Shown: piece after piece, positions 1 to 64,000 of the stretch | How the letters are laid out: each line of letters begins with the position of its first letter | How positions within the stretch are numbered: position 1 is the stretch's first letter | DNA from: Candidatus Latescibacterota bacterium | GTDB taxonomy: Bacteria; Latescibacterota; UBA2968; UBA8231 | Direction: 5' to 3' | DNA length: 64,000 nt | Assembly (NCBI GenBank): GCA_965200315.1 | Contig: OZ241362.1 | Location: forward strand, 288,001-352,000 | Made by a program: the position numbers and the translations under genes | The notes under the pieces: generated by a model | Told to the model about the DNA's origin: nothing | What the model saw: only the letters and a program-made list of their open reading frames with translations | Databases searched by the model: none

Positions 1-39
1 ACCTCAACGCGCCCGGCCTTTGGCCGTAGGAGAGTTCCG

Positions 40-993
40 TTGGACCCCCAAGTAATCATCAGCATTTCGCAGCTTTCCCACGTCTATGCGGGTACGCGCC
101 AGAAAACGGACCGCCGTGCGCTCCACGAGATCGAGCTCGACATCCACTGCGGGGAGACGCTGGCCGTGTTGGGGCCTAACGGCAGTGGTAAATCCACGCT
201 CCTGCGCGTATTGACCACCGCACTGGTGCCGACCTCGGGTGCGGTGCGAGTTGGCGGTGCGCTCTTGGGGCAAGATTCGTCTGCGGTGCGTCGCCAATTG
301 GGGGTCGTCTTTCAAAATCCCGCGCTCGATGGGAGAATGACGGTCGGCGAAAACTTGCGGATGGCAGGTTTGCTCTACGGCATGGGCCGCCGCGCCGTGC
401 GCCAGCGCAGCCAACAGTTGCTGGAGGTCGTCGGCTTGTGGGAACGGCGCAGCGAGCGAGTGGAGAAGCTGTCTGGGGGGATGCGGCGGCGCGTCGAATT
501 GGTCAAGGCGCTGATGCCAACGCCGTCTATTCTCGTGCTCGACGAGCCGACGGCCGGGTTGGATCCAGTGGCGCGCCAAAATTTCTGGCACCAAGTGGAG
601 GAACTCAAAGCGGACGAACAACTCACGGTCGTGGTCTCGACCCATCTCTTAGACGAGGCCGAGCGTGCGGACCGAGTCGCCATTTTGCACCAAGGACAGC
701 TACTCGTCTGTGGCCCCTCAAGGGGCTTGCAGCGCCAATTGGGGCGCGAAATCCTCACGCTGCGCTGCGACGATGCCGCCGCGCTGCAAGCCGCACTGCG
801 CTGCGACATGGGCTTAGAGGGCCTAATCGTCGATCAGGACTTGCGTGTTCCGCTCAACAGCGACATCAGCCTCGACGAGGTATTCCAGCGCTTCGGCTCC
901 CAGATCCGCTCGCTGGCTTTGGCGCCTCCCTCGCTCGACGATGTGTTCGTGCGCTACACTGGCCAACACCTCGAGGAAGGAAACGCCGCTTGA
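40..993 (+). CDS. ABC transporter ATP-binding protein (DrrA/NodI-type exporter)
   Basis: Walker A GPNGSGKST, signature LSGGM, Walker B LVLDEP, H-loop STH; C-terminal PSLDDVF; TTG start after GGAG. Confidence 0.93.
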   Translation: MDPQVIISISQLSHVYAGTRQKTDRRALHEIELDIHCGETLAVLGPNGSGKSTLLRVLTTALVPTSGAVRVGGALLGQDSSAVRRQLGVVFQNPALDGRMTVGENLRMAGLLYGMGRRAVRQRSQQLLEVVGLWERRSERVEKLSGGMRRRVELVKALMPTPSILVLDEPTAGLDPVARQNFWHQVEELKADEQLTVVVSTHLLDEAERADRVAILHQGQLLVCGPSRGLQRQLGREILTLRCDDAAALQAALRCDMGLEGLIVDQDLRVPLNSDISLDEVFQRFGSQIRSLALAPPSLDDVFVRYTGQHLEEGNAA

Positions 994-1754
994 ACGGCGC
1001 GTGGGTTCTGGCCCAGCGCGAAGTGCTGCGCTTTTTTCGCCAGCCTTCGCGGCTTTTGGGCAGCTTGATGCAACCGCTGATGCTGTGGTTTTTTATGGGC
1101 TCGGGTTTTGCCGACAGCTTCATCAGCGGGGGCAGCGAGTTGAGCTACAGCGAGTTTTTCTATCCGGGCATCGTGCTGATGCTCCTGCTCTTCGCGGCGA
1201 TTTTTTCTACCATTACCCTCATCGAAGATCGCAGCGCTGGCTTTTTGCAAGGCGTGCTAGTAGCTCCAGTGCCGCGCCTGAGTATAGCGCTGGGCAAGCT
1301 GGTCGGCGGTACGCTCATCGCCCTGTTGCAGGTGCTTGTGTTTTTGTTGCTGGCACCGGTGGCTGGCATTGGCTTGTCAGTGGAGATGCTCTTGGCGCTC
1401 TTGGCCTTCTGTGCGCTGATCGGCATGGGCTTCACGGGTTTGGGCTTCATGGTCGCGTGGCAGTTGGATTCAGTGGCTGGCTACCACGCAGTAATGAGCG
1501 TCGTGCTCATCCCCTTGTGGTTTCTTTCCGGTGCACTCTTTCCCATTGAAGGGGCTGCCCCTTGGCTCGAGTGGGTGATGCAGTGCAATCCTGTGACCTA
1601 TGCGCTAGTCGTTTTGCGCAAGGCGTTCTACGTGGTGCCGACTCAACTGATAGCCGATGGGGCGTTTGTGCGCGCCCTGCTGGTCACCGGCGGCTGGACG
1701 GTGCTTACGACCGCTGGGGCCGCTTGGATGGTGGCTCACAGCCGCGGACGCTGA
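990..1754 (+). CDS. ABC-2 type transporter permease
   Basis: TTG at 990 overlaps upstream TGA; REVLRFFRQPSR, FYPGI, LSGALFP, NPVTY motifs; about 6 TM segments. Confidence 0.9.
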   Translation: MNGAWVLAQREVLRFFRQPSRLLGSLMQPLMLWFFMGSGFADSFISGGSELSYSEFFYPGIVLMLLLFAAIFSTITLIEDRSAGFLQGVLVAPVPRLSIALGKLVGGTLIALLQVLVFLLLAPVAGIGLSVEMLLALLAFCALIGMGFTGLGFMVAWQLDSVAGYHAVMSVVLIPLWFLSGALFPIEGAAPWLEWVMQCNPVTYALVVLRKAFYVVPTQLIADGAFVRALLVTGGWTVLTTAGAAWMVAHSRGR

Positions 1755-1756
1755 TT

Positions 1757-2170
1757 TCAGAGTTGGTAGAGCATTAGATAGACCACCACGCCGCTAACCG
1801 AGACAAACATCCACGTCGGCCAGACCCAGCGGGCCAACCTACGGTGGCTGGCAAAATTTTGGTTGTAAGCCCACCAGACGACAAGGGCCACAAAAGGGGC
1901 CATTAGCGCGGCGAGGATCACGTGGGGTATGAGCACGGCGAAGTACAAGAGGCGGGTCCAGTCGTGGTGGGGATAGGGTACTGAACCTACCTGAACGTGG
2001 TAAACCAAATACGAACAGAGGAAGAGCGCGGAGCAGACGAGCGCGGCCAGCATGGACTTTTGGTGGGCTTGGCGTGCGCCGCGACGGATCTGCAGGTAGC
2101 CTCGCACGAGCAAAAGCGCACACAAGGTGTTGAGGCAGGCGTTTAGTGTGGGGAGATCTGAGCTAGACAC
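1757..2170 (-). CDS. DUF420 family membrane protein
   Basis: LPTLNACLN, HQKSM, FLxSYLxYH, HRRLARW, VSVSGVVVY motifs. Confidence 0.85.
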   Translation of the reverse strand: MSSSDLPTLNACLNTLCALLLVRGYLQIRRGARQAHQKSMLAALVCSALFLCSYLVYHVQVGSVPYPHHDWTRLLYFAVLIPHVILAALMAPFVALVVWWAYNQNFASHRRLARWVWPTWMFVSVSGVVVYLMLYQL

Positions 2171-2238
2171 GGGCTGAACGGGAAAGGAAACAATGCAAAC
2201 GCGAGCTGGCGACTAGTGCGCAAGCCCGCGTTGTGTCG

Positions 2239-2314
2239 TGGAGCCGCCACCCGGACTCGAACCGGGGACCTACTCATTACGAGTGAGTTGCTCTACCAGC
2301 TGAGCTATGGCGGC
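2239..2314 (-). tRNA. tRNA-Thr(CGT)
   Basis: Reverse complement GCCGCCATAGCTCAGCTGGTAGAGCAACTCACTCGTAATGAGTAGGTCCCCGGTTCGAGTCCGGGTGGCGGCTCCA; cloverleaf, TTCGA loop, encoded CCA. Confidence 0.97.
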
Positions 2315-2330
2315 TATGCTGCCGCCGTAC

Positions 2331-2359
2331 AAACTAGGCAGGGCCAGCTACCGTGTCAA
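2331..2359 (-). promoter_or_regulatory. sigma-70-type promoter for tRNA-Thr
   Basis: Minus strand TTGACA-N17-TAGTTT. Confidence 0.6.
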
Positions 2360-2383
2360 GAACCGCCCGAGCTGCACGGCGCA

Positions 2384-3598
2384 TTAAAAGAAATTGAACA
2401 GTTTACTGAGCGCGTGGGTAAAGCCGTTGCTGGGCCGATCGGCGTCGTACGACTCGACGGGTGCGGTGTGTTCGTTGGCGACAAAGCGCAACAGACCGAT
2501 CGCGGTAGCATAGCTGGGGTCGCTGACCTCGGTGGGGGCGATCGCGTTTTGGGGGACGCCAATGCGGATGTGGTGGCCGAGCACCGCCTCGGCGAGTGGC
2601 GCGACTTGGTCGAGCAAGGCCCCGCCGCCAGTGAGGACGATGCCAGCGGCTAAGCGGTCGTTGTAGGAACTGTCGACGAGGGCTTGGCGCACGTATTCAA
2701 AAATCTCGCGCTGTCGGGCTTCAATGACTGCGCTGACCTGCTGCTTAGTTAAGGTACAGGTGCGGCCGGCAGTCGTGTGGTACGTGACGGTCTCGTCTCC
2801 GTCTTCCCCTAGACAGCTAACGCTGCCAAAGCGGCATTTGAGCTTCTCGGCTTCGCGGATGGGAATGCTCAAGACAACCGAGAGATCGCGCGTTATATCG
2901 TCGCCCCCCAGTGGAATTTCCTTTAGGTGCCGCATCGGACCTAGGAACGCGGCGAGATCGCAGGTGCCGGCGCCGAGATCGAGCAGGGCCACACCCATGT
3001 CGCGCTCGTCTTGGGACAAGGTGGCATGGGCCACTCCCACGCTTTCGAGGACGACGCCGACGATCTCAACGCCGGCTTTGGCAGCCGCGTGGCGAAAGGC
3101 CGTGCATAGATGCTCGGCCACGGAAACGGTCAACACCTCGATTGATAGGCGATTGCCGTGCAGCCAGAGCGGGTTTTGTACCGGCTCACCATCGACGGCA
3201 TAGCTCTGGACGAAGCGGTGCATCACCATCTGGTCCTCGGAGACTTGTTCCTGCGCCACGGCGAGTAGAGCTCGGTCCCGATCCTCTTCGGAGATGGGGT
3301 TGGAGGAGCCGGAGATGCCCACCGTGCTGTAATTCGTCTGGGTGTTGATGCCTTCGCCGGCCATGCCGAGATAGGCCCCGGCGATTTTGAGGCCGGTCGA
3401 GCGCTCGGCTTCAGTGAGGGCCGCGTGGATAGACTCTGCTACTTGAGGCATGTCGATGACGGCGCTGCGGCGCAGACCCGTGCAGGGGCTTTGCCCCAAG
3501 CCCAAAATTTTGACTTGGGAATTGTTTTGCACCTCGCCGACTAGGCATAGAACTTTTGAGGCACCAACATCGAGAACGACGACGGGGGATCCAGCCAT
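2384..3598 (-). CDS. ftsA: cell division protein FtsA (stand-alone copy)
   Basis: LDVGASKV, DLGAGTCD, GGDDITRDL, AEKLK, VLTGGGA, ATAIGL motifs and C-terminal amphipathic helix FTHALSKLFNFF. Confidence 0.9.
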   Translation of the reverse strand: MAGSPVVVLDVGASKVLCLVGEVQNNSQVKILGLGQSPCTGLRRSAVIDMPQVAESIHAALTEAERSTGLKIAGAYLGMAGEGINTQTNYSTVGISGSSNPISEEDRDRALLAVAQEQVSEDQMVMHRFVQSYAVDGEPVQNPLWLHGNRLSIEVLTVSVAEHLCTAFRHAAAKAGVEIVGVVLESVGVAHATLSQDERDMGVALLDLGAGTCDLAAFLGPMRHLKEIPLGGDDITRDLSVVLSIPIREAEKLKCRFGSVSCLGEDGDETVTYHTTAGRTCTLTKQQVSAVIEARQREIFEYVRQALVDSSYNDRLAAGIVLTGGGALLDQVAPLAEAVLGHHIRIGVPQNAIAPTEVSDPSYATAIGLLRFVANEHTAPVESYDADRPSNGFTHALSKLFNFF

Positions 3599-3812
3599 GG
3601 TTGGCGTCCCTTCTTTCTAAGCGCAGCCGCAAAATGCAGCGCAACGCAATAGGATTAAAGCGAGGACGTATTGGGAGGGGAGGAAAGCCACCGCTTAGCG
3701 GCAACGATGAGACAGATTGGGGCACTCGGCCCCTAATTACCAGTGCTTACAGCGCCAGACAAAGGGGGGAGTCGGCCTGCCGTAAACACTTTAGTATAGT
3801 TAAGGATATGGA

Positions 3813-3841
3813 AGAATAGGAAAGCCGCCGGAGAAAGTCAA
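3813..3841 (-). promoter_or_regulatory. putative sigma-70 promoter for ftsA
   Basis: Minus strand TTGACT-N17-TATTCT. Confidence 0.5.
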
Positions 3842-3960
3842 GCCCGACGGGGGCTAGGCCGGCCTTGACTGGACTAAGGCTTGCGCCTAAGATAAGCAAA
3901 ATTGCTAACATTTATGAGTGCGCTCGCACTTGCGGCGCACTCGCAGAAAGGAGCGAATAT

Positions 3961-4419
3961 ATGGCTCGTGGGGTAAACAAAGTAATTTTGATCGGCAATT
4001 TGGGCAGCGATCCCGAAGTGCGCTACACGCCGGACGGAGTGCCCGTAGCCAATTTTAACTTGGCCACCTCTGAAAGCTGGAATGACCGCAATACGGGCGA
4101 GCGCCAGGAGCGCACCGAATGGCATCGGCTCGTGCTCTGGCGCAAGCTGGCCGAGATCGCCGGGCAGTACCTCAAAAAGGGCGCTAAGATCTATGTCGAG
4201 GGCAAGCTACAGACGCGATCTTGGGACGACCAGAGCGGCCAGAAGCGCTATACGACTGAGGTCGTGGTCAACGACATGCAGATGCTCGATTCCCGCGGCG
4301 AGGCAGGCGGTAGAGATGCTGGCTACTCCGACCGGCCAGCTAGCGGGCAAAACGTCGGTCCGGCCGCCCAGCCCGCCGCGCCCCCACCGCCGGGTGGCGA
4401 CGACGATCTGCCGTTCTAA
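3961..4419 (+). CDS. ssb: single-stranded DNA-binding protein
   Basis: [19 protein letters not shown]...TEWHR...DDDLPF acidic tail; AAGGAG RBS before ATG 3961. Confidence 0.98.
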
Positions 4420-4421
4420 GT

Positions 4422-5268
4422 TTGGCAGGCAGCTTCTTCCACTTGTGGTTGGCCGAGCGGGTCTTTCCCCTAGTTTTTGGCGATTGCGCGGACCAAGGAA
4501 AGATGCAGGCGGCCTTTGCCGCCGGTTCCGTAGGCCCGGACCTTGGTTTTTTCCCCGGCGGTCCGGCGGCCCTATCGCACCGTGCGCATCTGGAGTGCTG
4601 CGGCGACTTTTTGCGCGCCCTGACCCAAGAGGCCGCCAGCACTAGCGAGCGGGCGTTTGCAGCGGGTTGGGGCCTGCACGTCTATACAGATATGGCCGTA
4701 CATCCTTGGGTCGAGGCCCGCGTGGCCGCCTTGCTCCGCGAGGGGACCCGGCCAGCCGTGCCTGATTTGTGGCATATGCGCTTGGAATGGGGGATTGATT
4801 GCCGCTTGCTGGCTAGCGAGGGAATGGACGGGTTGTGGAGTGCTCGCTTGCACTTTCCCCGCCGTGCGGATGGCCGCAGCTTGCTAGGGGCAGTGGGGCA
4901 GGCTTTCTACGGTCGAGATGCCGATGAGCACTTGCTGGAACGAGGGGAGAAGGCCACCGCCCGGTGGCTACAGCGAATTCCCAAAATTCTCTGGTGGGGA
5001 GGACACATCCGCGCGGCCGGACGCCGCCCCAATCCCCTGTATTCATTGGCGTTTGCCCACTTGGGACGCAAGATCTTAGGAGATTGGCTCCAGCACTGGG
5101 CGCGCTTTAAGGATGGCGCGGCCTTAGCCCGTCCGCTGCGGCCTTCAGACCAAGGCTACGAGCAGGTCGTCAAGTTGGGCGAGTCGGCTGTGGAACAGTT
5201 TTGTCGCGGGTCTGACGAGGGCTTCGCCCAGTTGGGCAATCCCGATTTATACACGGGCGAAGTACGCG

Positions 5269-5276
<8 letters not shown>
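4422..5276 (+). CDS. zinc-dependent phospholipase C-like family protein
   Basis: N-terminal His, GSVGPDL, GWGLHVYTDxxxH, HxxxExxxD pattern. Confidence 0.65.
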
Positions 5277-9522
<4,246 letters not shown>

Positions 9523-9531
9523 GGCCGCCTT

Positions 9532-10644
9532 ATGGAGCTTATGGAGCTGCAAAAGGCCGGTTTGCTCTTGAGCGGCGCGATCTACGTGGGCAGCATCCTC
9601 TGGCTGTGGCGCGGCTTGAGCGGGCGGCGGTCCGGCCCGACCCTAGTCAGCAATCAGCCCTCGGTTAGTGCCATCGTCGCTGCGCGCGACGAAGAGGCGA
9701 CCTTGCCGCACTGCTTGGACGCGCTCGCTCGCCAAGACTATCAGGGTGCGTTTGAAGTGATCGTCATAGATGACCGCTCGGGCGACCGAACTTGGGACAT
9801 CATTGCCGCAAAGGCGGCGACTTGGCCGACGCTCAAGGGTGTGCAGGCCAAGTTGGATGGGCGGTTTAAGTGTCCGAAGAAAAGTGCGCTAGCCGAAGGG
9901 ATTGCAGCGAGCAGTGGGGAGATCTTGCTCTTTACCGATGCCGATTGCCGCCCGCCTACGGATTGGGTTCGCTTGATGGTGGCGCACTTTGCGCCGGAGG
10001 TTGGCTTAGTCGCCGGGTACGCGCGGCCCGATCCGGTTTCCGGCGTACTGGCCAAGGTTTTGGCCGTGGATAATATCGGAGTTGGAGCGCTGGGGGCGGG
10101 CAGCTTTGGCATGGGGTATCCGCTGTCTTGTACAGGTCGCAATTTGGGCTACCGTCGCCAAGTGTACGACGAGCTAGGCGGCTTCGAGCAAATTGGACAT
10201 CTGATCGGGGGCGACGATGTGTACTTCATGCGTTTGTTGAGTGCCCAGGGCAGGTGGGCTATAGCGTTTAACCGCCAAGCTGTCGTCCTCTCGCAGCCAC
10301 CACCAGCTAAGCTCGCGGATGCGATCCAGCAGAAGCTGCGGCATGCGGCCAAAGGCGGCCACTACAAAGGCCGCGCATTCTATTTGGCTGTCGGCGTCTA
10401 TTTGTTCCACGGCTTTCTCGCTTGGGGGCTGGTGCAGATGCTCTGGACTCAAAGCTGGGATGGCTGGGTCGCGGGTGTGTGGTTTATGCGCTGGGCCGTT
10501 GACTTTTTGCTGCTCAAGCAAATGGCCGCGCCCGAGGAGCGTGCGCTCCTGCGCTATTTGCCCCTAGTGGAAGTTTTATATATTCCCTATGTGCTAATTT
10601 TTACGGTCGTCGGCCGTTGGGGATGGTTCCGCTGGAAAACCTGA
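9532..10644 (+). CDS. glycosyltransferase family 2, membrane-bound
   Basis: IVAARDEE, IDDRSGD, PKKSAL, FTDADC, GDD motifs; N- and C-terminal TMs. Confidence 0.9.
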   Translation: MELMELQKAGLLLSGAIYVGSILWLWRGLSGRRSGPTLVSNQPSVSAIVAARDEEATLPHCLDALARQDYQGAFEVIVIDDRSGDRTWDIIAAKAATWPTLKGVQAKLDGRFKCPKKSALAEGIAASSGEILLFTDADCRPPTDWVRLMVAHFAPEVGLVAGYARPDPVSGVLAKVLAVDNIGVGALGAGSFGMGYPLSCTGRNLGYRRQVYDELGGFEQIGHLIGGDDVYFMRLLSAQGRWAIAFNRQAVVLSQPPPAKLADAIQQKLRHAAKGGHYKGRAFYLAVGVYLFHGFLAWGLVQMLWTQSWDGWVAGVWFMRWAVDFLLLKQMAAPEERALLRYLPLVEVLYIPYVLIFTVVGRWGWFRWKT

Positions 10645-10657
10645 TAAAGGAGCTGAT

Positions 10658-11725
10658 TTGGCCTATCTAATCACGCCCAAAGCACTGCCGCGCTACGCCC
10701 GGCGCTACGCCCGCGTATTTTCTTGGAAGCGGCTGGTCAATTTTTTCGCCGTCTTGGCCTCTATGGGGCTGTCGTGGATAACCCGCCGGCCCATTGTGTG
10801 GGGGCGTCCTTTCATGCTCATGGTCGAGCCGACCAACTTCTGCAACCTCAAATGCCCCTTGTGTCCGTCGGGCAACGGCGAAATGCGTCGCCCCCGGGGC
10901 ACGATGGGCTTGGGGGATTTCAAGAAGCTGGTTGATGAACTCGGGGACAAAGCCTTTATGATGATGCTGTGGAACCAAGGCGAGCCGTATATCAACAAGT
11001 GCTTCAACCAGATGGTGCGCTACGCCAGCGACCGCGGCATCTTTACCTTCACCAGCACCAACGGCCACTTCGTTCGCAACCCAGAGCAGGCACAGGCCAT
11101 CGTCGAGTCCGGGCTGGATGAGATGATCGTCTCGTTGGACGGGGTCGACCAAGAAACGTACGAACGATATCGGGTCGGCGGCCAGATCGAGCGCGTTTTC
11201 TCTGGAGTCCGCCTGCTGGTCGCAGCCAAAGAGGCGTTAGGGGCGCAGACGCCGCTGATCAACTTGCAATTCATCGTTATGAAGCACAACGAGCGCGATC
11301 TGGCCACGGCCGAAGCACTGGCCAAGGACCTAGGCGTTGACAAGTTCTTGGTCAAAACCGCCCAAGTTTACACATCGGCGGACGCCGAGGAGTTCTTGCC
11401 CGAGACCGAACAGTACAGCCGCTACGAGCACACCGAGGACGAACTGGTGGTCAAGGGGCAGCCCACGCGGGGTTGCAAGGTGCTGTGGTACAGCTCGATG
11501 GTCAATTGGGATGGAGCGGTCGCGCCCTGCTGTTTCGACAAGGACGTCGACTTTGGCATGGGGCAGGCCTTCAGCGGTCGTTCTTTTGACGATATCTGGC
11601 GCAGCCGGGCCTATATGGACTTTCGCCGTCAGGTCCTCGCCGACCGCAATACCTTCGACATGTGTCGCAACTGTTCCGAAGGCTATCGTGGCATGTTCTC
11701 GCTGATCAAGGAAATCAAGGGCTAA
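10658..11725 (+). CDS. radical SAM protein with SPASM/Twitch domain
   Basis: CNLKCPLC motif, QGEP, C-terminal C...GxVxPCC...CRNC. Confidence 0.92.
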   Translation: MAYLITPKALPRYARRYARVFSWKRLVNFFAVLASMGLSWITRRPIVWGRPFMLMVEPTNFCNLKCPLCPSGNGEMRRPRGTMGLGDFKKLVDELGDKAFMMMLWNQGEPYINKCFNQMVRYASDRGIFTFTSTNGHFVRNPEQAQAIVESGLDEMIVSLDGVDQETYERYRVGGQIERVFSGVRLLVAAKEALGAQTPLINLQFIVMKHNERDLATAEALAKDLGVDKFLVKTAQVYTSADAEEFLPETEQYSRYEHTEDELVVKGQPTRGCKVLWYSSMVNWDGAVAPCCFDKDVDFGMGQAFSGRSFDDIWRSRAYMDFRRQVLADRNTFDMCRNCSEGYRGMFSLIKEIKG

Positions 11726-12921
11726 TGCCCGCACTGTACGTGCCCGAACACCTCTTGGCGTTCTGTGCGCTGGCCTACTTGCTCGGGGCTTGTTGGTTCG
11801 TCACCGGAATGCGCCGCCCGTACGGCCATGCCAATGCCGAGCGCGTCCAGTTCGTCTCGGTCGTCGTCGCCGCCCGCAACGAAGCCGCTTACATCGCATC
11901 CTGCCTGCACGCCCTGCTGGCGCAGGATTATCCCCAAGATAGCTACGAAATCATCATTGTTGACGACGGCTCTACCGATGGCACTGGCCACATTGTGCGC
12001 GAGTTCAGCGGGGAGACTGGGTCCGTTCGCTTGCTGCGCACCGAAGGGTCGGGTTCTAAGAAGGCCGCGCTCAGATTGGGAATATCCGAAGCGCGGGGAG
12101 AGGTGATCCTCACCACAGATGCCGACTGCCAGGTCGCTCCAGGATGGATCCGCGGTATGTTGTCGCACTTTGCCGATGGGGTGGGCATGGTCATCGGCTT
12201 TTCGCAAATCGGTTCGCCATCCGAGATCAAGGGTTGGCGTCAGGGATACGAAGCTGTTGACTTCACTTGCTTGATGGCTTGCATAAGGGGCAGCGCCGGT
12301 TGGGACCATCCCATGGCGGCTTCCGGGCAGAATTTGGCCTTTTTGCGAGAGGCGTTTTTCGCTGTTGGCGGCTATGAAAAGATCATGCACCGGGCTTCTG
12401 GAGACGATGTGCTGCTCATGCAGGCCATGCGCCGCTCGGGTCGGTGGTCCATTGTCTTTGCCGATCAGCCAGCGACCTTTGTGCGGCATCCAGTGGCCAC
12501 ATCTTGGGGCGGGTTATTTGGCCAGCGCAGCCGCTGGGCCTCCAATGCTCCGGTCCTCGCCCGCCTAGATCCGCTCTTTTTCGGCTATATGCTACTCACT
12601 TACGTTTTGAGTTGGGCGATGCTCATGGCTCCTTTGCTGTGCTTGGCCAATTTGCTGGATCCCCTGTGGGCCTTGGGTGCGGTGGGGGCAAAAGTGGGGG
12701 GTGAGTGGGGCGTATTTAACGGCGGAATATCGCTATCGGGTCGGCGCGAGTTGCGCCGCTATTTTCCTCTTTGGGCCTTGTTGCAACCCCTGCACGTAGT
12801 TTTGGTCGGCGCCGTTGGTTGCTTGGGGATTTTCCGCTGGAAGGGTCGCGTCCACCTGTGGGGTCGGCGCGTGCGCGGTGCCAGTACCGGCGTTGAGTTA
12901 TCCAAGTCGTCCCGACGCTGA
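11725..12921 (+). CDS. glycosyltransferase family 2, membrane-bound
   Basis: TAATG coupling; VAARNE, DDGSTD, KKAAL, TTDADC, SGDD, QRSRW. Confidence 0.9.
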   Translation: MPALYVPEHLLAFCALAYLLGACWFVTGMRRPYGHANAERVQFVSVVVAARNEAAYIASCLHALLAQDYPQDSYEIIIVDDGSTDGTGHIVREFSGETGSVRLLRTEGSGSKKAALRLGISEARGEVILTTDADCQVAPGWIRGMLSHFADGVGMVIGFSQIGSPSEIKGWRQGYEAVDFTCLMACIRGSAGWDHPMAASGQNLAFLREAFFAVGGYEKIMHRASGDDVLLMQAMRRSGRWSIVFADQPATFVRHPVATSWGGLFGQRSRWASNAPVLARLDPLFFGYMLLTYVLSWAMLMAPLLCLANLLDPLWALGAVGAKVGGEWGVFNGGISLSGRRELRRYFPLWALLQPLHVVLVGAVGCLGIFRWKGRVHLWGRRVRGASTGVELSKSSRR

Positions 12922-12937
12922 AGAAGGGGAAGCCGAG

Positions 12938-13582
12938 GTGGGGAAGCGCGAAGTCGAGCGGGCACAGATCGTCTGTAAAGAACTCAAAAAAACCATTCCC
13001 GAACCGAGAGTGGAACTCAACTACAGCAATGCCTTGGAACTGATGGTGGCCACTGTGCTCGCGGCGCAGAGCACGGATGTCAAGGTCAATGAGGTCACCG
13101 CAGGGCTATTCAAAAAATACCAGTGTGCTGCCGACTACGTGGCGGCTGAGGAATTAGAGGAAGATATTCGCTCGACCGGTTTCTATCGGTAAAAGGCCAA
13201 AAACATCCGCGCGGCTATGGCGATGCTCATTGACGAGTACGCTGGCCAAGTCCCTCGGCAGATGGACGCCCTGCTCCGCCTGCCTGGCATTGGGCGCAAG
13301 AGTGCCAATGTCATCCTCGGTAACATATATGGCGTACCCGGCATCGTGGTAGATACGCATGTAGGTCGGGTGAGTCGGCGCTTGGGGCTAACCGCAGAAA
13401 CAGATCCAGTCAAGGTCGAAATGGTCTTGGCGCAGCTACTGCCGGTTGAGGAATGGACGGCTTTTGGGCAGCGCGTGGTCTTGCACGGTCGCTACGTGTG
13501 CAAGGCGCGCAAGCCCCTGTGCGACGAGTGTGTACTCATGCCGCATTGCGATTATTTTGCCAGCCAGATCGCGGGGACTTAG
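12938..13582 (+). pseudogene. nth: endonuclease III interrupted by an in-frame TAA at 13190-13192
   Basis: LAAQSTD...TGFYR*KAKNI...LPGIGRKSANV...VDTHV...CKARKPLCDECVLMPHC, all in one frame. Confidence 0.85.
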
Positions 13583-14859
13583 CTGCGCGGTTGCGGCAGG
13601 CGCTTGAGTACGGCGGTTATTTCGGCTGGCGTCTGCGAGGCGAGCATGTCGCGGTGGGTGTCGTCGGTGTGCATCAAGGTCGCGATCTGGGCGAGGATCG
13701 GGATGTAGCTGCGGTAGTTTTGTTCCGGGGTCAGCAGTAAAAAGATAAAATGAACCGGCTCGGGGATCGGGCCTTCAAAATCGATGCCCTGTCGGCAAAT
13801 CCCCAAACAGCCGATGATCCCGTCGAGATCGGGGATGGGCGCATGGGGGATGGCCGTGCGATGCCCTAGCGAGGTCGAGCCTTTGCGCTCGCGGTCAAGC
13901 GCAGCCTCAAGTACGGTCTGGCGTTCGCTCGCGGGGATTTGCTTTTCTTCTATTAACGCATCAACCATCTGGGCGATGGCGTCCCACTTGTCTTTGGGGG
14001 TGAGGTTCAAGCGAATGGTATGCTCCCAGAAGATGCGACTTAGCTGCAAGTCATTGGCAGCGGCCGAGCGGACCATTAGTACCGAACAGGGGACCTGATA
14101 GGCGATCTCGTCCGGGATGGAGCCCGCGAGGTGTTCCTCTTGGCGCCAGTCGTTTGAGGCACCGAGGACGATCAAATCGTGGTCTTGTGCCTTGGCGACG
14201 ATGGCTGGAACCACATCGACGGCCGGGATTACAGTCAACGGCACGTCGATATTCAGCAGTTCTAGCTGCAAGCGCGTGTCGGCGGCTAGCTGCGCACAGT
14301 AGCGTTGGAGGATGGGGTCGGCGGGGCCGCGGGAGTCGCGGACGATGCGGAGAATTTCCAGTTCGGCTCCCCAGTTCTGGGCCAGATCGTAGGCGATTTG
14401 TACGCCGACCAATGCGTGATTGCCGCCGCCGAAAGGCACGAGAATCCGGCGCACCGGTCCGCTCTTCTTTGCCTTAAAGATCAGGGTGTCGACGTCGATG
14501 GCCTTGGTCAGAGCGCGGTTAGGCGCAGATAGGATTGCGTCGCGCTCGACATCGCCTTTCCAAGCCATGAGCATCATGTTGCAGCTCCAACGGCGGACAG
14601 CGTGCTGAATTCCGCTCGTCACGTCCTCGTCTTTTTCCAAATGCGCGATAGTGCCGATGTCGTGGGTCATGGCCCGGTCGGCCAAAACTTGGAGCGCTTG
14701 TTCTATATCGGGCAACGGTTCAGCGTCGGGCGTCAAGATGTGGGTCAGGTGCAACTCACCCCAAGGCGAAGGGGCAAGGGTCGCAGCCAAGTCGACGAGG
14801 TTGTGCTCTTGGTGCGGATTTTCGAGAGGGACTAGAAGGCGGAGTTGAGCAGGCGACAT
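13579..14859 (-). CDS. tandem universal stress protein domains fused to a PTS EIIA(Fru/Ntr) domain
   Basis: RILVPFGGGNHA, DLIVLGA, GSIPDEIA...CSVLMVR (USP); RERKGSTSLGHRTAIPHA (EIIA). Confidence 0.8.
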   Translation of the reverse strand: MSPAQLRLLVPLENPHQEHNLVDLAATLAPSPWGELHLTHILTPDAEPLPDIEQALQVLADRAMTHDIGTIAHLEKDEDVTSGIQHAVRRWSCNMMLMAWKGDVERDAILSAPNRALTKAIDVDTLIFKAKKSGPVRRILVPFGGGNHALVGVQIAYDLAQNWGAELEILRIVRDSRGPADPILQRYCAQLAADTRLQLELLNIDVPLTVIPAVDVVPAIVAKAQDHDLIVLGASNDWRQEEHLAGSIPDEIAYQVPCSVLMVRSAAANDLQLSRIFWEHTIRLNLTPKDKWDAIAQMVDALIEEKQIPASERQTVLEAALDRERKGSTSLGHRTAIPHAPIPDLDGIIGCLGICRQGIDFEGPIPEPVHFIFLLLTPEQNYRSYIPILAQIATLMHTDDTHRDMLASQTPAEITAVLKRLPQPRS

Positions 14860-15025
14860 CTTCGTTGTTGAGCATCAAGCCAAGGACCAGCCGAGGCAGT
14901 TGTTAAGAAGTACTTATTAAATATAAAACAGACCGTCATCTTTTCCAGCCTTCTTCTTCGCACGGTGGGGTTGCCAGCGGCGGTGCGGTGCGGTTTGTTG
15001 TTGGCAATTCAACCGGGAGGTTTGC

Positions 15026-16003
15026 GTGCGGATATTGATTACCGGCATTACTGGTCGCATAGGTGCCAATTTGGCCAAACAACTCGTCGGGCGCGGCTAC
15101 CAACTCCGAGGGTTGGTCTGGCCCCGCGATCCGCGAGTGGAAAATCTCAAGAAGATGCAGGTCGAACTCGTCGAGGGGAGTTTGACTGATCCGGCCGCAG
15201 TTGAGCAGGCGGTCGAGGGGATCGAAGCCGTCTATCACTTGGGGGCGGCCTTTCAGGGCGGTGGCCCCTTTACCCACGAGGAGTTCTTTGAAATCAACGT
15301 GCGTGGCACTTTCAACATGCTGGAAGCCGTGCGCCGGGTGAAGTGGATAGGCCAATTCCTGTTCGCCAGTTCGGATGCGCTGTACGACAAATACGTCCCC
15401 GGTGGTATGAGCGCACCTATTGACGAACAGACGCCGCGCGTGCCCAAGGGAGAGTATGCCTTGACGAAGGCGTTGGGCGAGGAATTGTGCAACGGCTATT
15501 GGCAGGGGTACCAAGTGCCGACGACTATCTTGCGTTTCGCCATGGTACAGGCAGTCGATGAAATTTTGGAGTTCCCGCAGTTCTACCTGAGCAAGATGAA
15601 GGAGGTACACCCAGAACTGGCCGCCCTGTGGCAGGGCGAGGAGTGCGCGGTGCTGCTAAAAGATCAGCGCGATCGCCCCTTTAAAAAGCACATCGCCGAT
15701 GTGCGCGACATCGTGCATGGCTGCCTCTGCGCCTTGGGTAAAGAGAGGGCGTTAGGCGAGACCTTCCAGCTAGCTGGGCCGCGCCCTTTTACCTGGGACG
15801 AGGTTAGTTACCGGCTCGCCGCATTGCGCGACATGCCCCATGTCGAAACTGCGGTGAGGGCCACGCCCACCTTTTACGAATTCAACCTGCGCAAGGCCGA
15901 GGAATATCTAGGATTTAGCCCTAGTTACGACATCGTGCGGATGATGGTTGATGCACTTAACTATCAGCGCGGCGAGGACATTGGGGTGTTGCCGCACGGC
16001 TGA
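15026..16003 (+). CDS. NAD-dependent epimerase/dehydratase (extended SDR)
   Basis: ITGITGRIG, ASS, YALTK (YxxxK). Confidence 0.88.
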   Translation: MRILITGITGRIGANLAKQLVGRGYQLRGLVWPRDPRVENLKKMQVELVEGSLTDPAAVEQAVEGIEAVYHLGAAFQGGGPFTHEEFFEINVRGTFNMLEAVRRVKWIGQFLFASSDALYDKYVPGGMSAPIDEQTPRVPKGEYALTKALGEELCNGYWQGYQVPTTILRFAMVQAVDEILEFPQFYLSKMKEVHPELAALWQGEECAVLLKDQRDRPFKKHIADVRDIVHGCLCALGKERALGETFQLAGPRPFTWDEVSYRLAALRDMPHVETAVRATPTFYEFNLRKAEEYLGFSPSYDIVRMMVDALNYQRGEDIGVLPHG

Positions 16004-16006
16004 GGC

Positions 16007-16375
16007 TCAGGTCTCGTGCGGTACTAATTCTGCGGCGATAGCGGTGAGGACGTCCTCGGTGCGAAAGGGCTTGTAAAAAATGGGGCACCCCTTGAGGGCT
16101 TGCAGCACCTCTTGCAGGTCGTCGGAGGAGTGCCTTTGGCGCGACAAGAAGGCGATGACCTTGGTGTTATCGAGCGAGCGACTCGCCGATACAAAAGGAG
16201 CGGGGTCGTCGACTTCGACGCCGAGGAGGACTAAGTCCGGGGCGTTGAGTCGGTGATGGTCGAGTCCGTCGGCCAGTTGGTTGGCGACTTCGACCTGATA
16301 GCCGGCCCGTTTGAGCAGTCCGGCGAGGGTGGCACCAAATATGGGATTGCGGTCGATAATCAGAATTTTGTACAA
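16007..16375 (-). CDS. stand-alone receiver-fold protein (atypical)
   Basis: KILIID, PDLVLL, KPF elements; the phosphoacceptor position is Gly. Confidence 0.7.
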   Translation of the reverse strand: MYKILIIDRNPIFGATLAGLLKRAGYQVEVANQLADGLDHHRLNAPDLVLLGVEVDDPAPFVSASRSLDNTKVIAFLSRQRHSSDDLQEVLQALKGCPIFYKPFRTEDVLTAIAAELVPHET

Positions 16376-16465
16376 TGCAGTGGCTCTGGTGGTTGAGACC
16401 GGACGAAGGCTTGCGGCCTCAAAAAATTAAGGGGTGTGCTATACCTGCGCAAGTTAGCGAATTGC

Positions 16466-16494
16466 TTGACAACCCCACCGACGTCGGCTATACT
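16466..16494 (+). promoter_or_regulatory. sigma-70 promoter
   Basis: TTGACA-N17-TATACT. Confidence 0.8.
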
Positions 16495-16519
16495 GGCCGA
16501 CCTAAAAAGACGGAGATTT

Positions 16520-17875
16520 ATGCGGAGCAAAGAGGAATTAAAGGCCGCTGTGTGCGCGGCCATTGAGCGGCAGAGCGAGCAGATTATCGGGCTGGGAGAA
16601 GCCATCATGGACCAACCCGAATTGGGTTTTAAGGAAGAGCAGACGGCTCGCCGCGTCGGCGAAAGTTTTGCCGCGCTCGGATTGCAATACGAGAGAGAAC
16701 TAGCGTTGACCGGTGTGAAGGCCCGGCTCAAAGGGCAGCAAGCAGGGCCGACTGTGGCGCTGATGGGTGAGCTCGATGCGCTCATTGTGCCCGATCACCC
16801 GCGCGCCGACCCGGCAACTGGGGCGGCACACGCCTGTGGCCACAACGCCCAGATCGCCGGGATGGTAGGGGCCGCTTACGGGCTTGTCGAGGCCGGCGTC
16901 AGGGAGGAACTAGCTGGGGAAATCGCGTTTTTCGCCGTGCCTGCAGAAGAATACGTCGAAATAGACTACCGCTTAGGACTCGTCGAAGAAGGCAAGATCG
17001 CATTTCTCGGAGGCAAGCCCGAACTGGTCGAATTGGGGCACTTTGACGACGTGGATATGGCCGTGATGATCCACACCAGCAGTTCAGCCCAAAGCGAAGG
17101 GGCGGTGGGGATTGCCCGTTCGTCCAATGGCTTCTTGGCCAAAAACGTGCGTTTCATTGGCCGGGCCGCCCACGCCGGGGGTGCGCCGGAGAAAGGCATC
17201 AACGCGCTCAGTGCAGCGACGCTCGCGCTCAGCGCGATTGACGCCCAGCGAGAAACCTTCCGCGATCAGGACTGCGTGCGGGTGCATCCGATCATCACCA
17301 AGGGGGGCGATCTGGTCAATATCATTCCGGCTGAGGTACGGCTGGAAACTTATGTTCGCGCCCGCACCACCGAGGCGATGCTCGATGCGTCTCACAAGGT
17401 CGATCGGGCACTGCGGGGCGCGGCGGTTGCCCTTGGCTGTTCGGTTGAGATAGAAACTGTGCCCGGCTACCTGCCGCTGCGCAATGATCCCGATTTAGGG
17501 GAGCTTTTCAAGGACAACGCGGCGCGGATTTTTGGCTCTGATCAGTACCGGGATTATCCACACGGCGGCGGATCAACCGACGCTGGCGACCTCAGTCAGA
17601 TCATGCCCGTGCTGCACCCGGCTATGACCGGAGCCAGCGGTGCAGTTCACGGGCCCGATTGGGGGATTGCCGATCCAGCCGCTGGGTATCTGGCCCCGGC
17701 TAAGGTCTTGGCTATGATGGCCATCGACTTGCTGTACGGCGATGCGTCCACAGCTCGGGACATCCTGCAAAATCACGCGCCCAACATGGGCAAGGGCGAA
17801 TATCTCCAACAGCAAAAGGCACTCTTTCACCGCGAGTTGTTCGCCGGTGATCAAACAGGGGAGAATACCACGTGA
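16520..17875 (+). CDS. M20 amidohydrolase (AbgB/ACY1L2-like)
   Basis: PELGFKE, GELDAL, HACGHN, PAEE, GSTD. Confidence 0.9.
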   Translation: MRSKEELKAAVCAAIERQSEQIIGLGEAIMDQPELGFKEEQTARRVGESFAALGLQYERELALTGVKARLKGQQAGPTVALMGELDALIVPDHPRADPATGAAHACGHNAQIAGMVGAAYGLVEAGVREELAGEIAFFAVPAEEYVEIDYRLGLVEEGKIAFLGGKPELVELGHFDDVDMAVMIHTSSSAQSEGAVGIARSSNGFLAKNVRFIGRAAHAGGAPEKGINALSAATLALSAIDAQRETFRDQDCVRVHPIITKGGDLVNIIPAEVRLETYVRARTTEAMLDASHKVDRALRGAAVALGCSVEIETVPGYLPLRNDPDLGELFKDNAARIFGSDQYRDYPHGGGSTDAGDLSQIMPVLHPAMTGASGAVHGPDWGIADPAAGYLAPAKVLAMMAIDLLYGDASTARDILQNHAPNMGKGEYLQQQKALFHRELFAGDQTGENTT

Positions 17876-18636
17876 AGCTCGGCATGGTGACTTACAATTT
17901 AGGCCGCGAGTGGGATTTAGAGACGCTGATTACCCATTGCGAAGAGACTGGTTTTGCCGGAGTTGAACTGCGGACGACGCATGCCCATGGGGTCGAAGTG
18001 GTGCTCAGTGCAGCCGAGCGGGCCGAGGTCAAGAGGCGCTTTGCCGACTCGGCGGTCGAACTGGTAGGATTGGGCAGTGCCTTTGAATACGACGCCGTTG
18101 ATCCGGAGGTCCTGCGAAGTCACATCGACGGGACCAAAGAATACGTGCGCTTGGCCCACGATCTCGGGGTCGGCGGAGTCAAGGTGCGCCCCAACAACGT
18201 CCACGTAGATGAGGAGATCCCCATTGAGCAGACCTTGGAGCAGATCGGCGTCAGCTTGCGCGAGTGCGGCGAATTTGCTCGCGGCCTAGGGGTGCAGATC
18301 CGCTTGGAGGTCCACGGTCGGACGACCTCGGATCCAGCCAACATCCGCAAGATCATCGACTACGCCGACCACGACAATGTCTTCGTCTGCTGGAACTCCA
18401 ATGCGACGGACCTAGTCGATGGATCCATTGACGGCAGTTTCACCTCCTTGCAGGAGGCCATTGCCTTGGTCCACATTACCGAGTTGTGGAGCGATTATCC
18501 GTGGGAGCGGCTCTTTACCCTGCTGCGACAGAGCGGCTACGCAGGTTATTGTCTCGCTGAAATCCCCGAAAGCCCAGAGCCCTTGCGCCTGATGCGCTAT
18601 TATCGAGCCTTATGGCAGGCACTCGCCAAAGGCTAG
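17872..18636 (+). CDS. sugar phosphate isomerase/epimerase (TIM-barrel) family
   Basis: GFAGVELR, RLEVHG pattern; GTGA coupling. Confidence 0.75.
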   Translation: MKLGMVTYNLGREWDLETLITHCEETGFAGVELRTTHAHGVEVVLSAAERAEVKRRFADSAVELVGLGSAFEYDAVDPEVLRSHIDGTKEYVRLAHDLGVGGVKVRPNNVHVDEEIPIEQTLEQIGVSLRECGEFARGLGVQIRLEVHGRTTSDPANIRKIIDYADHDNVFVCWNSNATDLVDGSIDGSFTSLQEAIALVHITELWSDYPWERLFTLLRQSGYAGYCLAEIPESPEPLRLMRYYRALWQALAKG

Positions 18637-18642
18637 CGATGG

Positions 18643-19497
18643 GTGATGCCTGAGATCGCTTATGTCAACGGCCGCTTCTGTCCACTGGCCGAAGCTGTGG
18701 TGTCGGTTGAGGACCGGGGCTATCAGTTCGCCGATGGGGTCTATGAGGTTGTTGGCACCTACGGTGGGTGCCCCTATGCCTTAGAGCCGCATTTGGCACG
18801 CCTTCAGGGCAACCTAGAAGCCTTGCACTTGCCATTGGATATTCGCGAGTATGGCCTTAAGGCCAAGCTGATGGAAGGCATTGAGCTGAGCGGTTTTGGC
18901 GAGATCTTGGTCTATATCCAAGTTACGCGTGGGGTAGCCTCTAGGCAGCACGAATTCCCTGCGGTCCCGGTTGCGCCCACTGTCGTAATGACATTTAAGG
19001 AATTGCGGCGTTTGCCACGGGATCTCTACAACCGTGGCGTCGAAATCATTAGCATCGAAGACTTGCGCTGGAAGCGCTGCGACATTAAGAGCATCGCCTT
19101 ACTGCCCAACATCTTGGCCAAGCAGGCGGCCGCGCGAGCGGGGGCCTTTGAGGCCCTGCTAGTCGACGCGGAAGGCCGAGTCACCGAAGGGGCGTCGACC
19201 AGTGCCTTCTGCGTACAGGCAGGGCGATTGTGTATCGCGCCTATTGGTCCCCACATCCTGTCGAGTATCACCAGAGGGATTCTTCTCGATTTGGCCCGCA
19301 AGCTCGGCATACCCATCGACGAAGAGTTTGCTACGCTGGATCAATTTAAGAAAGCCGACGAGGTCTTTCTCGCAGGTACTACTACCGAGGCGATGCCGGT
19401 GGTACAGATCGATGATGCCGTTATCGGCGATGGTATGCCGGGGCTGATTACGCAGCAGATCCGCGCCGCGTTTCTGGAGTCCCTGGATTTGACTTGA
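18643..19497 (+). CDS. class IV PLP aminotransferase (D-amino-acid aminotransferase-like)
   Basis: DRGYQFADGVYE, YIQVTRG, RCDIKS, TEG, ITR, EVFLAGTT. Confidence 0.9.
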   Translation: MMPEIAYVNGRFCPLAEAVVSVEDRGYQFADGVYEVVGTYGGCPYALEPHLARLQGNLEALHLPLDIREYGLKAKLMEGIELSGFGEILVYIQVTRGVASRQHEFPAVPVAPTVVMTFKELRRLPRDLYNRGVEIISIEDLRWKRCDIKSIALLPNILAKQAAARAGAFEALLVDAEGRVTEGASTSAFCVQAGRLCIAPIGPHILSSITRGILLDLARKLGIPIDEEFATLDQFKKADEVFLAGTTTEAMPVVQIDDAVIGDGMPGLITQQIRAAFLESLDLT

Positions 19498-19520
19498 GCC
19501 AAAGAACAGTAACGACATAC

Positions 19521-19556
19521 AAAAAGGGGAACGCTTCGGCTGGCGTCCCCCTTTTT
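19521..19556. terminator. bidirectional intrinsic terminator
   Basis: AAAAAGGGGAACGC...GCGTCCCCCTTTTT between convergent genes. Confidence 0.8.
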
Positions 19557-19575
19557 GTGTTGTTGTAAGAGGTTT

Positions 19576-20985
19576 TTAATGAATGACGATCATCTTGGTT
19601 TCGGTCATTTCCTCGACTGCGTACCGGGGTCCCTCCTTCCCCATGCCGCTTTCCTTGAGGCCGCCGTAGGGCATCAGATCGGCGCGCCACTGAGTGCCCC
19701 AGTTGATGTGGATGTTGCCCGATTCCACCTGCTGGGCAAACTGGAGGGCCCAGTTGAGGTTCTCGGTGAAAATTGCGGCGCTGAGACCATAGTTGGTGTC
19801 GTTGGCCATGGCGATGGCTTGGTCGATATCGTCGATCCGGCTGATGCCGAGCGCCGGACCGAAAATCTCGTCGCAGGAGACCTTCATCTCCGGTGCCACG
19901 TCGGCTAGGATGGTCGGGGCGTGCATCGTGCCCTCGCGGGTGCCGCCCGTGACGACGCTGGCTCCAGCCCCAACGGCTTCTTGGACCCAAGCCTCGACGC
20001 GCTCGGCGTCTTGGACGCGGATCATCGGCCCCATCTTGACATTGTCGTCGAGGGGATTGCCAGTCGTCAGGGATTCGACCGCGGGTTTCAGGGCGTCGAT
20101 AAAATCCCCGTACACTTCGGTGCTGGCGAATACTCGCTGAGTCGAGATGCAGACTTGGCCAGCGTTGGCAAAGCCGGTATTGGCGGTAGCGGCGGCGACC
20201 TTTTCGAGATCGGCGTCCGGCATGACAATCAGCGGAGAGTTGGACCCTAGCTCCATCGTCACTTTCTTCAGGCCAGCGACCTGACAGATGTGTTCGCCGA
20301 CATCGCGGCTGCCCGTGAAGCTGATTTTGCGGACCTTAGGATTGGAACTGATCGCGTCGCCAATGACGCTGCCCGAACCCGTGACGCATTGAATGGCTTC
20401 CGCCGGCAGGCCCGCGTCGACAAAGATCTCGGTCAGTTTGAGGGCCGAAAGCGGGGTGTCGCTGGCGGGCTTGACGATGATCGAATTCCCAGCGGCCAGC
20501 GCCGGGCCCACTTTGTGGCAGACGAGGTTGAGCGGGAAGTTAAAGGGCGTAATAGCGGCTACCACGCCACAGGGGACCCGCAATGTAAAGCCAAATTTGC
20601 CCGCTCCATTAGAGGCTCCGCTCAGGTCGAGTGTTTCGCCAGTCAGGCGCTTGGCTTCCTCGGCAGACAGGACGATGGTCTCTTGGGCACGAGATGCTTC
20701 GCCCATGCCCTCGGCGAGGGTTTTGCCCTCTTCGAGGGTAATTGTGCGCCCCAAGTCGTCGAGCCGCTCTAGCATTAGATCGGCTGCGCGATGGATTATC
20801 TCGTAGCGCTCATAGGCGCTCATTGCGGCCATGACCTTGGCACCGCGCTCGGCCGAGTCAATGGCGCGGTCAATGTCTGCGGCGTCGCCCCTTGGGACGG
20901 TGTCGACGACCGAGCCATCATAGGGGTTGACGACGTCCATGGTTTCGGCTGTGTCAACCCACTCTCCGGCGATGTACATCTTCAT
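19576..20985 (-). CDS. aldehyde dehydrogenase family protein
   Basis: ITPFNFP, KPAS, FTGS, MELG, GQVC, EIFGP, YGLSAAIFT. Confidence 0.95.
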   Translation of the reverse strand: MKMYIAGEWVDTAETMDVVNPYDGSVVDTVPRGDAADIDRAIDSAERGAKVMAAMSAYERYEIIHRAADLMLERLDDLGRTITLEEGKTLAEGMGEASRAQETIVLSAEEAKRLTGETLDLSGASNGAGKFGFTLRVPCGVVAAITPFNFPLNLVCHKVGPALAAGNSIIVKPASDTPLSALKLTEIFVDAGLPAEAIQCVTGSGSVIGDAISSNPKVRKISFTGSRDVGEHICQVAGLKKVTMELGSNSPLIVMPDADLEKVAAATANTGFANAGQVCISTQRVFASTEVYGDFIDALKPAVESLTTGNPLDDNVKMGPMIRVQDAERVEAWVQEAVGAGASVVTGGTREGTMHAPTILADVAPEMKVSCDEIFGPALGISRIDDIDQAIAMANDTNYGLSAAIFTENLNWALQFAQQVESGNIHINWGTQWRADLMPYGGLKESGMGKEGPRYAVEEMTETKMIVIH

Positions 20986-21065
20986 GGTTAGATTCCTTAT
21001 TTGAGGTGAGTGGTAAGTAGCCAACAAATTAAGCGCACGCTTCTGCCTGTCAAGCGAGCTTAGGG

Positions 21066-22508
21066 TTAAATGCCCACGCGGTTTTCATAGGCCAAGGGGC
21101 GTCCCTCAGCATCGAGTAAGGGCTGTGGCGGAGCCTTCTTTTGAGTTAGCAAGCTGACGATTACTAAGGCAAGAGCGGAAAAGGGCACGGCCAAAAGGTC
21201 GGCTGGCAAATCCGCGGGGAGCATTCTCAGTACCTGCCAAGCACACAGGCCGCCCCCTATGGAGGCTAAGGCCCCAGGACCGTTGGTTTTGGGCCACCAT
21301 AAGCCAGCGGTTAGCGGGACGAATAGCGAGGCGAGGAGCACGGACCAAGAGTCGACCATCAAGTCGTAAACCGAAGCGGTCCGCAGGGCCAACAGTAGCG
21401 ATAGTGCGCCCAAAAGGAGGACGGACAAGCGCGTCGCGCGGAGCGACGTCTGCTCTTCGGCGTCGGGTTTGAAGTAGCGCAGGAGATCCCAGCCAATGAC
21501 GCTCGCTGGAGCGAGAAGGGCACTATCGGCGCTGGACAGGAGGGCCGAGACGAGGGCACCCATAAAGAGGACCAAAGCCAGATCCGGGAGGTACTTTAGG
21601 GCGAGGGACATCATAACTAGGTCGGGATCGGCCAAATCCGGCAGGATGACAGCACCCGCCATGCCGAGAAAAACGGGCAACAGCCCAACCGTTATATAAA
21701 GCAGCCCAGCGAGATAAGCACTGCGGTATGCCACCTTTTCGTCGCGGCTTGAAAGACTGCGCTGGATTAGGTCTTGGCCCGCTAGGTTGCCGAGGCCGAT
21801 AACCAGCCAGTCGCGTGCGTAGGCCAGCCAACTGGCTGCGTCGCCCCGAGGATAGAAATCGAAGCGGGAGGCCGGAATTTGGGCAACGAGGGCCTTCCAG
21901 CCGCCCATGTCGCCGATGAGGACCGGCGTCAAAATAAATAGCCCGAGCACAAGGATGGTCACTTGGACGAAGTCGGTTAGAGTGACGGCCCACATGCCGC
22001 CGGCCCAAGTATAGATTAGCACGATGGCTGCGGCTGCGCAGATGCCGATGGTGGGATCTATGCCGGTCAGGATCTGCAGGATTCGTCCAAAGGCCAACAA
22101 GAGCGAGCCGGTCCAGCCGACATAGGCAGGAATGGTACAGAGGCTGGCCAGCAGGCCCGCCCGCGGGCCGAAGCGGCTGTTGAAAAAGGATGCGATCGTC
22201 ATCAAGCCCATGCGCCGCATCAGCCGGATGTAAAAGAGGCCAGCGATGAACAGGCATAAAGCCGCGCCAAAAGGGTCGGCAATGACCGCGAGGATGCCGC
22301 CCTTGTATGCAGCACTTGCAGCACCGATGCAGATTCCACCACCAAACCACGTCGCTGCGAGGGTTGCAGTGCAGAGCAACAGGGGCAGGCGCTGGCCGGC
22401 AACGATGAAGTCAGTTGAGTTGCGGACGCGGCGACTAGCATATAGGCCAACGCCGAGCATCACCGCGAGATAGACACCCAAGCCGATCAAGACCAATGGA
22501 TTGGCCAT
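21066..22508 (-). CDS. sodium:solute symporter
   Basis: DFIVAG, ATWFGG, YTWAGGMWAVTLTD, QR..S, SSADS; about 13 TMs. Confidence 0.92.
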   Translation of the reverse strand: MANPLVLIGLGVYLAVMLGVGLYASRRVRNSTDFIVAGQRLPLLLCTATLAATWFGGGICIGAASAAYKGGILAVIADPFGAALCLFIAGLFYIRLMRRMGLMTIASFFNSRFGPRAGLLASLCTIPAYVGWTGSLLLAFGRILQILTGIDPTIGICAAAAIVLIYTWAGGMWAVTLTDFVQVTILVLGLFILTPVLIGDMGGWKALVAQIPASRFDFYPRGDAASWLAYARDWLVIGLGNLAGQDLIQRSLSSRDEKVAYRSAYLAGLLYITVGLLPVFLGMAGAVILPDLADPDLVMMSLALKYLPDLALVLFMGALVSALLSSADSALLAPASVIGWDLLRYFKPDAEEQTSLRATRLSVLLLGALSLLLALRTASVYDLMVDSWSVLLASLFVPLTAGLWWPKTNGPGALASIGGGLCAWQVLRMLPADLPADLLAVPFSALALVIVSLLTQKKAPPQPLLDAEGRPLAYENRVGI

Positions 22509-22547
22509 GGCGAGATCCTTTGCGAAGATTTGTTATAATAACTAAAA

Positions 22548-22594
22548 GAGTGAAAATGGCCAATGACGCCAGCCAAGTGGCGAATCTGGCCATT
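22548..22594 (+). promoter_or_regulatory. two putative PspF-type upstream activator sites
   Basis: GAGTGAAAATGGCCAAT and GTGGCGAATCTGGCCATT, about 30 nt apart and about 75-120 nt upstream of the sigma-54 site. Confidence 0.5.
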
Positions 22595-22668
22595 GAAATG
22601 TAATGATTTACTCTATATTTTTTTCATAACACATTGGGCTGTAACAAATTATGGGTATTATAAAATTT

Positions 22669-22684
22669 TGGCACGACCCTTGCA
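22669..22684 (+). promoter_or_regulatory. sigma-54 (-24/-12) promoter of the pspA operon
   Basis: TGGCAC-GACCC-TTGCA matches TGGCAC-N5-TTGCW exactly. Confidence 0.9.
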
Positions 22685-22735
22685 AGGTTAGGAACAGTGA
22701 ATGATTAAAATCCACTCAATCAAGGAAGGTGTACG

Positions 22736-23410
22736 ATGGCTAAGGGAGCCTTAGGAAGGATAAGCGATATCCTCAAATCCAATATCAACGAGATGCTCGA
22801 CCGGGCCGAAGAGCCAGACAAGATGATCCGCCAGATGGTGCGAGACATGGAAGAGGCGGTTAGCAAGGCCACGGCCTCGGTAGGGACTGCTGTGGCCAAC
22901 CACAAACGGCTCGAGCGCCAGTTCAACGACAAGCAAAGCCAAGTCGCCGAATGGCAGCGCAAGGCCGAACGGGCGGTGGAAGCGGGTGAAGATGAACTGG
23001 CGCGACGTGCGTTGGAGCGCAAGGCGGTGTTTGCCAAAGCGGCAGAGGATCTGGCTCCAGCCTTAGAGGAGAGTCGGCAGACGGCCGAGCAATTGCGCGA
23101 GCAGCTACGCGAGCTAAAGACTAAGCTCGAAGAAGCGCGGACCCGGCAGGGCACGTTGGTCGCCCGCCACCAAGCCGCCCAAGCCCGTAAGCGTCTGGCT
23201 CAGAGCATTTCCGGGTTGGGTGAGGATGCCTTTTCCAGCTTTGAACGCTTTGAACAGAAAGTCGCAGAGAGCGAGGCAGAGGCGGCCGCGCACGTGGAAG
23301 TTTCAGGCGAGATGGAAAGCATTGATAAAGAGATCCGCCAAATCGAAGTCGATCACAGCGTTGACGATGAATTGAAGGCCCTAAAGGACAAGATGAATAA
23401 AGACAAGTAA
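22736..23410 (+). CDS. pspA: phage shock protein A (PspA/Vipp1/IM30 family)
   Basis: RISDILKSNINEMLDRAEEPDKMIRQMVRDME, WQRKAERAVEAGEDELARRAL, FERFEQKV. Confidence 0.95.
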   Translation: MAKGALGRISDILKSNINEMLDRAEEPDKMIRQMVRDMEEAVSKATASVGTAVANHKRLERQFNDKQSQVAEWQRKAERAVEAGEDELARRALERKAVFAKAAEDLAPALEESRQTAEQLREQLRELKTKLEEARTRQGTLVARHQAAQARKRLAQSISGLGEDAFSSFERFEQKVAESEAEAAAHVEVSGEMESIDKEIRQIEVDHSVDDELKALKDKMNKDK

Positions 23411-23431
23411 TCCTTTGTTCCGCAGCATGTT

Positions 23432-23983
23432 GTGCAATCTGCTGAATTCGAGGAACTAATGGCTGTGACGATGAGACCGCCCGATGCGGCAAAAAGCGAG
23501 GTACGAAGTGCTATGGAAGGGGGATTCAAGCGCCTAGGTGCTCTTTTTCTCAAGGTAATGGCCGTGCCGATGGTGCCGATAGGGCTAGGGTTTATGCTCT
23601 ACGGCCTTTTTCAAATTCTCCATGCCGATGGTCCAGATTCACATTTCGAGTTTTTCGCCATTGGCGTCACCCAGGCCATTTTCGGTAGCTTGCTCTGGAT
23701 ACTGGCCAAAAAGCTCGATGCGGCCGCGCATTTGGTGCGCTACCGACGGCAGCAGAACCGCGTGGTGCGGCTGGCCCAGAAGAGAAATGGCCGCCTGACG
23801 GTGACCGAAACGGCGGCCGATACCGGGCTGACGGTCGAGGAAGCCTCTGAGATTCTCAAGTGCTTGGCCGACGGGGGGTTCGTCGAGGTCGAAATAACCG
23901 ATTCGGGCCTGATCGTCTATCGCTTTCCAGAAGTGCTTTTCGCGCATGAGAAACACTGGAGCCGGGGCGTGGAAAGTGCCTGA
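23432..23983 (+). CDS. membrane protein with 2 TMs and a C-terminal winged-helix-like domain (start may be 23459 or 23471)
   Basis: Two hydrophobic helices then GRLTVTETAADTGLTVEEASEILKCLADGGFVEVEITDSGLIVYRF. Confidence 0.75.
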   Translation: MQSAEFEELMAVTMRPPDAAKSEVRSAMEGGFKRLGALFLKVMAVPMVPIGLGFMLYGLFQILHADGPDSHFEFFAIGVTQAIFGSLLWILAKKLDAAAHLVRYRRQQNRVVRLAQKRNGRLTVTETAADTGLTVEEASEILKCLADGGFVEVEITDSGLIVYRFPEVLFAHEKHWSRGVESA

Positions 23984-24018
23984 GACAAACAGGCTATAGA
24001 TCGGACAGGAGGGAGCAA

Positions 24019-24258
24019 ATGAGTGGGTTTTTACAGGTCGCCATTGGCGTATGTCTCATCATCCTGTGCATTGGATTGGTCAATTGGGGAAACAAGTATT
24101 ATTCGAGCCGCAAGGGACGAGACAAAAAAGCGAAACAAGAAGAGGATCTGATCATCCAACGTCTAGAACGAGTTGAGCGGCGGCTGACCGAGGTGCAGGA
24201 CGTGATGATCACTCTCAGCGAAAAAATCGACCGGCTGGAGGTGAGAGAAAGGGGCTAA
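24019..24258 (+). CDS. small single-TM coiled-coil protein (PspB-like topology)
   Basis: GGAGGGAG RBS; N-terminal TM, basic linker, coiled coil RLERVERRLTEVQDVMITLSEKID. Confidence 0.75.
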   Translation: MSGFLQVAIGVCLIILCIGLVNWGNKYYSSRKGRDKKAKQEEDLIIQRLERVERRLTEVQDVMITLSEKIDRLEVRERG

Positions 24259-24541
24259 ATCATGAACAAGAATAAGGGGGTCGTCTTCGGGGTCTTCGTC
24301 GGTATCGCGTCGTGTGTGCTTTTCTTTTTTGCGGTGGAAAGCCACCTAGGTGCCGTACTTTTGTTGGTTGCCGTGGCGATTTTTGTCGGGACCAAAGGTG
24401 CTGACTACCTCAAGCTCAAAGCGACGGTATCCGAGGACAAGGGCATTGAGCCGGACGAACTGCGAGAGCGGTTGACCGCAGTTGAGCGGCGGCTGACTGA
24501 GGTGCAGGACGTCATGATCGCTCTCAGCGAAAAAATTGACC
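24171..24541 (+). repeat. 62-nt direct repeat (24171-24232 and 24480-24541), 58/62 identical
   Basis: Direct comparison shows 4 substitutions; both copies encode VERRLTEVQDVMIxLSEKID. Confidence 0.95.
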
Positions 24542-24594
24542 ACATGGACGGAACAGGATCTAAGTCTTGGGAGCGCCAAGAACTGCGAGAGTAA
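24262..24594 (+). CDS. small 2-TM coiled-coil protein
   Basis: Two TMs then RLTAVERRLTEVQDVMIALSEKID. Confidence 0.75.
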   Translation: MNKNKGVVFGVFVGIASCVLFFFAVESHLGAVLLLVAVAIFVGTKGADYLKLKATVSEDKGIEPDELRERLTAVERRLTEVQDVMIALSEKIDHMDGTGSKSWERQELRE

Positions 24595-24603
24595 GGCTAG
24601 GCC

Positions 24604-25959
24604 GTGAATTGGTTCGACCGCGCTGTAGAGGCTTGTGAAGGTGCGCGTTGGGCCGAGGCTCTGGAGTGGTGCGAACGCGGCCTAGCGCAGGTGCCCGACG
24701 ACTTGGAACTCCAGCACCGCAAAGGGCTTTGTCTCTTGGGATTGGGAGACGAGCAAGCGGCCATCGCCGCGCTGGAAGCGGCCGCGGCGCGTGGGCATCT
24801 AGAAAGTCACTACCAACTCGGCTTGCTTGCGATGCGCCAAGGGCGGCGGAACGCCCGGTTCCACGAGCGGTCGCTGGCGCACTTTGAGGCCATCGTGTGC
24901 GCGACTGAGGAAGGGCGCGAATATCCAGATCTAGATCGCGTCTTTTTCGCTCTTGGTAGCCAGTATAACGAAGATCCACAGCGCCGTGAGGAAGCCATCC
25001 GCGCGTTCCGCCAAGGATTGGCTATCAACCCGCTTTCCGCGGTTGGCCACAACAGTTTGGGCCAGCTCTTGCTGCAAGGCGGCCAGGTGTTGGGGGCGAT
25101 GGGGGAATTCAAAGTTGCCATCCAGCTCGACCCCAAGCTCAGTCAGCCCTATGCGAATTTGGCCCGTTTGTTTTTTCGCCACGTAAAACCCCCTGAATTA
25201 GAACAAGAATACCAGCACATCTGCGAGGAGTTCGCGCAAAGTGCTCCGCAGGTCCTCGCACGTTTGTCGCTGGAAATGGTCAAATTGGGGAAGGAACAGG
25301 TATACGAGGGATTTTACACGAAGGGGCATCGCATCAAAAACCTGATGGGGATCATCGGCAGCCGCTTGCGAGGGCTAGGACGCAAGGCCGAAGGGGTGCA
25401 ACGGGGGGAATTGAATCGCTTAGGGGGCGAATACGAGGCCCTGTACGACGAATGGGTGGGGTTTTTGGAAGCGATGAAAACAGATAAAATCCATCCAGCA
25501 GGGATCGATTTAGGACACTTGGTGCGTCGGGTAGCCGCTGGATTTGACCGCCAAACTTGGAAATCCGCGATCCAGACGCGGGTACAAGCGGGTGTGCCGC
25601 GCGTGGAGGCCGACGAGCGGATGTTGCGCGAGGCCATTACCAACCTCTGCCTCAACGCTTTGGAAATTCTCGAAGAAAAACGCGGCGGTCAAGTGGTGCT
25701 GGGTGCTGGCTACGACGAGGAGCAGTCGCTGGTCTTTATTGAGGTTGAGGACGATGGGCCAGGCATTGAGGAAGAGCATTTGGAATTGATATTTGAACCT
25801 GGATTTACCACTAGGGAGCGGGGCAATGGCTATGGCTTGAGCATTGCGCGCCGCATTGCTCAAGCCCATCAAGGCGTGTTGCGCGTAAAGAGTAGAAGGG
25901 GACATGGAACCGTTTTTCGGCTCGATCTGCCGCTCAATTTCGCAGGCGGCGAGACCTAG
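24604..25959 (+). CDS. soluble TPR-repeat histidine kinase
   Basis: TPR repeats; H-box GHRIKN; N-box NLCLNA; DDGPGI, IFEPGFTT, GNGYGL; no TM. Confidence 0.88.
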   Translation: MNWFDRAVEACEGARWAEALEWCERGLAQVPDDLELQHRKGLCLLGLGDEQAAIAALEAAAARGHLESHYQLGLLAMRQGRRNARFHERSLAHFEAIVCATEEGREYPDLDRVFFALGSQYNEDPQRREEAIRAFRQGLAINPLSAVGHNSLGQLLLQGGQVLGAMGEFKVAIQLDPKLSQPYANLARLFFRHVKPPELEQEYQHICEEFAQSAPQVLARLSLEMVKLGKEQVYEGFYTKGHRIKNLMGIIGSRLRGLGRKAEGVQRGELNRLGGEYEALYDEWVGFLEAMKTDKIHPAGIDLGHLVRRVAAGFDRQTWKSAIQTRVQAGVPRVEADERMLREAITNLCLNALEILEEKRGGQVVLGAGYDEEQSLVFIEVEDDGPGIEEEHLELIFEPGFTTRERGNGYGLSIARRIAQAHQGVLRVKSRRGHGTVFRLDLPLNFAGGET

Positions 25960-25986
25960 CCTTTCAGCGGTTGAACGAGGATAGAT

Positions 25987-27411
25987 ATGGCAAGCCCAAA
26001 ACAGAAAGCCGTCTTAATCGCCGATGACCAGCAGGAATTGCGCGAGATGTTGTCAGAGAAACTGCGCAGCTTGGGCAAGGAGGTCATCTCGTTTTCCAAT
26101 GGTCAGCGGTTGCTCGGACATCTGACCGCTCGACCGAGGGAAGTCGAACTTGTGGTACTGGATTTAGACTTTGGCGTTGGCCAGCCCAATGGCCTCGAAG
26201 TGCTAAGAGAGATCAAAAAGCACTGGGCCGAGTTGCCGGTTATCATTCTCACGGGCAAGGGAAGCGTTGATTTGGCCGTCGAAGCGGTGCAGGCTGGGGC
26301 GGCGGATTTTATCGAGAAGGACTTATACGTCGAAGACAAGCTCGAAGTAGAAATGGAAAAGGTCGAGCGGATGTTGGCGGTCTTGCGTGAAAACTCCCGA
26401 CTCAAGGCGGAGAATGAGGCCCTAGACCGCGACAACACCTTTTATCGGACCCAGCTAGGCCAGCGCTATAAGATCGTCAGCCGCAGTCCCTTGATTCAAA
26501 ACCTGCTAAAGCAAGTTGAACAGATTGCCTCCATACCGCGACCCGTGCTGATCTGCGGCGAGCGCGGCACTGGCAAAGAGCTGATCGCCGCGGCCTTGCA
26601 CTACGGGAGCAATCGCCGCGATCGGGCCTTTGTTAAGATGAACTGCGCGGTGCTGTCGGATACCCTACTTGAAAGCGAGCTGTTTGGCCACGAGAAAGGG
26701 GCCTTTACGGGCGCGACCGAGAAGCGCCACGGCCGCTTTGAAGCCGCCGATGGCGGCACACTCTTTCTCGACGAGATCAGCAATACTTCACTGGACTTTC
26801 AAAAAAACGTATTGCGCGTCATAGAATACCAAGAATTTGAACGCGCGGGCGGGACGCAGACTATCCACGTTGACGTACGCGTTGTGGCGGCGACCAACGC
26901 AGATCTGGAGCGGGAAATAGCTAGCGGGCAATTCCGTGCCGACCTCTACGACCGCCTGCGGTTTAGCGTACTCCAGCTACCGCCCTTGCGGGAGCGGCCC
27001 GAGGACATCCGGCCCTTGGTTACTTACTTTACTCAGCAGCTATGCGACGAAGTGCCGGCGATTGAACGACGCCTGTTCTCCGAAGGCGTTTTGGTCATGC
27101 TAGAGACCTATGCTTGGCCGGGCAATGTGCGCGAACTCAAATTCGCCGTTGAGCGCGCCCTCTGCGTCGCCCAAGGGGACGAAGTGGGCGTGGAGGACTT
27201 GCCCCCGGAAGTGCGCGGCAGTGGTGGCGTTGCCATTCCTGAGGAGGGCAGTTTCGACGAACAAATCGAGCGCGTTGAGCGAGGCTTGCTCGCTGGCGCC
27301 CTCTCCCGCGTGGGAGGACGGCAGAAAGACGCGGCTCGGCAACTGGGTTTGACCTACGACCGCTTTCGACACCTACTCCGCAAATACCAAATCACCATCT
27401 GTGCCCTCTGA
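25987..27411 (+). CDS. sigma-54 activator: receiver domain + PspF-like AAA+ + HTH
   Basis: REC (IADD, VLDL, LTG, EK); GERGTGKE, GAFTGA, LRVIEY, FRADLYDRL, HTH QKDAARQLGLTYDRFRHLLRKYQI. Confidence 0.92.
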   Translation: MASPKQKAVLIADDQQELREMLSEKLRSLGKEVISFSNGQRLLGHLTARPREVELVVLDLDFGVGQPNGLEVLREIKKHWAELPVIILTGKGSVDLAVEAVQAGAADFIEKDLYVEDKLEVEMEKVERMLAVLRENSRLKAENEALDRDNTFYRTQLGQRYKIVSRSPLIQNLLKQVEQIASIPRPVLICGERGTGKELIAAALHYGSNRRDRAFVKMNCAVLSDTLLESELFGHEKGAFTGATEKRHGRFEAADGGTLFLDEISNTSLDFQKNVLRVIEYQEFERAGGTQTIHVDVRVVAATNADLEREIASGQFRADLYDRLRFSVLQLPPLRERPEDIRPLVTYFTQQLCDEVPAIERRLFSEGVLVMLETYAWPGNVRELKFAVERALCVAQGDEVGVEDLPPEVRGSGGVAIPEEGSFDEQIERVERGLLAGALSRVGGRQKDAARQLGLTYDRFRHLLRKYQITICAL

Positions 27412-27482
27412 GCCGAGTCTTGTTGACAGTGGGAACGCGCCGGGTATATTAACCGCAAGGCTCCCACACGGGCGAGAGGCGC

Positions 27483-27806
27483 ATGGAAAAAGTTTACAAA
27501 GTTGAGACCACACTTTCCCACAGCTTGGCCGAACTCTATGCCGGCCTCGAAGAGGAGTTCGCCAACAAAAGCAGTATCCCCCTCTCGGACATGAACCGCA
27601 CGTTGTTGCAAACGGGCTTGATCCACCACTTGACGATGATGAGCGAGCTGGGGCTGATTGAGCCTGAGAAAGCTGCGAGGCTGTACGCGTTGATTGACCA
27701 AGTAGCAAAGGATACCATACTCTGGGACATCTTGCAGATGGTGCGGACATACTGGCGGGATTGCGGGTCTGGTGGGCCGGGCAGCTCCGGCGGCCTCAAA
27801 GTCTGA
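27483..27806 (+). CDS. hypothetical protein
   Basis: GAGG RBS, upstream TTGACA...TATATT promoter-like site at 27423-27450, host-like codon usage. Confidence 0.7.
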   Translation: MEKVYKVETTLSHSLAELYAGLEEEFANKSSIPLSDMNRTLLQTGLIHHLTMMSELGLIEPEKAARLYALIDQVAKDTILWDILQMVRTYWRDCGSGGPGSSGGLKV

Positions 27807-27856
27807 TGTGGAGTTTATAACTCGTTGTATGAATTGCAGTTCAGGGGGACGTATGG

Positions 27857-27885
27857 TTGACAATCCCCGTGGCCACAAGTATTAT
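27857..27885 (+). promoter_or_regulatory. sigma-70 promoter
   Basis: TTGACA-N17-TATTAT. Confidence 0.75.
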
Positions 27886-27931
27886 ACAACCTGTTTCTTG
27901 AACCTCTTTACTAAGCTGTTGAAGCGAGCAG

Positions 27932-28309
27932 ATGACCTCCTTTAGCGCAGCAGTTTTCGACCACTATCGGCACCCTCGCAACGCTGGGCAAATCGGCGAC
28001 GCCAATGCATCTGGGCAAGCTGAAAATCAGGCCTGCGGCGATGCGATGCAGCTTTTTGCCCGCGTCGAAGCCGGCCGCATCGTCCGCGCTAGCTGCAAGA
28101 CCTTTGGCTGCGCCCCTTCGGTCGCGGCTGGATCGGTGCTCACCGAGTTGCTGGCAGACTTACTGCTAGTGGATGCAGCCCAGCTACAGCCGGCAGCTAT
28201 TGAGGAAGCACTAGGGGGACTGCCGCCAATGAAGCGCCACGCCGCCCAACTAGCTGCTGACGCGGCTCGGGATCTAGTGAAAAATTACCAAGCCAATACG
28301 GCCTCCTAA
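27932..28309 (+). CDS. IscU/NifU-N type Fe-S scaffold-like protein
   Basis: DHYRHPRNAG, ACGD, FGC, LGGLPPMKRH. Confidence 0.85.
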   Translation: MTSFSAAVFDHYRHPRNAGQIGDANASGQAENQACGDAMQLFARVEAGRIVRASCKTFGCAPSVAAGSVLTELLADLLLVDAAQLQPAAIEEALGGLPPMKRHAAQLAADAARDLVKNYQANTAS

Positions 28310-28344
28310 CGCATTTTTAAACCTCAAGCCGAAAGGATTGCACC

Positions 28345-28965
28345 ATGGCTCACTCTCTTCCCGATCTCCCCTACGCCTATGACGCACTCGAACCGATCAT
28401 AGATGCCCGCACCATGGAGATTCACCACACCAAGCATCACAATACCTATGTGACCAGTCTCAACACCGCGCTCGAAGGGCACGACGACTTGGCCACTAAA
28501 AGCGCCGAAGACCTCATCAGTGGCCTCGACGCCGTCCCCGAGGACATCAGCACGGCGGTACGCAACCACGGCGGCGGTCATGCCAACCACAGCCTATTTT
28601 GGCAGATCATGGCTCCAGCAGGGGGGCGCGGCGAGCCTTCGGCTGAGCTCATCGCCGCAGCCGCAGCCGCATTTGGCAGCCAAGACGCAGCCCGCGAAGC
28701 CTTCGTGGACGCCGCAACTAAACGGTTCGGCAGCGGCTGGGCTTGGGTAGTAGTCAAGGACGGCAAGCTCGACATCCTCAGCACTGCCAATCAGGATAAT
28801 CCCCTGATGACTGGCGACGGAGTGCCCATCCTCGGCATCGATGTCTGGGAACACGCCTATTATCTCAACTATCAAAACCGTCGGCCCGACTACATCGCCG
28901 CTTGGCTTGAGACGATCAACTGGAACGAAGTCAATCGCCGCTTTGCCGAGGCGATGGGGAGTTAG
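28345..28965 (+). CDS. sodA: Mn/Fe superoxide dismutase
   Basis: [31 protein letters not shown] (GGG/NQD typical of Mn type). Confidence 0.95.
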
Positions 28966-28968
28966 CAG

Positions 28969-29436
28969 ATGGCGATCCAAGTAGGAGATACAGCGCCCGC
29001 GTTCACTCTCAAGAATGCGGATATGGAGGACGTAAGTCTCGTCGATTTCGCCGGTAAGAACGTCGTCTTGCTCTTCGTACCGCTGGCTTTCACCGGCGTT
29101 TGTACTCAGGAGTTGTGCGAGATTTCCGCCGGAATCAACGCGTACAATGATCTCGATGCCCAGGTTCTGGGAATCAGCGTCGATAGTCCGTTTAGCCTCA
29201 GCGCTTGGGCCGAAAAGGAAAGTATTGAGGTCCCGTTGCTCAGCGATTTCAACAAGGAAGTCTCCGCTGGATACGGTGCCCAACACGAAGACCTGTTGGG
29301 CTTCAAAGGAGTCGCCAAGCGCTCGGCTTTTGTCGTCGATGGGCAAGGCATCGTCCGCTACGCTTGGGTATCCGACAACCCCAAGGTTCTGCCGGATTTT
29401 GCGGCCATTAGGGCTTGTTTGCAATCGCTCAACTGA
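28969..29436 (+). CDS. peroxiredoxin (AhpE/BCP-like)
   Basis: PLAFTGVCTQELC, GISVDS, LLSD, RSAFVVD. Confidence 0.9.
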   Translation: MAIQVGDTAPAFTLKNADMEDVSLVDFAGKNVVLLFVPLAFTGVCTQELCEISAGINAYNDLDAQVLGISVDSPFSLSAWAEKESIEVPLLSDFNKEVSAGYGAQHEDLLGFKGVAKRSAFVVDGQGIVRYAWVSDNPKVLPDFAAIRACLQSLN

Positions 29437-29457
29437 AGCACTTCGTTTTCTCAGCAG

Positions 29458-29494
29458 AGTGGGGCAAGGCACAGACGGCTTTGCCCCACTGTTT
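29458..29494 (+). terminator. hairpin, possible terminator between peroxiredoxin and folE
   Basis: AGTGGGGCAAGGC-N7-GCTTTGCCCCACT followed by GTTT. Confidence 0.5.
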
Positions 29495-29520
29495 ATAGAG
29501 CCCGCAAAGGAAGGTGCGCA

Positions 29521-30147
29521 ATGGAAGATGTGACGGCAGGGTCGCTTGGTGAGCGAGATACTCCGAGTTGGCTCCAAGGCCAGAACAAGGCCAAGGCCGC
29601 CGAGATAGCCGGCCACTTCGCCCAGATAATGCAGGTTTTGGAGCTCGACTTGAGCGACCCACACTTGCGGGGAACTCCGGACCGCGTCGGGCGGATGTAC
29701 ATGGAGATCTTTCGGGAACTGGACGACCAAGGCGAACCGGAAATTACCTGCTTTCCCAATAGCCATGGCTATGACAACATGGTGATCGTCAAGGACATCG
29801 AGTTCTTTTCGGTCTGTTCCCACCACATAATCCCGTTTTTCGGCAAGGCGCATATAGCCTACATACCTGGGGACGCGATCGTCGGCTTGAGCAAAATCGT
29901 GCGCATCGTCGAATTTTACGCCCGCCGCCCCCAGCTCCAAGAGCGGCTCACCCAGCAAATTGTGGACTTCCTCGAAGCCAAGCTGTCGCCGAAAGGATCT
30001 ATCGTCGTAATGGAGGCTCGGCATTTGTGCATGGAGATGAGGGGGGTGGAAAGGCCCGGGGCCGTGACGACTACTTCAGCGCTTCGGGGCCGTTTTACCG
30101 AGCCGATAGTGCGCGAGGAATTTTTCAACTTAATCAAGAAAGATTGA
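29521..30147 (+). CDS. folE: GTP cyclohydrolase I
   Basis: TPDRV, SVCSHH, GLSKIVR, RRPQLQERLT, HLCMEMRGV. Confidence 0.95.
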   Translation: MEDVTAGSLGERDTPSWLQGQNKAKAAEIAGHFAQIMQVLELDLSDPHLRGTPDRVGRMYMEIFRELDDQGEPEITCFPNSHGYDNMVIVKDIEFFSVCSHHIIPFFGKAHIAYIPGDAIVGLSKIVRIVEFYARRPQLQERLTQQIVDFLEAKLSPKGSIVVMEARHLCMEMRGVERPGAVTTTSALRGRFTEPIVREEFFNLIKKD

Positions 30148-30165
30148 AGCAGCACGGGACGACCC

Positions 30166-31527
30166 ATGTCTGACGTTCAAGAGCAGGTGCTGACGCCGCC
30201 TACTAGCGTGGTATTGGATATCTCTCACCGGGACTTGCGCGACGACGAGTACTGGCGCGCCATTCCCGCCTATGCCGATTTGTGCGCCGATGAGTTCCAC
30301 GAGCACCGCTTTCAGAGCCGCAATAGCGTGACGAGCTTAAAGAAACTGCGGGAAGTACTCGGCGGCCTCGTTTCAGAAGCGTTTTATCGCGATGTCGAGC
30401 AGGGGCTTTTGCGCTCGCCGATGAGTCTGCGGATTTCTCCCTACCTACTCAGCTTGATCGATTGGTCGGCGCCAGCCGATGATCCGCTGCGCATTCAGTT
30501 TTTGCCCATGGAGTCGCGGATGCGACCCGACCACCCGGAACTTGCCCTAGATTCGCTGCACGAGCAAGTCGATTCTCCCGTGCCGGGCCTGACACATCGC
30601 TATGCCGACCGGGCGCTGTTTCTGACGCTGGACACCTGTCCGGTTTACTGCCGTTTCTGCACTCGTTCCTATGCGGTAGGCTTGGATACCGAGGATGTGG
30701 AAAAAGTGCATTTTGGGGCCGTTGCCCAGCGGTGGGAGCATGTTTTTGCCTATATCTCTTCGCGACCCGAGTTAGAAGACATCGTCATCAGTGGCGGCGA
30801 TGTGGCCAGCCTCAAGGCCGAACACATCGAATACATCGGCACTCGCTTACTCAATATCGAACACGTGCGGCGGATGCGCTACGCGACAAAAGCGCCGGCG
30901 ATTATGCCGCAGAAACTCGTCACAGACCGCGAGTGGGTTGATGCCCTTACGCGGGTTGTCGAAGCAGGGCGCAAAGTCCACAAGGAAGTTGCGCTGCACA
31001 CGCATTTCAACCACCCGCACGAAATCACGGCCATCAGCGGCCGCGCACTCGACGAATTGATGGAGCGCGGCATCTGCGTACGCAACCAGACCGTCTTGCA
31101 AAGGGGCGTCAATGACGACGTCGGCACCATGCAGCATCTCGTGCGGCAGCTCAGCTACCTCAACGTGCATCCGTATTACACCTTTGTCCACGATATGGTG
31201 CGCGGAGTCGAAGAGCTACGCACGACTTTAGCGACGGCGATTTCCCTAGAGAAGGCGGTTCGCGGGCGGACTGCGGGCTTCAATACGCCGGCCTTTGTGC
31301 TCGATACTATGGGGGGCGGGGGAAAGCGCGATGTCCACTCCTACGAACACTATGATCGCCAGACGGGCATCGCCGTATTTTCTAGTCCAGCCGTGCGGCC
31401 CGGCGAGTTATTCTTTTACTACGACCCCTTATATGCACTCGACCCGCTGATCGTCCAGCGTTGGAGCGATCCGGCCGAGCGTGCGGCTATGCGGCAAGCG
31501 GCGTTAGAAGCCGCCTGCCAGACGTAG
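30166..31527 (+). CDS. KamA family radical SAM / PLP aminomutase (lysine 2,3-aminomutase-like)
   Basis: GLTHRY, CPVYCRFCTR, ISGGD, HFNHPHE, NQTVLQRGVND, GGGK. Confidence 0.9.
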   Translation: MSDVQEQVLTPPTSVVLDISHRDLRDDEYWRAIPAYADLCADEFHEHRFQSRNSVTSLKKLREVLGGLVSEAFYRDVEQGLLRSPMSLRISPYLLSLIDWSAPADDPLRIQFLPMESRMRPDHPELALDSLHEQVDSPVPGLTHRYADRALFLTLDTCPVYCRFCTRSYAVGLDTEDVEKVHFGAVAQRWEHVFAYISSRPELEDIVISGGDVASLKAEHIEYIGTRLLNIEHVRRMRYATKAPAIMPQKLVTDREWVDALTRVVEAGRKVHKEVALHTHFNHPHEITAISGRALDELMERGICVRNQTVLQRGVNDDVGTMQHLVRQLSYLNVHPYYTFVHDMVRGVEELRTTLATAISLEKAVRGRTAGFNTPAFVLDTMGGGGKRDVHSYEHYDRQTGIAVFSSPAVRPGELFFYYDPLYALDPLIVQRWSDPAERAAMRQAALEAACQT

Positions 31528-31625
31528 CGAACGGGTAGGCACAAGGACTGGCATTTGCCCTTGTGGACTCGTATGTCTCATCTATTAGCAACATTAAACC
31601 TTTAAGACCATCAGGGCGTACAACA

Positions 31626-33284
31626 ATGGAATATCCAGATATGATCCAAGCATTAGTGGGCTTGGGCCTGATCGCTTTGGGCGGTGGTCTGGGTTTTCTG
31701 CTGAGTTATCAATTAAAAAGGGGCATCCTCCCCCAAGTCGAGAAAGAGGCAGAAGACCGAGTGCGGCAGCAGCTAGCCGAAGAGGAGCGCACAGTGCGGC
31801 TGAGCTTGCTCGAAGAGCGGGATGACTGGTATAAAACCAAAGCCCGCCAAGAGGCCGAATTAGAAGATCAATTGGCCGATCTGAACCGCCGCGATAAGAG
31901 CTTGGCACAGCTCGTACGCGCCCTCAATAGCCAGAAAGAAGAGCAGAACCGGGCGTGGAATCGCCTCAAAAATCAGGAGCAGCGGATTGGCCAGCGCGCA
32001 CGAACCTTAAAAGAAGAAGAAGAAGAACTGGGCCAAATGCGCGCCGAGTACCAGCAACGTCTAGAATTGGCCAGTGGGTTGCCCGCGGACGAAGCGCGCG
32101 AACAGATGATGGAGCATCTGGCCGGCGAAGTCCGCGGACGGGCGGCGGCCATGATCCGCAGTGAGCGCACCAAGGCTAAAGAAGAGTCGGACCGAGAAGC
32201 TAAAAAAATCATTGCCCAAGCTATTCAGCGTTGTGCAGTTGAAGAGACCGTCCACTTGGTTACCTCGACCGTGCCCTTGCCCAACGAGGGAATAAAAAGT
32301 CGCATCATCGGCAGGGAAGGACGCAACGTGCGTACATTTGAGACGGCGACCGGAGTCAAAGTCGTGGTCGATGATACGCCCGACGCCGTGTTGCTTTCGT
32401 CCTACGATCCAGCGCGTCGCGAAGTAGCTAGCCGTGCCATGCAGCAGCTAATCAGCAGCGGCGGTTTCACTCCAACCAAAATTGAGGAAGTGGTAGCGGA
32501 GTGCCGCAAGACCCTAGATCAAGATATGGTCGCAGTCGGTAAGAACGCCCTCAACGAGATTGGGGCTAGCCAGTACCACGCTGATTTGCCCTATTACGTG
32601 GGCATGCTCAAATATCGCGCTAGCTTTGGACAAAACCTTTTACAACACTGCCTAGAGGTCGCCCATTTGGCCGGAGGGATGGCTGCCGAGGTTGGATTGG
32701 ATGTACCGTTGGCCAAGAGGGCGGGCCTCTTGCACGATATCGGCAAGACCATCAGCAAGGAGTTAGAAGGAGGCCACGTCGAATTGGGTATCAAGCTAGG
32801 CGAGCAATTCGACGAGCATCCGACCGTCAAGGAAGTCATCGCCGAGCACCACGAGGACCACGATCGTCTTTCGCCGATCTGCTTCTTGGTTAAGGCCGCC
32901 GATACTATATCGTCTATACGGCCCGGAGGACGGCGCGAGGACCTCGAAGGTTATACCCGCCGCATCATGCGCTTGGAGGAAATCGCGACTTCGTTTGCGG
33001 GCGTCACAGACGTGTACGCCATCAACGCCGGCCGCGAGATCCGCGTCATGGTCTGCGGCGAACAGGTCGGGGATGAAGACGCCGAGATGCTGGCATTCGA
33101 CATAGCCGAGCGCGTCAAGACCGAGTTGACTTTTGCAGGCCAAGTCAAGGTCGTGGTGGTGCGCCAAACGCAGGTGGTGCGCCATACCGAGCGGGGCCGT
33201 GGCGAGCGGCGCAACAGCGATACGCGCAATAGGAGTGATCGTCGGCCGCGCAACGGAGGCCGTAGAGGGGGTACTGGTAGCTAA
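31626..33284 (+). CDS. rny: ribonuclease Y
   Basis: N-terminal TM, coiled coil, KH (RIIGREGRNVR), HD (LLHDIGK), RPGGRRE, AGREIRV. Confidence 0.95.
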   Translation: MEYPDMIQALVGLGLIALGGGLGFLLSYQLKRGILPQVEKEAEDRVRQQLAEEERTVRLSLLEERDDWYKTKARQEAELEDQLADLNRRDKSLAQLVRALNSQKEEQNRAWNRLKNQEQRIGQRARTLKEEEEELGQMRAEYQQRLELASGLPADEAREQMMEHLAGEVRGRAAAMIRSERTKAKEESDREAKKIIAQAIQRCAVEETVHLVTSTVPLPNEGIKSRIIGREGRNVRTFETATGVKVVVDDTPDAVLLSSYDPARREVASRAMQQLISSGGFTPTKIEEVVAECRKTLDQDMVAVGKNALNEIGASQYHADLPYYVGMLKYRASFGQNLLQHCLEVAHLAGGMAAEVGLDVPLAKRAGLLHDIGKTISKELEGGHVELGIKLGEQFDEHPTVKEVIAEHHEDHDRLSPICFLVKAADTISSIRPGGRREDLEGYTRRIMRLEEIATSFAGVTDVYAINAGREIRVMVCGEQVGDEDAEMLAFDIAERVKTELTFAGQVKVVVVRQTQVVRHTERGRGERRNSDTRNRSDRRPRNGGRRGGTGS

Positions 33285-33300
33285 ATTCGCCTCAACTAAA

Positions 33301-34467
33301 ATGGCTGACGCCCCTAAAAAAATCGTCGTCCTCGGCTGCACCGGGTCCATTGGCGACACGTGTTTCAAAGTCCTCGAAAACTTGGGAAATGGGTACGAGA
33401 TCGTGGGCTTGGCAGGTGGGTCCAAGGTAGACAAGCTGATCGCACGCGCACGCTGCTGGCAGCCGCAAAAAATTTGCGTTCTAGATACCGAGGCCAGAAA
33501 GTGGGTGCAGAGCGCAGTACCGCAGATTGAGGTGGTTTGCGGTGCAGACGGGCTATGTGAATTGGCCACCATGCCGGAAGTTGATCTGGTGCTCAACGGG
33601 CTTGTCGGTGCTGTCGGCCTCGCTCCGACGCTGGCGGCGTTGGCACAGGGCAAGACCGTGGCCATGGCGAACAAAGAACCTCTAGTCATGGCGGGCGGTC
33701 TGATCTTGCAGCAAGCCGAGCGCGGTGGGGGGACCGTACTGCCATTGGACAGCGAGCCCAATGCCATTTGGCAGTGCCTGAAAGGCGAAAATCGCAAAAG
33801 CCTGAAGCGGATAATTCTCACGGCCTCTGGAGGGCCGTTTTGGGGGCGCAGTCGCGAGCAGATGCGCAACATTACCCCGGAGCAGGCCATTGATCACCCC
33901 ACTTGGAAAATGGGTCCCAAGATCAGCGTGGATTCGGCAACCCTGATGAACAAAGGCTTTGAAGTCATTGAGGCGGCTTGGCTTTTTGGCGTGGAGATCG
34001 AACAAGTGGATGTGGTCGTCCACCGCCAGTCGGTTGTGCATGCGCTGGTTGAATTCGCCGATGGCTCGCTGTTGGCGCACATGGGCAAGACCGATATGAT
34101 GCTGCCGATCCAATACGCGCTGACTCACCCAGAGCGACGGGAGGTTCCTCTCGACAATCTCGACCTCAAACAAGTGGGTCAACTGAGTTTCGCCGCGCCA
34201 GACCGAGCGAATTTCCCCTGTTTGGATTTGTGCTACGAAGCAGGCCAGAGTGGCGGGACCTTTCCAGCCGTTCTCAACGCGGCCAACGAGGAGGCGGTGA
34301 GAGCTTTTTTGGCGCGAAAAATCGGATTTCTCGATATCGCCGACTTGAACCGCGACGTGCTGGCACACTGCGGCACACAGGAGGCGGTTTCGCTCGAATC
34401 CATATTAGACGAGGATCGCTGCGCACGGCGGCTGGCCCGGGAATGGGTTGCCGGGCGGGCGGGGTAA
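33301..34467 (+). CDS. dxr: 1-deoxy-D-xylulose 5-phosphate reductoisomerase
   Basis: LGCTGSIG, ANKE, LPLDSE, TASGGPF, HPTWKMGPKISVDSATLMNKG. Confidence 0.97.
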   Translation: MADAPKKIVVLGCTGSIGDTCFKVLENLGNGYEIVGLAGGSKVDKLIARARCWQPQKICVLDTEARKWVQSAVPQIEVVCGADGLCELATMPEVDLVLNGLVGAVGLAPTLAALAQGKTVAMANKEPLVMAGGLILQQAERGGGTVLPLDSEPNAIWQCLKGENRKSLKRIILTASGGPFWGRSREQMRNITPEQAIDHPTWKMGPKISVDSATLMNKGFEVIEAAWLFGVEIEQVDVVVHRQSVVHALVEFADGSLLAHMGKTDMMLPIQYALTHPERREVPLDNLDLKQVGQLSFAAPDRANFPCLDLCYEAGQSGGTFPAVLNAANEEAVRAFLARKIGFLDIADLNRDVLAHCGTQEAVSLESILDEDRCARRLAREWVAGRAG

Positions 34468-34471
34468 ATTT

Positions 34472-34744
34472 ATGGCGCAAGACACCAACACAGCACGGCA
34501 CAAAGCACTGGCGCTATGCCAGAAGATACTCCGCATTAACACCGGGGTCATACTCGGGGCTTTTGCGCTGATTATCATCCTAACCACGATCTCGACAGCC
34601 GAGTGGGTGCGAGCTACCGGCAAGGCGCTCTACTACGTCATTGCGTTACAGGCTCTCACGTCGGTAGGGACTTGGTACTATCGCACTCGCTTGGAGAAAG
34701 CGCTGGCAAGGGTCGAAGAGGATAGTCCGCATGGAGACCATTAA
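34472..34744 (+). CDS. small 2-TM hypothetical protein
   Basis: Two hydrophobic helices; operonic spacing. Confidence 0.65.
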   Translation: MAQDTNTARHKALALCQKILRINTGVILGAFALIIILTTISTAEWVRATGKALYYVIALQALTSVGTWYYRTRLEKALARVEEDSPHGDH

Positions 34745-35171
34745 GGCCCGAGGCAAGTTCCACACCGCCCATCGGCAGCTAGACTACGACGGCAAATGTG
34801 CCCACGTCCACGGGCATACTTGGCGCGGCGCATTCGTCATCCGCACCGAGCGTTTTCCTCGGCTGGAAAAACTGGATATGTCCGTTGACTTTGGCGCGCT
34901 CAAGGACATCTTCAAATTCTTGGATCACAAGATGCTGGTTTCCGCACGGGATGCGATCTTTCTCGACGCCAAGCTCTTTGACCCACAGGGCGTCGTGGTC
35001 ATGCCCGGCGAAAACCCGAGTGTGGAAAACGTGGCCGAGTACTGCCTCGACCAAGCAGTCGAGGTATTGCAGGGGCTGTTCCCACAGCGGGGCTATCAGT
35101 ACCACATTGAAGTTTCGATCCAGGAGACTGACAACAATTTCTTTGTAGCCGACCGCCTTCTCCGTTGCTGA
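34731..35171 (+). CDS. queD: 6-carboxytetrahydropterin / 6-pyruvoyltetrahydropterin synthase
   Basis: AHR...CAHVHGH, LDH, PSVEN, ET motifs. Confidence 0.85.
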   Translation: METIKARGKFHTAHRQLDYDGKCAHVHGHTWRGAFVIRTERFPRLEKLDMSVDFGALKDIFKFLDHKMLVSARDAIFLDAKLFDPQGVVVMPGENPSVENVAEYCLDQAVEVLQGLFPQRGYQYHIEVSIQETDNNFFVADRLLRC

Positions 35172-35189
35172 GCAGTGGGGTGCAGAGCT

Positions 35190-35444
35190 ATGGTGCAGGA
35201 AAAGATGATGATTGCCAAGGAGGTTGCCGCCTATCTTCGCTGTTCGCCCTCCACGGTGCGTCGCATGGCCGGTCGCGGCCAGGTTCCCCATTATAGATTT
35301 GGCAAGTTAGTGAGGTTTCGCCTGAGTGAGATCGAGCGTTGGTTAGCCCTGCACCACGAAGGATCGGTGCTCTTGCGGGAAAGGGCGGTGTCGTCCAATT
35401 CAGATCAACTATCCCTCTTCCCGACGGGGGAGGAAAATGGCTGA
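35190..35444 (+). CDS. HTH_17 (excisionase/AlpA-like) DNA-binding protein
   Basis: KEVAAYLRCSPSTVRRM...VPHYRFGKLVRFRLSEIERWL. Confidence 0.8.
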   Translation: MVQEKMMIAKEVAAYLRCSPSTVRRMAGRGQVPHYRFGKLVRFRLSEIERWLALHHEGSVLLRERAVSSNSDQLSLFPTGEENG

Positions 35445-37713
35445 AGAAGCAAAAAATGTGGTGGTGCTCGGTGCTGGAGTCATGGGAGGGCAAATCGCGG
35501 CCCTGCTCGCAGGCGCGGGCCACAAGGTGCGCCTGCTCGACTTGCCGCTGGCAGGCGATGAGGCGGGCCGTGCGCGTCAGGGGTTGGAAAAGACCCTCGC
35601 GAGCCGACCGCCAGCTTTCTATCTAGCGGAGATGGCCCAACGCATCCAGCTAGGGAGCATGGAGGATCTATCTTGCGTTAGGGCGGCCGATTGGGTTATT
35701 GAAGCCATAGTCGAAGAAAGTGCGCCCAAGCAGGTGCTGCTGGCCCGGCTGGAGCCGTACTTGCACGACGGATTAGTCATCAGCAGCAATACCTCGGGGC
35801 TATCTATCGCCGAACTGGCGCACGGCCGCTCGCCGGAGTTTTGCCGCCGTTTTCTCGGGGCGCATTTCTTCAATCCGCCGCGCTACATGAAGTTGGTCGA
35901 GGTCATCCCCGGGCCTGATACCGACCCAGCCATCGTCCAGCAGATGGTCGATTTTCTCTCCGGAGAGTTGGGCAAGGGCGTGGTCCGCGGCCAAGACACG
36001 CCTAATTTTATCGGCAATCGCCTGTGGATTTTCGCTGCCTGCGACATGTTGCAGCGGATGGAGCGGGATAGGCTGGGCGTGGCCGAAGTTGACACGCTGA
36101 CCGGTCCCCTGATGGGGCGGCCCCCAAGCGCGACCTTGCGCGTCTGCGACATCGTGGGCTTGGACACGGTCGCGCACGTGGCTGAGACCAGCTACGAAGG
36201 ATTGCCGGCAGATCCGTGGCGGTCGCTTTTTGCGATGCCGGCGTTTTATCGGCGCATGTTGGAGGAGAACTTACTCGGGGCCAAGGTCAATGCCGGGTTT
36301 TACCGCAAGGCCGGGGCAGGTATCGAGGCCCTCGATTTGGATACCTTCGCCTACCGATCCGTGCAGAAGGTAGAGTTGGGAGCCTTGGAATCGGCGTTGC
36401 GCGCACGTTTACCGGAACGCCGCCTCCGTGCCTTGTGGTATGATTCCGGTCCGTGGGGCCAGTTGGGGAGGGCGCATCTCATGGCCGTGCTGGCCTACGC
36501 CGCCGAGCACGCGGCCGACATAGCTGGCGATATCGTCCAAATCGATCAGGCGATGCGCTGGGGATTTAACTGGGCGCTCGGTCCTTTTGAATTGTGGGAT
36601 CTCTTCGGCGTCGAAGAGGTCGTCAATGCTCTGGCAGCTAACCAACAGCGGGTCCCCGATCTCGCCGCTCAATTGCTCGACGCAGGTGAAACGCATTTTT
36701 ACCACGAGCAAGGCGCGTTCTCGCCGACTCGGTTGCGGCGCGAAAGCTGGCAGCCGCCAGCCGACGTTTGGGACCAGCTAACTGCCGAGCGAGCCATCTG
36801 GTCCAATGATGGAGCGTACTTGGTCGAGCTAGACGAGGAACTGGGGGTGCTGGTTTTCAGCGGCAAGATGAACGCCTTGGGGCCAGCGGCGCTGGAAGCC
36901 GTCCATCACTCGGTAGATACAGCCTCCTTTGCTGGCTTGGTGCTCGCCGGTGCTGGCTCCTTGTTCTCGGTCGGTGCCGACTTGAAACACGTGGCCAAGC
37001 TCGTCGATGAGAGCGACTGGGCGGTGCTAGAAGCGTTTGTCGCTTCTTTCCAAGAGGCCGTGCAAGCGCTGCGCTACGCACCTTTTCCGGTCGTCGCGGC
37101 CCTCCGCGGCTTGGTGCTGGGCGGCGGGTGCGAGTTCGCCTTGGGTGCTGATGGGCGCGTGGCAACGGCTGAATTAGGCATGGGCTTGGTGGAGACTAAG
37201 GTCGGCCTGATCCCTGGCAGCGGCGGCTGTATGGAGATGGCGCGGCGGGGGGTGAGCGATATAGAATCCGCGTTTGAGACGATTTTTGCCGGAAATTTCA
37301 GCGATAATGCTTTCGAGGCCCGAGCATGGGGTTTCCTCGGTGCTGACGACGAGATTGTCTTTGCCGAGGGCCAACTCTTAAAGCAGGCCGTAGCCAAATT
37401 GCGCAGCCTGCTTGCCACAGGCTACTGCGCTGGTGCGCCGGATGGAGTAGAGGTCGCTGGAGACGAAGGGCTGGCACTTTTGCACGAGCGCCTAGACGAA
37501 GGCCGGGCTGCTGGGCAGCTCAGCGAGCACGACCTAGTCGTAGGGCATGGTCTGGCGCGGGTGCTTACCGGAGGTGGTGGGGTGCGCCGGGAAGCAGAGG
37601 AGCGCGACTTGCTCGATTTAGAACGCGAAGTCTTTCTGCAACTGTGCGGAACCGAGCGTACGCGAGAGCGCATCGCGTACATGCTGCACACAGGTAAACC
37701 ACTGAAGAATTAA
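35437..37713 (+). CDS. 3-hydroxyacyl-CoA dehydrogenase / enoyl-CoA hydratase (FadN-like)
   Basis: VLGAGVMG, SNTSG, HFFNPPRYMKLVE, GGGCE, GLVE..GLIPG, GKPLKN. Confidence 0.92.
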   Translation: MAEEAKNVVVLGAGVMGGQIAALLAGAGHKVRLLDLPLAGDEAGRARQGLEKTLASRPPAFYLAEMAQRIQLGSMEDLSCVRAADWVIEAIVEESAPKQVLLARLEPYLHDGLVISSNTSGLSIAELAHGRSPEFCRRFLGAHFFNPPRYMKLVEVIPGPDTDPAIVQQMVDFLSGELGKGVVRGQDTPNFIGNRLWIFAACDMLQRMERDRLGVAEVDTLTGPLMGRPPSATLRVCDIVGLDTVAHVAETSYEGLPADPWRSLFAMPAFYRRMLEENLLGAKVNAGFYRKAGAGIEALDLDTFAYRSVQKVELGALESALRARLPERRLRALWYDSGPWGQLGRAHLMAVLAYAAEHAADIAGDIVQIDQAMRWGFNWALGPFELWDLFGVEEVVNALAANQQRVPDLAAQLLDAGETHFYHEQGAFSPTRLRRESWQPPADVWDQLTAERAIWSNDGAYLVELDEELGVLVFSGKMNALGPAALEAVHHSVDTASFAGLVLAGAGSLFSVGADLKHVAKLVDESDWAVLEAFVASFQEAVQALRYAPFPVVAALRGLVLGGGCEFALGADGRVATAELGMGLVETKVGLIPGSGGCMEMARRGVSDIESAFETIFAGNFSDNAFEARAWGFLGADDEIVFAEGQLLKQAVAKLRSLLATGYCAGAPDGVEVAGDEGLALLHERLDEGRAAGQLSEHDLVVGHGLARVLTGGGGVRREAEERDLLDLEREVFLQLCGTERTRERIAYMLHTGKPLKN

Positions 37714-37730
37714 GAAGGGAAGAGGACTTT

Positions 37731-39194
37731 ATGGGCTTGCGTAGTGCCGCCGAGTTCAAAGAAGGCTTGCGCGACGGGCGCGAAGTGTACCATCGAGGAG
37801 AGCGGGTTGAGGACGTAACCGCGCATGACGACTTGGGAATTGGGGTGAATCACGTCGCCTTGGATTTTGAACTGGCCGAGGACCCAGCGCACCGCGACCT
37901 AATGACTTGGCTGGACGAAGACTTGGGCGAACCCGTCAGTCGCTATTTTAAGACGCCGACAGATGCTACGGATTTGCTCAATCGACGTGAGATGATTGAG
38001 CGTTCGACGCGGCTGGGCAGTAGCGTCGTATTGCTAATCAAGGAAATTGGCACCGACGCGCTCTTCGCCCTCGACTTGGTTTCCGATCATTTGGACCAAA
38101 ATGCTGGTGGGCAATACAACGCGCGCGTACAAGCCTTCCACCGCGCGTGCAAGCAGCGCGACCTGAGCTTGGCTGTGGCCCAAACCGACGTAAAAGGAGA
38201 TCGCAGCCTCTTGCCATCGCAGCAAGCGCACCCCGACTACTATGTCCACATTGTCGAGGAGCGGAGCGATGGAATCGTGGTGCGCGGGGCCAAAGCCCAT
38301 ACGACATGTGCCCCATATGTCGATGAACTCGTCGTCTTGCCGACCCGTGCGCTCAAAGAGGAGGACGCGGCCTATGCGGTTGCCTTTGCCACGCCGGTCA
38401 ATGCGCCAGGGCTCAAGCTAATCGCCAGCCCCTTTGGCTCGCCGCCGGTGAGCCAGTTCCACCACCCGGTCAGTTCCGAGCATCGCATGATCGACACGCT
38501 GACGATCTTCGACGATGTCTTTATTCCTAACGAGCGCGTCTTCCTCAAAGGGGAATGGCAATACGCCGGGCCGCTGGCCAACGCCTTTGTCGAATTTCAC
38601 CGCTTTACGGCCTCCTCGTACAAACCGCCGCTCTGCGATCTCTTTATCGGAGCAGCGGTGCTCTTAGCCCGCTATAACGGCATCGCCAAGGCTGGTCACG
38701 TGCGCGAGAAGCTGACCAAGCTTATCACCTATGCCGAGACCGTCCGCGGGCTGACTTTGGCCGCGGCCCACGATTGCCGCATCGCTGCAAACGGCACGGC
38801 CGTGCCCAATATCGTCTTTACCAACTTGGCCAAATTCCACTTTGCCAATAACTATCACCAAGCTGTGTCTTGGGTCCAGGATATTGCCGGAGGATTGGTG
38901 GTCACTGGACCGTCGGAAGAGGACTTGGCCAATCCCGAGACCAAAGACTATATCGAACACTTCTTAGGCGGTGGAAGCGGCGTCGATGCGGAGGCGCGGC
39001 TGAAGGCAATCAACTTGGTGCGCGACCTGACGGCTTCGACCTTTGGTGGTTACAACGAGCTATTGGCCATCCACGCCGAAGGCTCATTGGAAACCCAGAA
39101 AATCACCATTCTGCGCGATTACGACCTCGAGCGCTGTGTCCGGCTGGCCCAAGAAGCCATCGGCTATAGATTGAGCCAAACACCAAATAGTTAA
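37731..39194 (+). CDS. HpaB / 4-hydroxybutyryl-CoA dehydratase family flavoprotein
   Basis: LRDGREVY..GERVEDV, AQTDVKGDRS, DGIVVRGAKAH, FDDVFIP, HAEGS. Confidence 0.85.
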   Translation: MGLRSAAEFKEGLRDGREVYHRGERVEDVTAHDDLGIGVNHVALDFELAEDPAHRDLMTWLDEDLGEPVSRYFKTPTDATDLLNRREMIERSTRLGSSVVLLIKEIGTDALFALDLVSDHLDQNAGGQYNARVQAFHRACKQRDLSLAVAQTDVKGDRSLLPSQQAHPDYYVHIVEERSDGIVVRGAKAHTTCAPYVDELVVLPTRALKEEDAAYAVAFATPVNAPGLKLIASPFGSPPVSQFHHPVSSEHRMIDTLTIFDDVFIPNERVFLKGEWQYAGPLANAFVEFHRFTASSYKPPLCDLFIGAAVLLARYNGIAKAGHVREKLTKLITYAETVRGLTLAAAHDCRIAANGTAVPNIVFTNLAKFHFANNYHQAVSWVQDIAGGLVVTGPSEEDLANPETKDYIEHFLGGGSGVDAEARLKAINLVRDLTASTFGGYNELLAIHAEGSLETQKITILRDYDLERCVRLAQEAIGYRLSQTPNS

Positions 39195-39409
39195 GGAACG
39201 AAAATAAGAAACAAAAAGTGTTGATTATATAAATTTAGGCCTTATATTAACCTGACCCTTCCCCTATAGGTTTATTCAAAGCTGCTTTTCTTTCGGATGT
39301 AGTTCCCCCAGATCCGAAATTCCCTACTCTTCCATATTAGGTCCCCATCATAGCTTAATGCAGCCAAGAGTCCCCATGCTGGCTCATTAGCAACAGGAGG
39401 CGTCAAGTT

Positions 39410-40255
39410 ATGACTACCTTGCAGACCGATTCTATCGTCGATCAGTATTTCCACGAGATCGAGGATGCTGTCGGGCTATCGTCCGAGGACGAAGTGGCCA
39501 TCGCCCAGCAAATAAAAGAGGGCGATGAAGAAGCCTTATCCAATCTAGTTAAAGCCAACCTTCGCTTTGTCGTAAGCGTGGCGAAGCAATATCAGAATTT
39601 GGGCTTGCCGCTTTCGGATCTGATCAACGAGGGGAATTTGGGGCTTATCATCGCCGCCAAGCGCTTTGACGGCACTAAGGGCTTCAAATTCATCTCCTAT
39701 GCCGTATGGTGGATCCGCCAGTCGATCCTGCAAGCATTGGCCAATCAGTCGCGCATCGTGCGGTTGCCACTCAATCGCATCGGCGAACTGACACGCGTCA
39801 ACAGGGTGCTCAACAAGCTGGAACAGGGGCTAGGGCGTCCCCCAGAAGTGGAGGAAATCGCCGAAGAGCTAGAGGTCGAACCCGGCGATATGGATCTCCT
39901 ATTGAGATTGGCCCAAAGGCCCGTTTCGCTGGAGATGCCCTGCGACGAATCCGAGCCGGATCGCTGTTTCGGCGATCTGATTCCCGACTATAGTCAGCCG
40001 TCCAGCGACGAGGCTCTCTCTATCGACGAGCTCAAAGAGGAGATCTTCAACGCCATGCACGCCCTGACCGAGGGCGAGGCGCGCGTCTTGAAGATGTATT
40101 ACGGTTTGGATGGACACGAGCCGATGACCTTAGAGAAGATCGGGGCCTATGTCGGGCGCACTCGGGAACGAGTGCGGCAAATCAAGGAAAAGGCCCTGCA
40201 GAAGCTCCGCCATCCCGCTCGCTGCGACTCTCTCAAGGAGTACTACGCGGACTAA
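39410..40255 (+). CDS. RNA polymerase sigma-70 factor, RpoD/RpoS group, without region 1.1
   Basis: ANLRFVVSVAKQY, DLINEGNLGL, KFISYAVWWIRQ, TRERVRQI. Confidence 0.95.
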   Translation: MTTLQTDSIVDQYFHEIEDAVGLSSEDEVAIAQQIKEGDEEALSNLVKANLRFVVSVAKQYQNLGLPLSDLINEGNLGLIIAAKRFDGTKGFKFISYAVWWIRQSILQALANQSRIVRLPLNRIGELTRVNRVLNKLEQGLGRPPEVEEIAEELEVEPGDMDLLLRLAQRPVSLEMPCDESEPDRCFGDLIPDYSQPSSDEALSIDELKEEIFNAMHALTEGEARVLKMYYGLDGHEPMTLEKIGAYVGRTRERVRQIKEKALQKLRHPARCDSLKEYYAD

Positions 40256-40355
40256 TTATCTGCTGCTGCGGGGCGAGAAAAGTGGGCGCACAAGGCCGTT
40301 GGTGGCTTGGCCTTATTTGATTTTTGCCCGCTTTTTCGTTAATATATTTGTCTAT

Positions 40356-40431
40356 TCCGCGGTAGCTCAGCTGGCAGAGCGGGTGGCTGTTAACCACTTG
40401 GTCGTAGGTTCGAATCCTACCCGCGGAGCCA
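40356..40431 (+). tRNA. tRNA-Asn(GTT)
   Basis: TCCGCGGTAGCTCAGCTGGCAGAGCGGGTGGCTGTTAACCACTTGGTCGTAGGTTCGAATCCTACCCGCGGAGCCA. Confidence 0.97.
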
Positions 40432-40437
40432 CCTAAA

Positions 40438-40490
40438 AAAACAGCCGGACCAACCGATCCCGATTCTGGGATAAGGTTGTCCGGCTGTTT
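40438..40490. terminator. bidirectional terminator hairpin
   Basis: AAAACAGCCGGAC...GTCCGGCTGTTT between convergent tRNA-Asn and msrAB. Confidence 0.75.
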
Positions 40491-40521
40491 GCATTTTTGC
40501 CATGCAACAAGGCCCTCGCGC

Positions 40522-41580
40522 TTACTCAAAGAGGGCCGCGTATTCGTCGTAGCCTTCCTTGGCCAAATCCCCGACGGGAATAAAGCGCAGAGCCGCCGAG
40601 TTGATGCAGTAGCGCATCCCGGTGGGAGGTGGGCCGTCCGCAAAGACGTGCCCGAGATGTGAGTCGGCGTATTTGCTGCGCACCTCGACGCGGGTCATAA
40701 ACAGCGAATTGTCAGTGTGTTCGACGATGTGATCCGGTTCTAGCGGCTGGGTAAAGCTAGGCCAGCCAGTGCCGGATTTGAACTTGTGCTGCGAGCTAAA
40801 GAGGGGCTCGCCGGAAACGATATCGATGTAGATGCCCGCGGCCTTGTTGTCCCAGTACAGGTTTTGGAAGGGCCGCTCGGTGGCGTCTTCCTGAGTGACG
40901 CGAAATTGCAAGTCCGTAAGTTTGACGCGCAAGGAGTCAATGGGAGGTTTGGCGTATTGGACGCTGGCCGTTGCCGTCGGTAGATCTTTGCCCCAAGTCT
41001 CTTCAATAAAGCGGTCCCGGCCCGATCCTCGGCGATAGCGCTTGTAGTTCTGGGGATTCTTTAGATAGTAGTTTTGGTGATACTCCTCGGCCGGATAAAA
41101 GGTGGTGGCTGGGCGGATAGGCGTGACGATGGGTTTGTCAAAGCGGCCCGACTCGTGGATGGCTTGTTTGCTGGCTTCGGCCAAGGTGCGTTGCTCTTCG
41201 TCGTGGTAAAATATGGCCGAGGTATATTGATGGCCGCGGTCGTAAAAAGATCCATCTATATCGGTGGGATCGAATTGGCGCCAGTAGATGTCGAGAAGCT
41301 GGCTATAAGAGACAACCTCGGGATCAAAGGTGACCAGCACGGATTCTATGTGCTTGGTCGCGCCGGAGCTGACCTGCTTGTAGGTCGGGTTTTCGCGCTC
41401 GCCGCCGGTATAGCCAGAAACGGCTCTGGCGACCCCCTCGACTTTGTCAAAGGGCGCTTCAATGCACCAGAAGCACCCCCCAGCAAACGTAGCTTGGGCG
41501 TAGTTTTGGGCGCGGCTGGCTTGCGTACTAAGCACACACAGGGACGCGCCGAGTAGAATGAGTAGTTTGGCGTTCTTCAT
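40522..41580 (-). CDS. msrAB: exported bifunctional methionine sulfoxide reductase MsrA/MsrB
   Basis: Signal peptide; GGCFWC, AEEYHQ; GWPSF, HLGHVF, RYCINS. Confidence 0.96.
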
Positions 41581-41643
41581 AGCTCCTCCTTTTGCATTGG
41601 TTTTTTAATAGACGCTCCAAGTCGGCCAAAAGCTTCGCATGGT

Positions 41644-43149
41644 CTAAAAATACTGTCCCAATCCCACGGACAACCCGTAAGTACCTTCTGCCGCTCCGTA
41701 GGCAATATCGCCGCGCAACACTGGCGTGTTGTACACCTTGGGCCAGCCTAAGCGGATGCCCAAGCCAGGGGAACAGACCAAATTGGCCGTCTCTCTGTTG
41801 GGTGTCCAAGCCGCGCCGCAATCCACAAAGGCAGCGCTGGCGAGGGTGTACCAAGGTCGGTGAATTAAAGTGGGGCGCGCTTCCAAGTTGAACAGTGCGC
41901 GTCTCGTGCCATCGTAGCGCCGAGGGGCATAGCCGCGCAAGCCGTACGCTGGGCCGAGGAGGAGCTGATCGGCGTTCTCACTGCGGTGCAGGGCTTTCCA
42001 AGCGGCGCGCAAGGCGAGCGAATGAGCCGCTCCCAGCCGAAAGTACGCGGTCGCGGATGCTGAGGCCAAGAGGTTGTAAAATTTCCCCTCGCCTCGGTAC
42101 GCGCTGGCAAACAAGGCCAGTTCGGCGTAGCTGCGCTTGGTAGGTTCGAAGCGGGGGGCCAGATGGGCCTGATACCAAGAAAAGGTCCGATCCGATCCCA
42201 AGGAGCGATGGACAAAGCCCCAGCGCAGCGACAGCCAACTGCCCGTTTGTAAATCCTCTAGCGGGCCTAAGTTGCGCATGTAGCGGGCGCGCTTATAGCG
42301 AGGACGCCACACGAGGAGGCTGACACTCGGTATAACCCGCGTCCGGTCAGCAGGCGCGTATCCATCGCTCGCGCTTGCGGTGAATCGGCGGCGGGTGCCC
42401 TGCAATTGCACCGAGGGACGCACCTTCGTCTGTGCGCCATAGGAGCGAGTCAGCCAGATGTGGCCGCCATCGAGCGCGTCTTGATAGCGCGTTGCGAACT
42501 GACCCTCCGAGTACAAGCGCCGCACGGCCTGTTGGCTGAACAGGGAAAGGCCATAGGCGCGGCGATCGGCTAAGGCGGCAAAGGGCCGCGAAAAAGTCAG
42601 GGCATGATCGTGGCCTTCGGTGCCTGTGGCGAGCTGGACCGCTAGGGCGCGTCGGCTGTTGCCAAGGCGCGGTTCGGCAAAAAGCAACTCGGCCCAAGGG
42701 CCGGAAATGGCTTGGTTCCCGAGGCCCAAGCGCAGGCGTTGACCGCGGCCGCGAAAATTGTAGTCGAGCGCGACCGCGCCGAAGCTCAATTCGTCGATTT
42801 GTCCCGAGATCAAGGGGGATAAAGCGCGCGAGTAGAGATCTTCTACCGAGACCGTCACCTCGACGCCGTCGGGGTGATCGAGCAAGCGGATATGTACTTC
42901 GCCGACAAACAGCAAACGCCGCAAATTGCGCACTGTCTCGGCAACGAGGGTGGAGTCGAGGACATCGCCTTCGGCAAAGAGCAATTCGCGGCGAATGATC
43001 TGTTCGTCGGTGCGCTCGAGACCGTGGATGACAATGCGGTGGATGCGCGGAAGATCCGCCTCGGCGCACGTGCGTCCGGCTGCGAGCAAAAGGACCGCAA
43101 GCAGGAAGATCCGACTCAACGGAAAATATGGGGGGCTGTAGTACAACAT
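41644..43149 (-). CDS. Omp85/BamA-TamA family outer-membrane protein with one POTRA domain
   Basis: Signal peptide; GLERT..IIRREL POTRA; LRGY; FVDxG; C-terminal GQYF. Confidence 0.8.
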   Translation of the reverse strand: MLYYSPPYFPLSRIFLLAVLLLAAGRTCAEADLPRIHRIVIHGLERTDEQIIRRELLFAEGDVLDSTLVAETVRNLRRLLFVGEVHIRLLDHPDGVEVTVSVEDLYSRALSPLISGQIDELSFGAVALDYNFRGRGQRLRLGLGNQAISGPWAELLFAEPRLGNSRRALAVQLATGTEGHDHALTFSRPFAALADRRAYGLSLFSQQAVRRLYSEGQFATRYQDALDGGHIWLTRSYGAQTKVRPSVQLQGTRRRFTASASDGYAPADRTRVIPSVSLLVWRPRYKRARYMRNLGPLEDLQTGSWLSLRWGFVHRSLGSDRTFSWYQAHLAPRFEPTKRSYAELALFASAYRGEGKFYNLLASASATAYFRLGAAHSLALRAAWKALHRSENADQLLLGPAYGLRGYAPRRYDGTRRALFNLEARPTLIHRPWYTLASAAFVDCGAAWTPNRETANLVCSPGLGIRLGWPKVYNTPVLRGDIAYGAAEGTYGLSVGLGQYF

Positions 43150-43300
43150 GGGCTAGGGAAGCAGGTACAATTGGCGGCTATCTTAACCGATACAGCGCTA
43201 GTTTGTCAAACCACAGTCTGAGCAAAAAGCGCGCTGGAAGTAAGTTGACAGCCCGGGCGAGAACAACCTTATTTTCGCGCTCTAAGTTCGCAGTCGGACG

Positions 43301-43813
43301 ATGAACGAAGGCACCCCAACAACCGTCAAAGTGCTGCGCGAGCAGCTAGTAAACGCGCGCCAAGAACGCGACTTGGGCTTGTTGCGCGATGTGGAGGAGG
43401 GCTTGCGCCAGCTAGGCAAGATCGGCTACCGCTGTTGTCTGGTTGATTTCGATAGCTGCCGGTTGCGCTATTACGTCCGTCTTTTAGGCTACGAACAGGC
43501 GCGGGTCAAAGCGCAGATCGAATTTCCCATCTCCCATGAAATTGCCCCGGTGCAGTGGTTGCCGCTGTCTCATCTGGCCGATTACGGGGAGGCCGAAAAC
43601 GCTCAGAGCATTCGCCGCATATACGAGGAGATGGCCCACTACATCCAACACAAGTCGCCGGCTTTGCAAGTGGGGACGCTCGCTCTCAACCGGCCTAGGC
43701 GGAAGCCGTCCAAAAGATCGCGACGGCGCAGGCGAAACAAGGTTTGGTTTTACTTAGGGGGCTTGGTCGTGCTAGCGACTCTCGCCAGTTTCATTGCTTG
43801 GGGGAATTTGTGA
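43301..43813 (+). CDS. hypothetical protein with basic stretch and C-terminal TM anchor
   Basis: ORF with upstream TTGACA at 43245; TGATG coupling to the next gene. Confidence 0.6.
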   Translation: MNEGTPTTVKVLREQLVNARQERDLGLLRDVEEGLRQLGKIGYRCCLVDFDSCRLRYYVRLLGYEQARVKAQIEFPISHEIAPVQWLPLSHLADYGEAENAQSIRRIYEEMAHYIQHKSPALQVGTLALNRPRRKPSKRSRRRRRNKVWFYLGGLVVLATLASFIAWGNL

Positions 43814-44457
43814 TGCTAAAGGAAACTCTTCGATCTCGAAGCCGATTTGTGTGGCTCTTCGCTGGGATCCTCGGAGTTAGCGGGTGCAGTCAAAATTTCA
43901 GCGGCGAGGAGCCAGCCGCGGCCATGGCCGAGCGGGGATTCACCGCCCGATCCCCAACGCCAACCAGTGCAACACCAACTCAGGTGGGCGGGCGGCAGGC
44001 ACTGGGGCCACTCAGCGCGGTGGCTCCCAAGGGTTGGGTGGCGCAGCAGCCATCCAGTTCCATGCGGGTGGCTCAATACGGCCTTCCTGGCCCGGCCGGA
44101 GAAGCGACACTGGGCATCTTTTTTTTTGGCCCAGGACAAGGCGGAAGCGTCGAGGCCAACATTGAGCGTTGGTTCGGCCAATTCAAACAGGAGGACAGCC
44201 AACCAGCCCAAGGGCGGCGTTGGACGCGACAGGTGGGGGCCATCGAAATAACTGGAATTGATGTCAGCGGCACCTTCTCTGGGGGAATGGGGATGGGAAG
44301 CGCGGAACCCCAAGCCGACTACCGGATGCTCGGAGCCATTGCCGTCCACCGCTCGGGCACGGTGTTTTTCAAGATGACTGGACCGGCCCAAACCGTCGCG
44401 CAATGGGCTGCGAGCTTTGATGAGTTCTTGGGCAGTTTGCAAGCTGTCGAGTCTTGA
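43813..44457 (+). CDS. putative lipoprotein
   Basis: Lipobox VSGC; SSMRVAQY, GGSVEANIERW, FFKMTGP. Confidence 0.7.
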   Translation: MLKETLRSRSRFVWLFAGILGVSGCSQNFSGEEPAAAMAERGFTARSPTPTSATPTQVGGRQALGPLSAVAPKGWVAQQPSSSMRVAQYGLPGPAGEATLGIFFFGPGQGGSVEANIERWFGQFKQEDSQPAQGRRWTRQVGAIEITGIDVSGTFSGGMGMGSAEPQADYRMLGAIAVHRSGTVFFKMTGPAQTVAQWAASFDEFLGSLQAVES

Positions 44458-44471
44458 ATACTGAGGGAAAC

Positions 44472-45314
44472 ATGTACGCGCAATTAGAAGACGAATTCGG
44501 CGCCGTCGTCGCCAAGGCCCGTCGCGGGCAGGAGATGGCGGTCGCAGTGCTGGCCGACCGGGTGGGATTGATTACCGAGGATATCGCAAAGATCGAAGAC
44601 TACGAGCTGGTCCCGGCCGCAGACGCCATTGAGCGGCTAGCCCAATCTCTCGGCTTGCACCCGGGCAAATTGCAGGCGAGCGCGGCGCAGGCATTTTTCC
44701 CGCGCCATCCGGCGGGCCGTTCGATGGCCGAGGCGCAGGTGGAGATGATGGTGCTTGGCAGCGGCTTTCTGATGAACGGCTACATCGTCGGCTGTGCGGC
44801 AACGGGTCGTGCCGCGATCATCGACCCAGGATTCGACGCGGATAAAATCCTCCAGCGCTTGACCGCCTCTGGGCTAACGGTCGAACAGATCTTGCTGACG
44901 CACGGCCACCAAGACCACATCAGCGCCCTCGCCGAAATTGGCCGCGCCACGGCCGCGCCAGCGCGGATTCACAGTGGCGACTTGGCCCTAACGGGCCGTT
45001 TGGCCGACCAAATCGCGGGAGAACTAGCTGAAGGCGAAGTTGTCCATGTCGGCGACTTGCGCTTTGAGGTTCACTCCACGCCCGGACACACGGCGGGCGG
45101 CATCAGCTTAGTCCACGAGGAGATGGCCTTTGTCGGGGACGCGCTTTTCGCGGGTTCGCTTGGGGGCACTCGCAGCGTGGTCAACTACCGGAGGCAGCGC
45201 CAAGCCGTGGCCGAGAAGTTACTCGGTCTAGACGAAAACGTCGCGCTCTTTCCCGGCCATGGACCCGCTACTACTGTGGGGGAAGAACGGGAGCACAATC
45301 CGTTCTTTTTATAA
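44472..45314 (+). CDS. XRE-HTH fused metallo-beta-lactamase fold hydrolase
   Basis: N-terminal HTH; THGHQDH, PGHT, GDALF, PGHG. Confidence 0.85.
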   Translation: MYAQLEDEFGAVVAKARRGQEMAVAVLADRVGLITEDIAKIEDYELVPAADAIERLAQSLGLHPGKLQASAAQAFFPRHPAGRSMAEAQVEMMVLGSGFLMNGYIVGCAATGRAAIIDPGFDADKILQRLTASGLTVEQILLTHGHQDHISALAEIGRATAAPARIHSGDLALTGRLADQIAGELAEGEVVHVGDLRFEVHSTPGHTAGGISLVHEEMAFVGDALFAGSLGGTRSVVNYRRQRQAVAEKLLGLDENVALFPGHGPATTVGEEREHNPFFL

Positions 45315-45337
45315 AACTTTCCAACGAGTTGGGTCGA

Positions 45338-46153
45338 TTACGGGGAGTCTGCCGCTGGGCGGGGGCTTCCCGTTTCTTTGTCCTCGTTGAGCGTCCAGTC
45401 GTAGTCGTTGTATTCGATGGATATATCTTCGGTCAGTCCAGCGGCTAGGTCCGGGGGAAGGTACGGGCGCAGGTAGTTGACGATGGTGGGCATATTTTCG
45501 GGATTGGGGCGGTCGGGCGGGAACCAAGCTGTGAAATCCTCTCCGTACCAGTCGAGAATTTTGGATAGGTAGAGTCGCTTCTCTTGCAAGCGCACGTGGT
45601 TTGGGTCTTGGGCAAAGCGCGTCAGTGCCCGTTCCAAGCGGGCGTCGAGGTCGGGGGCGGTAAAGGCCTGGTTGTCTAGTTGCGGGCAGCTAAGGGCCGC
45701 GCAGTTGACCGCAAAGTGAATGCGCGGCTCTTGGTAGGTTGGGCGGATAATTTTGTTTTCAACGTGATCCAGCGTCATCTCGCGCCCGCCAGCGACAAAG
45801 GTCTGGCGGTTAAAAAAGCCGCTGAGTACAAAGGCATCTTTGACGCTGGCGATGGGATAGGCGTCGATGACGCCCCGCAGGGTAAAGGCGTTGTACGCAT
45901 TGATCCAGTAGGCTAGCTCGTGTTCGCGGGTGGGGAAGCGGTCGGGATGAGTCTCGGGGCTGTAGTGGCCGAGACTATCGACATAGGCGTCGAGTTGGGC
46001 GCGGTCTTTGGCTAGAGCGGCGTAGCGGACCAATCCTTGGTCATCGACGTATTCTTGCAGCACTTGGTCAAAGGGGTTGTGGTCAAAGGGAGAAGCCGCG
46101 CAAAGGGCGACTGGGATGAGCAGCCACAAAGGCAGGAAGTAAAGTGAGCGCAT
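45338..46153 (-). CDS. DUF547 family exported protein
   Basis: LAYWINAYN, PRIHFAVNCAALSCP, LSKILDWY, YDWTLN. Confidence 0.85.
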   Translation of the reverse strand: MRSLYFLPLWLLIPVALCAASPFDHNPFDQVLQEYVDDQGLVRYAALAKDRAQLDAYVDSLGHYSPETHPDRFPTREHELAYWINAYNAFTLRGVIDAYPIASVKDAFVLSGFFNRQTFVAGGREMTLDHVENKIIRPTYQEPRIHFAVNCAALSCPQLDNQAFTAPDLDARLERALTRFAQDPNHVRLQEKRLYLSKILDWYGEDFTAWFPPDRPNPENMPTIVNYLRPYLPPDLAAGLTEDISIEYNDYDWTLNEDKETGSPRPAADSP

Positions 46154-46293
46154 GGTTTTTCCAATGGATTAGGGTGGGATGAGGATGTCTCCGCTAGGAG
46201 CAATTTATATTATTCTCGACGCTGTGCAATAACTCCATCCGCTTTGCCAATCCTCCACTCGCGCTATCCATTAGATAGAGAGGCCAATTCTTT

Positions 46294-47706
46294 ATGAACA
46301 GACCCAATTTTGTGCTCATTACAGCAGATGACATGAACTGGGATGCGGTGGGGGCATTTGGGTGTCCGACCGCGGGAACAACACCCAATATCGACCGATT
46401 GGCCGCAGCGGGATTGCGCTTTCAGCACGGCCATGTGACGATTGCGGTGTGTCAACCGAGCCGCTCGGCATTGATGACTGGGCGCTATCCGCATCTGAGT
46501 GGGGGCGAAGGCTTTTATCATTTGCGCTACGAAGGCGTACCTATGCTGCCCGCGATTCTGCGAGATGAGGGGTATGATGTAGGCATTTTGGGCAAAGTGG
46601 CACATTCGACGCCATATCAGACGTTTCAATGGGATATGGCGCATGATCAAATCCATTTGGGGCAGGGACGAAATCCCGAGGTGTATCATCAGTATGCCAA
46701 AAATTTCGTGCAGGATGCCGTAGCCGGCGACCGGCCATTTTTTTTGCTGGCAAACTCCCACGATCCGCATCGTCCGTTTTACGGTAATGACAAGTCCGAG
46801 TGGTATAGCGAACTCGATCCACCCGCAGTGCCGCCTTCGCGCACATTTGCGCCAGAAGAGGTGATCGTCCCTAAGTTTTTGCCCGATATATCGGAGGTGC
46901 GGCTGGAAATAGCCGAGTATTACAATTCTGTGCGCCGCTGTGATGATACGGTGGGGCGATTGCTCAATGTGTTGGATGAGGTGGGTGTGGCAGAGAATAC
47001 GCTAGTGATGTTTTTGTCGGATAATGGCATGGCGTTTCCGTTTGCCAAGACCAATTGTTATTTGAACAGTACGCGCACCCCTTGGGTGGTGCGCTGGCCA
47101 GCGGTTATTGAGGCTGGGCGCTCGGATACCAAGCATTTTATTTCGGGGATAGATTATTTACCTACGGTGCTCGATGCAATTGGCGTGGATATTCCAGACG
47201 GCGTCAATGGCCAGTCGCTTTTGCCGGTGTTGCGGGGTGCAGAGCAGGCTGGATGCGAACAGGTATTCACACAATTTCACCAGACTTCGGCGCGGCACAA
47301 TTATCCCATGCGGTGCGTACAAAATGCGCGGTTCGGTTACATTTTCAACCCTTGGTCCGATGGTGAGCGAGCGTTTCATAATGAGTCCCAGAATGGTCGG
47401 TCTTGGCAGGCGATGCAAGAAGCCGCGGCCTGCGATCCAGCATTGGCGGCGCGCAATCACTTGTTTACGTATCGCGTACTGGAAGAATTTTACGACTTTG
47501 CCAACGACCCCAATGCGCTGAACAACCTGATTGATGATCCCAACTATGCCGATGAAGTTCAAAGTCTGAGAAATGCGCTTGAGGAATGGATGGTGGAGAC
47601 CGACGATCCGGCACTCAACACCTTTCGCGGTCGTGCCTCGCGGCAGGCACTAGATGATTTGATGGGTCACCTAGCGGATGCAATTGGACCGAGTGCGGAC
47701 AAATAG
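46294..47706 (+). CDS. sulfatase (Cys-type, sulfamidase-like)
   Basis: RPNFVLITADD, CQPSRSALMTG, DPHRP, SDNG. Confidence 0.92.
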   Translation: MNRPNFVLITADDMNWDAVGAFGCPTAGTTPNIDRLAAAGLRFQHGHVTIAVCQPSRSALMTGRYPHLSGGEGFYHLRYEGVPMLPAILRDEGYDVGILGKVAHSTPYQTFQWDMAHDQIHLGQGRNPEVYHQYAKNFVQDAVAGDRPFFLLANSHDPHRPFYGNDKSEWYSELDPPAVPPSRTFAPEEVIVPKFLPDISEVRLEIAEYYNSVRRCDDTVGRLLNVLDEVGVAENTLVMFLSDNGMAFPFAKTNCYLNSTRTPWVVRWPAVIEAGRSDTKHFISGIDYLPTVLDAIGVDIPDGVNGQSLLPVLRGAEQAGCEQVFTQFHQTSARHNYPMRCVQNARFGYIFNPWSDGERAFHNESQNGRSWQAMQEAAACDPALAARNHLFTYRVLEEFYDFANDPNALNNLIDDPNYADEVQSLRNALEEWMVETDDPALNTFRGRASRQALDDLMGHLADAIGPSADK

Positions 47707-49758
47707 GTGATGAACGCCATTCGCCGAGAGGGGGCCATCCTTTGGGGCCTAGCTCTGTTGTGGCTGTTGCTCTTTGTGGCCTCCATGCTCTACCACACAG
47801 GCGGCCGCTTGGCCCTGCCGCTGGACGATTCCTTCATCTATTTCCAATACGCTCGGCAAGCGGCCCAAGGGCATTTCCTCGAATACAACACCCTCGCTGA
47901 GCCAACGGCCGGCGCGACTAGTCTGCTGTACACCTTGCTGCTGCTGCCGGGCTTTTGGCTGGGGCTGGATGGGATGGGGATTGCGCTGTACGCGTTGGCA
48001 TTGGGGGCTGTGTGGCTGGGGTTGAGTGCTCGGTTGCTCCTGCTGCTAGGCCATAGATTGGGAGGCTCGTTCAGCGGTTGGGTGGCCGCGTTGATGTTTC
48101 TGTTGTGCGGCCCACTGCTGTGGGGCTATTACAGCGGCATGGCGATCGGCCTCTTTGCCTGCGCCATCTTGTTGACCCTGTATCTCTACCTAACAGAAGA
48201 TCGGCGCGCTCCGCTGGCAGCGGCCTTTTTGGCGTTGGCGCGGCCCGAGGGGATCGCCTTGGTCTTGCTGTTGTTGGTGCTAGTCGCCTATCGCCGGGCA
48301 TTGCATTGGCAGTGGGGGGTGCCTTTGGGGGTGTATGTGGTCCAAGCGCTGCTGCTGGCTTGGTGGACGGGAGAGGCTGGGGCATCTGGGATCGAGGCCA
48401 AATGGCGCTTTGCCGAACCGCACGGGTCATTACCCGAGCAGCTCCGCGCTGTCTTCTTCGACTTCGCCGAATTTGTCAAAGGGATTCTCACCGGGTCGCT
48501 GGGGCATCAGACCAGCGTCAACTTATACGCGTACGACGGCAACTATCGCCGCATGGTGTTTGCGCCGTTTGTCGCGCTGTTTGTTTTGGCCGAGCTGAGC
48601 TACCGGCTCTGGGGCGAACTGTCCGAGCGGCGGTTCGGGGTGGCGGCATTGGGTGGGGCGTGGTTTGTCGGCGGCGTCTTACTAACCTGCACTCTCGTAG
48701 AATATGATGCCCATTTCAATCGCTACCAGCAGCCTTTCTTGCCGCTTTACATTCTCTTTGCTGCTTTGGGCTTGGGGCGGTTGGAGGCGGCTGGGGGGGA
48801 ATGGGGCCGCAAGTTGGCTCGGGGGTTGGCTTGCTTTTTCGGCTTGTGGGGGGTGATGTCGGTGGGGTTTTTCGCGGTTGCGTACGGGGAAAATTGCAGC
48901 GATATCCGCAACCAGCAGGTCGAGATGGCGCGCTTTATCGACGCCGAGTTGCCGCCCGACGCACGCATCGCCGTCAACGACGCTGGGGCCCTGCGCTATT
49001 TCGGTCGCCGCCAAACTATCGACTTAGTCGGATTGACCACAGCCGGGAACAGCGCGCCTTGGCGGCACGGGAGCGGGTCGCTATTCGAGCGGCTGGAGGC
49101 CATGCCGCCAGACCAGCGCCCTCAGTACTTTGCCATTTTCCCCAATTGGTTCAATTTCCCGGAAGGCATCTTCTTGCAGCCACTGCACCGCATCCGCGTC
49201 TTTGAGCCGTCGATTATAGATGCCGAGAAGGTGTTGTATCAGGCGCACTGGACCGCCGAGCTCAGCGGCGAGGCCATCCGCAACCGGACGCTCTTAGAGG
49301 AAGGCTGGCGGGTGGTCGATAAAGTGGATGTCGCCGATTTGACCAGTGAACGTCAGCACGGCTACGAATCTAAAGTGTGGGTGCCCGGCAGTGGGGAGGC
49401 GAATCTGTTGCTGGCACTGAGTGCGACCGACGACCCTCAGGCCGTGTACATCGACGGGGGCCGGACGGTAACGGGGGGCGAGCGGATGGAGGTGGTTCTG
49501 AACGCTGGCCAGCCGGCGACGGTGATCATGCGCACGGTTACGGGTATTGCTCAGCACTTTGCGGTGTTCGCTAATGGCAAGAAAATTGCCAACGTGGAAC
49601 TACCGGGCGGGCGGGGCCGCCAGTGGCTCGAACTGGCCGTCGGCCAACTACCCGCTTCGGATGTCAGCAGCCGCGTCGAGCTTGAGACGCGGCCGCTTCA
49701 CTTTGGCGGCGATTTGCGGCCGATTGTTTCGTTTCACTACTGGGTTGTGCAGCGGTGA
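47707..49758 (+). CDS. GT-C-like polytopic membrane glycosyltransferase
   Basis: PLDDSFI..QYA, RPEG, NRY, DAGAL.YF, DLVGL; many TMs plus a periplasmic tail. Confidence 0.7.
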   Translation: MMNAIRREGAILWGLALLWLLLFVASMLYHTGGRLALPLDDSFIYFQYARQAAQGHFLEYNTLAEPTAGATSLLYTLLLLPGFWLGLDGMGIALYALALGAVWLGLSARLLLLLGHRLGGSFSGWVAALMFLLCGPLLWGYYSGMAIGLFACAILLTLYLYLTEDRRAPLAAAFLALARPEGIALVLLLLVLVAYRRALHWQWGVPLGVYVVQALLLAWWTGEAGASGIEAKWRFAEPHGSLPEQLRAVFFDFAEFVKGILTGSLGHQTSVNLYAYDGNYRRMVFAPFVALFVLAELSYRLWGELSERRFGVAALGGAWFVGGVLLTCTLVEYDAHFNRYQQPFLPLYILFAALGLGRLEAAGGEWGRKLARGLACFFGLWGVMSVGFFAVAYGENCSDIRNQQVEMARFIDAELPPDARIAVNDAGALRYFGRRQTIDLVGLTTAGNSAPWRHGSGSLFERLEAMPPDQRPQYFAIFPNWFNFPEGIFLQPLHRIRVFEPSIIDAEKVLYQAHWTAELSGEAIRNRTLLEEGWRVVDKVDVADLTSERQHGYESKVWVPGSGEANLLLALSATDDPQAVYIDGGRTVTGGERMEVVLNAGQPATVIMRTVTGIAQHFAVFANGKKIANVELPGGRGRQWLELAVGQLPASDVSSRVELETRPLHFGGDLRPIVSFHYWVVQR

Positions 49759-49784
49759 CGCTGCTTCAGCAGCGGGCCTTGAAG

Positions 49785-50250
49785 TCACGGACTCGCGGCT
49801 AAAACGTCGAACTGGCCGTGTGGACGAATCTCTTTCAACACTTCTATTTCCAACGCCTGCAATTCGCGGTAGGCAATGATGAGGAAGTTGCCACAGCCAC
49901 AGGCTGGATCGAAAAATCGCAACTGGCCGAGCCGCTGCTGAAAGGCGATCAGTTCGGGAATGCGGCGGCTGGCGCGGCGGGCCTTGGGCCGACGAAATTC
50001 AGCACACAACTCGTCTAAAAACAGCGGCTCAATGACCTTGAGGATGCTGTTCTCGGTCGTATAGTGCGCCCCTTGAGCGCGGCGCCCGTCTTGGTCTATC
50101 ACTGACTGAAAGAGTGAGCCGAAAATCGCCGGCGAGATATCGGACCAATTGAAACGGCAAGCGTTGATGAGCCGCTGGCGCATGGCGGAATCAAAAGACG
50201 GAATGAGCAGCGGGTCGCGGAACAGGTCGCCGTTGACGTAAGGAAAGCGG
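49785..50250 (-). pseudogene. internal fragment of an MmeI-like type IIL restriction-modification enzyme
   Basis: FPYVNGDLF, NWSDISPAIFGSLFQ, GAHYT, VIEPLFLD, FFDPACGCGNFL; both ends missing. Confidence 0.85.
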
Positions 50251-50339
50251 GAGCCATGCCCGCGCTGGGGATTCCGGCTATATTTGGTAGTATGCAAACA
50301 AGCGGTATCGGCGCGGTGCAACTAAGGCGAGAGGGAGCC

Positions 50340-52232
50340 ATGCTCTGGGCGATCCTAATCGCCGCCCTCGGCGTGCGCTTAGCTTATCTCTACGAGGCGG
50401 TTGATACGCCGCTCTTCGACGTCCTCCTGATTGACTCCGAATTTTACGACCGTCGCGCCCGGGCCATTATCGCGGGCGATTGGCTGGGCGACCAGCCCTT
50501 CTTTATGAATCCGTTTTACTCCTACTTCTTGGCCGTCATTTACTCGCTTTTTGGTGCTGAATACTGGTGGGTTGGCTTGGTGCAGGCGGCACTGGGGACG
50601 GGCAGTTGCTATTTGATCTACGCACTGGGCCGGAAATTGTGGAGAGCGCAAATTGGCTTGTTGGCCGCTGGCATGGCGGCGATCTATCAGCCGTATGTGT
50701 TCTACGACGGGGCACTGCTGACCGCTGCGCCGATCACCTTTTTGAATCTCGCGGCCCTGTATTGCTTGGCGCACGCGCAAGGTGCAGCGCGCTGGCTGTT
50801 GGCTGCGGGCCTGCTGTTGGGGCTTTCGGCTACGGCGCGGCCCATGGTCTTGCTATTTGTCGCGGTGGTCGCGGGCTGGTTTGTTGCACAGTGGGGACGG
50901 CGCGGGTTGCGGCCGTGGGGGTTGGTGGCTGTGGGCTGTGGCCTCGTAGTGGGGGCGGTGGCTTGCCGTAACTATCTCGTCGGAGGGGAATGGCTGCTGA
51001 CCACGTCCTCAGCCGGGATGAATTTCTACGTGGGCAATCATCCCGAGGCCAACGGCATCTACGCGCAGGTCGATTTCCTGCCTAGCGCCGAGCCGGACTT
51101 GGAGCGCGAAGCGTTTATCCGCGAGGCCGAGGCGCGCACGGGCGAGGAACTGACCCCGGCTCAAGCCTCCAGATTTTGGCTGATGGCTGGCTTGCGCTTT
51201 GCCGTGGAAAATCCCCTCGCGTATCTGGCGTTACAAGGCCGCAAACTCTACATGTTCTGGAACGGAGTCGAGGCACAAAACAACCTGAGTCTGTATTTGG
51301 CGCGGGACTTTGTGCCCCTGTTGCACTGGTGCGTTCTGGGGTGGGGGATAGTGGCTCCGCTGGCGGTCCTGGGCTGGGCCACTAGTCGCCGCTCGTTATT
51401 GCTCGACCTGTATCTGGCGAGCTATCTGGCTGCGTGTCTGCTGTTTTTCACGTCCTCGGAATACCGCCTGCCCGTCGCGCCGGTGATTCTGCTCTACGCC
51501 GCTTGCTGGCTTGCCAAGGTCGTGGCTTGGGCAACGGACGGGGCGTATCGTCGGCTGCTGGGGTCGTGCCTGTTGGTGGCCTTAGTCGCGCTGCCGATTA
51601 ATTATCGGGACGCCGGAGCCGAGCGGTTGACCCGCAAACGCGTTGATTACTACAACTTCGGTGCCTTGTACCAACGCCGTGGGGATTGGGTGGCGGCCGA
51701 GAACATGTTCCGCGAGGCCCTGCGCATTGACCCGTCATTTGCTCCCGCCGCCTCTGGTCTAGCGGCCGTGTTGGCACAGCAAGAAGGCGGCGACCCGGCC
51801 ATCAGACGTGGGTTAGAGCTCTTCGGCGCGGGGGAATACGAGGCGGCGATTGCAGCCTTTAGCCGCGCCCAGCCCTCGCCCGGCCTGCACAACAACCTCG
51901 GCCTGTGCTATTATCGCCTTGGTCAATGGAGCGAGGCCGCCGCGCACTTCCACAAGGCCCTCGCGCTCGACGCTAGCTACGCCCGAGCGCATTTTAATCT
52001 CGGCTTGGTGTATGCCAAGCAGGGCGATGACCAAGCTGCGGCGGATGCCTTTGCCCAAGCACTCGAACTTGACCCCAACCACGCCCAAGCGCACTATCGG
52101 CGCGGAGAAGTGCTGTTGCGCTTGGGGCGTTCCGGCGCAGCAGAAGCCCACTGGGCTTTTTTGCGTACGCGCAATCCCGACGATGCGCGCTTGCAGGTGA
52201 AAATCGATTCCATGACGCAGGCTACCCCTTGA
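50340..52232 (+). CDS. GT39/PMT-like membrane glycosyltransferase with C-terminal TPR repeats
   Basis: IDSEFY, P.YSYFL, ARP, NFYVGN, YRLP; TPRs such as HNNLG and HFNLG. Confidence 0.8.
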   Translation: MLWAILIAALGVRLAYLYEAVDTPLFDVLLIDSEFYDRRARAIIAGDWLGDQPFFMNPFYSYFLAVIYSLFGAEYWWVGLVQAALGTGSCYLIYALGRKLWRAQIGLLAAGMAAIYQPYVFYDGALLTAAPITFLNLAALYCLAHAQGAARWLLAAGLLLGLSATARPMVLLFVAVVAGWFVAQWGRRGLRPWGLVAVGCGLVVGAVACRNYLVGGEWLLTTSSAGMNFYVGNHPEANGIYAQVDFLPSAEPDLEREAFIREAEARTGEELTPAQASRFWLMAGLRFAVENPLAYLALQGRKLYMFWNGVEAQNNLSLYLARDFVPLLHWCVLGWGIVAPLAVLGWATSRRSLLLDLYLASYLAACLLFFTSSEYRLPVAPVILLYAACWLAKVVAWATDGAYRRLLGSCLLVALVALPINYRDAGAERLTRKRVDYYNFGALYQRRGDWVAAENMFREALRIDPSFAPAASGLAAVLAQQEGGDPAIRRGLELFGAGEYEAAIAAFSRAQPSPGLHNNLGLCYYRLGQWSEAAAHFHKALALDASYARAHFNLGLVYAKQGDDQAAADAFAQALELDPNHAQAHYRRGEVLLRLGRSGAAEAHWAFLRTRNPDDARLQVKIDSMTQATP

Positions 52233-54370
52233 AAGCTACTCTTTGCGTACGCGGTGCCCGGGCGGGCGGTTTGGCCAATGTCGATATGGACTTGCCGTTG
52301 GGCCGGATCATTTGCTTTACCGGCCGCAGTAGCAGTGGTCGCCGCGCCATGGCCTTGGACATTCTGTACGCGGAGAGCCGCCGGCGCTACATGCAGGCCC
52401 TGTCTCCGGCCGAACGAGAAAGCGTCAGTGGGACAGCGCGCGCCGATGTGGAAGAAATTTCGGGCTTGCCACCGGCCATTTACTTGGGGCTTCGACCTGA
52501 GCTCAGCCGAAGGGCACCGCGACGCGGGCGCACGGTGGGGGACTACTTGCAGCTAGACGGGATTTTGGCGCAGATCATGCTGGAAGAGGGACAGATGCAC
52601 TGCCTCGAATGCGGCGGCCGCTGTCGCAGCTATGCGGCCGATGAGGTTGAGTGCGAGGTCGCCCGCGTCTATCCAGACACCCGCTGTTTGGTGTTGGCTC
52701 CGTTGGCTCTGCGGAACGAGGGAATGTGGCAACAACTCGTGCAGGCTGGATTTACGCGGGTCGCAATCGATGGCCAGATCCAGCGGTTGGAAGGCGACGG
52801 CCCGGCACTGCCGAGCGGCGAAAGCGAAGTACACGTCGTGGTGGATCGCTTAGTGCCAGACCCGAATGCCAGCGTGCGCTTTTTGGAAGCCGTGCGCGTG
52901 AGCCGCTCTATTTCCTCGGGGCAGACGGTGGTTTGGGTAGATGGGACCAGCGAGAGGATGCACTTGAACCAGCAGCCAACTTGCGGCGAATGCGGTCGCC
53001 AGTACGAGCCGCTAGCTGCGGCTGACTTCGGCACCGGCCAGTCTTTGGCCGGTCAGGTGACCCTACACGGTCGCACCATAGACGAACTAATGGACGCTTC
53101 CCTCGGCTCATTGCGCGATTGGCTGGATAGGGGCGAGGGACACGCGAAAGTAGAGACTGCGCTCGCCGCGATCTGTAGCTTGGGGCTGGGGCATCTACCG
53201 TTGAGCTGTCGGCTCGAATCGCTGGCGGCTGGCGAGTGGCAGCGATTGCAATTGGCGTCCTGCCTCAGCAGCGGTCTGACCGGTATCCTCTACATTTGGG
53301 AGGGATTGGGCAGCCAATTGTCAGGAGAAATGCTAGATGCGGCCGCAGCGGGTCTGCGCCGATTAGTCTCTGGTGGCAATACCGCGCTATTGTTGGATCA
53401 CGCGCCTGCACTCGTGGCGGTCGCGGACGAAGTCTGGTCGTTTGCAGGAGGGCAAGTGCAGGTAGGGGAGGCGGCTGAAATTGAGCGGGATGAAGCGGCT
53501 GAAAAACGGGTCGCCGAGCAAGTTAAGCCAGCGTTGGTCATTCGCGGGGACGGTGTGATCGGGCCGCTTGCCATCGAACTGCCGCACGGGAAGTTGACCT
53601 GCGTATGCGGGCCTTCCGGCAGCGGCAAGACCCGCCTGCTGCACGAAGTTTTGCTGCCGTTGCTCAAGGGGCGGTCCGTTGAGTACTCCGCTGTGGGCTT
53701 GCCCCGCAACAGCCGCGTTGTAACGGTAGAAGCCTCCAGCGGCAAGGCTACGGTTTTGGAGGGGCTGGGCCTTTTTGAGCGCGTCGCCGATTTATATGCC
53801 GCATCGCCCACTGCAACGGCGCGCGGCTGGGGCCGGGACGTCTTCTTGTTGAATCGACCGGGAGGCCGTTGTCCGAACTGCGAAGGCCGCGGCCAATGCT
53901 ACTTCGATTTGGAGTTCCTAGAGGATATAGCGCTGGTGTGCGACGCTTGCGAAGGCCGCAGGTACCGAGACGAAACCTGCGAGGTGACCTTGCGCGGCGC
54001 GAGCATCGCCGATGTGTTGGGCATGACCTTGGAACAGGCTTGTACCCACTTTGCCCGGCACGACCCCATCCGCCCACGCCTAAAGGCCGCCGTCGGCTGC
54101 GGCCTCGGCTATCTGCTTTTGGGGCAGGAGGTGCAGAAACTGGAGCGGGGGGAGTGGTTGCGGTTGCGGCTGGCGCTCGAATCGACGCGGGCCTCCCGGC
54201 GCACTTGGGTGCTGATCGACGACCCGGCCAGCGGCGATCATCGAGAAGACGTGCGCTTGATGATGGCGGCCTTGCGGGGATTGGTAGATCGAGGGGCCAC
54301 GGTGGTCGCTGCCGACCAGCATCTAACGGTAAAAGTAGCTGCGGATTGGGTGGTGAATTTGGAGCGGTAA
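52229..54370 (+). CDS. UvrA-like protein, short and degenerate
   Basis: VRGAR..L.NVD, LYAESRRRY, GRCPNCEG...CDACEGRRY, GLGYL.LGQ, ADWVVNL. Confidence 0.8.
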   Translation: MKATLCVRGARAGGLANVDMDLPLGRIICFTGRSSSGRRAMALDILYAESRRRYMQALSPAERESVSGTARADVEEISGLPPAIYLGLRPELSRRAPRRGRTVGDYLQLDGILAQIMLEEGQMHCLECGGRCRSYAADEVECEVARVYPDTRCLVLAPLALRNEGMWQQLVQAGFTRVAIDGQIQRLEGDGPALPSGESEVHVVVDRLVPDPNASVRFLEAVRVSRSISSGQTVVWVDGTSERMHLNQQPTCGECGRQYEPLAAADFGTGQSLAGQVTLHGRTIDELMDASLGSLRDWLDRGEGHAKVETALAAICSLGLGHLPLSCRLESLAAGEWQRLQLASCLSSGLTGILYIWEGLGSQLSGEMLDAAAAGLRRLVSGGNTALLLDHAPALVAVADEVWSFAGGQVQVGEAAEIERDEAAEKRVAEQVKPALVIRGDGVIGPLAIELPHGKLTCVCGPSGSGKTRLLHEVLLPLLKGRSVEYSAVGLPRNSRVVTVEASSGKATVLEGLGLFERVADLYAASPTATARGWGRDVFLLNRPGGRCPNCEGRGQCYFDLEFLEDIALVCDACEGRRYRDETCEVTLRGASIADVLGMTLEQACTHFARHDPIRPRLKAAVGCGLGYLLLGQEVQKLERGEWLRLRLALESTRASRRTWVLIDDPASGDHREDVRLMMAALRGLVDRGATVVAADQHLTVKVAADWVVNLER

Positions 54371-54501
54371 AAGGTCGTAACGTCGTTGCGACATATTACC
54401 TTGCGGGATGTATCACTCCTATCTATCTTAATTTTGCTATAGATGATCCAGTAAACTAGGTGAATAATGCGGTATTCAAGCCCCAAGAAAGGGGCTTTCC
54501 A

Positions 54502-54969
54502 ATGAAGGTCGTGCAGAAGTTACAAGAAGAGGCCATCGGCCATCTGGATTTGGACGGGTATGCCCTGTGCGAGCCGCAGGAGTCGGTGCTTGACGTACTC
54601 AAGAAAATGCGCCACCAACACGTCAGTGCCGCGCTGGTGGAAGAGGATGGCCGCTTGGTGGGGATTTTTACCGAGCGCGATGTGCTCACTAAGGTGACTG
54701 ACCAGCCGGCGACGTGGACGCGGGCGGTGGCCGAATTGATGACCTGCGATCCGCATAGCTTGGATGCCCAGCAGCCGATCAGCAGCGCCCTGCAGCTGAT
54801 GAACGCTGGGGACTATCGCAACGTGCCGATTGTGGATGAAGACGGCCGCATAAAGGGGAATTTGCCCCAACACGAGGTCATCCGCTTTCTCACCGATCAG
54901 TTTCCCGAAGACATCTACAATTTGCCACCGGATCCCGAGCGCATAGCTCGCACCAAAGAGGGTGCTTGA
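54502..54969 (+). CDS. CBS domain protein
   Basis: LVGIFTERD, YRNVPIVD. Confidence 0.88.
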   Translation: MKVVQKLQEEAIGHLDLDGYALCEPQESVLDVLKKMRHQHVSAALVEEDGRLVGIFTERDVLTKVTDQPATWTRAVAELMTCDPHSLDAQQPISSALQLMNAGDYRNVPIVDEDGRIKGNLPQHEVIRFLTDQFPEDIYNLPPDPERIARTKEGA

Positions 54970-55017
54970 GCATGCGTTGCGGATTGAGATTTTTTTCTTT
55001 TTAAGGAGGTCGTGTGC

Positions 55018-56886
55018 ATGGCCGAAATCGTGGCCCCATCGGCACCTAGGCGAGCGTACTCGCAAGAAGAGCGCCAATCTGTAGTTATCGCATTTTCCGG
55101 CGATTCGGGCGATGGGATGCAGCTAACCGGCGGTCAGTTTACCAATACTTCGGCCGTGATGGGCAACGACGTCAGTACCTTTCCCGACATTCCCGCTGAA
55201 ATCCGCGCCCCGGCCGGGACCATTCCCGGGCTGAGCGGCTATCAGGTCAACTTTGCCGCCAATGATCTCTACACGGCAGGCGATTCGCCCCAAGTGCTGG
55301 TGGCGATGAACCCGGCTGCGCTCAAAGCCAACTTGATCGATCTCGAGTCGGGCGGAACCATCATCGTCAATACCGATCCGTTCAACCGCAATGGCCTGCG
55401 CAAGGCCGGATACGAGAAAAACCCGCTCGAAGACGGCAGCCTCAGCGGCTACGACGTGCATCCGGTCCCCTTGACCACCCTGACCCGCAATGCCCTCGCC
55501 GACATCGAAGGCATGAGCAACCAAGCAAAGGACATGTGCAAGAATGCCTTTGTCTTGGGCTTGGTGTTCTGGATGTTCGACCGCCCGCTCGACTACACGC
55601 TCAAGTTCTACCAGACCAAGTTCGCCGGTCGGCCCGAGGTAGTTGAGGCCAATACGAGGGCCTTGAAAGCAGGCTACTACTACGGAGAAACAGCCGAGAC
55701 CTTTCAGACGCAGATCTCGGTGCCGAAACGGCAGATTGTCGAACCGGGAGTATACAAGCGGATCACTGGCAATGAGGCGCTTGTCTTGGGGCTAGTAACG
55801 GCCGCGCAAAAGGCCGGCAAACCGCTCTTTTACGGCTCGTATCCCATCACGCCGGCTAGTACCATCCTAGAGGGCTTGTCCGCGCTGAAGAACTTTGACG
55901 TGCGCACGTTCCAGGCCGAGGACGAAATCGCGGCCATGGGGTCGGTGATTGGCGCGTCTTTTGCCGGCAGCCTCGCGGCTACTGCCAGCAGTGGCCCGGG
56001 CATCGCGCTCAAGAGCGAGGGGATCAACTTGGCTGTAGTTATGGAACTGCCGCTGGTGGTCATTGACGTGCAGCGCGGCGGTCCTAGCACGGGCTTGCCC
56101 ACCAAGACCGAGCAGGCCGATTTGCTGGAGGTGCTCTACGGGCGCAACGGCGAAAGCCCGATCCCGGTCCTTGCTGCGGCCACCCCGGGCGAATGCTTCG
56201 ACATGGTCATCGAGGCCTTTCGCATTGCCATTCGCTACATGACGCCGGTTTTTCTGCTGTCTGACGGCTATGTGGCCAATAACTCCGAGCCGTGGAAAAT
56301 ACCAGACCCGGCTCTAATCGCGGCCATTGATGCCGAGCCGTACACCGATGCCGACGGCTACCAACCTTACATGCGCGACCCACAGACCTTGTCTAGGCCT
56401 TGGGTCGTGCCGGGGACGCCGGGAATGGAGCACCGGATCGGCGGCTTGGGCAAGCAGGATGTGACGGGTAATGTCTCCTACGCGCCTGCAGACCACGAGC
56501 GCATCGTCCGCGTCCGGGCCGACAAAATCCGCGGCATTGCCGATTTTATTCCCGAACTGGAAGTGACCGGCCCCGACCAAGGGGACCTGCTGGTCTTGGG
56601 TTGGGGAGGGACTTACGGTGCCATTCGCGCAGCCGTTGAGCAGGTGCAGGACGAGGGCCTCGACGTGGCCTACGCGCACCTGCGCTACTTGAATCCGTTT
56701 CCCCGCAATTTTGGCAATGTGCTCGGCCGCTACAAGCAAGTGTTGGTGCCCGAGCTAAACTTGGGCCAATTGGCCCTGTTGGTCCAAGCGCACTTTCCAG
56801 TGCGCGTCGTCAAGTTGAACAAGGTCCAAGGATGCCCTTTCCAAATTCGGGAAGTGGCCGACAAAATTCGCCAAGTGGTAAGCTAA
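55018..56886 (+). CDS. korA: 2-oxoacid:ferredoxin oxidoreductase alpha subunit
   Basis: GDSGDGMQ, YPITP, QAEDE, QRGGPSTGLPTK. Confidence 0.93.
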   Translation: MAEIVAPSAPRRAYSQEERQSVVIAFSGDSGDGMQLTGGQFTNTSAVMGNDVSTFPDIPAEIRAPAGTIPGLSGYQVNFAANDLYTAGDSPQVLVAMNPAALKANLIDLESGGTIIVNTDPFNRNGLRKAGYEKNPLEDGSLSGYDVHPVPLTTLTRNALADIEGMSNQAKDMCKNAFVLGLVFWMFDRPLDYTLKFYQTKFAGRPEVVEANTRALKAGYYYGETAETFQTQISVPKRQIVEPGVYKRITGNEALVLGLVTAAQKAGKPLFYGSYPITPASTILEGLSALKNFDVRTFQAEDEIAAMGSVIGASFAGSLAATASSGPGIALKSEGINLAVVMELPLVVIDVQRGGPSTGLPTKTEQADLLEVLYGRNGESPIPVLAAATPGECFDMVIEAFRIAIRYMTPVFLLSDGYVANNSEPWKIPDPALIAAIDAEPYTDADGYQPYMRDPQTLSRPWVVPGTPGMEHRIGGLGKQDVTGNVSYAPADHERIVRVRADKIRGIADFIPELEVTGPDQGDLLVLGWGGTYGAIRAAVEQVQDEGLDVAYAHLRYLNPFPRNFGNVLGRYKQVLVPELNLGQLALLVQAHFPVRVVKLNKVQGCPFQIREVADKIRQVVS

Positions 56887-56901
56887 AGTAGGGAGATCGA
56901 G

Positions 56902-57921
56902 ATGGCCGAAGCTGTTGTAGAAACTGGGCTGAGCCGCAAGGATTTCGTTTCTGACCAAGAGGTCCGCTGGTGCCCCGGGTGCGGCGACTACGCGATTTTG
57001 GCCCAAATGCAAAAGATATTGCCTGAAGTGGGAATCCCGCGGGAAAACATCGTCTTCGTCTCTGGGATCGGCTGCTCTAGCCGTTTTCCCTACTACATGA
57101 ATACGTACGGTGTGCATTCGATCCACGGGCGTGCGCCCACGATCGCCACGGGAATCAAGACGGCCAACCCGGATTTGAGCGTCTGGGTCATCACCGGCGA
57201 TGGCGATGGGCTGTCGATTGGGGGCAATCACCTCTTGCACAGCCTCCGGCGCAATGTCGATCTGAAGATCCTTCTGTTCAACAACCGCATCTACGGGCTT
57301 ACCAAGGGTCAGTACTCGCCGACCTCGCTGCTAGGGCACCGCACCACGTCCACCCCCATGGGGTCAATTGACTATCCGCTCAACCCCATATCCGTGGCGC
57401 TGAGTGCCGAAGCGACTTTTGTCGCCCGCACACAGGACACCAATACCAAGCACTTGAGCTATGTGCTCAGGCGAGCTGCTGAACATCAGGGAGCAGCCTT
57501 TGTCGAGATCTACCAAAACTGCGTTGTGCTCAACCCCACAGCTTGGGAGCACACCACAGATTCAGACGTGCGCGACGACAATATCGTGTTCTTAGAAGAG
57601 GGGGAGCCTCTCATCTTTGGCAGGGATCGGGACCGGGGCATCCGCATGAACGGTACCGAACCTGAGGTTGTCGCGCTCAGCGATGTGGCCCCAGATGAGT
57701 TGGTCGTGCATCGCGAAGGGCGCGAAAACGCCAGCTATGCCTATATGCTCAGTCGGATGGAGTACCCGTCGCGGCCGCTGCCCTTTGGTGTGCTGCGCGC
57801 CCTCGACCGGCCAACCTATACTGACTTACTGCTCGACCAAATCGACGCGATGGCCCAACAACGGGGTGCCGGCGACCTCGCGACTCTCTTCAACGCTGGC
57901 GATACTTGGGTCGTCGACTAG
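56902..57921 (+). CDS. korB: 2-oxoacid:ferredoxin oxidoreductase beta subunit
   Basis: WCPGCGD, SGIGCS, GDGD, YGLTKGQ. Confidence 0.93.
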   Translation: MAEAVVETGLSRKDFVSDQEVRWCPGCGDYAILAQMQKILPEVGIPRENIVFVSGIGCSSRFPYYMNTYGVHSIHGRAPTIATGIKTANPDLSVWVITGDGDGLSIGGNHLLHSLRRNVDLKILLFNNRIYGLTKGQYSPTSLLGHRTTSTPMGSIDYPLNPISVALSAEATFVARTQDTNTKHLSYVLRRAAEHQGAAFVEIYQNCVVLNPTAWEHTTDSDVRDDNIVFLEEGEPLIFGRDRDRGIRMNGTEPEVVALSDVAPDELVVHREGRENASYAYMLSRMEYPSRPLPFGVLRALDRPTYTDLLLDQIDAMAQQRGAGDLATLFNAGDTWVVD

Positions 57922-57936
57922 GAAAAGGAGGCCCGG

Positions 57937-58455
57937 GTGATTTGTCCTTCGTGCTCCCACGACAATATCGCTGGCGTCGATGCCTGCGAGGAGTGCGGCC
58001 AGAGCCTGAGCGAAGCGTACCAAAATTGGGGAAGCGGGGAGTACAAGGAAATTTTCACCGAGCCGCTTTCCGCGCTCAATCCGCAGGAGATGGTCTGCGT
58101 GTCGCCGACTACTTCGTTGGCCAAGGTCATCTCCTTGCTCAAGGAGCGGCACGTCGGTTGCGTGTTAATAACCGGCGAGAGCGGGCAGTTAATTGGCATA
58201 TTTACCGAGCGCGACGTCCTCTACCGGGTGGCGGGCTTGATCAGCAATTTGGAACAGATCGCGGTCGAGAGCCTAATGACGCCGCGACCCACCGCGCTCA
58301 AAGCCGATGCTGCCGTGCAGCACGCCTTGCATTTGATGAGTATCCACGGCTTTCGCCATGTGCCGCTATTGGACGATGACGACCGCCCGGTTGGCTTGGT
58401 CTCGTTTAGGTACATAGTCCGTTTTATCGAAGAGAATTTTTCCTCCGCAGCTTGA
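57937..58455 (+). CDS. zinc-ribbon + CBS domain protein
   Basis: CPSC...CEEC; IGIFTERD, FRHVPL. Confidence 0.85.
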   Translation: MICPSCSHDNIAGVDACEECGQSLSEAYQNWGSGEYKEIFTEPLSALNPQEMVCVSPTTSLAKVISLLKERHVGCVLITGESGQLIGIFTERDVLYRVAGLISNLEQIAVESLMTPRPTALKADAAVQHALHLMSIHGFRHVPLLDDDDRPVGLVSFRYIVRFIEENFSSAA

Positions 58456-58504
58456 GCGAGTTGGCCGTCGGGCTAGCTCCAGTTTTTTGAAAGGCGGTTG
58501 TGCT

Positions 58505-58987
58505 ATGTCCTTGAGCCGCAAGGCGATATGTTCGCTCCTCGCGTTGGTACTGTTGAGTCCCCTAGGGGTTAGAGCTGAACTAGACTGGGCCACCCTGAAC
58601 AGCACGCGCGAGGTCACCGAAGCCAAGTGGTTGCAGTTACAACTGTCCGTATTGGGGTTAAAACTGAGCTATCCGGCCTACCGCATTGACCTAAAGCTGA
58701 CCGAAGACTCGGCGATTGAATTTACCTTTGTCGCCAGTAGCGGGATGGCCAAGCATCTGACCGAAGAGCTGGGCAAAAGCGAAGCCGACGAGGTTATTTC
58801 CTACCACGCGCAGGGCATAAGCGATCAAGTAGAAACATTGATCCACGACGAGTTCCCGAACTTGTGGTCGAGCTTTGACCCCCGCCAAGATATTCGCGGG
58901 CAATTTCTCGGCCCAAGCGAGAAATGGAACGACCCACCGCGAGAAATTGGCACTTGGTTGGAAAACAAATTCTCTTGGGGGCGCTGA
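58505..58987 (+). CDS. exported hypothetical protein
   Basis: Signal peptide ending VRA. Confidence 0.65.
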   Translation: MSLSRKAICSLLALVLLSPLGVRAELDWATLNSTREVTEAKWLQLQLSVLGLKLSYPAYRIDLKLTEDSAIEFTFVASSGMAKHLTEELGKSEADEVISYHAQGISDQVETLIHDEFPNLWSSFDPRQDIRGQFLGPSEKWNDPPREIGTWLENKFSWGR

Positions 58988-58999
58988 GGGCCAGTGCCG

Positions 59000-59227
59000 T
59001 TATTCCGGGTCGCGGTGGGGCATTGCCCCGTGCGTTGATTCGTCGAGGGAGATGTCCTTGTCGATGACCGGCTCTTCGGTGGTAACGATCCAGCCGCGCA
59101 CCCGCCGACCGAAGACATTAATCTCCTTGCGCTGGGCGTCGACTACCTTGGACGAAGCGGTGTGCCGCTCTTTGTTGATACAAAAAAAAGTGTGCCGGCG
59201 CGTCGTGCCTTTTTCTTTTCCTTCCAT
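59000..59227 (-). CDS. small hypothetical protein
   Basis: ORF following hemE on the same strand. Confidence 0.45.
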   Translation of the reverse strand: MEGKEKGTTRRHTFFCINKERHTASSKVVDAQRKEINVFGRRVRGWIVTTEEPVIDKDISLDESTHGAMPHRDPE

Positions 59228-59249
59228 GCGTTCCATCCGCCGTACCCTC

Positions 59250-60281
59250 TCAAGTTTGCGCGAACTGGTGGACCACATCCACTAGCAGTTTGACCTTTTC
59301 ATAGGGCGTATCTGGATAGACGCCATGCCCCAAGTTGAAGATGTGGGGACGGCCTCGACCCTGCTTTAGAATGCGCTGAGCAGCCTTGGCAATGCTCGCC
59401 TCTGAGCCGTAGAGGGCGCAGGGGTCTAGATTGCCCTGTAACGGCATGGTATCTCCGAACAATTCGTAAGCTGCGTCGAGATCGATTCGCCAATCGAGGC
59501 TTAGGACGTGGGCACCGACGCGGCCAAAGCTGGGCAGATTTTGCGCCCCGGCAAGCGGGAAGTAAATGATTGGGGCATCCAGCGCGGCGAGGCTGCGGCA
59601 AACTCGCCGCACATAGGGCAGGGCGAATTCGTTGAACTGTGCCGGAGACAACAAACCGATGGAAGTGTCGAAAATCTGGACAGCTTGGGCACCGGCTTCG
59701 ATCTGAGCGCGCAAGAAGCGGCTGGCGAGCTCGGTGAGCAGGTCGAGCAGCCGATGGGCGAGGGCGGGGGCGCTGTGGAGCATGCGGCGAAAGGCGGGAA
59801 AGTCCTTGGCATGACTCCCTTCCACTAGCCAAGTGGCTAAAGTGAAAGGCCCGCCGGCATATCCGATGAGCGGAACCGCGGGGGGCAGGGTGTTGCGTAC
59901 AAGTCGCGCTGTTTCTAAGACGTAGGTGAGGTCGTCCTCGGGGATGGGGTTGCGGAGGTCGTCGATGTCAGCAGCGGAGCGGACCGGGCGGGCGAACACA
60001 GGGCCGGGTGCGTAGGTCAGCTCGCAGCCAAGCGCTTCTAAAGGCGTCACTAAATCGGTAAAGAGAATAGCCGCATCGACCCCGAGTAGCTCGACCGGCA
60101 TGAGGGTAATTTCAGCGGCGAGTTCGGGGGTTTTGAAAAGTTTGAGCAGAGAACCGTGACGCTGGCGCAACTCTCGGTACGGCTTGAGGATGCGGCCAGC
60201 TTGACGCATGATCCAGATGGGAGGCGTTGCCGGCGCTCGGCCCCGACAGGCTTGGAGGAAGGGGGCGGCTGAATCGGACAA
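59250..60281 (-). CDS. hemE: uroporphyrinogen decarboxylase
   Basis: PIWIMRQAGR, DAAILF.D, QGNLDP, FNLGHG. Confidence 0.96.
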   Translation of the reverse strand: MSDSAAPFLQACRGRAPATPPIWIMRQAGRILKPYRELRQRHGSLLKLFKTPELAAEITLMPVELLGVDAAILFTDLVTPLEALGCELTYAPGPVFARPVRSAADIDDLRNPIPEDDLTYVLETARLVRNTLPPAVPLIGYAGGPFTLATWLVEGSHAKDFPAFRRMLHSAPALAHRLLDLLTELASRFLRAQIEAGAQAVQIFDTSIGLLSPAQFNEFALPYVRRVCRSLAALDAPIIYFPLAGAQNLPSFGRVGAHVLSLDWRIDLDAAYELFGDTMPLQGNLDPCALYGSEASIAKAAQRILKQGRGRPHIFNLGHGVYPDTPYEKVKLLVDVVHQFAQT

Positions 60282-60285
60282 AGCG

Positions 60286-62616
60286 CTAGCGACCCGGTTC
60301 GACCATCCACTCAGGCAAGGCGATCTGGTAGGTAACTACGTCCTCTAGCGGTTTGAAGCGGACGCGGTCTCCTTCCATATCGGCCCGATAGACGTCCGGC
60401 TCTTCGTCATCGGACTTGAAGGCCAACAGGCGCAACGGGGGTAGTTTGCGATCTGGCCAGTACTGGCCCACGTCGATTACTATATCGGCTTGGCACCCAA
60501 AGGGCACGATGTCAATTTCCCATTTGCGCTCTTTAATGGCGACAGCGCCATCGAGTTCTACGGGGCCAAATTGCCCCCGTTGCCCTCGGGTATCGACGAA
60601 CAAATAGTCTGCGCAAGAGGCGTAGTCTATGTGCCCTGAGCCGGCGTCGGCTGAATAGACCAGCAGCGATGAGTCCTGCAAGGCGCAAAACGAGCCTGGG
60701 GGAAGGTGGTAAGCCACATCGCTTTGGTGGACGGTCCAAGGCTGCTCCCAACCGAGGTTGGCATAGACTTCAAGGCCATTGTCGTACGTCACCCGTACCT
60801 GTCCTTGAGCAAACGCGCCGGAAAGCAACGCATCGTTAGTCTCCAAAAACTGGTCGTTGTGGCAGTAAGCGATGGCGCGCACTGGGACACGGAGGTAGTG
60901 CTTTTGTAGTTCGCGCAGCATGTAATAGGATTTGACCGTAGAGGCGATGCCCCACTCCAACTGGTCGGGAAGCAGACAGGCGTGGCCAAAGGCCGCAGTA
61001 GCGGCGAGATAGCGGTCGAGATAGGTGCTGCGACTGTGTTTTTCACCTTGGGGGATGTGCTCAGCAAAGTACTGATCGATGGTCCCCAGACCTGCATCGG
61101 TTTCAATGGGATGGAGGTTTTGCAGGTCGAAGTCTACCAGCGGCGGAATGCGGCTGGGATCGTTCCCGACCATGCGAGCGAGGTAACCGGTCAGGACGCC
61201 GGCGTAGAACCAGTGATTGCCGCCGTTCCCGATGGCCAAGCCAGCTTGGGCTTGGGATTGGAGAAGGCTTTGTTGCCGGGAATAGCTACCCGCCAAGTGG
61301 CCGGTTGCTGACGCGCCGGCGCTGAAGTCGTTGAATTCCCAAGGTGGAACTTCGGCGTGTTCGCTTACGTACAGGGCGTCGCAGGGGTATTTGTCGATGA
61401 TGGTGCGCGCGTGTTGGGGTGCGTGCGCCAATGCTTCGGACGGCTTGAGCAAATACAGCCCGGGTCCAGTAGGGTTTGGGCTGCCATCGGCGAGTTGGGC
61501 CGCCCATTCGGGCTGCCAGCAGGAACTGGTAGGAGCGATGTGGCGATAGTTGACTTGGAGGCTGGTTTTGTAGCCCAAGTCGGACAGGGCGTCGAGGTAC
61601 TCGTCGAGGGCGTCTTCACCGCCTTTGGCCTCTGCTCCTTCCACCACGAGCGTGGCGTCGCCGTCGCCATCGTGCCAAGTTTCGCTGGGGTGGTTGATCA
61701 GTAAGTGATCGATGCCCATCAGCTTGAGCTGACGCATGTTTTCGTATAACTCGACGTAGCTTTCTTGGGATGCGTCGATATAGGGGATGTTGTACCAGAC
61801 CCAGTCGGCTAGCGTTTCGCCTAACTCGGCCTCGGCCGTGGAAAAGGCCGGAAGGACTTCTTCGTATTGGGTGGAGACCGTTATGAGCCAGCGTTCCTGA
61901 AAGTCGCGGCGCTTGCCGTCGCTTTGGCTGGCGTAGCCACAGCCACCGTTGAGTTGGACGAGGCGCTGGGACTCGGCTTCGGGCGGAGCGTACAGGGTGG
62001 AAGCACGCGAGTAGTGCCAATCCACGAAGCTAGACAAGAAATGGCCCGCAGTGCAGAGGATGCGCGGGTAGTTGTCACCGAAATTGAAATAGGGGATGGT
62101 GATCAGGCGCGGGTGCAAGGCCCCGGTGACCCGGCCGAGCGAGAGGCCAGTGCCCTTGCCGTGCCCGCCTTCGATTTCCACGACGAGGGACTTGCCGCGG
62201 ATGCTGAGCCGGTAGAGGAAGTTGGCTTGTTCCTCCCCAAGTTTCCACTGCCAACGGGCCTCGACGCAATCGCCAACTTGCTCGCAGGAGATGAAGTGTC
62301 GCTCTACTTCTTCGCTATCGGCTGGCCAAACCGAGCCGCCCATTTCCACGGCGATCCCGCCGTCTTCGGCTGGTTTGATCGGGTCGTTGTTGTTGACTTC
62401 TAGCTCTATATCGGCGAAGGTGCCATCGATGGGCGTGTAGATAAATTGGACGACGGCAGAGACTGAGCGGCTTTCAAAGACAAAGGAAATACCCTCTTTG
62501 CGAATCGAGGTTTCGACTTCTTCGTGGAGCGTGGGAAAAATCGAGAGTTGACTGTGGCTAGCGGATGCGGGCTTTTGCTCGCCCGGAGTCGTCGCCACCC
62601 CTGTTTGGTCTGCCAT
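60286..62616 (-). CDS. large hypothetical protein, possibly a glycoside-hydrolase-like barrel
   Basis: 776-aa ORF; upstream minus-strand TTGACA-N17-TATGTT; no signal peptide. Confidence 0.7.
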   Translation of the reverse strand: MADQTGVATTPGEQKPASASHSQLSIFPTLHEEVETSIRKEGISFVFESRSVSAVVQFIYTPIDGTFADIELEVNNNDPIKPAEDGGIAVEMGGSVWPADSEEVERHFISCEQVGDCVEARWQWKLGEEQANFLYRLSIRGKSLVVEIEGGHGKGTGLSLGRVTGALHPRLITIPYFNFGDNYPRILCTAGHFLSSFVDWHYSRASTLYAPPEAESQRLVQLNGGCGYASQSDGKRRDFQERWLITVSTQYEEVLPAFSTAEAELGETLADWVWYNIPYIDASQESYVELYENMRQLKLMGIDHLLINHPSETWHDGDGDATLVVEGAEAKGGEDALDEYLDALSDLGYKTSLQVNYRHIAPTSSCWQPEWAAQLADGSPNPTGPGLYLLKPSEALAHAPQHARTIIDKYPCDALYVSEHAEVPPWEFNDFSAGASATGHLAGSYSRQQSLLQSQAQAGLAIGNGGNHWFYAGVLTGYLARMVGNDPSRIPPLVDFDLQNLHPIETDAGLGTIDQYFAEHIPQGEKHSRSTYLDRYLAATAAFGHACLLPDQLEWGIASTVKSYYMLRELQKHYLRVPVRAIAYCHNDQFLETNDALLSGAFAQGQVRVTYDNGLEVYANLGWEQPWTVHQSDVAYHLPPGSFCALQDSSLLVYSADAGSGHIDYASCADYLFVDTRGQRGQFGPVELDGAVAIKERKWEIDIVPFGCQADIVIDVGQYWPDRKLPPLRLLAFKSDDEEPDVYRADMEGDRVRFKPLEDVVTYQIALPEWMVEPGR

Positions 62617-62776
62617 GGAACGTCCTGACTCAGCTCGTTTTTACATAATTGCCAAAGTAAAACAACATAGAGAATAAACGAGGGCGTGTCAAGCTGAAGG
62701 CCGCTTGGTTTGACCGGGGGATAAAACCATTCTATCTTATTGTTTTTATAATAACTTTAGTGGTGTATAAACCAGC

Positions 62777-64000
62777 TTGGAATCGAGAGATTGCATAGTG
62801 GTCGGCGGTGGGGCCGCCGGCATGCTGGCAGCCATTGTTGCCGCCGAGGCGGGCGAGCGGGTGATCCTGCTTGAAGGCAGCGGAAAATTGGGGCGGAAGA
62901 TATTGATTTCGGGCAATGGGCGCTGCAACCTGACGAATAGGGCGGCGGACGATCTCCGGCACTACCACGGTACGCATCCGCGCTTTGTCCGCAGCGCGCT
63001 CGACCAATTCCGCTTAGACGAAACCTTGGCGTTTTTTGCCGATCTAGGGATTGAGTTCCGCGAAGAAAAACGGCAGCGCCTCTTCCCGGTGTCGGATCAG
63101 GCGCAGGCGGTCGTCGATTTGCTCGCGGACCGCATGAGTTGCCTAGGCGTCCGCGTCGAAACCCATGCTAAGGTGGTGGGTATAGGCCGCGTCCCCGGCG
63201 CGGCGCGCTTTGCGTTGCGCGCCGCCGAGGGGCAGTGCTACACCGGAGCGCGCGTGATATTGGCCAGCGGCGGCGTCAGCCTCGCTCGCTTGGGAGCCGA
63301 CCGCTCGGGTATGGATTTGGCCGTGGCCATGGGGCATCAGCTCACCGACCTCAAGCCCGGGTTGGTGCCGCTCATCAGCCCGGAAAAATACGTCGCCCGC
63401 ATGCAAGGGCTCAAGGTCCGGGCCGAAGTGCGCGTTGCGCTCAAAGGAGGGCGTGAGGTCGGTGATACAGACGATTTGCTCTTCACAAAATACGGCGTCT
63501 CTGGGTTTGCCATATTAAACCTCAGCGCTCGCTTGGTACCCGAGTTAAAGACGCAGCAAGCCGTACTCCGGGTCAATTTTTTCCCCGGTCGAAGCCCGGA
63601 AGCGATCAGTCAATTGCTCAAAGAGCGCTGGCAGCGCCATCCCCATCGCTCGCTAGCGCTGAGTTTCGCCGGTCTGCTTTCCAGCAAATTGGTGCATCCA
63701 CTCTTGAACCACTTGGGGTTTGACGCGGCACAGCGGGTCGATCAGCTCGGCAAGAGCGCGCGCTGGCAGCTTGCCCAGCACCTGACGAATTGGCCGATTG
63801 CCGTCAGCGGCCCGAGGCCGTTTGACTACGCCGAAGTGACGATCGGGGGCATAAGCACCGAGGATGTCAATCCCGATACGCTCGAATCCTTTTTGGTGCC
63901 CGGGCTGTACTTTGCCGGCGAGATGGTTGACGTTCACGCCGACTTGGGGGGATTTAACTTCCAATGGGCTTGGGCCAGCGGCGTTCTCGCCGGTCGCCGG
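62777..64000 (+). CDS. HI0933/BaiN (YhiN) family flavoprotein, runs off the window end
   Basis: Absent from the ORF track because it has no stop; IVVGGGAAG, GRKILISGNGRCNLTN, VTIGGI, GLYFAGE, GGFNFQWAW. Confidence 0.92.
   Translation, partial: MESRDCIVVGGGAAGMLAAIVAAEAGERVILLEGSGKLGRKILISGNGRCNLTNRAADDLRHYHGTHPRFVRSALDQFRLDETLAFFADLGIEFREEKRQRLFPVSDQAQAVVDLLADRMSCLGVRVETHAKVVGIGRVPGAARFALRAAEGQCYTGARVILASGGVSLARLGADRSGMDLAVAMGHQLTDLKPGLVPLISPEKYVARMQGLKVRAEVRVALKGGREVGDTDDLLFTKYGVSGFAILNLSARLVPELKTQQAVLRVNFFPGRSPEAISQLLKERWQRHPHRSLALSFAGLLSSKLVHPLLNHLGFDAAQRVDQLGKSARWQLAQHLTNWPIAVSGPRPFDYAEVTIGGISTEDVNPDTLESFLVPGLYFAGEMVDVHADLGGFNFQWAWASGVLAGRR

Follow-up and report, generated by a model that had tools for sequence, protein, structure and literature searches.

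How is a pspA operon switched on when its presumed sigma-54 activator carries a receiver domain and is encoded, next to a soluble histidine kinase, within the operon itself? This question is raised by a locus in a 64-kb stretch of DNA (the window; 58.7% G+C), for which the original prediction described a sigma-54 promoter followed by six co-oriented genes. All six open reading frames were found at the predicted positions: pspA, O2, O3, O4, the histidine kinase gene and the activator gene follow the promoter on the + strand (Table 1) and are tightly spaced, with intergenic gaps of 21, 35, 3, 9 and 27 nt in this order. We consider it likely, with a probability of roughly 0.7, that the locus is a self-contained sigma-54-dependent psp operon that is switched by a two-component pair of its own and not by the trans-inhibition of PspF by PspA.

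Table 1. Features of the pspA locus (positions in the window).
Feature	Position	Strand	Description
Upstream dyad 1, TGGCCAATGACGCCA	22557..22571	+	Inverted repeat, 15 bp; proposed activator-binding site (UAS)
Upstream dyad 2, TGGCGAATCTGGCCA	22578..22592	+	15 bp; 21 bp after dyad 1
A+T-rich spacer	22593..22668	+	Between dyads and promoter; 22% G+C
Sigma-54 type -24/-12 promoter, TGGCACGACCCTTGCA	22669..22684	+	Exact match to TGGCAC-N5-TTGCW
pspA, 224 aa	22736..23410	+	PspA/IM30 membrane-stress effector; Pfam PF04012 (PspA_IM30), 4e-47
O2, 183 aa	23432..23983	+	Two TM helices and C-terminal cytoplasmic winged helix
O3, 79 aa	24019..24258	+	N-terminal TM helix (1-26 by hydropathy), charged coiled-coil tail
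O4, 110 aa	24262..24594	+	O3 paralogue; longer hydrophobic N-terminus (stretch 4-50)
Histidine kinase, 451 aa	24604..25959	+	TPR families and HATPase_c 4.9e-23 (Pfam)
Sigma-54 activator, 474 aa	25987..27411	+	Response_reg 9.8e-20, Sigma54_activat (PF00158) 2.4e-64, AAA_lid_14, HTH_8 1.4e-5

The promoter has the -24 GG and -12 GC elements at the correct spacing, and the genome contains a single copy of rpoN. It was the sole exact match to its pattern in the window, where 0.06 matches were expected and at least one occurred in 6 of 100 shuffles; with one mismatch allowed, the count was uninformative (1 found, 2.92 expected). The motif GG[CT]A[CT]-N5-TTGC was present 5′ of pspA in 59 of 59 regions, with differing spacer bases. 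A dyad TGG[CT]-N7-[AG]CCA was located at -113 to -127 from the promoter GG in the window and in each of the 27 pspA-containing loci of the compact type, and pairs of dyads 21-22 bp apart were kept in the same set. The dyads of extended-type loci were degenerate: counted from the listing with a relaxed pattern, 6 of 31 had none and only 9 of 31 had two. Among the 23 sigma-54-like sites of the genome, the pspA promoter was the only one with dyads within 200 bp upstream. The spacer between dyads and promoter, which in related upstream regions has a median G+C content of 28% (n = 58), is likely a DNA-bending region.

No sigma-70-like site was found directly 5′ of the kinase gene. Four RNA libraries, all from one study, gave contigs that joined pspA to the kinase gene in 4 of 4 runs and extended into the activator gene in 1 of 4; contigs of this kind reveal neither the start nor the strand of transcription, nor whether the transcript is a single one. 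Two of them ran upstream of the predicted start, and all four contig sets broke between the operon and the divergent transporter gene. These gene-bridging contigs, though no proof of a single transcript, and the operon layout suggest that the regulators are under positive feedback.

The PspA protein scored 161.1 bits over residues 6-219 with PF04012 (gathering cut-off 33.9) and has no TM segment by hydropathy. Its best-scoring NCBIfam model was the PspA equivalog TIGR02977, with 159.6 bits below the cut-off of 242.95; the LiaH model gave 100 bits (cut-off 380). Identity to E. coli PspA was 33%. Three PspA paralogues are present in the genome, each in a different context.

O2, with TM segments at 35-63 and 73-92 by hydropathy, had no Pfam match. 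Its AlphaFold2 model (pLDDT 78) has two long helices ahead of a winged helix, for which Foldseek returned weak winged-helix matches only (E 2e-3 to 2e-2). Of 168 genomes from the phylum, 101 contained the gene, all of them in three families, and its start overlapped the pspA stop in the five extended-type loci checked. We propose that O2 is a membrane partner of PspA. O3 has a PspB-like shape without detectable relationship to PspB and shares the tail motif ERRLTEVQDVMI.LSEKID with O4; between zero and three copies of such genes were detected per related locus. None of nine O3/O4-type proteins matched the Pfam PspB family even at E ≤ 10 (E. coli PspB control, 1e-32). The absence of a recognizable pspC noted in the original prediction extended to the whole genome, which gave no match to PspB (PF06667) or PspC (PF04024) at E ≤ 0.1, whereas control genomes responded.

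The kinase comprises a TPR sensor (residues ~1-215), a dimerization helix that contains His242, and a catalytic domain for ATP binding; hydropathy revealed no TM segment. All 21 aligned sequences, one of the Myxococcota type among them, had His242 and the same residues in the N, G1, F and G2 boxes. The Pfam HisKA families gave no match at E ≤ 0.01; the putative His box was assigned from this alignment, and the motif GHRIKNLMG was likened to an H-box by reading. The HATPase_c domain together with a conserved, putatively phospho-accepting His in the dimerization helix points to a histidine kinase. Orthologues with 68-94% identity were found in 23 of 24 genomes of the same genus; those in other families, detected in 12 of 16 genomes, had 45-47%.

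The activator likewise has no TM segment by hydropathy. As expected of a bacterial enhancer-binding protein, it has the GAFTGA motif, Walker A and B motifs and arginine fingers, whose residues did not differ from E. coli PspF in any of 11 orthologues, and its C-terminal HTH is closely similar to the PspF HTH. PspF is characterized by the lack of an N-terminal regulatory domain, whereas the activator carries a Response_reg domain at residues 9-114. Here Asp59 was invariant in 20 of 20 sequences and DD13-14, D59, T89 and K111 were invariant or nearly so, as predicted for a response regulator. In the structural model, a single helix (residues 115-160) links receiver and AAA+ domain.

A PspF-type output, as originally predicted, was supported by phylogeny. 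The AAA+ domain of the activator and its orthologues was placed as sister to E. coli PspF by IQ-TREE (support 100/98, 24 rows), by FastTree (100, 141 rows) and by a quick IQ-TREE run (SH-aLRT 99, 48 rows). These trees were unrooted and sampled E. coli, the paralogues of the own genome and 117 cluster representatives; 12 other E. coli activators and six own-genome paralogues fell outside the activator/PspF group. None of the three trees placed the E. coli locus that we take by its map position to be zraR within the PspF clade. The name PspF itself was not borne out: although TIGR02974 (PspF) was the best NCBIfam model, the activator reached only 358.7 bits as a whole and 360.7 bits with residues 160-474, below the cut-off of 443.55; both controls cleared it, E. 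coli PspF with 541 and the short relative P0155 with 497 bits. By sequence, the activator thus represents a sister lineage of PspF, outside the curated PspF equivalog family.

Linkage of kinase and activator to pspA in relatives had been set beforehand as a test of the original prediction. We analyzed 60 related loci holding an O2 relative, from MAGs labelled Latescibacterota. pspA was present in 58 and the kinase and activator genes in 57 of these; the misses included three contig ends and one locus (L082) with an unrelated context. An extended variant in sister families has a gene for an SPFH/Band 7 protein and one for an ECF sigma factor inserted between the small genes and the kinase gene. 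The trio of TPR kinase, REC-PspF-like activator and pspA was also detected, in another gene order, on contigs with proteins labelled Myxococcota, an occurrence that is new here. The three genes were adjacent on 32 of 36 such contigs longer than 6 kb, and the remaining four each end beside the activator gene. The Myxococcota-type kinase aligns from about residue 91 on, so that part of the sensor is common, too. No consensus sigma-54 site was found near the genes in 13 Myxococcota-type loci. Overall, the interpretation of a sigma-54/PspF-type output with a two-component input passed both refutation tests that can be computed among the three set with the original prediction, linkage and AAA+ phylogeny, and is supported.

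The preferred reading has to be weighed against direct control by PspA. In the available parts of the published work, the PspA-docking YLW patch of PspF is given as Y51, L52 and W56, with Tyr51 named as the main docking residue, and changes of E. coli PspF at 52 or 56 escape inhibition by PspA (PMC3791423). The window activator has Y, G and R at positions 51, 52 and 56; among 11 orthologues, Tyr51 was kept in nine, Gly was found at 52 in all and Trp at 56 in none. All eight short PspF-type rows had the pattern (Y/F)L..W, and rows of the REC group had the Trp in 0 of 24 and the Leu in 3 of 24 cases. Trp in all short PspF but in no REC-group row suggests two alternative control modes. The same distribution makes it improbable that the activator has remained under direct, binding-dependent inhibition by PspA of the E. 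coli kind, with the receiver as a second input, even though the conserved Tyr51, the similarity of the PspA N-terminus to that of E. coli PspA and an AAA+ domain whose closest relative is classical PspF would all fit such dual control.

That the pair is a passenger, controlling another sigma-54 promoter while a different activator drives pspA, appears very unlikely. The genome would offer the means, since it also encodes about seven further full-length sigma-54 activators and has 22 further sigma-54-like sites, but linkage of the pair to pspA extends over two phyla and two gene orders, the dyads occur at no other of these sites, and the HTH resembles that of PspF. Only slightly more credit is due to the idea that the locus serves no stress response but constitutive or developmental membrane remodelling, with PspA as an ESCRT-III-like polymer, O2 as a winged-helix membrane adaptor and the two-component pair reading a metabolic or host cue. 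The PspA paralogues in their different contexts and the SPFH/Band 7 and ECF sigma factor genes of the extended variant are in line with this idea, as is one fold match of O2, the winged helix of human ESCRT-II (rmsd 1.5 over 60 columns). However, this match is weak (E 6e-3) and stands among many ordinary DNA-binding winged helices, and the nearest characterized relatives of PspA and of the activator serve envelope stress.

According to the two-component reading, a change in the status of the membrane or of PspA would cause autophosphorylation of the soluble TPR kinase on His242, and the phosphate would be transferred to Asp59 in the receiver of the PspF-like activator. Phosphorylation might free the AAA+ domain, which would otherwise be held off via the long helical linker. 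The freed domain could assemble into a ring at the two dyads, presumably by direct binding, and open the sigma-54 promoter at 22669. The transcript would encode PspA and its membrane partners O2, O3 and O4 as well as kinase and activator; since the latter two are encoded in their own transcript, induction would amplify the switch. As to the signal, we can only guess that the TPR domain senses either free PspA or cytoplasmic parts of O2, O3 or O4, two equally tentative candidates.

A more general proposal is speculative and, taken as a whole, doubtful: PspF and REC-PspF might be sister branches that couple PspA status to sigma-54 in different ways, the short form by trans docking on the Leu/Trp patch and the REC form by cis phosphorylation through a conserved cytoplasmic TPR kinase that senses the assembly of PspA, an ESCRT-III-like polymer, with O2 as the winged-helix membrane adaptor of PspA. 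If true, the sensor-less textbook PspF would represent one state derived from a two-component Psp switch of older origin.

Among sigma-54 activators, PspF serves as the model case of a protein that has no sensor domain and responds solely to trans control by its target PspA. The well-supported sister lineage contrasts with it by having kept the receiver, lost docking residues and travelled with pspA and a soluble kinase in two distant phyla. Both lineages offer a natural comparison for the interchange of cis and trans control of AAA+ activators, and the Psp regulatory repertoire is widened past the Psp, Lia and ClgR types. The locus may also provide a sigma-54 switch that is compact and probably orthogonal, with an input amenable to study in E. 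coli. Our literature searches yielded no description of a wiring of pspA, a soluble TPR kinase and a REC-PspF-like activator; as far as the accessible parts of two Psp surveys indicate, PspF and two-component genes were outside their dedicated searches (PMC11237479, PMC9239133). PspA with SPFH/Band 7 (flotillin-like) neighbours has been published, in the portions available without a kinase/REC-PspF pair (PMC11237479, PMC9239133). The extended variant with its Band 7 and ECF sigma factor genes, which are not in the window, resembles these contexts.

With the enterobacterial PspF/pspABCDE system of E. coli and Yersinia, the locus has in common that a sigma-54 promoter and upstream activator sites drive pspA, that the AAA+ and HTH domains of the activator are closest to PspF and that the regulon here appears to be a single operon. 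Unlike PspF, the activator has an intact receiver and a helical linker, lacks Leu52 and Trp56, scores under the NCBIfam PspF cut-off and is encoded within the operon instead of divergently from it; a soluble TPR kinase is present, whereas PspB and PspC are absent from the genome.

In the ZraPSR system, a histidine kinase and a REC-AAA+-HTH activator drive the sigma-54 promoter of an envelope-stress effector, an arrangement similar to that predicted here. ZraPSR has its sensor ZraS in the membrane and ZraP in the periplasm, whereas the kinase of our locus is soluble. Activators of the NtrC1/DctD type have one long helix between receiver and AAA+ domain, and the unphosphorylated receiver dimer holds the ATPase off; the single helix (115-160) predicted for our activator is a likeness of modelled shape only. 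Lia-type regulators act with the housekeeping sigma factor. Like LiaFSR-LiaIH of Bacillus subtilis and other two-component-linked pspA operons, the locus places a PspA homologue and small membrane partners under predicted two-component control, and regulators of Lia-type systems can be autoregulated, too. As described in the available sections of two surveys, a membrane kinase is paired with a receiver-HTH regulator in these systems (PMC11237479, PMC9239133), in contrast to the soluble kinase and the sigma-54 AAA+ activator as output in our locus.

The genome from which the window derives consists of a single contig of 5.36 Mb. The original prediction of a six-gene cluster running from pspA to a sigma-54 activator gene was confirmed by ORF and Pfam analysis: six plus-strand ORFs lie within 22736-27411 and are separated by intergenic gaps of 21, 35, 3, 9, and 27 nt. 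By hydropathy, O2 has two TM segments, O3 has one, and O4 has a long hydrophobic stretch, while no TM segment was detected in PspA, the kinase or the activator. A structure model of O2 (pLDDT 78) showed two long helices followed by a C-terminal winged helix at about residues 105-183; a Foldseek search with this model returned nothing at E ≤ 0.001, only weak generic winged-helix matches. None of nine small proteins matched the Pfam PspB or PspC model, even at E ≤ 10, so that the term "PspB-like" refers to shape only. Genome-wide, the Pfam models for PspB and PspC gave no matches at E ≤ 0.1, in agreement with the earlier statement that a recognizable pspC is lacking.

Genes of the psp operon and inverted repeats upstream of its promoter (window positions).
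Feature	Position	Length	Strand	Description
dyad 1	22557-22571	15 bp		upstream of the sigma-54 promoter
dyad 2	22578-22592	15 bp		21 bp from dyad 1
pspA	first of six genes		+	Pfam PspA_IM30, 4e-47
O2	second gene	183 aa	+	
O3	third gene	79 aa	+	
O4	fourth gene	110 aa	+	
kinase	fifth gene	451 aa	+	Pfam: several TPR families, HATPase_c
activator	sixth gene	474 aa	+	Pfam: Response_reg, Sigma54_activat, AAA_lid_14, HTH_8

Downstream of the operon, an ORF of 107 aa without Pfam family is located at 27483-27806 and is preceded by a sigma-70-like site at 27423-27450. In most loci with the gene order of the window, this ORF is retained along with genes for an IscU-like protein and a superoxide dismutase. 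The genome harbors two further PspA paralogues in other contexts. One (contig positions 378594-379280, Pfam 2.5e-43) lies about 26 kb past the window end, with genes for CesT_Tir_1 (8.4e-45) and DnaJ-domain proteins on its 5′ side and a flavin amine oxidase-like gene on its 3′ side; CesT_Tir is among the PspA neighbors listed in PMC11237479. The other (1130041-1130667, Pfam 4.5e-26) is more divergent and adjoins a fatty-acid desaturase gene on the opposite strand.

The predicted consensus sigma-54 promoter also held up. Within the window, the sigma-54 pattern is matched exactly by TGGCACGACCCTTGCA at 22669-22684 only, with an expected number of 0.06, and the genome contains one copy of rpoN. 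The 76-nt spacer between the dyads and the promoter has a G+C content of 22% compared to 58.7% for the window. A purine-rich AAGGAAGG located just before the pspA ATG was read as a putative ribosome-binding site. Of 23 sigma-54-like sites in the genome, only the promoter in the window has dyads of this kind within 200 bp upstream, which points to a predicted regulon of one operon. On the minus strand, sigma-70-like sites at 22685-22657 and 22563-22535 (within the region 22509-22735) coincide in part with the sigma-54 promoter and the dyads. Their target could be the sodium:solute symporter gene, which is divergent from the operon, so that binding of the activator might affect this gene as well. 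In the pspF-pspA intergenic region of E. coli (locus L083, 3919-3947), AATTCGCCA and AATTCGCTA are found 20 nt apart and 74-94 nt upstream of the promoter GG; these may be the bases contacted by PspF. The half-site ATTCGCCA, which is common to the E. coli region, occurs within the reverse complement of dyad 2.

RNA data were taken from four metatranscriptome runs of one study which contained 61-85% of the sampled words; runs X5-X10, with 5-6% of the words, were left out. RNA contigs, which as such show neither starts nor strands nor single transcripts, spanned pspA through the kinase gene in all four runs, and in one run a contig continued to position 26621 inside the activator gene. All four runs had a break between the operon and the divergent transporter gene, and two contigs extended past the predicted start on its upstream side. 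A restart of the RNA contigs at about 27462-27481, before the 107-aa ORF, was seen in three of these runs.

The linkage of kinase and activator to pspA is conserved in relatives. Orthologues of the kinase are present in 23 of 24 genomes of the same genus (68-94% identity) and in two other families of the class (45-47% identity). A scan with an O2 alignment yielded 60 loci, from MAGs labelled Candidatus Latescibacterota and a few labelled Gemmatimonadota or Planctomycetota, of which 58 carry pspA and 57 carry both kinase and activator genes. The incomplete loci are L034, which starts inside O2, and L053 and L060, which end early; in L082, an O2 relative lies amid oxidoreductase genes with no other gene of the system. 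This gene (L082:9977-10510, MAG labelled Gemmatimonadales) is the sole O2 relative outside the system, and its neighbors encode a GMC oxidoreductase, a sugar-phosphate isomerase-like protein and a gluconate dehydrogenase subunit. Within the phylum, O2 was found in 101 of 168 genomes, all belonging to three families of one class (49/75, 30/31, and 21/22), and in none of the 39 genomes of the other eleven families.

Two layouts were distinguished: a compact one as in the window (28 loci) and an extended one (31 loci), in which the kinase gene is separated from the small genes by an insertion coding for a small TM protein, an ECF sigma factor, a membrane protein and a protein of the SPFH/Band 7 type. 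In the related locus L017, the gene that precedes the Band 7 gene had no Pfam match, and its label "NfeD-like" was therefore dropped. The motif GG[CT]A[CT]-N5-TTGC, with variable spacer bases, is present upstream of pspA in 59/59 regions, and a stricter sigma-54 pattern was matched in 43 of 58. Each of the 27 compact loci with pspA retains the pair of dyads; those of the extended loci are more degenerate, with at least one in 25/31 and two in 9/31. None of the 27 compact loci has another sigma-54-like site inside the operon. In seven of 29 extended loci (L052, L054, L059, L062, L063, L074, and L081), a second sigma-54-like element is located just 3′ of O2, at about 10340-10750, and may act as an internal promoter from which the small genes are transcribed together with the Band 7 and regulator genes.

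The TPR part of the kinase shows good conservation over about residues 60-215, and all 21 of 21 aligned sequences share His242 and the residues of the N, G1, F, and G2 boxes; Pfam detected no HisKA domain in the protein. An uncontrolled complex prediction of the TPR part (residues 1-215) with PspA gave scores of 0.00 and 0.07 (mark, 0.32), which argue neither for nor against an interaction.

The relationship of the activator to PspF was corroborated by three AAA+ trees that agreed on its placement as sister to PspF. In an IQ-TREE analysis of 24 rows, the activator of the window was placed together with four orthologues as sister to E. coli PspF (support 100/98); the 12 remaining E. coli PF00158 loci fell outside, as did six paralogues from the same genome. 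Among the E. coli activators, pspF alone was checked against the annotation; the other names are putative, assigned by map position. A FastTree set of 141 rows, including 117 added cluster representatives, gave a 32-row clade with support 100, composed of eight short proteins of the PspF type and 24 further rows, among them the Latescibacterota clade, that are referred to here as the REC group. The corresponding clade in a quick IQ-TREE of 48 rows comprised 26 rows (SH-aLRT 99), of which 19 belong to the REC group. Of the longer REC-group representatives (about 450-490 aa), 13 were scanned and nine had a Pfam receiver at E ≤ 1e-5. The NCBIfam PspF equivalog was the top-scoring model for the activator, but the score of 358.7 bits did not reach the cut-off of 443.55, which was passed by E. 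coli PspF with 541 bits and by a short relative with 497 bits. The trees revealed no short PspF of the classical clade in the genome, its one short activator grouping elsewhere. At contig positions 3904146-3904644, a Sigma54_activat domain is distributed over two neighboring frames (2-85 and 83-167 of the profile); either a frameshift in an activator gene or a misassembly could account for this.

The catalytic residues of the activator (Walker A/B, GAFTGA, arginine fingers) are intact, its C-terminal HTH closely resembles that of PspF, and the receiver retains the acidic pair, Asp59, Thr89, and Lys111. In a structure model (pLDDT 83.8), a single helix (115-160) links the receiver to the AAA+ domain; such a receiver-helix-AAA+ layout is that of NtrC1/DctD-type negative control. 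According to PMC3791423, PspA docks to E. coli PspF at the "YLW" patch (Y51, L52, W56), and a change at any of these positions leads to escape from PspA inhibition. The window activator has Y, G, and R at these positions; its orthologues have Gly at position 52 in 11/11 cases and never Trp at position 56. All eight short PspF rows of the clade have (Y/F)L..W, and within the REC group Trp occurs in 0/24 and Leu in 3/24 rows.

A second lineage was found with P0148, a 476-aa REC-group protein, as query for a metagenome contig scan, which gave 80 loci, 36 of them longer than 6 kb. The source names of this family are Kofleriaceae, Myxococcales, Myxococcota or "Deltaproteobacteria bacterium" MAGs, and JGI automatic annotation designates several members as "psp operon transcriptional activator PspF". 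In 34 of the 36 longer loci a PspA gene lies immediately or closely downstream of the activator gene, and in 34 a kinase gene lies upstream; where one of these genes is missing (four loci), the contig terminates on the respective side. The gene set is usually followed by an ECF sigma factor gene. The kinases align to the window kinase from about residue 91-112 to 448 with 29-35% identity. In locus L116, the kinase gene (614 aa, TPRs and HATPase_c) overlaps the activator start, and pspA starts 16 nt past the activator stop. Two membrane-protein genes without Pfam family (L116:4339-6139) are located directly upstream of the kinase gene, and their products have the C-terminal motif HKVAGPL...MR.GRL in common; the operon seems to continue beyond them in the upstream direction. 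No sigma-54 site matching at least 9 of 11 consensus positions was present near the genes in 10 of 13 loci of this type, and the remaining three each have one weak, unconserved sigma-54-like site. On reading, the stretches of L116 upstream of the first operon gene and before the ECF gene contained no sigma-54 site.

In the covered parts of two Psp surveys (PMC9239133, PMC11237479), a Desulfovibrio sigma-54 regulome study (PMC4641369) and a comparative study of sigma-54 (PMC3162934), neither a receiver-bearing PspF relative nor a TPR kinase in a pspA operon is described; such contexts may be present in the supplements or web application of PMC11237479. The dedicated searches of that survey omitted PspF and two-component genes. 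As far as computation reaches, the original interpretation of a PspA operon under a TPR kinase and a receiver-PspF pair is supported, and the predicted arrangement of kinase, REC-PspF-like activator and pspA is found in at least two phyla. PspF is treated as a protein without signal domain in PMC3162934 and PMC4641369; the best reading of the locus described here is that of an autoregulated sigma-54 psp operon in which a soluble TPR kinase, dedicated to the operon, and a sister of PspF controlled by phosphorylation would act as the switch.
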